Assembly (NCBI RefSeq): GCF_002571385.2
Contig: NW_019217967.1
Coordinates: forward strand, 462,560 to 526,559
DNA: 64,000 nt
Direction: 5' to 3'
From: Stylophora pistillata
Taxonomy: Eukaryota
Shown: positions 1-64,000 of the stretch, in pieces
Layout of the letters: every line of letters starts with the position of its first letter
Numbering within the stretch: the first letter of the stretch is position 1
The notes under the pieces: generated by a model
Seen by the model: only the letters and a program-made list of their open reading frames with translations
Told to the model about the DNA's origin: nothing
Database searches by the model: none
Position numbers and translations under genes: made by a program

Positions 1-211
1 AGGCAAGGTTCAACATTGAGCCAAACGAAAGTTGAACTTGTTGTAGGCACAACAACATACCTTAACTAAATAATCTGTTGCAATAATTTGTATAAAGTTT
101 GGATAATGAAAAGGAAAAAGGGTAAGAGCAGTTTTGTATAAGTCACAGTATAAGCACATGCCTTCTGTAGTGGTTCCTTTTGATTTCTTTTCTTTGTGGC
201 TTTCAAAACAG

Positions 212-3200
212 CTGGTTCCATGGGAAAATATCCTGTGACCAAGCAGAGCAGATCATGTCTTCTGCAATTGGTGGACAATTCCTTATCAAAGAGAGTTTAC
301 ATTATCCTGGAGATTATGTCATTTTTGTTCGGTAAGTTTGACATGTACTGCATTCTGCCCCCCCATTGTTAGTTACCCTCCTTAATTTATTACTTTTGAA
401 CCCCATAACTCTTCATAGATTTTGTAGTTATTTCAACTTTGAAAGCAGGGTTCTTCTACTGTTTATTGTTGCAGTATTGATGGAAAAACCAGGCACTGGA
501 GGGTGTCCTGGAGCAAGACAATGCAGTTTACAATTGATGATCAAGAATATTTTGACAGCATCACCAGCATGGTGAAAGTGAGTATCAAACAGTTTAGATT
601 ACCTAGTTTCAATTAAATCTACCACAAATTAAGTGTTAAAGACTTAAATTTACAGGGCTGTCAGTGCAGTGAATTCCTGGTTACATGTATGTTAAAAACC
701 ACATTTATTCACACCTGTTACAACTCCAACTCACTCACATCCTACAAGATATAAACAACTAATAACTTATGAAGTACCTTAGTTCACTTTCACAAGATCT
801 CATCTTCACATTATACATGGTTAAAAAATGGTACATACTTACATCTTCTAATTAACACGTACTCTATACACTAAACTCAGTACTATATAAAAAAGAGAAC
901 AGTGTACCTGTAGCAAGGTGCATTGAGTAGACAACTTACCTCTTGAGCAACAAAGGCACAACTCCCAAGAGGTTAAGGGTGAGAGAAGAGGGTGTATATT
1001 TGACACGGTGTAGGTGTAGAGGGTGTATATTTGACGCAGTGTAGGAAAAAGTCTCAGCTTTTTGTGCTGAAACAGGGCAGTTGGTTGGTAAGTTGAAATT
1101 TTCTCATCAATTAATTAGCCACCCTTCAGTAACAGTAAGTTTAGTCTTTCTTGATAGCATACCTTGCATTATGGAGAAGGACTTTTTTTGTACTAAATGC
1201 AAATCAAATCATGTCTGAAATTATTATTTTTTTCTTTGGCTTGAATAAAACTTGACTGATTGAGGGCTCAGTTGGCTATTCTTAAATAAAAATTTTGCAG
1301 ACTTAGATAATATTTCAATTGAAGTAGTGAAAGAGACATGAAAAGTAATTCTTATTAAATATCTTTATGAAGGGTGGATGCGCCAGATGTATCATTGTTT
1401 ATTTTTCACCTGTAGTACTACCAAAACAACACAGGATGTCATTTGCCAATCAAACTGACGGAGCCTGTAAGCAGACAAGAGGTCACCAATGGAAGTGCAG
1501 ATGATTCCTCCCTGCGTACAGGGGAAGGTACTGTAATCATGATCACACAGTCATAGTGCTCCTGGACCAATGAAATGAAATAAAGTAGTCAAAGTAGTAA
1601 AGAGACACAAAATACCAGTAGTCATGTGTATGTTGTAGTTAAATTTTATACTTCAAATTTTAATTTCTGTTGTTCTCGGTCATGTTAACCTATGATAATG
1701 AGTTTGAAACAAAGGAAGATAAAATTTGAAACAAGGATAAAATTGAACTACAACATATACATCTTGTAACAGCTCTGATGCTCAAGGCTTTATTCAGAGG
1801 TACTGTTTATTCTTTTATGTGTTTTCTGCAAACATGTGTGGATAGAGTGGGGATATTTGGTGTTTCTGCAAGTTGGTTATACAGTATTAATGGATAAATT
1901 GCTTACAGTATTTTCACCCACAACAAATATATGAAATCTATATATCTGAACTGCGGTTATAGAAACATATTTGTACACCATCCTCGCAGTAAAGAGCACT
2001 ATTTAAGCAATAGTGAAAATCAGACCTGAAAAAATTCAGGTCTCTATGGGATTCGAACCACTGACCTCTGCGATACTTGTGCAGCGCTCTACCAATTGAG
2101 CTAACAAGCCAACTGGGAGCAGGTCATCAATTTAATTTGACATAAATCCGTAAGATGATAAATCAAACACAATGAATATATGAAATCCATAATTTATATC
2201 TGAACTGCAGTTATAGAAATGTATTTGTGCATGATCCTCGCAGTAAAGAGCACTATTTCAGCATTTATTTAGTGAAAATCAGACCTGAAAAAATTCAGGC
2301 CTTAGCTAGTAATGTGCAAATGTGAGTTAGCATCAACTGCCCCCACTGTTAAACAAATGATTAATACCAATAACTGATGTTTCTGCCAGATTTTCTTGCT
2401 TAAAAGACTTATTTATTCTGTTGTGAAGAGTTGTCTTTCCTAAGATTCAGTAAGCTTTCAAGTTTGTAATCAGTTTTTTTTGTATAATATATATGTTACT
2501 TTATGAAAGAAGTTCACATTTGGCAAAGTTCTTAAAATTATGGGTATCCTGATGTGAAAATTTCTACTTTAAATTTGTTTCATGAGAACTTTGTATAAGA
2601 TTTCATGAATAATCTTCATTTACACCTTTCTTCTTTCTTTTTTTAATTCTCCTCAGATGATAACCTAGAAAGAGGAAGTCTTTACACAAATCCAGTTTCA
2701 GAAATTAATCTTACTGTGATAGTTGGTCAAGATACTTACTCACTTCTAACAAGTCCTTTCTATCAAGTGGATCATTTGAAGAAACAAGTTGAAGAATTGA
2801 GTGGAGTGCCTGTTGACTCTCAGTTATTAAGACTTAACGACAAGGCATTGGTGATGCACAATTTTTCTCTGAGAGACCATCATATTTTGAACAATGCAAC
2901 TATTCATGTCCAAGTTCACCCATGGAATGAAGAGTAAGCACATGTATTTAAAATAGTCTGTGGTATAGTTAGTGTACTGTTAATCCTAAATGAATTGAAG
3001 AAACTTTAAGGGGTTGGTTTTGAGGTACATACATTAAAAGGTCTGTTCACTTTTTTTGAGGATCTGATGCAAATCTGAGGGATGGGAATAATTCTAGTTA
3101 GGTTCAATGGTAGGGTTGGGTTTACTGTGCCACTATTAAAAGCCTTAAAAAAATAGTCTTGATCAGCTCTGTTAATATACCAAACAAGGTCTCTGTTATT

Positions 3201-4989
3201 TTTTATGTAATAAGATACAAAAATGATTTTGTCTGGTCCCAATTTGAAAAAAAAAGATACATTATCTGCACTACCCTTCCCACTAATCATTATTCCTTGT
3301 CTCAACCTACATTTATATTATTTTGAAATAATTAATTGGTACCATAGGTTCCAGTTCAAGGGCAGCTACAGTAGCTGTGAGGTATTAAACTTGTGGACAA
3401 GTTTTTTTTATACAAAGTTAACATACATTTATTAATATCACCAGCTCTTTGATATAATTGAGAATTATTGTCTCTTTCCTTCTTTTTTTCACTCAGTTGG
3501 TATGTTGGCAAAATGTCAGAGAAAGAAATAGAATCTGTTGTCAAGAAGCTGGGCCAATTAACAGATGGAATGTTCCTCATCAGAGATAGTTCTAGTTCTC
3601 CAGGAGATTATGCTCTTTTGGTTTGGTGAGTTATTCACCCATGATAATAATAATAGGAAATCAAAAGTAATAAGTATCTTACAATGTCTACACCAAGGAT
3701 GTGGAGCATTATTTTTGGCCCCTAACTGCTTGTCATCTTTGTTTGATTAGTTTGACTGGTTACAAGTACCCTATTGTATTTTGCATTACATTTACAAACA
3801 TGTGTATGTTTGGCTGTAATAGGTTGGTTTCTAATAGTTGTGATAATCATTAGTACATTTTCCTCTGTTGTCTTCTGTTGAACACCTCTCTCTTGCTATT
3901 GTCTCTCTTGGTCATGGGTGCACATATATCTCTAGAATTTTCATTCCACTGTACCTGCTGATGTTGTATGAAAGGGAATCACAATCAGTAATCTTTACTT
4001 TGATTTATTCTGAAGTAGATTGTATTAGGTTTTCTCGGTATGTTCTGAATGGTGAAGGTCTATACATCCAAGCAAGTACAGCTGTAGGTTATGCCTGCTC
4101 TATGCCTTAGTTGTGTTCTGCATACTCAGTTCCTCCAGTTTCACTGATTTAAACTTGTGATTTGAAATATGTTTGATCATTATAATATTGTAACTTGGTG
4201 CAAGTGTTTAATTTAAATTGTATAATCATAGAACAAAAACTATAGTTACTGATTTTTGTGAATGAATTTTAATACTGATTAATGAAGAATTTTACTTACT
4301 AGAAACAACTGGCCTTTATTGTTTGTGGGCCTAATACAACCATCCTGTTTATATGGCCATTATTATATTTGTGAGCCACTGGCATCTAATCTGATCCCAG
4401 GCACCTGCATGCTGTATGTCTTTGCAAGTTTTTTGTGGTTTTGGTTGTAGGTTTAAGGGCAGGCGTAGGTCCTATCGAGTGTCTTATAAGAATCAGTCCT
4501 ACAACATTGAAGAGAAATTGTTCTTTGGCAGCCTGTCTCAGTTGGTAGAGGTGAGTGCTAATGGGGCACCAAAAGTTTATCAGAGAAGCACTATGATGTA
4601 CAATACTTGGAAGTCTAAATATTTGTTAGTCATACTAATTGTTTGCTCATATTCCTGATAGCCAGTATACATTTAACTTGTCATGGGTTCTATGACTGAC
4701 TGTTTAAAGTGCACTTGACTCGAAATTTTATCCCCCTTTTTTTTTCTTACATTCAAAAATATATGTCATGAGAAGTATTTCAGCGAAAAAAAGGAAGTCA
4801 CAACGTTTCAAGAACACATTTTAAAATGCGATTAAAGTTCGCATTTTTTCTGCAAAATATGGGACAAGAGCCTGTGAACGAATAATAGAGCTGTCACGTC
4901 AGTGGTTGTGTTGGAGATATTGTTCCCAGTGATCAAGCCGTTGTTTTGAGTAAACTACTTGTTGTTTACGAGCTAAATACAAAAATGTA

Positions 4990-5022
<33 letters not shown>

Positions 5023-8000
5023 GGAATGATGAGGATGAAGATGGCTTATCTTCTGCCACTTTATTGCGGAGATTTGAGAAAACGGGGGAACGTTTTTAGT
5101 GGGCTGTATATTTGATGTTCTGCAGAGTATAAAGTGATTGCTATTGTCAGTTTTGCTGTGTTGTGGCTTACAGGTATTTAAATTAAAAAAATATTAAAAA
5201 AACTCAGAGGGCAATACTCGGTAAAAACAGATGAAATGAACATTTTTTAGGCAGTTTAAGTTACGTGTACACGTACAATGTATTACTGGATTAAAAAACG
5301 CTAGTAGTGTAATGAAAATTAGTGTAGGAAAGGAAAATTATCTCATGAAGTCAAAGAAGCTATTTTCACAAGTCATAAGAAAGATACTATCTTAAAATGC
5401 AGCTGAAGATAATAGCTTCAGGCACAGAGTGATATGTATACTTTATGATCAGTACTAAATAGTTATTGGATAATGATTAAAAAAATTATATTCTTTAGTA
5501 ATGAATGATGTTACATATCTTTTAGCATTATAAATGCCAGAGTGGTCTTCTACAAACACTTCTAACTGAGCCTGTGAAATTTAATAGAGAACAGCAAGGT
5601 AAGGCTTGTTGCTTTAGAAATCTTCCCTCTATCATTTCTCTTAAAGATGTCAGCCTTGTTTTCCTTTTAATAACTTTTAAAACCTTTCTTGAAATTTGTT
5701 TAGCAGTACCCTAGTTCTCATTTAGGAGCATGGTTGGAGAGGCTTGATTTATCATACACCTGTTCTTAGTCATTCATTCTTGCTCTGAACGTTTGAGTAG
5801 TAGTATAACTATTCTGAAAATGAATGTATTTGGTTATGAGTTGATTATCCTCTTGAAGGTAACAACTGCACAGAAAATAAAATGAGATGTCAATGCCTCT
5901 TCAATTCATTTTGATTTCAGTTTTCTGGGTGACTTTTTCAGTTTTAATGGAAAATTAAAGCGGATTTCCAGTTTTCTCAGATAGGCTTTAACCTTCCTGT
6001 ACCTCTCTCAGCATTGACGGAAAGCAGTTGTTTGATCGTTACCATTTGCTCTGCGTTGACCAAGGGTTGGTACCTAAAATTTCAGCCTGTGAAATCTCCT
6101 ATGCCGGCTTAGTATACTCACTGAACCAATTTCCTGTCAGCGCAGCACTACAGTTACAAGCTACAGTAGCAGTAATTACTTTGTAAAATTAAAGTTAATG
6201 AGCTAAAAACGGAGCTAAAGGGGATTTTTTCTCTCACACAGGTCTCATTCCACCTGCCTTTCTAGCAAGAGGTCCCAAAGCCAAAGAGGCTTACCGAAGA
6301 GCTTTAGAACACGGTAAAACATGCGATATTCGTGTGAGAGTCATGCTGATTGGACAAGACCATGCAGGCAAGACAAGTGTTAAACGATCGCTTAAGGGTG
6401 ACGAGTTCAACAGAGATGAGGCAAGAACAGCAGGTGTGCAGATGGACCCCCCTTTGTTAAGGGTCGGAAAGAGGCCATGGAAACCAGAATCCATTTCTAA
6501 TGAGCTACCTATTACTATGTTTGATCACAAGAGTGCTCAGTTGGTGGCCAGGCAGTTATCAAGAGACCATGACGAACCAATCATGTCACCCAGTAAATCT
6601 GCTACTTCTGATGTACACAATGAAAAACCTGAAGATAGACAAAGTCTGTCCAATGGGGTGCACAGCGAAGGAGATGATTTTAATTTTGAAAAAAATCACA
6701 CACGGACCAGTATTCCATCCAGTGGTTACGGAAGTTCATCAAGTGGTGACAGGAGCTCTCGAGACTCGCCCACGTTTCCACATATTGAACGTAAAGTGTT
6801 GAATGTTGGTGTTGAATGTAAGCTCAGTTTTGTAGATCAGACCTTAAATTGATCGGTAGATACGGGCGTGTCAGAGATAACACAGCCACCTATTCTCATT
6901 AGTGTCCTAAACCCGAATAGCAGTAATCCTGGGTCAGCTGCACGAAGGCAGCTTTCCTGTCCCCTGCAGTAACTGTCAAATCTAGAGTAACAACGTGAAA
7001 CGTCTTTGTATAACTCCGGTCCGGAAAGATCCCTGTTCGGAGGACAGTGTGGATTGGTTCTCCAACCCCTAATTGTATCCAATGAATATCAATTTAACCC
7101 CTTTAAGAACCCTAGAGTGTTGACTCAATTAAGACGGTCCAGTACCAAGTTAACCTTGTATTATTGAGCTTAAATACAAGGTACGTAATTATTTTGTATC
7201 TAGATGTCTGTATTTGGTGAAAGTGAACAATTTAAGTTATTGTACCATCATTTTGACGTGAACTGAGAGTTGTTTGACTCAAATTGCTTTTCATGTTTTT
7301 TTGTTTTTTTTTTTTTTTTTTTTAATTAGCGGAGGGGAAAAATCCCCTTCTTGAACCCACTTCACCAATCGTTCAAGATGAAGTGTTTGCTAGAGACCCC
7401 GAACCTTTCCGTGATCTGTCACAGGAGATCATGACCTTGGTAGAACGTATTCTTAAAGAAGACAATCACTCGGTTGGTGCAGATCAGATATGGCCAGTGA
7501 TCTGGGATTTTGCTGGCCAATCCCTCTATCACGCCTTACATCCCATCTTTATGTCGCGTGAAGCTGTGTATCTACTTGTGTCTGACTTGAGCAAAGACCT
7601 GTTCGAAAAGGCAGACGACAATGTAAAGCAAACGGAAAAGCCAGGTTTCAGGACGGCAACAAAGAGCGAGTCTAGTCTCGATCATCTCATGAAGTGGATG
7701 GATTTGGTTCACTCTTTTCAGGACCCAACCCTTAATGCCTTAGATATACAAAGTTGTGCCCAGCCTCCGGTCATCTTGGTTGGTACTCATGTCGATAAAG
7801 TGACTGGAGATCCATGGGATGCCATGAATAATATCCTCAAGAGTTTTGAAGGGAAGGCCTTTTCATGCCACATTGTCGACGACAAATTTGTTGTCGACAA
7901 CACTCGTGCTGGACAGCCTTTCGAACGTGAGGATCAAAATGTCCAAAGACTCAGAGAGAAAATTATCTCGGTGGCATCAACATTGCCTCACACCAAACAA

Positions 8001-11000
8001 CTCATTCCTCTACAATGGCTCCGCGTTGAGAAATTACTTCATCGCTTAGCCAGCAAAGGATACAAGCACATCACCAAAATGGAATTCAGGGAAATTTCTA
8101 ACAAAATTTGCCAGTTCGAAGTGGAAGAGGACAGTGAGGAATTGTTGCATTTTTTGTGCGACTGCGGTGCAGTTCTTTACTTCAGTCACGAGTCGAATCT
8201 GTCCAACAGCCTGGTGATACTCGACCCGCAATGGCTGATCAATGTATTCTGCGAAATTCTCAAAAGTGTCCCAAGCAAGAAGGATTTAATTCAAATTCGG
8301 GAGAAACGCCGCATTCTTGCTGAAGATGGGATCTTGTCCAAAGAACTTATTAACTATACATGTAAGAAACTTGACCTTCAATTCCCCCAAGAAACGTTAC
8401 TTTCAATCATGGAAAAGTGTAACCTCATCTGTCGCTGGAATGAGCAAAATGGCAAAGAGGTGTATCTTGTTCCCTCGATGTTTACGGCTAAACCAGACGG
8501 AGAGATATCTGGACTGATTGGTCAAGGGAAGCTTGCCCCAATTTACATTCAATTTTCCTCAGGATATGTTCCCTATGGCTTGTTTTGCAGATTTCTGACC
8601 TTGTTTGGTCAACAAATTTCTCCCAAGTGTCCTGCCACACCTCCGAAGCTTTTTGCAAACGCAGCTCGATTTTTTCTCGGCCAGAAAAGCAACTACAATT
8701 TGACGATAGCTTGCTTCAAGAGTGTCATAGCAATTCATCTGTTGTTTGAAGGGAAGTGTGAGGTTGGACGAGAAACGGCTTCCATCAGCAAACATATCTG
8801 CAGGTTAGTGTTTTATGTAAATAAATGTCATTTGGAATCACACAATTTCGATGTTGTTCAGCGCAGGAGCGAAAAGTTTATTGACTAAAATCGGTTCTAA
8901 CCCTAACCTAACCAACACTTGTTAATTTGAGATACAATGAAATATATGAAGTTGATATATTTTGTACTGCGGTATTAGATACATATGATGCACGATCCTC
9001 GCAGTAGATAGCGCTATATGAACTTCATATATGAAGTTACAATGAAATATATGAACTTCATATATTTCATTGTAACTCATTTATCACTTTCACGGGTTTA
9101 TTACGATATGAAGATACAATGAAATATATGAACTTCATATATTTCATTGTATCTGATTTATCACTTTCACGGGTTTATGACGAATCAACTTAACGGCCTG
9201 CTCCCGGTTGGCTTGTTAGCTCAATTGGTAGAGCGCTGCACTAGTATCGCAGAGGTCAGTGGTTCGAATCCCGTACAGGCCTGATTTTTTTCAGGTCTGA
9301 TTTTCGCTATTGCTTAAATAGCGCTATCTACTGCGAGGATCGTGCATCATAGCNTTTCTTAGCAGTAAACGTCTGTAAACATCAGATCGTAGGTGCTCGC
9401 GCGAGCACACGCAATTGTCAGCGGTAGCTAAAACAGATCATGAGCAAATGTCGATCTTATAGAATCCAGATTTTTAAATGCGCGAGAACGCGCGTGGAAA
9501 TTGCTAAACTCACGAAAGCTATTGCATGAAAACAAGTCCGGTGACCCCTTCTTTTTATTGTTCCAATATGATGATAACGTCGAAAGGAATAATCAGAAAA
9601 AAAACTAGAAAACTCTACGGAAGGAAATTTGCGATGTGTGAAAATTGCCCTTTTTGTAGATTTTCTGAAATTCCGCTCCGTAGAATTTTTTAAAAATCTC
9701 TGTGCATTTTCCTTTTCATGTGCCAAAGGCAATCACTGAAAAAAATCAGGGGGTCACCGGGTTAGTTTTCGAATTATTTAAGCCACAAGCTAAAAAATGC
9801 GTCTGACTAAGCCTATGAAAGCGTCGCCATGGAAACTGCTAGTGACGAAATGACAGTTATTTTTGGATAACCAATGATTATGTAATTCAACCCCGTAAAA
9901 GTGTTCAACTGGCCTTGGTCAGTCTTTCTGTTGTATTCTTTCAAAGTTACAAACCATCAAAAAGATGAAAACCGGTACGAGCCACCTTAAGTAAGGTCTT
10001 ATTATTAGAGTGGACCGTATGACTTTTTCATTCGCCTATCAAGTTACACATTTTACGATTTTACGAAAACATCATCAAGACGAACAGTTTTCCAAAGTCA
10101 CTCTAACTTAGATGCTCTCTGTAGCTTTTTCATTAAAAAATGTCCTTAGGTAGCTTATTGAATAAATGTATGAATTCGTTTATTGAATAATTGATATATG
10201 TATATAGTGAATGACTCGGTGACTTCGATTGGTTGGTTGATTGCATAATCTTCGTCTTGGAAGGCGTACTGATCATAAGTCATCCTAGTTTATACAGTCG
10301 GTTGCTTGGTCACCGTTAGGCAGACTTCCTTTTCTGCTGAACAGTTATGAGTTACAAGAAGATGGATTATGTTGATTGGATAAAAAATGTGTTACCTGAA
10401 AGCCTGTTCATTTTCGTTATGCAGAGCTGGGTTTGATGAATTTCTTTATTTTTCTTCAATAGCATCTACGCTGCACAGATCAGGATCCAGGTAAATCATT
10501 TTGTATTTAGCAATTAATTATCGTAGCTTCTGTAGAGCTGTCTCGCTCACTTTGCGTGGATAAGATTTCATTAAGCCGCGATTAATGATAATTGAAAAGT
10601 GCTCGTTTTCCTTGAATTTGTGTCACTCAAAGTTAGCCACAGTAATTCTAGAATGTTTTAATTCCGTTACAATTGACAGTGTGAATTTTGTGATTCAACT
10701 GAATATCAATATTCTTTTCAAGTCCCTTGTTGTTAATAAGGTGACTTACTCACCTTTTTCGAGTGTAACGATTGAATCACCATAGTTGTTTTAATAAACT
10801 TAGTGTTCTCGTCCTAACAGCCCAGCTGCAATTTAAACCTGGTGTGGTGTCTGCTGATGATCTTCTTCTCCTGGCGCGTGATGTTGGAAACAAGTGGGAG
10901 CAATTGTGCCGCATCCTGCTGAGCGAAAAAGAGCGACAACAAATTGATAACGATAAGACAAACTTATTTGATAAGTGCTATGCCACACTTCATACATGGA

Positions 11001-11140
11001 AGGGGGCACAGGGAACCAGTGCGACATATAGTGCTCTTGGAATGGCGTGGAAAATGCTGATGGAAGTAGACCCAGACACGGAAGATCTCTGTACGCAGTA
11101 CTGCTTGAAATCACACGGAGTGATGGAGAGCAGTGTTTAA
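212..11140 (+). CDS. Kinase-less ROCO protein: SH2 - ubiquitin-like - SH2 - ROC - COR - Death domain (5' end upstream of the window; probable missing internal exon)
   Basis: GT-AG exons in consistent phase: 212-331, 475-577, 1416-1527 (SH2 #1: WFHGKISCDQAEQ..FLIKES..YPGDYVIFVR..FTIDDQEYFDSITSMVKYY); 2657-2933 (ubiquitin-like: VDHLKKQVEELSGVPVDSQLL..SLRDHHILNNATIHV); 3497-3625, 4451-4550, 5526-5598 (SH2 #2: WYVGKMS..FLIRDS..PGDYALLVW..FGSLSQLVEHY); 6242-6817 (P-loop GQDHAGKTS); 7330-8803 (WDFAGQ, VGTHVD, COR motifs IPLQW and VILDPQWLI); 10463-10490; 10821-11140 (Death-like: LLLLARDVGNKWEQLCRIL..KCYATLHTWK..ATYSALG). The phase mismatch between 8803 and 10463 spans a single N at 9354. Confidence 0.85.
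1925..2302 (-). repeat. tRNA-containing interspersed repeat with tandem partial duplication
   Basis: The reverse complement of 2038-2112 has Pol III A-box (TAGCTCAATTGG) and B-box (GGTTCGAATCC) motifs. Flank 1925-2040 is repeated at about 2172-2302. Same family as 8932-9350. Confidence 0.75.
4990..5022. repeat. (TTGA)n microsatellite
   Basis: About 8 tandem TTGA units seen directly. Confidence 0.9.
8932..9350 (+). repeat. tRNA(Thr)-like repeat element with direct and inverted sub-repeats
   Basis: 9210-9282 GGCTTGT..ACAGGCC cloverleaf with an AGT anticodon but mismatched anticodon and T stems. ATGATGCACGATCCTCGCAGTAGATAGCGCTAT (about 8985-9017) is inverted at about 9318-9350. Confidence 0.7.
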
Positions 11141-11732
11141 TACACTAATGTCGCAATCTGATGGGTCAATTTACCGTTGTCGATAAATGTACAGACAACG
11201 CTAAACCACTCTCGGTTTGTTAAACTGAATAGGCTGAGTTTTGAGGATGGACGTCATTGCAGCATTCTTTAAAACGCATATTTACTCATTGTGATCCATG
11301 TTTGTTTGTGAGGCCAACGACAATAGAATGTCACAGAATAAATTATGGTGGGTTGAGGTGCAAATCGTTTGATATTGATTTTAGTTCAATATGGTACACT
11401 GTCCTCTCTCTCCGAAGTTTAATTACACGAATTGCCTCAACTTAGTGAAAATCCAATGTTCTCTGTAACATGTAGTCTCCCTCTTGAAGATACTGTAGGC
11501 TCAAAGTATGATAAACATACATAATTTAAACGTGGGAGACATAGTGATGAACTCCAGATCGAAACAGGAGAACGAATCAAGTAAAACAGATCAAAGGAAC
11601 TTCTCTTCTGCTAGCCTTACTCACAAATCAAGTATTAAACGCGAGAAAAGTTAAATTAAAATTTTTAATTTTTCTCTTTTATCAAATTACTAATAATGGC
11701 AGAAGATTTTACCGATAGAGTTGCCCTCTCGA

Positions 11733-11883
11733 TCTGGCCCTGGTTGTTCGAAGATTGAATAACGCTATCCACTGTATAAATCTCTATCCGGTGGATAGTG
11801 CAGTACCTTTTCCTATGTTTATCCGCTGGATAGCAATTTATCCGTTGGATAGCGTTCTCCTCCCTTTATACAACTGGACCCTG
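11733..11883. mobile_element. Short MITE with reiterated TATCC-N-GGATA palindromes
   Basis: Imperfect terminal inverted repeats (ctggccctggttgt .. acaactggaccctg) and three internal tatccgNtggatag units. Confidence 0.55.
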
Positions 11884-12667
11884 GGGTCGTAGGATTGCCT
11901 TCTTGACTGGTTTACCTTCCGCCTGTTAGGATCGTCTACCTTGTCGCGTTTCGTCTGAATTTGCCGATTCTTTGATTTGCTTATCTCTTAGCATTTGTTA
12001 CTGCCTCGGCTGTAATCTCAAAATTACTTTCTGAGACTAATACGCAGACGCAGGCTAAATCTTTAAATATCATATTAATGTCTGTCTCGACTACTCGGCT
12101 AGTTAAACAGTCAGTTTCCTTTCTGAACCGATGGGGTCATCACGCTTGCAACAGCAGTTATCCAGAGGTGGTTATAACTATACCCCGACTTTGACATGGA
12201 GATGTGTGATCAATAATGCTTTGCCTTCCGAAATTGAAAGGAATTGTCGCGATGTATTTAATGAAGAATCACATTCATGAATAAATTCTCGGATTCTGAT
12301 TGGTTAACGAAGCAAGGTATTTAGCGTGGAATCAGTAATTAGTAATCAAAGTTTAATGTCTTTACGTGGAGCATGGTTACCCATATTGCCCGTGCCAGAG
12401 GCTCATGTATAAAACGCAAGACAACAACCCACCCATCCCACCCCAGGAAAGGACATCCATCACACAGTAATCTCGTGCGTAGGAAATTAACGTCTCCTAC
12501 CCCTAACCCTGCAGGAGACGGGACCTCCATTTATTCGTCCCTATCCGAGAATAAGAATTGCGAGTTGAAAACGAGGCTAAGTGATATTGTTTCGCATCTA
12601 CGTAAACATAATTTTAAGCAATGCTGTTTCCTTTCTTTTCTCATTTTTATTCAGTTATGCGATTCAA

Positions 12668-12810
12668 GGAAAACGCATTACTTCACTCGTGAATTCCGCA
12701 TTAAATTGCACTTGAAAACCAATATTGTACTTATCGCTTCGCGATTCGTGCGATATCGGTTTTCGCGTGCAATTTAATGCTGAATTCCCTTGTCAAGTAG
12801 TGAATTTTCC
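12668..12810. repeat. About 140-bp imperfect palindrome (MITE-like) just upstream of ABCF3
   Basis: Arms gaattccgcattaaattgcacttgaaaacc and ggttttcgcgtgcaatttaatgctgaattc around the centre atcgcttcgcgat. Confidence 0.7.
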
Positions 12811-12875
12811 TGTATGGTTGCATGCCCACTTGTAGGCCGCGTTCTTTTTGCGGGCTCAGCTGATTGTGAAACAAC

Positions 12876-15800
12876 ATGGCGAACGGACTTGAGACCTGCC
12901 GGCGAATTCTTAGAGACAAATTTCCGGCAATCGACGACGATCTTTTTAAATATGTGACAGGTCTGTATTTTACTGATTGTTTCAGCCAAGTCATCAATTG
13001 ATAGAAATACGGACTGCTCAGACAGAGGGCAACGATTACGTGTTCACTTCATTTAAGTGAGATAGAGCGTTTGATCGAAGAATTTATGATTTAATTGTTC
13101 TGGTATGTTTATATATTCGTGACTGGTTTTAGATCAAGGATAACTTTCTTACTTGACACAGAATTACTGACTGGTTATTATATAGTGGACTTTTACGTTA
13201 CTCAGCATACCTTATCTGAAGCGGTTAAACTAATACCTAAATATCTGATCCTGAAAGCAATTTGTTGGGGAGATCAAAATTAGTTAACTTCCACCGATTG
13301 TCTGATAGATATTCTCGAAAGTGGAGTGGATGATTTTGAGAATGGTGAGGATATTTATGATGCCGTTGGAAGTATTTTGGCTGAGGTGGCTGGCGATGAA
13401 GGAGAAGATGAAATAATTGACTTGTGCAATCAGCTGCTAAGTACATTGAAAGGGTATGCAATGGAATTTTTTTTCTTTTGGGTCTGTTGAATCATTAGGT
13501 CAGACCATTGCTGTAATCATCAATTGTCAAATTAATTGTATTGAAATGGTATTTTATCAGCGTCACATATACACACCAAATAGCTCTATGCATTGATACG
13601 ATATAGTTACATCAGCATTAATTATTTTTCTGCACTTTCTGTAGCGATGGCTGCAATGGCACTGACACAGATCAAAATGCCCAAAAGTTACTCCACACTC
13701 CTGTTAATTTGAAGGAAATGGCAAAAAATTTGGGTAAGTGCTCAGGTGCTATGAATACGAACTGACAGAAACTTACAAAAGTATACACAGAGACTCCTGT
13801 CACCATGTATTGTTTATAACTACTAGTAAATGAATAGTTGGTGTGATCAATAAGCTTTTTACTAATGTTAATTTGGTATTATGATAATATGTATTTCTCT
13901 GTGTTCTTTGCAAATAAATATCTAGAAACACAGACGGATGATGATCCATCAAGTATTTGGATTGTTAAAAGGGAAAGTAACACAGTAAGTACAGTGGCCA
14001 TACATTGCTTCACACAGTGACACACGCTGGTAGCCCCACACAGCATTCACAGCCTCATACAGCCCTTAAAAGTAGGAAGACTGAGAGGTGCTCTTCTAGG
14101 GCCCTATACACTCTCTGAGAAAGCTCCTTATGTTGTTAATTTAGGTTGTAGATCAGAAGAAACTGCAAAAGGCTGAAGCAAAGTTAAAAGCAAAACAGGA
14201 GAAACGTGCACAAGAAGATGAACCTATCAATGAAATCAGAGGAAGGTGAGATAGTCTTCCCTCACTTGTAGGACATCTACAAATCATCTACATCTACAAG
14301 TTAAACTAAATCCAACCTTATTTCTTGAGGGTAGCATGAAACAGCTACAATATTGATAAACTTGTTTCCCTCCTATATTAAATACATCAGATGTATATAC
14401 CATAGATTTATATCGTATATATATATTTATCACATGACTCGGGCAGTCAGAGGGCCAATAACTAAAATCAACCAATCAAAATGCTCTATTGCCGGTCAAT
14501 ATTCTCTCAGTATTGGACCGGGCACTGTCCCGAATGGTCCCGAATGATACCGCACTTGTGTCCCTTTGAACTTCAGTCGTATAATAAATCTCTTATTAAC
14601 CAAGCTTGCTCGGGACCGTTCTGGAAGAATATTGGCCCTCGGTCTTTTTTGTACGGACCTCGCTGCGCTCGATCCGTACTATCAAGACCTCGGGCCGACA
14701 TTCTCCCAGTATGGCCTTCACACTTGGTTAATAAGATATATTTATCCCCCATATATATTTATAAATGTCTTAAAAATAATATTATCATAATGTAAAATAT
14801 ACATATAAAAGATATAATATCGATAAAGATACATTAGAGCTAAGAAAAAGGCTGCTTGGAGGAAGTCTGTGCCATGCCTATTTTTTGTTATTGATCCAGG
14901 AAAAAAATTGAATTTATCCTGCAATTGCATCACATTCTTATGTCATGTACACAAATTTGAATGTACCCTGTCTTTAGTACATGTTGTACATGTATTTGAT
15001 CAAAGTAAAATGATTAACAGCAAGGCATTTGAAATTAAACATTAATTGATTTTGGCCTGCTTGAACTTGATTAAAATTGCATGGTTACAGGAATATAGAT
15101 ACTAACAGAAATTAAGAGAATGATCTAAGTGAAATAGATATATATATATTTTTTTGCCTGTAGACAAATAGACAATGCATCAGCTTGCCAGAGCTCAAAC
15201 AAAAGAGAAAGCAAATTAGAAGCCAGTGGTATTAATAAAAGTCGTGATATCAGGATAGAGAACTTTGATCTTTCCTATGCGGAAAGGTAAGTGGTTGTTT
15301 AGGTTTTATTTAACATAAAATCAAAGAGAATTGGTCGTTTGTTGTTTGTCCTCATATCCTACTGTATGTTTATTTTATCAAGGGACAAGGGTAAGGTCGG
15401 AAGGGGGGAAAGGGTGGGAAGGGAGGAAAGGGAACACCAATTACTAGATCTTAGCATGTTGCTTAGTTACGTGAAGCAGTTGCTGTTAACATTTGCATCT
15501 GTGTTAGCCTCATAAATGATATTCTATATACAATGCTAAAAATTAGGAAAAAATTAAAATGTTTGAACCAAACATTTTTGGCTGTCTGCCATCATCAGGG
15601 TTCTGATGATGGCAATCAAAAACGTTTAGCTCAAATATTTTAATTTTTTCCTAATCTTTTAGCCTTGTATATAGAATATACTTTACTAAGCCAACATTAT
15701 GGACACTTGTAAATGGTCTTTCAAACTTTTCTCTTAGTGTTTGTGTAAATGAGTAATTAAAAAAAAAAGAATTTGCTACAGATTTTCAGACAATTGCACC

Positions 15801-18800
15801 ACAAATCGAAAATTCCATTGATGAAGACAATTGCATTTATGATATACAGAAAACAAAAGTGCACAGATGTTAAAAGAAAGTTTGAAATGAAATTTTGTCA
15901 TTATTGGGATGCAAGCATTGTAATGTATACCCCCTTAAACTATTTACAAAACCTTTTGTGTGTGCAAGGTTGATTTATTTGATACTTAATAAATAAATAT
16001 TTCATTTGTAGCTTATTGTTTTAAAAATTTTAGGGTATTGCTGAAAGAGGCAGAGTTATCCCTAATTTTTGGCAGGAGATATGGTTTGGTGGGTAGAAAT
16101 GGAATTGGAAAGACGACCCTGATTAAAATGCTCTCTAGGTATATGTACTGTTTGCTTTTGTGAGATTTGTTGATAGGATTCATTATGAGTGGTCTTGCCA
16201 GCATGAGCCAGACCATGATTATGCACTGATATGCCTATCCCAGCATGAGCCAGACTGTGACTATGCATTGATACACTTATCCCAGCATGAGCCAGACCAT
16301 GATTATGCACTGATATGCCTATCCCATCATGAGCCAGACTGTGATTATGCATTGATACACTTATCCCAGCATGAGCCAGACTGTGATTATGCATTGATAC
16401 ACTTATCCCAGCATGAGCCAGACTGTGATTATGCATTGATACACTTATCCCAGCATGAGCCAGACTGTGATTATGCATTGATACACTTATCCCAGCATGA
16501 GCCAGACTGTGATTATGCATTGATACACTTATCCCAGCATGAGCCAGACCGTGATTATGCATTGATACACTTATCCCAGCATGAGCCAGACCGTGATTAT
16601 GCATTGATACACTTATCCCAGCATGAGCCAGACTGTGATTATGCATTGATACATTTACCCCGTTCACTCTCAGAATCTTATTAGCAGGATCTTATTCTCC
16701 TTACCATTTGCCATACAACTCTTAGGATGTTACTCTTGATTGAAGAATTTGGGATTTGATCAACTAATAATCCCTAAGTGATATTTTTATTTATTCTCAC
16801 CACTTTTCTGCTTGATTTTGTATTGAAGTTGTAAGGAGAAATTCTTTGTTGGTCACTCATGGCAGTCAAAGGGTTAATCTAAGACTTGTACATAGCAAAT
16901 TCCACATTAGGAAATTAAGATACCCTGCATTGTAAAAGATCAGATGCTCATGTCCCAGTTTTTCCTTATTTGAGTCTGTGCCTCTGTGAAGGCTTTTGCC
17001 ACTTGAAACTAATTTTTAATGTGTTAATGATAAATAAGAATTCTACCTTTACATGGATTAACTTTGGAGAGAACATTAATTTCATTAAAATTTTAATAAA
17101 AGTTGTTTCTTTTTGTATTTAAATTCTTTCCTTTAAATTAAGAATAATATATTTTTATAGTTGCTGATTAGTCTCACAATCTTTTCTATTCTGAAGTGAA
17201 TTGTGTGCTATTTACAAATTAGACCTTTTGTTTCATAATTTTTAAATTGACACTTGCAACTCTTGGTTGTCTGCAGAGACTGAATATTGATATGTCAAAA
17301 CTAAGTGTTTACAACTCAGATTCTTGATGTCTTTTTGTCTGCAGGCGTGAGTTATTTGTGCCCTCTCACATTTCTATTTTGTGTGTACAACAAGAAGTAA
17401 GTAAGACTTAAAAAGAGTTCAGTTATTGGAAATACCTACCTGCATTTTAAAAACATGATTGATTTTTCTTAGGGAGATGAAGTTTTGTTACTATATTACC
17501 ACAGGTAAAAGGTGATGAAACGCAAGTTCTACAGAGTGTTTTGGAGTGTGATACAGAAAGAGAAAACCTCTTACAGGAAGAGAAGAAACTTCTTGCACAG
17601 TCAAGGTAGGAAAGGCACAAAGTGTTTTAATTGTTTTATTTTCAGCTGTTTCAAAACTGTTTCATTGTTGCTTTTCTTTGCAGTGCTAAGTCTGACACAT
17701 CTGATGGCACAAGTGGAAGATTAGCACAAGTAAGCACACCTCTATATGTGAATAGTATGTTGTCATATTTAGCACAAGTAAGCACACCTCTATATGTGTA
17801 TAGTATGTTGTCATATTTACAGTGATTGTCATGTATAATTAGTTTTCTTTTTTTAACTTATGGTTCTAACAGTGGCAATTTGGGAGAGTTGTGGCCATAG
17901 TATTGCAATCACATTAATCTTGGATCAATGGAAAACTTAGAGATTGAAAGTAACTATGAACTTGAAGTGTGATGAATTTTCTTAGTGAAAGTTTAATTAC
18001 ACACAGCTTCATATCATGAATAACATATAATATGTACTTGTATCATAATTATATTTTTTTATTTTTCAATCAGGTTTATGCAAGGATGCAAGAAATAGAG
18101 GCTGACAAAGCTCCTGCAAGGTCACTATTTAAATTCTTGAACATAAGGCTAAACTGGGAAAGTGTTATATAACCTCATTTCTATATCTAGTTGTGACTTA
18201 ACCTTTTGACCCGTAAGATGATTAGCATCTAATGTCTCCTCACAATACCACCCTTGAATCAAGCATTAAAGTCGCAAGAATATTGAAAATGGTCACCAGC
18301 TTCAGAGGCTCTTGATGTGGGAAAAATTCTCCTTTTCAACACCTTTGAAACAATATGGAAAATATGTATACTAATATCTACTGTGAATCCAAGTAACTCA
18401 ACTTTAATATGAATTGACTACATTTTCAGAGCTTCATCGATACTGGCTGGATTGGGCTTTTCAACAAAAATGCAGAATCAGCAAACGAGGTACAAGGAAA
18501 ACCTGTTTCTAGTAACTTTTTAAGCTTCAAGTACAAATGAATCCATGCAGGTTAAAAGTTTCTTAATAAGTGCCCCCACCCCCTCATTCATTTAAGCGCC
18601 ATCATTCCAATAGGCACGCCTCGTTTTAACCGAAAAATTAAAATAATAAGCACTTGGGCACTTATTCAAGAAAATATGGTAAAAAGTTTTCATGTGTTTT
18701 AGAGAACTGTCTGGTGGCTGGAGAATGAGGCTTGCTCTTGCCAGAACACTTTTTAGCAGGTAAGAAAAGAAACTCGATTTTTATTGCGAACTTGCTCTCC

Positions 18801-21800
18801 AACTTCATTTTATGACAGTGACGTAATTCCCTTTAAGGTAGGGGCATTCATGCAAATTAATTGTAAAGTTAATCTGCACTTTTGTATTAGAGCTCTGTGC
18901 TCTAAGTTAAACTTGCAAAAATCATAATTATGTCGAAATTGTAAATGACTCCCGCCCAGTTTGACGCGTTGTTTCGTCGAGCAATATCCATTCCTGAACA
19001 TTAAGTATAAATTTAAGTTTGTTAAATTAAGTGAAACAATCTTGTCGCGGCCTCCTTTGATATTTGTGCAATTTGTTTGCAGACCAGATCTGTTACTTCT
19101 TGACGGTAAGAATTTCAGTGTTTCATGAGTAAAGACTTTGATTTTTCCTATTGTCAAGTAATCCACTTGTTGCTGACAAAACGGCACTGTAGTTGTAATC
19201 CTCATAATCCCCTGAAACATCGTATAAGGAGCGTTTTAATTGTAGAGATTGTTCTATGTCTTGACAAATAAATCATGACAGTGAACAACGAGAGCAAAAA
19301 CGCGTATCAGATGTGTGTAAATGCGCGTGTCGACATGCGTTTTTTGGCATGCGTTTTTTAGCACGCGTTTAGTGAAAAATAGTCCGTGCGTTTGGTATGT
19401 GCGTTAGGACCTTATCTTTGACCTATAGTGTGTCTGGTCCATAAAAATGTGCCAAACAACTCCTCACTTAACACTGTCGAAATGTCAGTCGCTATAACCA
19501 AGAACAGCTCCTGTTAGGGCTGCTGTCATCTATTCTTGTTTTTCACTACAGGTATCGCTGCTTGTTATGGAGGAAAAAAATTCACAATAGATAAGAAATA
19601 CATGATAACTCTTTTTATTATCCAGCTGTGCTTCGTAAAGTACAAATAATGCGCGAGACGAGTACGAATATCACGCGATATTTGTACTCCAGAAATATCC
19701 TCGAAATTCGCCCGCACTGAAATAACAATTTGGCCTGTTGGATATTAAGATATCTATATAATTATAATCTTTTATGGCTTCCTATTTTTTTTTACTCTGT
19801 GTAGAACCTACGAATATGTTGGATCTGAAAGCTGTTCTATGGCTGGAAAAATATCTTCTGGTGAGTAGAAAACTCTTAATTCGTAACTTAAATGGGTGGA
19901 ATTCTTTAGGGCATCTCTGTTTAGGGGCTATCTCCCGAATGTTTAGAAGGGAGTCTCTTATTTTTTCATCGTTTATCTTTATCTTTGGTCCCTAAATTTC
20001 ACTGAGGGTGCTTATTTAGGGGACATCAGGGGAAATTTTTCAAAGTCTAACAAGTGTTCTTGGAGTGGATGTTCTGCGGTATAATACTATTACTAATACA
20101 CAAATCCCAGGACTAAGATAACAAGTGACTGTATTTTATCGGCAGAACTGGCCATGCACTCTTCTCGTGGTATCACATGACCGTACCTTTCTTGACGCTG
20201 TCGTTACCGACATAATTCACATGCACTCCCAGAGACTTGAGTCATACAGAGGAAACTATGAGGTAAGCAACATGTTTCTCCATGTGCGGGTCTATGCTTT
20301 GGTTTGTTTGTTTGTTTGTTTGTTTTTTACGGAGTGACTGTATAATTGCCTTTTGACAGTTAAAAGATTATTTTGAGTGGCTCTACCTTCTCCGCCATTA
20401 TCACTCAAGAGCAATGTGTGATTCAATAACAAAAAAATCCGTTCAGTGTGTCATGCATGCTAACTCATCATTTTCTTTGTTATTTTCTTAGAATTTTGTC
20501 AAGACCATGACTGAAAAACTCACCAATCAGCAGCGAGAATACGAAGCACAGCAAATGCACAGGCAGCATCTGCAGGTTGGTTAAAGAACTGCTTTACGTC
20601 GTTTTTGGCCTTATCAACCAGAGGGTAGAATGTATTTGAAGACCTTGAAAGATGATGAGACTTGTACAGTGTTCATTTTATTTTAATAATCGGGCTGCTG
20701 ATGGGCCGCTTCAGGCATTCAGTTGATGGAGATGAGGTACAAAGAAGGGAGTGGCAGAAAATAGGTCTTTGTCGCTAAGACCTGTCTCCCGGTATCTTGT
20801 CACCAAGTGTGTCCTTCCCTAAAAACACCGCTGGTGATGATGTTGATTTTTTTTCTAGGCTTTTGTTGACAGATGGAGATACAACGCTAAAAGAGCATCT
20901 CTTGCACAGAGCAGACTTAAGGCTCTCGAGAAGCTGTAAGTCGAATTATCAACTTTTCTTAGTTTTTTATTATTTGTTAGTGTAAAGCGTTAAGCGACTA
21001 CGAAATTGGCTTTTTCTCCCAGTAAAGCGTATGTTACTCTTGGCATTTCCTCGGGTTTCTCTGATAGTTCCCCTTTACACACCCCCTCCCTTGGTGGGGA
21101 GAGCCCCCTCCCTGGGTGGGGAGAGCCCCCTTCCCTGGGTGGGGAGAGCCATTGCGAGAGTCAAGAACACAGTTCGTTGACTCGACCATGCTTGTACCCA
21201 GACTTCTCGATTCGGAGTTCAGCGCACTAAGCAATACGCCATTTTTTCTCTCAGAGAAGCATCGTGGAACAGGTTTCATGTAAATTTCGAATATTGTAAT
21301 TCGTTTAAGAAGTCATACCAAAGTAACTGTGGCTATTTATCTATGTCCTTTCAGACCTGATCTTCAGCCAGTTGTAGTCGATCCACCCGTGGTACTCAAG
21401 TAAGTGCTACAATCATTGTTAATTTTATATTATGCTAAGTATTTTTCTTTTTCTTTTACTGAACAAATGACCTGCAATCCCTGACTCATGGTTTCTACTT
21501 GATCGACAATTAAAACATTTCTGTATGAGAAATTATAGCAATCTTTTGTGTTTTGTGTTTTTTTGCTGTAGATTTCCCGAATGTGAAAAACTTTCTCCTC
21601 CCCTATTGCAACTGGATGAGGTATCGTTAGCTGTCTGTTGTCAATCAATACAATTTTTTTTTCCGTATAGATGTAGTGGCATGCCTTCTTCACCACAAAT
21701 AAGGTTTATTTTGTGTTAGCGATACTTTAAAGTGCGCGCTGTGTTGCTATGTGTTTGTTTTATGTGAGAGGAAACCTGTAGTGCGACTGTATTGCGACTA

Positions 21801-24587
21801 GAAACTCTCATGTCGCACAGGAAATCATTGCAAGCGAAACAAATTTAGGTCTTGAACTGTCCGCACCAAGATTCAGACCTTCACCAGGATCAAACCGTTC
21901 CCCTTCATTTCGCCATGTTTGAGTGTCCACTCTTTATAAAACCAAATTCATTTTCTATGACATTTTACGGTAACGCTTTAAGGTTTCATTGTCTTATTAG
22001 AAGAGCAAGTGAGACTAACGTTCCTCTACAAATAAAGCATTCTCCGATTCCAGTGATCATTTAATCGTTTTTTTGTTATCGTTTCGTTATATGATAACTT
22101 TGAAGCTCAGTGACAAATTGCAGTTTCCTTTCCCTCAGGTGACTTACTACTACGAAAAAGGGAAAGTGGTTCTCAATAAAGTAAGCCTCTCTGCAAATCA
22201 AGAGTCGCGGATAGCTTTGGTAAGTTAACCCTTCTTAAATCACCTATATCACTTTGCTAAAGCATTTAACAAACTATTTACTACTTTCCACGGGAATCTC
22301 GTGCCGCTTGTTCCTCAAAACAAATTTCTGACCAACTAGTTACCATGGGATGAAGAACTCCGCTATGTTGACATGTACTTTTTTTAATTCCACTGCTACC
22401 TCCATTTTCATGTAGGTTGGTGAAAATGGACAAGGAAAAACGACGTTTTTGAAACTGTTACGAGGAGACCTGGAACCAGTGTCTGGACTCAAATTTGCTC
22501 ATAGGTGAAGATGTGGTCTGATGTCACGTTCTTTTCATTTTTTTATAGTTTTCTGCGGCGGGAAAAATATCTTCAATGTTTGGAAAACACTAAAAAAATT
22601 AGTTCAATGCGAAAGATTAACAATGAATGGAAAGTAAGACATTAGAAAAGAAGGGGAATAATTGACGATGGAAATGGCTAAACACGTTCTGTTCATGAGA
22701 GTCTGAACAAGTTACTTAAGATCAATTTTTTAATGATAAACAAACGTGTTGTTTAAACTCGTGGAATAACTTGATTTCTATTTAGAACTAAGAGACTCTT
22801 TAAAGGATACAATGGCATGCTATTATGGAGGACTGACAAAGCATTTTGTAATAGGAGTCGCTAGAAATACGTATAGAAAGTTATAAACCTAGTTTTAGTC
22901 CCCTATGGTTTTAATGTTTCTCTGGGGCATTAAAAAACATTTAAATTTTGGAACAGATGCTGACTGTTGGGTACTTTGCATCATTTTCTGTTTCATAGGA
23001 ATTTAAAGATTGGTTATTTCAGTCAACATCACGTTGATCAACTTGGTTCAGAACTTACTCCATTGGCTTTGCTTGCTTCTAAATTTCCAGGTACAGAACA
23101 AAGTATTAGTTAACCTGTACTTTTACTTGATGGTTTCGTCTGATCGTCCGAGTGACGGTTCTACTGAGAGTGACTGGTGTCAGTAATAGTGATTGACGTT
23201 TATAAATTGGCAGCTTGAGCGAAAGTCACCATCAGAGTCAAGTGAGGAGTTGTTGTCAGTTCAGTATTATAAGTCTTGCTTGTGTAAATTGATTGGTCAA
23301 TTTTTCCGTGATGGTATTGACTGGAAGTCGGTCGTGATTGGTCAGTTTCGTCGCTATTGTTAGATCGTTCTGTTCGGTTCGTTTGTGGTGTAAATGTCAT
23401 GAAACCGTTGAATGTATTTGATTACAATACAGGACAACACGAAGAAGAGTACCGCCGTCAGCTGGGTCGATATGGAGTCATTGGTGACTTGGCTCTCAGA
23501 CCTGTGAAGAGTTTATCGGGTGGTCAGAAGAGTAGGGTAGTTATGGCACTTATGAGTATGATAAGGTATGGATATCGTTAGAAAATTTCGATGTCTTTAG
23601 GGCAGATATGTGGTGAAACATAATGTCAGACCTTTGCTCCTGTAATCTGTGGACAGAGTAGTAGAGTGAGAACTGCTCTCATGAGGATTACAAGGTTAGA
23701 TTACTAGGAAAATATCTAGTTGTTTACCAGACTGATGTCGAGGGATAGGGAATATAGCACAGTTTTGATTGGGAATGAGTAAATACTTCCATTACTATTT
23801 CAAAACATCTCTACCAAGAACTTAGATTTGTGGTAATACTTTTGGGTGGTCAAGACAGTAGAATAGATGTTTCTAGAAAAATGAAATGTTCGGGTCGAAG
23901 GATATCAGTTATTTGTTGAATAGCTGTTCAGATAACTTTTAGAACCGAAGTATATTGGTTATAGTCCACCATTGTAACGCATGTCTCATGTTTTTTGTTC
24001 TTCCCCCGAACCTCAGGGAATTATGTTACGGTGGCCGATTCAAGGCTACGCTGCATAATGCTGTTACTTAAAACTGTGAAATGATACTCTCCTGAGTCTT
24101 CTGTTAAGTTTTTTCTTTTACTTTACAGACCTCACTTTCTTATTCTTGACGAACCCACGAACCATTTGGATGTCGAGACCATAGAAGCTCTTGGAGTTGC
24201 TCTGAACAATTACAAGGTACGGTCTCTTTTTGTCCCAAAGTCGAAGTCTGTTCATGAAATCGTTGTTGTCAAGCTTGCAACTTTATTCCGAACCTCTTTC
24301 GTGTTGGGATTCCTTTATTAGTGAAAGTCAGAAAAATTCCTTTCTGAAAACCTTAGTCATACTCCAATAAGCTATTGTACCATCAGCTTATTGCCAAAAT
24401 TTGTCAAATTTACACACGCATTTTTACCTCTTTGCAGGGCGGTGTAATAATGGTTACCCATGACGAAAGACTAGTAAGAAGTGTATGTAAAGAAGTCTGG
24501 TTATGTTCCAATGGCTCTGTCATCAGACAAGATGGTGGATTCGACCAGTACCGAAAACTACTCGAAGATCAAATTCGAGATTTATGA
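12876..24587 (+). CDS. ABCF3: ATP-binding cassette sub-family F member 3 (GCN20 orthologue), about 26 exons
   Basis: N-terminus [52 protein letters not shown] resembles ABCF3. Two ABC cassettes and no TM segments: GRNGIGKT (exon from 16034), LSGGW (about 18710), [25 protein letters not shown] (exon from 22416), [28 protein letters not shown]. Stop at 24585-24587. Confidence 0.95.
15502..15695. mobile_element. Palindromic remnant with decayed hammerhead-like core (Penelope-type inverted pseudo-LTR)
   Basis: About 95-bp arms inverted around gccatcatcag-ggtt-ctgatgatggc. The CTGATGA core is present and the GAAAC strand is degenerate. Confidence 0.55.
16199..16653. repeat. 42-bp minisatellite (about 11 copies) in an ABCF3 intron
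   Basis: Unit cagcatgagccagactgtgattatgcattgatacacttatcc repeated in tandem. Confidence 0.95.
17721..17816 (+). repeat. 48-bp tandem duplication spanning an ABCF3 splice donor
   Basis: ttagcacaa|gtaagcacacctctatatgtg..gtcatat occurs at 17721-17768 and 17769-17816. Confidence 0.9.
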
Positions 24588-26637
24588 CCAAATGATTAGA
24601 AATGAAAATGGCAATTACCAATGACAGATAACTACTACGATGTTTCATCAATAACGGTGCTCGGGTGAATGTAGCTTTTCCTTCCCACACGCTCAACGTT
24701 TAAGACCAAGTTCTAAAATGCTAAATATAGGAAATTGCAGGCGCATCGCGGTAGTTATAGGCATACAGATTGGCCTTGGCATGAGAACCATGAAGGACAA
24801 CGGTGAAGAAAAGCAAAGAAGTTAGCATAAACAGGAAAAAGAACTAATGGATAAGTGGCAAAGCGAAGCTTTCACTAAGGTGTACCTTCCATAGTAGTTG
24901 TAGAGGTAGTAGTAGTAGTAATAATAAAACTAATAATAACTATGATACTTAAAATAATAATATTAATCAAAGTAATAATGATAATAACAATGATAATAAA
25001 TACACGAGCATAAAAATGTTCAATTCTAGAAGCCACTTAAAACACGATCCGTCTATGTGCTGTCTATGTTGTTGTACCTAATACCTTCGCAAATCTTCCA
25101 TGCACACCCTCTGTTCTTGTCTCTGTAACAAATTTTGTATGATACGAGTTCTGTATCCTTAATAGATGTAGCGCTCAAATTGTACTGTTGGTAATTGAAG
25201 AATATAGTGAATTAGCCTGAGTCCAGAAGAATCAGCCGGGCAGCTTTTCTGTGCGACAGTCTAGAGCATACTTTTCCTTTTAACAGCTCACATGGAATTG
25301 TGTTTTGTTTGAGTGTTTGCCCTCGCCCCACCCCTCCCCCATCACTTTTCTGATGGCTCATTCCGAAATAGTAAAAATATGCAATTAGATGAGTATATCA
25401 AGGTATGGGAGATTTTAGATTTCAAATCACGAGATTTTAAAACTATCAGTAATGCACAGGCATATATTTAATCTTGCATAGGTAGTGAGCGGATTTCGAC
25501 TTTGAAATTTGATGGTTATGTCAGAGAAAGAAGACATCGCAACCAAAAAAACTAGGTGTTGTGTGTTTGAAACCTTTTTCGGGGAATATTGAAACACTGT
25601 CGATCAGGTAATCCTTCAATTCAAATTCTAACCCCATTTATTATTCATGCTGTTTCAGATTTTCCTGAGGTTTAAAACCTACAAACTAATGATTAATTTT
25701 GTTATGAATCTAAAACGTTACCTCTTTATCAATGTACATTGTGTACTGCGTATTGTGAGCCATCTACACATACAAAATGCACAAAATTATGAAGACCACA
25801 TAGGAATGGATACTCGACAGATCGCTCTTCCATTGGTTTACCAGTGCAGTAGCCCACACGAGTCTAAACAAATATTAGGAATGAACCTGTAATACTTGAA
25901 TGATCTTACAAATCTTGCAGTGAATTAAAACGGTGGTAAACCGACAGAATGGGCGGTAGGCCCATCATGAAAAGTGAGGTCTCTGGACATGACTTTTAAA
26001 AATGCAGAAACATATTGAAAACCGCAATAAATAGGCATTGCAGTGGCAATTTTATATGGTATGCCATTACAACGGTACTTAAACAACTCTATCTTAACTT
26101 TTCCTTGAAGAAGAGGGTCACACATGACGCAGTTTTGGCCGTCAACCCTTTTCGTTAACTTACGCTTCATTCCCTAAATAAATTAATTTGTTCAAAACCA
26201 TGTTATGAACCTTCTAACTAATCGACCAAGAAAACAAGGCACGGTACTCTCTTCTCCAAAGTTTCACGCCAGTGTACATCTGAATTAATGTCACCACAAG
26301 GGCACGACATGGTCAACGGTTATATAGCAACACCAAATTTGACCGACTAGCGCTATGTTCTTCCATGTGGAAGAGGTAATTATTACCGTGACTTGATAAA
26401 CACCTCATCGCGCGTTCGCCTCGTTTTTCGAATTTCAAAGACAAGAATACACCTGAGAGAGAAACTATAGAATGGATCAAGGAGAATAACCGAGGAACGA
26501 GGACCAATAAGGCAGCGGCAAAAAAGCAGGGAACAAAAGGGGAAAAATACTGCCCCTTTCCCTTCTTTCATGACACTGTTAATCGCCCCGTTCCCCATTG
26601 AAGGGTCTGGTCCCGGGTAGAAGAAATTAACACATAA

Positions 26638-29600
26638 TCACGCCTGTTGGCTATGTTCATTATTATTGTTATTATCAGCATGTTTTAGCGCTCTGTTAAA
26701 CGTCCTTTCCCTATGGTGTAACCCTTGCTGACCCTGGATTGGTTTGACCCGTTGTGTGTCCTGCCCCTGTGGTTTTTGTTGTTGTTGTTGTTCGAATGAT
26801 TCTATGTTGTCGCTCTCTTGATCTTCGTCGGCATCATCAGGATCTTTCTCTGTGTCTTGTTCAGTATTGGCATCCTCGTCATCATCATCAGCTAAAGAAA
26901 TAGAAATCCTTTCAGACTGAATGATAACTCTAACAAACCTCTTCTGTGTTCATTATTACAGTGCTCACAAATAACACAATTTAAACTGTTTTAGAATTCA
27001 TCGTGGTGGGTTAGTGGACAGTGTGACAAGTCCAGGCCCTAGTCCTGCCCGCGTCATGTGTTCTTGGGAAAAAAGACACACCCGTCACAGCGCCTCTGTT
27101 CACCAAGAGTATGCTAGGTACCGGGAAACTGTTCGGAAAACCTGACCCAATATTAGGGGTTTCTCCGCGAAGGACCGGTAGCTGGCAAGGAAGGGAGGGG
27201 TGACGAAGGGGCAACAACGTTCTTCATCCCTTAGTGTCAATTTATCCAGATGTGCGTCGACATTTCGACAAACTCACACTTAAATTTAATGAAAACAAAA
27301 GATAATAGCAATGCTCCTCTTAAGACTAACATTTTTTTCTTACAAAATAAAAACAGACCCTGTTTCGGAAACGTAATAGCCTAGCAACCCTTCAGAAAAC
27401 AGCAATCATGTAGGAAACTCTTGAGGGTTACTTGGAAAATGTAGGTCTTGCATTCCAAAGCAACATTGACTCAAATTCTCAGACAAATTTTGTATCTAAT
27501 CAAACTCTACCAATGAGAGGACACTTCGTGTCACAGCACCCCTAAAAAAGAAGTAAAACACGACTTTGTGTACGAACCATCAGACCGAACTCTATGCCCC
27601 TGAACTGTGTCTTGTCTCGGTAAATTGACTGGGATGGCAGTCAACTCAATGTGTGTTGGTGATTCTCTTGCTTCATAATGCTTGTTTCGTTGAAAAGAGA
27701 GTTCCCCAACCTGTTGTTGAATTTTTTGTACTTGTTGTACTAGTTCTTGTTGATCTTCCCGATCCTGATTTTGTTGATGCATTTTCTTTTTATTGAAGTC
27801 TTCTTGCATTCCAGCCACTTGTTCATTTATTTTTTTTCGTGACAATTCATTGTCCTGACCATCTCGTTCCTGGGCCTCTTCTTCATTCCGTTTGTTGCTC
27901 TGTTCCTCGCCATACTGGGCACGCGCTCTCCTTGCCTCGTCACCTTGGTGTCCCTGTTCGTTTTGTTCACCATCTTTGTCTCCCAGCTGAGCTACGCCTT
28001 TGCGTTCATTTGCCATCTCTCTCTCGCCAGGTTGTTTCTGAACATCATTTGGCTCATTCTTGTTCTGTTCTCGGAAGGTTTCTGCATCATCAACTGATCT
28101 CTTGTTTCTCTCTCCTACATTTACCTCCTCACCTTCTTCCTCTATGCCTTCTTCGTTGCCTTCTCTTCCTTCCTGATTGGCTCTCTGACTATCTCGCTCG
28201 GACTGTCGAGAGATTCAAAAGTCGTATTCAAATTCAACGTAAAAAAATAAAGGACATTAGCACAACAAGGTTACGACTTATAAGAAACGCGTTGTAAGCA
28301 TATTTGCAGATGAAACAATTGTGCAAAAAAATATGCCCAAGAAATTAACATAAAACCATGAGAGTAAATTTTTAAAAATAACTTAACAGTCTTCGCTAAG
28401 TTTACTAAATCTTTTGGAAGTCTGAAATTGAAATTTTCGAGATTTTCCTTGACTACGTCACAAGCCAAATATATTCCCCGGATCTTCTTCAAAATTCCCT
28501 GGCTTTTGAACACTAGAAGGGTATCTCTAACGGCATAAGAATCGTTTGAAATATTTCAAGAAATAAAATTTTAAGTTAAAGCCTGAAAATTATGTGTGTA
28601 TTTCCATTCGTTAGCACTTACCTTTATAATACTATCCCATCTATTCACTGATTTATCTGTAGCAGAGACAAAATCGACACCACGTTTTTTATTTTCGTCC
28701 CCTGTGTCTTCGTCACTGTCTCTCAAAGGAACATCATTGCGGACCTGGTCACTCTCACTAGGGGAGTCTTCAGTTCTTCTGCTGTCTTCCCTTCTTAACT
28801 GAATATTGTCCTGTTCTTGATTCTCATCGGTGGGTCTCCTTCGTTCTTCCTCGTCAGAATCTTTAAAAACATGAAAACCGAGCTTAACGTTTACACTCTT
28901 TGTACAATTCAGCATACCGATATAACCTCAAATGGAAGCACGCAACAAGCCAAGCTCAAATAGGAAGAAAAGATAAACATTATGAGTCCATACACTTTAA
29001 GTGAATTATTCCAACAGAGAACAGTGCATTTCCTACAAACTACAATTTATCTCTCAGAAAAGTGATTAATCTTTTTGCTACTGTCATTACTGAAATGTGT
29101 GGCTGGTATGGAAGTCTCACGACGATGGCGATCCATGACTGTGCGTTCCTCAGTCTGTCTGCTCTCCATTCCAGGGGAACCTGTTTGACTTCAACAATAG
29201 AAAATAGTGTTAGCAAGTGAAAAATGGTTCTCTGATAAAAATCACCATCAGTTCTATAGATACGAAAAATGTCTTCTTTACGCTATCAAGTCGTTAGGGT
29301 AATACATCAATTATTTTTCCACTTATCTACTTTAAGATTCAGTGATTCTCATTGATGGCATTATACAAGAGTGAAATTGCGCCACATACTTGGCTTTTTC
29401 CACACCCATTTTTTCTTGGTCTCCCTGGGTTAATACTCCTGACTTAAAAGAGTTACGTAAATCGCCACCTACAAAATGCCAAGAAAAAAAACTTCAGCAT
29501 CACCAGCTTACCTTTAAAACCCTGTTAGTAAGGTTCCTAAAATTTCGAGCTTTTCTTAAACAACTGCTTTCTTCACTATGTTACTTTCTACTGTCGACAT

Positions 29601-32600
29601 AACAGGCAAAACTTTTTCTCAGCCTTTTTCTCAAGGGGGGGGGAGTGGTGCAATAATTGGAGAGGAAAGGGAGGTACATCTATCAATATGGAAAGTGGGG
29701 AAAGCTTATTATCAAGAAGAAGTAAGATTACTCATGTTTTAAAAGTAGAGATTTAGAGTAAAATGCAATAATGTGGTAGAGATACTAATCGTCTTACCTT
29801 GCTTAATCGTACCTGGTGTTTTATCGTTTTTAAGTTTGTCCTCACCAACGGTTTTATAACTTCTTTGCTGAGCTTTTTCAAGTCTTTCCTATGATTTCAG
29901 AGATCCAAAAAAACGTAATACCTCAACATCCATTCTATAATCACCAGCAGTCCACTCAATATGAAAAAACAATACTAACAACTCAAGCTATTACAGTAGG
30001 TGTGTTTAGACTAGCTGTTTCACATTTGGGTTAAGTGGCAAGAATAGTTCTAACTATAGTTTGGTGATGAGCTTTAGTCCCAAGATGTTTTACGAGAATT
30101 TTCAGAGAAGGCTCATTTAGAGCTAAAATTTTGGTTGTGAAGGATTCAGATCCATAATTTATCAAGACATAAGCTGGGTAATCCAGTTTATCAAGACATA
30201 AGCTGGGTAAACCAGTTTCATTGCTGTTGAGAAGAAGAATGTCTGTACTTGTTTAAGCTGCTTTCTTGAAGGAAACTAACCTTGTAGGATGCAAGTTCTT
30301 CTTCCAGAGTGCTAATTGTTTCCTGGTATTGCTTACTTCTTTTCAATTCTTGAGAGCTGGACAACTACAAGAAATAGACAATAGAAAGATTAACCAGCTG
30401 GTAATACACTGCTAATTTTCATTATTTGACCCATCAGATTCAGATACACATTTTTTTCTGGTTTCCAACTAATGAAAGGGATAATCCTTTTAAATAATTT
30501 CCATAGCTTAAGGACCAACAAGCAATGAGCCATATAATTTATTTAGAAATAATTATTATTGAATATGCATCATTTCTTAATCAGTTAATTTTGTGAAACC
30601 TACATGACTGTAGGACTGTTACAAACTTGACATTATCTGTATTCATTTCCCAACTTGCTCTTGGTCCATTATATTTTATTAAATCATTCTAACAAAGAAA
30701 AATGAGCAAACCTTGTGACGGTCAAGTTCCTCTCCTCTTGTCTTAAGATGCGTTCTTAATGCCACAACCTGTTTCTTCAGTGTTTTGATTTCCTCTACAT
30801 GTCACAAAACATAATCATAGTGACCTTTTGGTCCTACATTTACATGTAAGGTAAAGTCTGTTTACAAGCCTAGTGGCCCATTAGGCCAGTGCTTAACTCC
30901 GGTTTCTGTAGCAAGAAGCGACTAGGAGTATTTCTACTCCCCCCTGGATGGGATGCCAGTCCATCCCAGTTACCCCCAGCATTAACTTTCCGGTACCCAT
31001 TTAAACACCTGGGTGGAGAGAGGCACTGTGAGAGTAAAGTGTCTTACCTAAGAGCACAACACAATGTCCCGGCTGAGGCTCGAACCCGGACCACTCGATC
31101 CGGAGTCGAGCACACTAACCATGAGGCCACTGCGCCTCCACATTTACATGTACATCTTGTAATTATCCTTTTTTTTCTTACAATAGCTTTGCTTAAGCTA
31201 ACCAGTCAATTTACTCATATCTCATTTTAATCCAAAGGCCACTTTGCTGTAGACTTTGTCACAAATGATATAAATACCTACAATACCATAAATGAACAAA
31301 GAGATGTTTTTAATAATTGAGATATGTGCAAAGTTAATCTTTTTGCAGCATTGATTATAAGCAAATTCATATGCCAACAGGGGCCACCATAAAAAATCAA
31401 AGCTGGGTGACTGGTGTGTTATTAGAAATAGAGCTGCACCTGATGGATCTCCAGCCCAGCACATTAAAAAAAAAACCAGCAAAACAGGCCCAGTGAGAGA
31501 ACAAGCAACATTACCATCAAGTGATGCTATCTCATTTGCCTTCTGTTCTTTGAAAATCTGAAAGTTCCTCTTTTGTTGGTTATTGAGAGTGCTGTGCTCT
31601 GAACTGAGACGAAAGTACTGTTGTTGGAGACGATTATATTCTGTATCAAGCTCCTTATTCTGGGCCTGAAAATTTATCATAAATTTCATATAAAAGAATT
31701 TACAGTAAGTTATTAAGTATAAGAAATCAGTGCAGAAAGCTTAATACATTGATCACAATTAAAATGCAGAGAAACATCTGACTCCAGGAGCAAAAATAAT
31801 GCATGCTTGAAAATTATCTGATGTTGTGTTGTTTTCCTTTGTCTCGTGATTAATTTTATAAAAAAATTCACTACCAATGTGGAATGCAATGTTTGAACCT
31901 CATACTGCAGCAGAGTCTTTGGTTGACTGATCATGTATCTCCTACTGGAGCATTATATTCTGCTGTCATTGGTTGATTCACAACAGCTCTGATGAGCACA
32001 ATTGACTGATGTGTTCCTGAAGGATTTCTCCCAGAAACATAGACCCCAGGATATCAGGAAACACAACACCGGTAGAGCCATATGACAGCCTCAGATAGCT
32101 GAGGGAACACATGGTTGAAATATGCCAACTATGCTGTGCAAACCAACTAATTACAGTGGAGCATAATGTTTACCAGACAAACTAATATGAAAGTCAACCT
32201 TGATTACATGTAGCTAATCACCTTAAGATCACTAGCATGTACAGTCTAAACACTGCAGTGACTAAATCTTGACACATTACCGATAACACTCTATTACTAC
32301 ATTGTACTTCATGTTTACAATAGAATGACTGATCACAATCCAAACACTGTAAAGTTACTGTATCTTTTACCAACCTTCAGCATGTTGTATGAAGTCTCTA
32401 AAGAATTGAACCTGTTTCTGTTTTCATGCTGCAATCCAACAATAGTATCAACAAAGTCTTTTGTTTCACAAAGATACTGGCTAAAATTAAAATTTTCAAA
32501 TTCAGTAACAATTCATTTAAATCACCTTGGATCTGGTTACGTTCAAAATAAACTCCTTTTGCTTTTTAGAAAACTCTGCAAATGGAAAATCAAATGGTAC

Positions 32601-35600
32601 TATTAAACTTTTCAAGAAAGAATATGCATAGAAATAAGCAAACAAAGTAGAGAAAGACACTTTATCTCTCATACTGAGAAACACTATTCATCATCATGAT
32701 TAATAATTTATGACCCAAACCTAGCTTGGAATTCTTGTGATCAGCCTTTTCTTTTTGTAGTGATCTTTCCAGCCGAGCTCGATGTTCATAAACAACTACA
32801 ACAAATAAAAGGTTGTAAATGATATGCAACGAAATGTGCGTTATGCTATTACTATGCAATCTAGTGGGAAATCATCTTATTTTTTTCAGATTATTATCAT
32901 CACCATTTTGTGAACAGAATTTTGCCTCTTTCTTCATTTTTACTTATACTGAAAATAGGTAATAAAAATTGACAGAAGTATTCACTTAGCTAAACAGAGG
33001 ATATCACATGGCTGCGCATGGATACAAATTTTCTCCTCAAGTTACCATGACAACATGTTTACCTTTGCCTTGAAAAATATACTTGGTAAACTCCAGCATG
33101 CAGTGAATATATCATGTTCTTGAAACACTAGGAATTTTGATATTTACAGGGCTTGACACCAACTTTTCAACTTACTAGCCAAGTGACTAGTGACAAGTTA
33201 GATGTTACAGCAATTTCAGTTAGTTTAATAGCCAAACTGGCTGGTGGAAATCAAAAAACATTCGCCAAAACTCAGTCTCTACTAGTCTGTGGTTAAGGTG
33301 GCTACCATTAGTGTCAAGCCCTGATTTAATCAATAATTATCTTTAAAATGGAGGACACTAAAAAAAACAACAAATTCTCTTCACTGAGTTTCGAGGAGTT
33401 GTTAAGCAGCTAGAAGGAAGCAGCTGGAAGGAAGAATCCCTAATCACTGATCTTAAAGTGCCCCTGAGACAAAAATTGACCATTTTATTTCGGCCTAAAT
33501 TACTTACACAATGTTGAATTGGGTCAAGTAAAGACCCTTTTTGCCATTAAAAACTCAAAACAAACCTTCAATGACCAATTTTTACTGCTTCAAAGTCATC
33601 CAAAAATCGTCCGCCATTGCTGAAAACATGTTCCAGCTGAGCCCGCAAAAACGTCATCATGACGTCAAAGGCTCAACAAACTTATGCCATATGCCAAAAC
33701 CATTTCTAAGCCATCAATGTGTTTTCCCTGATGCATTTGGTCAATGATCTCATTAACCTTTTCCTATGTGTTTTTTACTATTGGTGCTTTGAGATGTTTG
33801 AAGTGAACTCTGTTGTTAAGTTGCACTTTAGCTTCTTTTGTTTTTTCTATCTTATTCATGATGACTATTGTTGTGTTGATTCGGTGAGGTTTAAAGCAGA
33901 GTTTGTTTCAACTCTTTTAGAGCTGTGACCTCATTGCGTTACAAAGTATTTTTTGGCTTAGATACAGTCTGCAAGTAGCATTATGACAATTTTCCAAGTA
34001 GCTCTGAAGGGCGATAGAAGACTGAACCGGTGGCATTCAGTTTGATATGAAACAGAAGTGGTTCTTTGTTTTGTCTGTGAAAGGTGTAACGGAGGTGCAT
34101 TCATCTGGCGAATAAATCTCGCAAAAGTTGGCCTGATTTTAAATTCGTTTGTCATGGGCACTGGGATGAATTTGAGACCCTTTGATAGCTGACTTAGCTG
34201 TTAGATGGTTGATAGTTTGACAGGTGTTCAAAGAAATTTTCATTTTCTCAGTTTTTTGGCTGCAACCCTTCATTTTAAAGTGTTTTTACACTCTGTGTCT
34301 TAAGCTGTTTGTTCTGCTTTTGCTGATATTAAGGCCAGCTTTTTTTTAGAATCAGAGCACACAATTATACTTTTCATCTCTTTTGTATGAAAGTGAGCTC
34401 TTTGAGGTCAGAAATCTCAATCCTCAATTCGGCTATTTTATCATTCTCATTTACAATGTTCACCAAGTACTTTCCTTTACGTAAAGTATTCTGCCAGAGA
34501 GTTGTTAAAGGTGGATATTGATGAGCTCATATGTAAAGGTGAAAAAATCCGTAGAGATTGCACTGAGGACGATTTTCCTTGTTCCTTCTCTTCTTGAACG
34601 GTAGGCGCTGAACCCGACAGAATTCCTCAGCTAGATCCTTCAAAGTACACAGATCTCTCGAAAAAGTCCTCCAAGAAGTGTTTGGAGTAGATCACAAATA
34701 TTTCTGTAGGCTTGAAGTTTACTCGGCAAGGTCGCACAAAGTGCATCCGTTTTTCCCGCTCTGATCTATTTGCAAGGCTTCGATGCAGAGAAATACCTGC
34801 AGCATGGTCTGCACGATTACTTCAGCTTTGAATTTTGCATCGATGCCCAGTCATTTCTGTTTAGTTTTTGTAAGAATGAAGTAAAGCACTCTATCATGTT
34901 TGCTTGACATTTTGCCATGTGAGATTTTCGCGTTGAGCCTTTGACGTCACTTCCCTTGAGTCCTGTGATCAACTTCCAGAACATGATCAAATAATGACGA
35001 ACACGAAATCATGAATTTAACGGCCCGAAAAAAGATATTTCTGGTGCTCGGTCAAAACTGAAATTTGGCAGAGTATGTGAAGGAGACACATTGAACACGA
35101 AAATGGAAAAAAAATGATGTACAAAAATTTTGATCTCAGGAGCACTTTAAGAGCCAAAGGGTTAACTCTGTGACCACAAGATGCTCAACAAATGGTTCAC
35201 ACATTTAATGCTTTATTATTTCAATCATTAAATGCACTTTTTGATCCACAGAGTAGCTTTCCACATGGCAAAGATGAACTGAATCATATTCAAGCTAGAT
35301 GTGTTACTAAAGATAGAGGAATATTGACTTTTAATTAAAATTATCAGACTAAGACCGATAAGTTGGCACATGAAGCAGAAAGGGTGGGACTGAAAGTCAG
35401 TGTAGGCAAATGTAAATTAATGCAAATAAATTCAAGGAGCAACAATGTGGTGGAGGTGTATGGACGAGGAATAGAAGATATTGATAGATTTGTGTATTTG
35501 GGAGCTACAGTTTCCAAAGAGGGTGGAGGCACTGAAGAAATCCACAACAGAGTAGCCAAAGCGAGAGGGGTATTCGTAAGATTGACAAAGATATAGAGTA

Positions 35601-36671
35601 GTAACAGCATTAGTCCACGAACCAAAATCAGGCTGTATAAGACACTAGCAAAGCCAGTCCTAATGTATGGCTGTGAGGCATGGAAAATGAACAAAAGTGA
35701 TGAGAACAAAATCGATGTCTTCCAAAGCAGATGTCTCAGACAGATAATTAAGATACACTGGCAGCAAAGAATTACAAACAAACAAGTCCTGAAGATGGCT
35801 GGGATGGAAAACCTAAGTGAGGATGTGCGAAGGAGACGATGGAAATTTATCGGCCACATCATGAGGAAAGAACCAAATAATGACTGCAGAACTGCATTAA
35901 CCTGGACCCCAGAAGGGCGGCGAAAACAGGGCAGACCAAAGACAACATGGAGGAAGACAGCAGAGAGAAAAAGGAAAAAAACTGGATGGAAGAACTGGAG
36001 TGAGGTACAAATCGCAGCAGCTGACAGAGCTGGTTGGCGGGATTGTGTTGAGGCTTTACGGGCCACATGGCATGAAGAAGATAGGTGAAGGTGAATTAAA
36101 ATTATTTCTAATACAAATATGACAATAAGCATTCACTTAGATGTCACTAACTCACAATACGTTAAATGCTGGTGTTCTACTATAACAGCAACAGGTCCAT
36201 CATAATAAATTAGCATAAACTGAAAAAAGAAAAACTTAACAAAAAGTATGGAAATCTAATTCAATGAAACACACAGGTGAGCTTGCTCTCCATTTCTACC
36301 AGCCGTACACAGAAACATCCCAAATTCTGCATTAATCAAAAAATTAACAAAGATATCTACTTTAAACCAATAGGTGTAAGATCGGCCTTTGCATTGTGTC
36401 GTACTGAGTATGTCCTTCACGAGGATGATAACAATATCACTAACACCTAAAAAACAACATTACAAAAATACAGATCTCTATTTTGCTATCAAATACCTTG
36501 AAGCTGGGATGAGAACGACTCCTGTTTCTGGAGATACCTATTCGCTTCTGATTTCGAGATCTCTAAGTCTACGGAAACAGTGTTGTACAAGTAGCTTGTG
36601 TACCCAAGGCCACCTAGAAGAGCTAAAAATACAGCTCCTTGAAAAATTGGTTTGTTTCTCCTGTTACACAT
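26638..36671 (-). CDS. GOLIM4: Golgi integral membrane protein 4-like (GPP130): type II membrane protein with coiled-coil stem and acidic low-complexity tail
   Basis: Exon 1 MCNRRNKPIFQGAVFLALLGGLGYTSYLYN..QKQESFSSQLQ joins VVYEHRARLERSLQKEKADHK (about 32720-32796), matching the GOLIM4 motif QESLSAQLQVVYEHRSRLEKSLQKE as I recall it. Further coiled-coil and D/E/Q-rich exons at about 31515-31665, 30712-30794, 28622-28861, 27589-28202 and 26638-26891 (TGA). Confidence 0.88.
30849..31139 (-). mobile_element. Full-length tRNA-derived SINE
   Basis: Minus-strand head ggaggcgcagtggcctcatggttagtgtgctcgactccggatcgagtggtccgggttcgagcc has A and B boxes. 13-bp target-site duplication acatttacatgta at 30836-30848 and 31140-31152. 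Confidence 0.85.
33147..33323. mobile_element. hAT-like MITE
   Basis: TIRs cagggcttgacac / gtgtcaagccctg; no clean TSD. Confidence 0.55.
33457..35146 (-). mobile_element. Kolobok-like non-autonomous DNA transposon with pseudogenised THAP domain
   Basis: TTAA on both sides; TIRs AGTGCCCCTGAGA / TCTCAGGAGCACT. Minus strand from 34854 reads MTGHRCKIQS*SNRADHAAGISLHRSL..RMHFV..FKPTEIFVIYSKHFLEDFF, a degenerate THAP. Confidence 0.7.
35345..36093 (+). mobile_element. 5'-truncated RTE-clade LINE (RT C-terminal fragment, in-frame stop)
   Basis: FVYLGATVS..RVAKARGVF..LTKI* (stop at 35594)..TKIRLYKT..VLMYGCEAW..RRRWKFIGHIMR..GRPKTTW. 12-bp TSD aattaaaattat at 35333-35344 and 36094-36105; short aggtga-type tail. 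Confidence 0.9.
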
Positions 36672-38548
36672 CTCGTAACGATCGACGGTTAGCAAGCAGT
36701 CTGAATTAGATGGGACTTCAAATAGTCTCTCGCCTCCATTGATCCGTGCAGAAAATGTTCAAAACATTTCCAACTTGAATGCCACTCACTGGGTTTACAT
36801 CGAGTTAGAACGTATGCGACGTGGAGAACACAAATATGGCCACCAGCCTCTCTTTCAGGAGTCCGAGCCCGCCGTGCAGAACAGCGGATTTTCAGGAATG
36901 ACCCGCGACAACCGCGGCGCGCGACCATGGCAAAGGGTTTAAACGTGACACGTGATTAATACCAAAGCGAACTATCGCGAGACGTGATTTGCCTCCTGAA
37001 ATACACGTGACTCTTGAATAGTTTCTAACATTTCCGAAAAACTTGAAGATTATAATTTCTTTTTAATTCGTGACGCTTGAAATGCTGTGGTATACGTCAC
37101 GCGAGAATTTTTCGAATTCGTTCATAAAACCCGGTTTTATGAACCCCCCCCCCCCAACAATTTTTTCCCTAAGGCTGTCTGTTCTCCTTCGTGACGCAAG
37201 TTCTGTTCGTTCGAAGGTTCCCTATAAACCTATCTTGATTCAAACGTTATTGAAATCCTTCCATTTTTACTCAAACCTTAAAAGATGATTATTTGATTGG
37301 TTCTTAGTATTGGAGGACAGACTTATGTGCGGAACAGGTTGTCGAAACGTCAGTCACCACCACCGACAACAGTCCTTCTCAGGACTACACTCACCCGGAC
37401 GATCACACTACACTTTCACATGTTACCCCCGGATTCAATCCCTTCACTGGAAAACTATATTGACTGCATGTGTTTTCTTTTTCAAAGACATTTCCCAAAA
37501 TTTGTTATATTAATTGGAACTATGGGGTAATAGCGAATACGTTCACTGCCTATGTTTTCACGATGGATTTCTTTTCCTTTTAGCCGTAATTAAAGAAGAA
37601 AACTGTGGCGCCTAATTTTACAATTTTACAATAAGTTTTACCAATCTCTAGCTTCGAGTATGTAGTTTATAGGATAGCTTCCTTTCATGATCCCTTCATT
37701 ATTTAACAAAACCACAAACTCAGGTTTTGATGAGTAGACAAACAAAGGGGATGTCAATCTCATTTGAGAGAATCGATATTGAGACAGGTTGACTATGGAG
37801 CACTCTGTCTTCTTTTTATATCCTCAACCTACATCATGAGTTATAAGCTTTAACTCAACTGGAAAAAAAGCTGTCAAGATGGAGAGAAGAGAGAATGCCG
37901 ATTTTTGAAAACTTGTAACGTTAGCCAAAGAAAACTTATTTTGATTTGTATTTTCAGTATGTAATTAGTTTTAAAGATTATTGTTTGCCAGTGTTTGCAA
38001 TGTCTCCAGAGAAATGAGCAGACTGAACAATGAAGAACCTGTGTGAGATTCAATTCTTTTGTTCTTTCTCGTTAAGATGTTATATTCATTATATTAACTC
38101 CTCCCAAGTATTGAAATAGAATGAAGAAGGAGGCGTAGGTGCTAATTACAAATAATCACCTTATGGCAGAAACGCAACATTAAAGAATCATTTTTAAGGG
38201 ACACATTGATCGGTGTACGTGGATTTTATTTATATTACCACTTTTCTTGGAATCCTTGGGGGAAAATTTAGTCCAGCGAAATTTGAGTCTCATATGAAAC
38301 TGACTCATTTTAAATTCACTGCAACATACCGTGTTGAGCACTTTGTTTACCTAGGCATTTATCGTTCTCCAGATATAACTGTGTAATTAATGAATTACGT
38401 AAAACAGGCGTGTTTCAAGCCAATATCACAATTTGTTCACTCGTGCTATTAACATTTGTTTCTAAGTGTGGTGCTTAAGAAGTCGCACAACGTCAGTCTA
38501 TGCGGCCTTTCACCAACCCACAGTTACAGTACATTCTCGACAGTAAAT

Positions 38549-39163
38549 ATGACATCTCAGAATCTTTATCTTCCAAGTGTCTCCACTCTTCCAGCGTTCA
38601 CTCACTCGTTTTATCATTACGGATACTTCAACCCAGACATGTCCACCTCTCTTTACGGAAATGGCTCCAGTACATGGTCAAGTTATGAGAGTCCATATAA
38701 CCACCAAAGATTTCAAGGCATCCCCTACCAACCCGCAGATGAAGAAAAACCAACTCAGTCATATATTGGTCTGATTGGAAAAGCAATTTTAAGCTCCCCT
38801 CAGCAGAAACTTGTTCTTGGTGATATCTACAACCACATTCTAACAAATTACCCTTACTTCAGGAATAGAGGAACTGGATGGCGTAACTCCATACGCCACA
38901 ACTTATCGTTCAATGATTGCTTTGTTAAACTGGGTCGGTCTCTAAACGGCAATGGACACTTCTGGGCAATCAATCCTCTAAACTATGAGGACTTCAGTCG
39001 GGGAGAGTACAAACGTAAAAGAGCCACAAGAAGAAACCGAGAGAGAAACGAGACTGAGATAAGGACAATAGAAATTTTGAGAAAATGTCCAGCTTCTCTA
39101 AGGAAGGCTAAAAGTTCTACACAAAATAGAGGTTTTCACATCGACACACTTCTATCCAAGTAA
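38549..39163 (+). CDS. FOXQ2: Forkhead box Q2 paralogue A (intronless)
   Basis: Forkhead KPTQSYIGLIGKAILSSPQQKLVLGDIY..WRNSIRHNLSFNDCFVK..HFWAINPLNYEDFSRGEYKRKRA; C-terminal eh1-like FHIDTLL; first in-frame ATG at 38549. Confidence 0.85.
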   Translation: MTSQNLYLPSVSTLPAFTHSFYHYGYFNPDMSTSLYGNGSSTWSSYESPYNHQRFQGIPYQPADEEKPTQSYIGLIGKAILSSPQQKLVLGDIYNHILTNYPYFRNRGTGWRNSIRHNLSFNDCFVKLGRSLNGNGHFWAINPLNYEDFSRGEYKRKRATRRNRERNETEIRTIEILRKCPASLRKAKSSTQNRGFHIDTLLSK

Positions 39164-41217
39164 TGGGAAGAGAAAGGAAGCGATGAGAATATGCCAACAT
39201 TTGCTGTTGTCGCCAGCTAATTGGACTGACCTTTTTTAGGAATATTTATTCAATTTAAAAACTGAAAACATTGCGTTATCAAAGAAGAAAACAGAAAAGA
39301 GAACTGAATGTTTATCGCAAACCACCTGCATGGTACATATGAAATATGAATAAACTAAAACTTGAGCAACAAGCCACAGATACTGCTTGGTAATCATTTT
39401 TCCATGCGGTAACTGTAACAGTTATAAAAAGCTGTTTGATAACAGTAGAAAGTGCGGAATGATGATGTTTGTTTCGCAGTTCTAAGGGCTGTCAAAAAAA
39501 CTGAGAAGATTGGGCTGGAAGCGTGAGAAAAAATCCGTGTTTTTTTTCTATATTGGTGCGTCGTTGTATTCTAAGTCAGCCGGTGATTAAACACATTGAG
39601 AAAAAGCAATAAAAATTCGGTGCTAACGACTTTTACTACCATCCTATGTATTTAAATGCAAATACATATTTCACTTAACAATAATGCAAACAGATAGGCA
39701 AACTTGGCATCGTAAATGACTCATAAATCTTAATCAACATTCCTTTAATCAAGAAACGATGAAATTTGTGGCTTAAGTGAACTTGACAGCATAATTATGT
39801 TGGTTGTCGTGAAATCTTGGGAATGCGTTTATTTGAGAACAAATGAAAAGAAGTGACTCTTTTTTACCTCCAGAATATTAAACGATACGCTCAATTTTTT
39901 ATGTTTGGCGAAAAACAAATAAGAGTGATTAAAAAACGTTTTAATGAGCTGCCTGAGATCCCTGCCTGATAGAAGCCTGAGACGTGAATATGATTGCACG
40001 ATTCTTTTTTCAATGAGATTAATAATTGCTTCCATGTAGATCCTGCCAAATATCAAGTTTCACCAATATAACTGGTCTTTGATTATGTGTTTACAGCCAG
40101 AAATAGTTTACTGAACTGGTAACGAATGCGCCCGGCATCGAACGAGGTTACTCCATAAGGTACAGGCAGGAGGAACTGAAAAACGAGGAAATTCAAATTT
40201 TCGCCGCGAGACGGAAGAAAGGAAAAGAAAGATGAGGAAATTGCGTATTAAGGTTGCATTTGTAAGCATTTCATTTATTGACATTCAGCAAGAAGTAAAT
40301 GCCATATAAAATAGCTTTGTTGCTCTAAGCTTGGTTTGTTTGAAAAACAACATTGACAGTTTGGCGCTGAAGGAGGATGTTTATAAAGATGACTAATTAG
40401 GTGGATTGTAAATTAAGATTTTTTATTGTTACTCAAAAGTCGTTTACACAGAAATTTCCGCTAATTCTAATTGCTATGTTCTTAGCAATATTGCTCAGTT
40501 ATGACTGTTTTCTCGCTTCCTCTCGCTCTAACCTTAGACTGTTGTTGTATTTTGGTTTCTATGAATTTCAGTTGCTAAATCCATGTTCATATCTACAAAA
40601 AAAAAAACATATATATATATACAGTAAATGCTTTAAACCTAGGCTGGGGTAACAATTATCCTAGTATTCTGATCGCCTGGGTGAGAAAAGCCTTCAATAA
40701 ACCTGCATCGTCTGACGCTTAGCCTGATTGAAGGTCATCATTGGAGTCAAACTGGACCAGTTGTCGTCAGTCGACTGTAGTAAGTCTCATAGCACTTAAA
40801 TGAAACCATTCGACTGGGAAACAACCACCTCAATTGACTCCTATAATAACTTCCGCTTAGGTTGCCGAAACATTAGTTACTGTATTCAACAAAAGTTTTC
40901 TTCGAAATTACTCTAATCCAGACTATTATATTCGACAATCAACAGATAAACTGACATTTTGTACATTTTTCTTACTCTGAATCAACTACTTCTAATTGAT
41001 TGTGTGGAAGCAAACCTGGAAAATCTTTATACCCAATCGTTCTATAAATTGTTTTACCAAATTGTCTTCATAGCCAAGCTAAAGTGTTTAACTCCATCAC
41101 CAATCAGAACATAGTGCCCAGAACCACCATAAACACCTTCGAACAGTGTGCACATTTACGCATAATATATTAAATCCATAAATCAGTTTTATGTTTTTTA
41201 ACACTTCAAGTTTTCAT

Positions 41218-41910
41218 TCAGTCGGATAAAATGTTTTTGATGTGAAAACTTCTTTGGCGCAATCCCCTTTCATTGTCCATAAAACTGTTGTCGCACTGAC
41301 GAGCTTTCTCTATGGTACGCTGAGGAACAACATCTTCACAAGATTTCCAACCTTGGCCTTTTTCTAACGTTGATATCTGTAATTTTTTTTCCTGTGAAAT
41401 ACTCCTTCGATTTCTTTTGGAAGATCCTTTCCGTCTATACCCTAAGTCTCCCCGACTGAAGTCCTCATAGTTAAGAGGATTGATTGCCCAGAAGTGTCCT
41501 TTGCCGTTTGGAGAGCGACCTAGTTTAACAAAACAATCATTGAGCGATAAGTTGTGGCGTATGGAGTTACGCCATCCAGGTCTTCTATTCTTGAAGTAAG
41601 GGTGATATGTAAGAATGTAGTTGTAGATATCACCAAGAACAAGTTTCTGCTGTGGAGAGCTAAGAATTGCTTTTCCAATAAGACTGATGTACGACTCAGC
41701 TGGTTTTTGTTCATTCTTGCTTTGGGTCGGAATACCATGAAAGCTTTGATGGAAACATGGAGTAACAGAACCTGGAAGACGAAACGAAATCTCCGTGTTG
41801 GTGTATCCCAAATAACAAAACGAGTATGGAAAAGCTGGAAAAGTGGTTGCAGCTGGATGGTAAAACCTTGGAGACGTCATATTTAGAGGCCGCCAGAAAC
41901 TAGTTTCCAT
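41218..41910 (-). CDS. FOXQ2: Forkhead box Q2 paralogue B (intronless)
   Basis: KPAESYISLIGKAILSSPQQKLVLGDIY..PGWRNSIRHNLSLNDCFVKLGRSPNGKGHFWAI; C-terminal FHIKNIL. First ATG at 41910 (the ORF track starts at an upstream GTG). Confidence 0.87.
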   Translation of the reverse strand: METSFWRPLNMTSPRFYHPAATTFPAFPYSFCYLGYTNTEISFRLPGSVTPCFHQSFHGIPTQSKNEQKPAESYISLIGKAILSSPQQKLVLGDIYNYILTYHPYFKNRRPGWRNSIRHNLSLNDCFVKLGRSPNGKGHFWAINPLNYEDFSRGDLGYRRKGSSKRNRRSISQEKKLQISTLEKGQGWKSCEDVVPQRTIEKARQCDNSFMDNERGLRQRSFHIKNILSD

Positions 41911-44900
41911 TGGGTCAAACGTTTTGGCCACTGGTTTAACTGTCAGTTATGAGAATGTCAGTCAATTCACTTTCAGTTCGGCTGTTGCCCAAATGAAATT
42001 CAACTTTGCGCAGATGAATAAGTTTTTATATTGGCTTAGGAAACGCTTGTCGTAATTAATCAACAATGTTATTGTTTTGTACAATAGAACTGCTTCTAAT
42101 CGTCATTGCTCAATGTCAAATCAAATCAACTCAGAACTGAAATATCATAATCAATATAATCATGAAATTCTATTTTTGTGCATTTCTTAGGAGATCCTTC
42201 AGCATATCTTTCTTGAGAACATGCACCTACTTCATCCTTGAAATTTTTGACTCCCTTGAATTTTTTTTCATTGCTCTAAGCTTATTATTTACAATTAACG
42301 CCCCACGCCTTGTGTTTGGCTTTCCTTTCAGACTTGTTTGAAAAACAAATACAATGTAGCTTTTCTTTGAAGGAGCGTTCCATTCATTTTTACGTTAATA
42401 GTCCCCGAGAGAGTATTTCGATCTATAGAAGACAGGTAAAAGCAAAGTTTAGCTGATGAAAAATAACATTACAGGACGCTGCTAGTAATATAGTGGGAAT
42501 GAACAAAAACAAGCGTGCTAAAATTGAAATAACTAATATAAATGTAAACAAATCTTTCGATCATTTTTCTTTATATCAGGGTATTTATTTACAGTATTGT
42601 TTGTCTAATGTTCTAATTTGAGTGTTATTGTTCGCTAATGGAAGGGTCTACTTCAGGGGCGGGACCATTTGTCTTCCTAACAAACCAAAACACGATTTGT
42701 TTGGTCAGATTTTAAAATGATTGCAGACAGGGAATTTATTAATGATCAACAAATACTATGAAAATTGCTTGTATCTCTGGCCTACCATAGATGCTAAAGA
42801 AAAATCACTTGAACAACCAAAACTCATTGTTCTTTTGATCTTCATATCCTATATATGGCTAAATCTGCTTTCGCCAAAGAACATCGAATCAAAATCTTAG
42901 ATTTTTTTGTCAGTTACGTTGCTTCTTTAGACAAACACTTCTCGGAGTCTACTTGACTAAGAGCAAATTCACTGCGCACAACTGAGTAAAGAAATATTAA
43001 ATGTCACCCCTTGTTTTCATTTAAAAAGATGATCAACTACGTGGCTTTCAAGCACGTTTTTATTTGCTTTATATCAAGCGGCTGCTCAGAAATTTTCTTG
43101 TCAACAGTCAAATGCCCGTGGTAACACCTGTTTGACACTGACATGATTAATGTATTTGATGTTCACATTTGCAGCCATCTTCGATATGAGAATAAAAACT
43201 AATGTCTCCCCTACTTCAAAAGTATGTGCAGACTTCATACTGATCTGCGGGTTGAAGGAACACTTAAAAACTTCTGCAGAGTAACTTTGAGGGTCCAGTA
43301 CATAGAGAAAGACACAACTTGGGACCTCGGCTATCCGACAGGTTATTGATATTACTTGTCTGATTACACTGTAGAGAAAGTTGTCACACAAGTGGGTTTT
43401 CCAGTGTCGTAAAAATCGCATTTGAAATGTTGGAGTCAAGATTCTTCAAAAAGCTTCAATGTTACTACGTAACATAACACTACCTTGTTGGGTTCACTGA
43501 TTGCCTTAATTACGCCTTTGATTCTTAAATCCGGTCTACTTAGCGCCATCTTAGTTAGGACAAGCTTTCTTCATTGTCACTATGATTTACTTCCTCAATG
43601 TACATATATTCTCCATATGAAGTGTCAATCTTGTTAGAAACATTATAAAGCGCATGTACGTCTGCCCAACTGAACCAAATTTTTCCTCCTTTAATTTCTT
43701 TTTAAAGGAACCCTTAAACGTTAAACTCGACACAAGCGATGATTCTATCCCTGTTCGCTTAAAACAGGTTTCAGTGTTGCTAATCAGCGACTTGCAGCAA
43801 TCTCAACTACAAATCTGCAGTTTTAGCTGTTTTTACAAAATTTTTATTTTTTCTCCTGCAAACCAGTAAATTCTCTTTTGTAAATGTGAACTGGTTTCCA
43901 CAAATTATCCAAAAATGAATATCGCAAGTCTAGAACAGCTAGACAGGAGCGAGGAATTGAGGGCAATGTAAATTTGAAACTATAGTCCCATTGCGTGATA
44001 GCAATGATTTCTTTGGGTCTTATCGTTACTTTCTACTTGAATTTGGACATTTGAAGGTGCTATTTGAAACTGCTGGCATCAATGGAAAACTCAGCAAGAA
44101 AGTGATACTTGTTCTTCTTGATTAATCCCATTGCAAAAGTTGTAGAACAGATTCGCTCACGGGCCACAACGACTTTAAATTGTTCTGATTTGACTTTTAC
44201 AAGACTAGAAAATGGCTGTCACCCACATAATTTCAAATATTTCCATAATTAAAAATGTTCCCAAACCTCGACACGAAAGTCAGTTAAACCAATTTCATAA
44301 CACTGATTTCAAATATTGTTTCCTTTTGTTAAAAGTTCAGCATTCAGAACCATGCGTTTTAACGCTTCGTTTGTTTCTTACGCCCTGTTCCCTACAAAAG
44401 ACGGTGTTGCCATTTATCAGTGAAGAGGCCACACACAACACGTTACTTATTTGTTTTATTGTTTCTTGAACCGTAAATTTACATGTTAAAGGAATGGGGT
44501 GGAGACAAAATCCTTGAGAACTGCATTGTTCAAAGGTTTTCTTATGGTTTTCCATCATAGCATAATGAATAGATAAATGTTTGCTTACGTCTCAACACGC
44601 CTACCTATTTTTTATTTTTACAATAATCTACCAGTGCGCTTTCTTGCTATGAAAAATAAATTAAATTCGTGCCTTTTTGGTTTGTAACCCTTTTGCGTTA
44701 CTCTGCTATATACATATCTCTTGATAGTCGGCCATCTCGGAAAACGTTGTTCCAATATATATTTTAAAGGGAATCAAATTGACATTAACACGTTATCTTT
44801 AGCTAACACTCTCAAATCCAAACTCGATGGCTAAAAGTTTCCAAAAGTTTAGAGGCTCAAAACATCCTCCCGAAAAAAATTTTCTGTAGTTTAGTTACTG

Positions 44901-44949
44901 AAGTAATACACCGAGGGAACATAATCCAAATAATAATCGAGAAAATCGG

Positions 44950-45657
44950 TCATAAGAAATCTGTTTTGGTGCCTGAGCCATTCTCTCGGTGATGAACTCT
45001 GTGCACTTCAAGTTCTTTTTTAGCAGGCATCTGCCTCTGTGTCACAATGGAAAATGCTGACACCGCTTCGTGCGTTTCACTGCTTTTGATATCTTCCCAT
45101 TTGTCCGACAGTAGCGTCTCGATGTGAAAACCTCTTTTTTCTGTTTCATCTGGAAAAGTGTGACTGATGTAATGGATTTCTTGCAATGTGCACCTCTGAA
45201 CATGTCCAGATGTGTTCGTTTTTGTTTCACCCCTCTCTTTTCTCTCCCAGTTTCTTCTTGTGGCCCTTTTACGTTTGTACTCTCCCCGACTGAAGTCCTC
45301 ATAGTTAAGAGGATTGATTGCCCAGAAGTGTCCTTTGCCGTTTGGAGAGCGACCCAGTTTAACAAAGCAATCATTGAGCGATAAGTTGTGGCGTATGGAG
45401 TTACGCCATCCAGGTCCTCTATTCCTGAAGTAAGGGTAATTTGTTAGAATGTGGTTGTAGATATCACCAAGAACAAGTTTCTGCTGAGGAGAGCTTAAAA
45501 TTGCTTTTCCAATCAGACCAATATATGACTGAGTTGGTTTTTCTTCATCTGCGGGTTGGTAGGGGATGCCTTGAAAGCTTTGGTGGTAACATGGTATACA
45601 TGGACCAACATAACCAGGTAGAACTTTTATGTCTTGACCGCGAGAAGGGTAAGACAT
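44950..45657 (-). CDS. FOXQ2: Forkhead box Q2 paralogue C (N-terminally truncated by an upstream nonsense codon; possible pseudogene allele)
   Basis: Intact forkhead box and FHIETLL motif. The homologous N-terminus continues in frame to ATGs at 45774 and 45795 but is broken by TAG at 45691-45693. Confidence 0.78.
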   Translation of the reverse strand: MSYPSRGQDIKVLPGYVGPCIPCYHQSFQGIPYQPADEEKPTQSYIGLIGKAILSSPQQKLVLGDIYNHILTNYPYFRNRGPGWRNSIRHNLSLNDCFVKLGRSPNGKGHFWAINPLNYEDFSRGEYKRKRATRRNWERKERGETKTNTSGHVQRCTLQEIHYISHTFPDETEKRGFHIETLLSDKWEDIKSSETHEAVSAFSIVTQRQMPAKKELEVHRVHHRENGSGTKTDFL

Positions 45658-47529
45658 TTCTTGGCTAACGTACCCACTGTGAAAGGATGACTACGGGAAC
45701 ATTGGAGCTATAGGGATGCTTGGATGATAAAAAGGTGCAGAGTTGATATTCACTAGCGAAAAACTGCTTTCCATTGGCTCAAACTTGGTCAACATCAGAA
45801 TTTATAGCAGGGATCAAAGTTTGGAGACTTTTACAGGATTCACACTCGAGTTCAAATGAACATGGCACGAGTGAACAAACTCTGATACTGGACTGTAAAA
45901 CGCTGTGGTTTACGTAATTGATTAATGACACTTTTACTGCCACAAACAATCAAACTCCTTGATATTGGTTTTCAAGCCTAAAAAGGCTTTCATCCAACTA
46001 TATTTGGGATCAATTTGTATGTCTGATCAAACAATGTTCAACAAGCCGAGTCGGGGAAAATCTTTTGATTAAATGTTTTTGTTTTCAATTCAAATCAAAT
46101 CTCAAGAAGCTCAGACTAGCTAATTCTAGTTAACATATTTGTCCGCTTATTCGTATAATTAGCACCCTTATAATTTATTTAGCATTTTTGAATAACCATC
46201 ACAACACATCTGCAACTTGCTTAACCTTAAAAAAGGAAGGTTTATTCTTTTATTCCCTTAGGACCCATTCCCACTCTTTTTTAACCGAGTACCTCTAACC
46301 TCCTCGTCAAAAGACAAGACTGCTCACTACGTGCAAACAACAAAAAAGGCAATTTCAAATAGCTTAGAGCTGTAAAATGGGGCGGTTAATGTAATACTTC
46401 ATGAAAGACATGGCTACAAATACTGAACTAAACTGTTTGAAGTAATACTAATCCGTTCCAGTGTTCTGTTTGCAGAAGAATAGAGTTAATAACACATCCG
46501 CCCGTACAATTGTTTGGCATTGTTTGTGTAACGTGCTAATGCTAGCGTTATTGTTTACGGCCACAAAGGCGCGTGATTGCTGCGACTCACAAAGGAACAA
46601 TTACTTGTGGTTTTTTTTTCTGGGGTTTCCGGTGAAACACAGAAGTACTTTTGTGATCCGGCCTAACAAATTCCTCCTTTGATGGCAATCAACGCCAAAC
46701 TCAAACATGACACTCCCCTTTTTCGCGTAATTTATTTTATGTTTTCGTTGTGATGTTCAGTACTGTTTGAAGGTGGATCGATTCAACTACAGTAAAAGAT
46801 TTTACTAAAAAACCAAATTGGTTTTCGTGGTTAAAATATTTTAATTTCGAAAAGTACTTTAGTTTCACAAATTCAATCACCAGGTCTATTTACTCTTAAT
46901 AGCCTCGACCTGAGGATTTAAAGCTTTTTCACACATAATTCCAACATAAGCAGCGTATACCTCACATCATTAGTATTAATACATGCAAAACGCAAGTGAT
47001 GCTTTTATCCTCTTTTGGAAATAAAAAAAAATATAATAAAGCAACACACAGCCATGTCTACAAAGGAGACACGAATAAAATGTCATCATTTAACTCTTTC
47101 ATTCCAATGAGCACGTTTTTCAGAGTATTCAGGTAATTTCACTGTTCTTGCGCTTCATTAAAGCTACACTAAATAAATTTGAAAACTGTGATTTAAATTT
47201 GAAATCGTAACAAGAATTTTCCCTCTAAGGGAAACGGATAAATATATTCTCCCATGACCCTACAACGATCATAGACGGACGAAAACGCTTTACTGCAGCT
47301 TTGCATATGCGCATGGAACCTACGACAAATGTGGCTTCTCATCCAATAAAATAACCATTAGAAATTCATTAGAAATAAAGCTTTCTTTCTGTTATTTACA
47401 AGGAAATCAAAGACCTTATTTGTTCATTTCTCTTATTTTGTTGTCAGTTCTGCTTTTGAACTGACTCAGTATATTGAAGTATCTAATGAAAAACAATTTT
47501 TCATTAGTAAGACATATGTTGTCATATTT

Positions 47530-50500
47530 TTATTTTCCAGTTTTTCCTTCCGCTGTATCACTTGAAGGAGTAATGGACTGTAGTCTCTTCAACTCGCTCT
47601 GTATCTCCATAAAGCGACCAGGATTAGTCCCAACCTAAACAAAATAACCAGAGTACGATAAGAAACAGAAAAGGGCTCATTCGAGGAGATAGATCGGTTT
47701 TCGATTGAATGCAGCCAACGAAAAAACAAAGTAACCAAGACGACCAATCAGAACAATGGTAAGGGAGCCCGCGAAAACTCAAAGCAACAACATTCAGCGC
47801 GGGAAAAGAAGAGGGTGGCGAAGTCGCCATTGGTAATGTCTGCTTATGATTGCTTGAGAGGTGGCGTTAGTTATCAAGACCAATCAGCAGGAAAAGTATC
47901 CCGGACGATCCCGGATTACTTTCGATACTCTTATTAGTAATTATAATGCACTCTCCGACAAAGGGCAGTACCGGTTTACACGTAAATCCTTCTGGAATAT
48001 TTTTCTAGGAGAGCCACTCTCGATAAAGTCGAAGGAAAAACTGGGATTGCTTAGGCTTTCCTCCCTTGCGACCCTGACGTTTTGAATGGCATCAATAACA
48101 TGCCCAACTGAATCAGATTGCTTATAAAGTTCTCCTGCTTATAAAACCTATCTGGCTCCAATAAACACTTTGGTTTTGTGTTTCACAAGGAGCAGATGAA
48201 GATCACTTAACAAATAAACCACAAGATCCTCGCCAACAGCTTTTAAAGGAAAATGAACAGCCTGGCATAAAAATTCCCCGCAAGCAAATAAAAAACAGAC
48301 AAACAAAAGGAAAAATAACTCCCCGACCCTTACTTAAACCGCATACCTACCTTTAATCGCTTTTTAATTAGAGGAGGGATATTTTCTAATACAAAGGAAG
48401 CATTCTTTAGGATGAACTCACGCTGGAAAAAAAAACACACACACAAAATGTTATTTAAGACATCAGAACAAGACGGTTGTAAATCGTAGTTCCATTGTTA
48501 ACGCTGAGCTAATCAGAGCTTGTCAGCCACTTGCCTTGAATCCTGCGTCTCGCGGTTTTATAATAATTTCCGGAATGAGATTAACAAATCGAACTAAACC
48601 GAACCGAAAAGAGCAGATCTGAACAAAACATAATAAACGAAAGAGGCAGAAGATTAAAGCCTTCGGTAAGGCAGACATTTTTGTTCAGCGCGCAGGGGAG
48701 CCTTGGACATTGACTGCCGCCAGCACTATCGCCAAAGGCCACTGGCAAGTGGAAGTCCTCGCTGGAAGAGATGAACGCTTAACCCAGGAAGATACTTACC
48801 TGGCTTGCATACCGACCAGACTTAAGAATGGCCTCAAACAGAACTACTTGGTTTTCAAACAAATCTCCGATGCAATCTACAAACCATGGCTGAAGCTGAA
48901 AGTCAAAGAGAATACTTCAATTTTACAAACCAAATAAAAGATAAAGATCAGGGAAAGAAAATTATACGTTTGTGTTCACACATATAAGCGGATTTCTTGC
49001 CTGCGGTGTATTGACCGTTAATCCATCTGCTACAAAGCCCAACACTCCTTTAATAAAAGCCACGGTGGAACTACTCAGGTTCACTTTATTACCATCTGTA
49101 AACAATAAAACAGAAAAGTGAAGAAGATTCATTACTATTATCTCAGTAAGCTTCCAGTAAAGCTCCTTTCTACCGACTGTTGATTATAACCGAGAAGCTA
49201 TCGGCCGACTGGTTGGAACCAGTGGCTTTCACCGAAAAAATACCGTCTCAGTAAGCTTCCAGTAAAGCTCCTTTCTACCGACTGTTGATTATGACCGAGA
49301 GGCTATCGGCCGACTGGTTGGAACGACTGGTTGGAACGACTGATTGGAACCAGTGGCTTTCACCGAAAAAATACCGTCAGGTTAAGGTAGACAACCGGCA
49401 GATTACCGACAGGTTGGAGCACACTGCCAACAGATTATTGACTGGTAGTAACAGGCTGCCGAAAGATTTCCCAGAGGCTAAGACAGACTACCGAAGTAGT
49501 AGTAGTTGTGAATCTTTATTAAAAGTGTCAAAAGCTGTCTAGCTAGGGAAAAATCCCTTACTTATTTGGGGACACTAAAAAGGTAAAAAGGAAAGGAAAA
49601 AAGACTAAGAGCTATTTACAGTAGTATATATAAATATATTATAACTAAGAGAAAATCTATAGTTTACTTATTACGGGATTTGTGATAAAAAATATATAAA
49701 ATTCAAGAGAAGCAGAGGCTACAGCGTATGCAGCAATCATCCAAGAGCTCACTTATACTGAGTTGGCGTATCTTGCCTTTGAACGACATGAGGGTCTCGA
49801 CCTCTCTTACACTCTTGGGTAATTTTGTCCATAACATGGGCCCTAGAAGTCTTACAGAGTGTTTGCCATAAGTGACAGTTTCATACCTGGGTATACCGAA
49901 AGGTTATCGGCAGTATGGGACTAGCTCTTGACTCAATACCGTACGCTATCGACAGGACAACTGAATGCGAACAGTCGGTCGGTGTACGTGGTTAGCGTGC
50001 TCAACTTTAGACTGAGAAATGTGAGTGCGGAACCCGACATGATGTAAGGGGAAGCTTGTTTTTAAGGGCAGGTTTACCATTGAAGCATGAACCCGAACAA
50101 CTATCATTTAATTGTTGTAATTCAAACACAGAATTCTAGATAAACACAAAAAGACATGTAAACGAAATTTTTATGAAAAAATTTCAGACACAGCTTCTTA
50201 CCAACGAGCTCTTGAAAACTCTCAATACCCAGGCTTTCCATTTCTTCACATAATTTTCCAAGCTGATCTGCTGGTCCTTCAAACTCCATTGGTTTCCAAT
50301 TTGTTTCCTTGATGAGGAAAAAAAATATGATATGTAGTGGTTAATTTACAATAGGGAGAAAATTTCTGTAGCTTTGAGCAATTTGAAATCATTGTATTCT
50401 TCAGCGCAGAGGAGGCCACGTTTAAGAGGTTCAAAGTAAAACACAGGAAGCAGCTGGGGTCTAAGGCCCAGGCCTCACTCACCCACGCACTCACCCACTC

Positions 50501-63422: not shown

Positions 63423-64000
63423 GTAAGCAACATTTTTTTTTCAATGCAACTAGTAAATTGCCAAATTTAAGCAACACCTACCACCAGTAAGTTCCATTTC
63501 AGGTAGTTGCCAACTGTTGAAATAAATGTGTTTCATTTGTTCTGTTCATGTTGTACAGTCTAGTTAAAAATTTTCAATAGGTAATTTTTTTTTTAACTAG
63601 GTAAATATATTTTTGAACTTGGTATTTTTTTTAACCAGGTAATTTTACTCTTGCCTGGTTTCAGTCAACTGTCTGAAAAAGGCATTCATTTGTTGCTAGA
63701 CATTTTAATTTACCTAATCATTCTAAGCAACATATAGCAATCTGTGGTCTTTCCTTGCACTTAGGTAGCACGGAAAGCCTTAAAACTCTTGAACAAAAGC
63801 TCATCTTTCAAACCGGCAATCTAAATCCCATAGGTATCAAAGAACGCTTTTCATTCCACTAATTTATTTGTGTTTTTCTTGTTGCCATGTTCCCACCAAT
63901 CACATAGCTCCATTTTCTGCCTTTAAAAGTTCACACAACCCACAATTCTTCTATTCGCTCCGACAAAGGGCTAATGCTCAAAATGTCAGCTTTTGCAATC

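What the first reader, a model, noticed from the sequence alone, without database searches (positions are those of the whole stretch)
212..11140. Unusual ROCO signalling protein: SH2-UBL-SH2-ROC-COR-Death, no kinase
Seen: eleven exons, of which the first nine splice in frame to join two CSK-like SH2 domains flanking a ubiquitin-like domain to an intact ROC GTPase (GQDHAGKTS, WDFAGQ, VGTHVD) and COR; a Death-domain exon lies downstream. Known: animal ROCO proteins (LRRK1/2, DAPK1, MFHAS1) use LRR, ankyrin, kinase, WD40 or Death modules, and I know of none with SH2 or UBL input domains. Inference: a lineage-specific switch that couples phosphotyrosine sensing to GTP-dependent ROC-COR dimerisation and Death-fold recruitment, possibly an innate-immune or cell-death receptor/adaptor. 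The ORF track hides most of this because the SH2 exons are short.
Basis: partly seen in the sequence, partly recalled or inferred. Interest (0 to 1): 0.9.

Follow-up and report, generated by a model that had tools for sequence, protein, structure and literature searches.

The report
Coral SH2/ubiquitin-like ROCO death-domain gene
This is one real, expressed coral gene, conserved in other corals, that puts two SH2 domains and three ubiquitin-like domains in front of a Roc-COR GTPase switch and a death domain. That combination is not described in the papers I searched, but it is one member of a large coral gene family that swaps its front end.

Summary
Observation confirmed and extended. Pfam finds SH2, ubiquitin, SH2, Roc, COR-A and a weak Death match in the claimed exons. 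PolyA RNA contigs from three runs join exons E3 to E8 through GT..AG junctions. Their loose ends match E2 and E9, so the last SH2 exon splices in frame onto the Roc exon. A separate transcript contig runs in frame from COR to the Death exon and the stop at 11140.

- **Additions:** there is an upstream start exon with two more ubiquitin-like domains, just outside the window. There is also a 30-nt microexon at 10461-10490, and a 248-nt Cys/His-rich exon that is in the mRNA but absent from the window as assembled.
- **Size:** the exons sum to about 1345 aa, with no kinase.
- **Conservation:** all exons are collinear in four other coral assemblies, with dN/dS about 0.27.
- **SH2 pockets:** SH2a has a conserved Lys where the phosphotyrosine-binding Arg should be. 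SH2b keeps the Arg.
- **"CSK-like":** this label is not specific. The best solved match is the SHP2 C-SH2.
- **Family:** at least 39 COR loci in this genome carry varied front ends. The scan already reported a CSK-pseudokinase member on other DNA (s1-786173).

A pTyr-gated death-domain switch is plausible but untested. Verdict: a new variant of a known kind.

The parts
212..331 (+). Exon E1: first part of SH2a. It contains FLIKES (279-296), with Lys in place of the betaB5 Arg. It needs 2 bases from an upstream exon.
   Evidence: Pfam SH2 34.9 bits. AG acceptor at 210-211 and GT donor at 332-333. Lys conserved in 3 orthologous loci.
475..577 (+). Exon E2: middle part of SH2a.
   Evidence: Pfam SH2 15.6 bits over profile positions 39-75. 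Its last 30 bases equal the X12 loose end lying before 1416.
1416..1527 (+). Exon E3: end of SH2a (YYQNNTG..LTEPV), paralogous to E7.
   Evidence: RNA contig pieces and the joint 1527>2657 in 3 runs. E3 versus E7 is 44% identical.
2657..2933 (+). Exon E4: ubiquitin-like domain 3, with no C-terminal Gly-Gly.
   Evidence: Pfam ubiquitin 32.7 bits, over the cut-off. Matches ubiquitin chains in the PDB. Joints on both sides.
3497..3625 (+). Exon E5: first part of SH2b, with the canonical FLIRDS (3573-3590).
   Evidence: Pfam SH2 40.4 bits. Best PDB match is the SHP2 C-SH2, E 1.2e-8. Joints.
4451..4550 (+). Exon E6: middle part of SH2b.
   Evidence: Joints 3625>4451 and 4550>5526 in 3 runs. Conserved in orthologous loci.
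5526..5598 (+). Exon E7: end of SH2b (HYKCQSGLL..LTEPV). It is followed by a phase-1 intron directly before the ROC exon.
   Evidence: Joint 5598>6242, GT..AG, in 3 runs. Phase read from the sequence.
6242..6790 (+). Exon E8: N-terminal part of Roc (P-loop 6352-6378, G2 Thr 6424-6438), then a Ser-rich, probably disordered insert.
   Evidence: Pfam Roc positions 1-37. The contig piece ends at 6790 and its loose end equals the start of E9. P-loop conserved in orthologous loci.
7330..8803 (+). Exon E9: rest of Roc (DFAGQ within 7503-7520, THVD within 7779-7796), then COR-A and COR-B.
   Evidence: Pfam COR-A 70.7 bits and Roc 31.7 bits. PDB sequence matches to C. tepidum Roco and LRRK2. L001 ends this exon at 8803. 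Foldseek matches COR of 3dpu/3dpt.
8890..9354 (.). Repeat inside intron 9: 34-bp perfect terminal inverted repeats, a tRNA-Thr-like core at 9210-9282, and a single N at 9354. This is about where the 248-nt exon E10a would be expected. The N was left unfilled.
   Evidence: E10a lies about 450 nt after E9 in the orthologous locus L002.
10461..10490 (+). Microexon E10b (30 nt), the end of the Cys/His-rich linker.
   Evidence: L001 1208-1237 matches at 100%. The exon and its splice sites are conserved in L002.
10821..11140 (+). Exon E11: Death domain, the conserved C-terminal ESSV (11126-11137) and the TAA stop. The 3'UTR runs to at least 11312.
   Evidence: L001 1235-1729 equals 10818-11312. Pfam Death 18 bits. 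phmmer E 1e-13 to the Death domain of P0047, which scores 35.7 bits in Pfam. Foldseek matches death domains 4o6x and 1wxp.

Best explanation
**What is shown.** A single 13-exon gene of the coral Stylophora pistillata encodes a protein of about 1345 residues, probably cytosolic. Its domain order is UBL1-UBL2-SH2a-UBL3-SH2b-Roc-COR-(Cys/His module)-Death, and it ends in ESSV. The gene structure is shown, as are polyA RNA expression in several studies and the intact G1, G3 and G4 motifs. Also shown are COR and Death homology, conservation of every exon in four other coral assemblies, and purifying selection. The front end arose by internal duplication of a UBL-SH2 exon block. It sits on the family's usual phase-1 intron just before Roc.

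**What is inferred.** The protein works like other ROCO / NTPase-switch death-fold proteins.
1. The N-terminal modules bring it to a partner. SH2b, with the canonical Arg, would bind a tyrosine-phosphorylated receptor or scaffold. SH2a, with a conserved Lys, and the UBLs would serve as non-pTyr or intramolecular contacts.
2. Roc-COR changes its nucleotide or dimer state.
3. The C-terminal Death domain is then presented for homotypic assembly with other death-fold proteins, feeding cell-death or NF-kB-type signalling.
4. The ESSV tail may anchor it to a PDZ scaffold.
For: - **Domains:**
- **Splicing:** in-frame junctions E3 to E8, with loose ends reaching E2 and E9, in three RNA runs from two studies. 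A transcript contig runs from COR to Death and the stop.
- **Start exon:** phase fits. The exon lengths sum to 4038 nt, which fits the 4454-nt contig once UTRs are added.
- **Conservation:** orthologous collinear loci L002, L013, L014 and L015, with a shared ABCF3-like neighbour. dN/dS is 0.12-0.41 per exon and 0.27 pooled.
- **Conserved residues:** Lys in SH2a, Arg in SH2b, the Cys/His pattern and ESSV.
- **Fold:** the predicted model matches COR of C. tepidum Roco and LRRK2, and death domains 4o6x and 1wxp.
- **Family context:**
Against: - No binding, GTPase or signalling data exist for this protein. The function rests on domain logic alone.
- The Pfam Death score is below the curated cut-off, and model confidence in that region is only 59-73.
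- SH2a lacks the pTyr Arg, and SH2b lacks the alphaA2 Arg.
- Steady purifying selection on a single-copy gene does not point specifically to immunity.
- The window as assembled lacks the 248-nt exon E10a, without which the Death exon is out of frame.
- E0>E1 and E1>E2 were not seen directly as joints. E2>E3 and E8>E9 rest on loose-end sequence.
- Logan contigs can in principle be chimeric.
Confidence: 0.55

Rival explanations
1. Integrated-decoy sensor. The SH2 and UBL modules are baits that mimic host targets of microbial effectors. Their modification releases the Roc-COR switch and fires the Death domain, as in plant NLR-ID receptors.
For: SH2a has lost the pTyr Arg.
Against: The front end is single-copy in this genome. 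It is conserved exon by exon across corals with dN/dS about 0.27. There is no sign of diversifying selection or presence/absence variation.
Confidence: 0.15
2. An ordinary, non-immune and non-death signalling or trafficking scaffold downstream of tyrosine kinases. The Death domain and the PDZ-binding tail would be plain interaction modules, as LRRK-type ROCO proteins work in membrane traffic.
For: Single-copy gene in conserved synteny under purifying selection. Found in polyA RNA from several unrelated studies. Conserved ESSV tail.
Against: Its nearest relatives are a large lineage-specific expansion with NACHT, HEPN and Death modules, typical of conflict or immune systems (PMC8195603 for the general pattern).
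Confidence: 0.2
3. The copy in this assembly is broken. The 248-nt exon E10a has been lost to a transposon insertion, so this allele makes a protein truncated after COR.
For: The 248 nt are not found anywhere in the window. A terminal-inverted-repeat element lies where the exon is expected.
Against: A transcript 99.6% identical on both sides contains the exon in frame. A single N, marking an assembly break, lies at 9354 inside that interval. The microexon and the Death exon are intact.
Confidence: 0.06
4. Two neighbouring genes, an SH2/UBL adaptor and a ROCO-Death protein, joined only by misassembly or read-through.
For: Logan contigs can be chimeric, and read laying itself warns that a contig across two genes shows no single transcript.
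Against: The same in-frame GT..AG joint 5598>6242 appears in three runs. There is no stop or start between the two halves. E7 is the end of an SH2 domain and E8 begins mid-codon. The exon order is conserved in four other assemblies.
Confidence: 0.02

Closest known systems
Cnidarian/placozoan ROC-COR-Death expansion
   Same: Split Roc with an insert between G2 and G3, then COR-A/B, a Cys/His-rich segment after COR and a C-terminal Death domain. A phase-1 intron lies before the Roc exon.
   Different: Exon peptides were run by phmmer against 265 of them, and precomputed Pfam lists cover the rows. This member is single-copy and conserved across corals.
Human DAPK1
   Same: It is the human ROCO protein that combines Roc-COR with a C-terminal Death domain (order recalled from established knowledge; reviews PMC6337361, PMC4917528).
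   Different: DAPK1 has a CaM-kinase domain and ankyrin repeats in front. This gene has no kinase or ankyrin repeats, and carries SH2 and UBL modules instead. Sequence similarity is no closer than to LRRK2 or bacterial Roco.
LRRK2 / Chlorobium tepidum Roco (the Roc-COR core)
   Same: P-loop, DxxGQ and THxD motifs. COR by sequence (E 1e-11 to 4e-10) and by fold (3dpu, 3dpt, 6vno).
   Different: No LRR, kinase or WD40. There is a long insert inside Roc. The input and output modules differ.
Tandem-SH2 proteins (SHP2, SYK/ZAP-70, RasGAP, p85)
   Same: Two SH2 domains in one chain. The best solved match for both first exons is the SHP2 C-SH2.
   Different: A ubiquitin-like domain lies between the SH2 domains. 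SH2a has Lys for the betaB5 Arg. There is no phosphatase, kinase or GAP domain, and the output is Roc-COR-Death.
NLR/STAND-type tripartite receptors and the TIR- or MyD88-ROCO fusions of molluscs
   Same: The logic is sensor or adaptor module, then NTPase switch, then death-fold or TIR output. They form lineage-specific expansions with domain shuffling in marine invertebrates (PMC8195603, PMC9334734, PMC11378527).
   Different: The switch is a Roc-COR GTPase rather than a STAND ATPase, and the input is a pTyr-reader type module. Membership was not tested. This is an analogy of design only.

Membership tests
ROCO (Roc-COR) proteins | Ras-like Roc G domain with G1 (GxxxxGK[ST]), G3 (DxxGQ) and G4 ([NT]KxD / THxD) motifs | tested here: met
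   GQDHAGKTS at 6352-6378, DFAGQ within 7503-7520, THVD within 7779-7796. Pfam Roc 22.1 bits in E8 and 31.7 bits in E9, cut-off 27. P-loop conserved in 4 orthologous loci.
ROCO (Roc-COR) proteins | COR domain directly after Roc | tested here: met
   Pfam COR-A 70.7 bits against a cut-off of 35.3. Foldseek E 5e-8 to C. tepidum COR 3dpu/3dpt, and matches to LRRK1 and LRRK2.
ROCO (Roc-COR) proteins | GTP binding and hydrolysis, with COR-mediated dimerisation | not testable with these tools
   Needs recombinant protein.
SH2 domain | Match to the SH2 profile over the curated cut-off | tested here: met
   34.9 bits (SH2a, E1) and 40.4 bits (SH2b, E5) against a cut-off of 21. PDB matches down to E 1e-10.
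SH2 domain | Invariant Arg betaB5 (FLVRES) that binds the phosphate of pTyr | tested here: inconclusive
   SH2b has FLIRDS/FLIRES, with Arg kept in all 5 species, so the feature is met there. SH2a has FLIKES/FLVKES, with Lys in all 4 species seen, so it is not met there. That an Arg-to-Lys change removes pTyr binding is established knowledge and was not tested here.
Ubiquitin family (integral UBL) | Match to the ubiquitin profile over the cut-off | tested here: met
   E4 scores 32.7 bits and E0 scores 43 bits, against a cut-off of 25.4. The second UBL of E0 is recognised only through its 31% identity to E4, E 1.3e-5.
Ubiquitin family (conjugatable modifier) | C-terminal Gly-Gly exposed for conjugation | tested here: not met
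   The UBLs end in HPWNE or HPYEE and continue into the next domain.
Death domain | Match to the Death profile, or clear homology to a member, with a six-helix bundle fold | tested here: met
   Pfam gives 18 bits, below the 22.6 cut-off. However, phmmer gives E 1e-13 to the C-terminus of P0047, which scores 35.7 bits for Death. The model has 5 helices of 4 or more residues at 346-428. Foldseek gives TM 0.63-0.65 to death domains 4o6x and 1wxp, with pLDDT only 59-73.
   No SH3 or kinase exon lies between the spliced exons. The best PDB match for both SH2 domains is the SHP2 C-SH2. CSK ranks after SHP2 and RasGAP for SHa and is absent from the 60 rows shown for SH2b.
DAPK1 orthologue | CaM-kinase domain and ankyrin repeats in front of Roc-COR-Death | tested here: not met
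   No kinase or ankyrin match in any exon. The transcript junctions leave no room for one.

The most novel reading that the evidence does not exclude
Corals have a conserved, dedicated adaptor that reads tyrosine phosphorylation through SH2b and converts it, via a Roc-COR GTPase switch, into death-domain assembly. That would be a direct pTyr-to-death-fold route not known in bilaterians. The Lys-type SH2a and the three UBLs would act as an autoinhibitory or ubiquitin-pathway-linked regulatory arm.
Probability: 0.25. Interest if true: 0.75.

Novelty: new variant of a known kind. Interest (0 to 1): 0.55.

Why it matters
ROCO proteins (LRRK2, DAPK1) are disease-relevant switches, and how their inputs are read is poorly understood. 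This coral gene has clearly defined input modules: one canonical SH2, one altered SH2 and three UBLs. It has a simple output, a Death domain, and no kinase. That makes it a tractable natural experiment for how signals enter a Roc-COR switch. It is also a candidate link between tyrosine-kinase signalling and death-fold pathways in corals, where cell-death and immune decisions bear on symbiosis and bleaching. It further shows concretely how the coral ROCO-Death family gains new front ends at a phase-1 intron.

Tried and rejected
- **Relatives with SH2 or UBL.** phmmer of the exon peptides against 150, then 265, fetched ROC-COR relatives found none.
- **Full-length annotated orthologues.** A profile search (A2, led by the 895-aa P0255 so that 1345-aa proteins fell inside the length limits) returned only paralogues with other architectures. 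MAFFT smeared the low-complexity tail of E8 in that alignment. Only 8000 candidates were scored. This blank therefore says little.
- **Literature.** Four full-text searches found no SH2-ROCO description.
- **An exon E10 at 10425-10490** (66 nt, my first guess). Rejected: the transcript uses only 10461-10490.
- **An SH2a third exon at 2251-2308** (HYFSIY...). Rejected: it lies in a repeat, and RNA uses 1416-1527 instead.
- **The E8 donor at 6817.** Rejected in favour of 6790.
- **Upstream of the window.** 5465 bases read N. They lie in intron 0 and were left alone.
- **Joined protein.** The joined spliced protein was never built, printed, saved or searched. All searches were exon by exon by reference, or used natural transcript ORFs. 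The pooled dN/dS only summed codon counts over exons inside the script.
- **Taxa.** The organisms behind the ENA and Tara orthologous contigs could not be named with these tools.


Full report
**What is in the sequence.** The window is eukaryotic and intron-rich.

Pfam confirms them:

| Region | Family | Bits | Cut-off |
|---|---|---|---|
| 171-332 | SH2 | 34.9 | 21 |
| 443-613 | SH2 (second half of SH2a) | 15.6 | 21 |
| 2647-2934 | ubiquitin | 32.7 | 25.4 |
| 3462-3626 | SH2 | 40.4 | 21 |
| 6202-6849 | Roc, N-terminal part | 22.1 | 27 |
| 7326-8885 | Roc, C-terminal part | 31.7 | 27 |
| 7326-8885 | COR-A | 70.7 | 35.3 |
| 10769-11137 | Death | 18 | 22.6 |

**Is it one gene?** I read the splice sites from the sequence. 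I found the missing third exon of SH2a by phase and by likeness to the third exon of SH2b.

The model was then tested with RNA. PolyA RNA-seq runs hold the long Roc-COR exon. I laid four runs on 1410-7409. Single contigs from X11 (4454 nt), X12 (3477 nt) and X5 (1524 nt) cross the following GT..AG joints:
- 1527>2657
- 2933>3497
- 3625>4451
- 4550>5526
- 5598>6242

The loose end before 1416 reads the last 30 bases of exon E2 (548-577). The loose end after 6790 reads the first bases of exon E9 (7330 onward), with one mismatch.

Exon 5526-5598 begins HYKCQSGLL..LTEPV, the usual end of an SH2 domain. The joint 5598>6242 is therefore literally SH2b spliced in frame onto Roc. The intron there is phase 1.

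For the 3' half, a Logan transcript contig (L001, 1746 nt) carries a protein 99% identical to the window. It matches 7844-8803 and then has 248 nt found nowhere in the window. It continues through 10461-10490 and 10818-11312. Its ORF runs in frame through the Death exon to the TAA at 11138-11140. The refuting case, that the SH2/UBL exons and the ROC exons are separate genes, is not what the transcripts show.

**The missing 248 nt.** The interval 8804-10460 holds a repeat with 34-bp perfect terminal inverted repeats, a tRNA-Thr-like core (9210-9282) and a single N at 9354. In the orthologous locus L002 the corresponding exon lies about 450 nt after E9, which here would be about 9250.

The simplest reading is that exon E10a falls in the assembly break. 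Without E10a the Death exon is out of frame, so a truly deleted allele cannot be excluded. I put that at about 6%.

**The 5' end.** E1 starts mid-codon, so the gene begins upstream of the window. The window is G000:C184:462560-526559.

In the 10 kb upstream, 5465 bases read N. Before them lies a 196-codon open frame (L005:2997-3584). It has a Met at L005:3081 and an AG|GTAAGT donor after L005:3583, whose phase fits E1. It scores 43 bits for ubiquitin. Its second half is 31% identical to the E4 ubiquitin-like domain.

The exon lengths, including the 278 nt of E10a+E10b from L001, sum to 4038 nt, or 1345 codons with the stop. The X11 contig has 889 nt before E3, which equals E0 + E1 + E2 + 163 nt. 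It also leaves 253 nt after the stop. So the 4454-nt contig fits a full-length mRNA. The E0>E1 and E1>E2 joints themselves were not observed. The E0>E1 link rests on phase, arithmetic and synteny.

**Architecture.** The order is UBL1-UBL2 | SH2a | UBL3 | SH2b | Roc (with a Ser-rich insert between G2 and G3) | COR-A/B | Cys/His-rich segment | Death | ESSV-COOH.
- There is no kinase, LRR, ankyrin or WD40 domain.
- UBL2-SH2a and UBL3-SH2b have the same exon layout and detectable similarity (E 1e-5 for the UBLs, 3e-9 and 0.01 for SH2 exons). The front end therefore grew by duplication of a UBL-SH2 exon block.
- The Cys/His segment shows the pattern C-x2-C-x2-C...C-x2-H...C-x-H-x2-C-x-H...C, conserved in five species. 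It has no Pfam match. It gave 35 phmmer domain hits among the 265 fetched family proteins, and the 15 best lie just after COR. It is part of the family core. A zinc-binding role is my inference.

**Conservation.** Exon-level ORFs 58-82% identical to E9 occur in other coral-derived assemblies. I fetched four loci: L002 (a Tara metagenome scaffold), L013, L014 and L015.
- In L002, L013 and L014 every SH2, UBL, Roc, COR, Cys/His and Death exon that lies inside the fetched flank is present in the same order. In L015 no hit to E1 or E6 was found, and the one E2 hit sits where E6 would lie. E0 lies inside the fetched flank only in L002.
- An ABCF3-like neighbour follows the gene in the window (13308-13487) and in three of the loci.
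- Against L002 and L013, dN/dS is 0.12-0.41 per exon and 0.27 pooled over the SH2/UBL exons.
- In the window's own genome the UBL and SH2 exons have no close second copy.

I could not name the species behind the ENA contigs. The genome itself is Stylophora pistillata or a very near strain.

**Residues that bear on function.**
- SH2b keeps the betaB5 Arg (FLIRDS or FLIRES in all five species).
- SH2a has Lys there in all four species where E1 was seen. From established SH2 biochemistry, Arg-to-Lys at this site is the standard loss-of-binding change, so SH2a is unlikely to be a classical pTyr reader.
- By sequence, both first SH2 exons match the C-SH2 of SHP2 best (E 1e-8 to 1e-10). CSK ranks after SHP2 and RasGAP for SH2a and is not among the 60 rows shown for SH2b. 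With 40-residue pieces this does not place them in any subfamily, and 'CSK-like' is not supported as a specific claim.
- The UBLs resemble ubiquitin itself but have no Gly-Gly end.
- The C-terminal ESSV is invariant in five species and fits a class I PDZ-binding motif by the motif rule. This was not tested.

**Fold check.** I predicted the natural transcript ORF P0172 (COR to Death, 440 aa) with a 16-row alignment. Mean pLDDT was 72.7.
- Foldseek matched the COR of C. tepidum Roco (3dpu, 3dpt; E 5e-8), LRRK1 and LRRK2.
- The last ~90 residues matched the death domains of ankyrin-G (4o6x, TM 0.63) and p84 (1wxp, TM 0.65).
- phmmer gives E 1e-13 between the Death exon and the C-terminus of P0047, which passes Pfam's Death cut-off.

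Together these settle the Death assignment, despite the low direct Pfam score.

**Family context.** The Roc-COR exon has 4284 relatives at E<=0.001 in the 50%-identity representative library. Long relatives carry other modules on the same core, which often ends in Death: tyrosine-kinase/SH3, NACHT, HEPN_DZIP3, CAP-Gly, ankyrin, RING, TPR, PNP or glycosyltransferase.

The window's genome has at least 39 COR-A loci. Earlier notes of this scan describe a CSK-pseudokinase member, a HEPN member and a shared phase-1 intron before Roc. This gene's intron 7 is phase 1, which agrees.

In the literature, ROCO proteins with variable domains including Death and CARD are noted for Trichoplax (PMC11378527). 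TIR- and MyD88-ROCO fusions are noted for Aplysia (PMC9334734). Lineage-specific expansions with shuffled death-fold architectures in sessile marine animals are described in PMC8195603. None of the papers found mentions an SH2-ROCO.

| Reading | My odds |
|---|---|
| A pTyr- and UBL-guided Roc-COR switch that presents a Death domain | ~0.55 |
| Ordinary signalling scaffold | 0.2 |
| Integrated decoy | 0.15 |
| Allele broken at E10a | 0.06 |
| Two separate genes | 0.02 |

The gene structure itself I hold at about 0.95. It is a new variant within a known and already-flagged kind of coral gene family. Interest is moderate, at 0.55.

Noticed in passing
window 8890-9353 and 1976-2302: A repeat with 34-bp perfect terminal inverted repeats (8984-9017 / 9318-9351) and a tRNA-Thr(AGT)-like core (9210-9282). 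A second, inverted copy at 87% identity lies in intron 3. RNA contigs pile up on it, with summed word depth up to about 125,000 at 2010-2209. It looks like an abundant tRNA-derived SINE/MITE.
   Followed up: partly
window 11126-11137: The protein ends in ESSV. This is invariant in all five coral loci and fits a class I PDZ-binding motif placed directly after a Death domain.
   Followed up: partly
L001:960-1207 (not in the window); L002:11979-12242: A Cys/His-rich segment between COR and Death (C-x2-C-x2-C...C-x2-H...C-x-H-x2-C-x-H...C). It has no Pfam match. It gave 35 phmmer domain hits among the 265 fetched family proteins. It may be an undescribed zinc module of cnidarian ROCO-Death proteins.
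   Followed up: partly
window 13308-13487 (+): An exon of an ABCF3-like gene (PWI_ABCF3 match in the orthologous loci) follows the ROCO gene. The same neighbour is present in L002, L013 and L014, so synteny is conserved.
   Followed up: partly
G000:C184:457095-462559 (just upstream of the window) and window 53736-54644: Long N runs of 5465 and 909 bases. The first lies inside intron 0 of this gene. Neither was filled.
   Followed up: no
window 6480-6790: The Roc domain is split by an insert of about 150 residues, Ser-rich and probably disordered, between the G2 Thr and DFAGQ. Relatives also match Roc in two separate stretches, so the insert is a family trait. It is conserved at about 80% in L002.
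   Followed up: partly
G000:C22:441000-495700: A tandem cluster of ROC-COR-Death paralogues (LOC111320689-like copies at 64-99% identity). It was seen while checking which species the genome belongs to.
   Followed up: no
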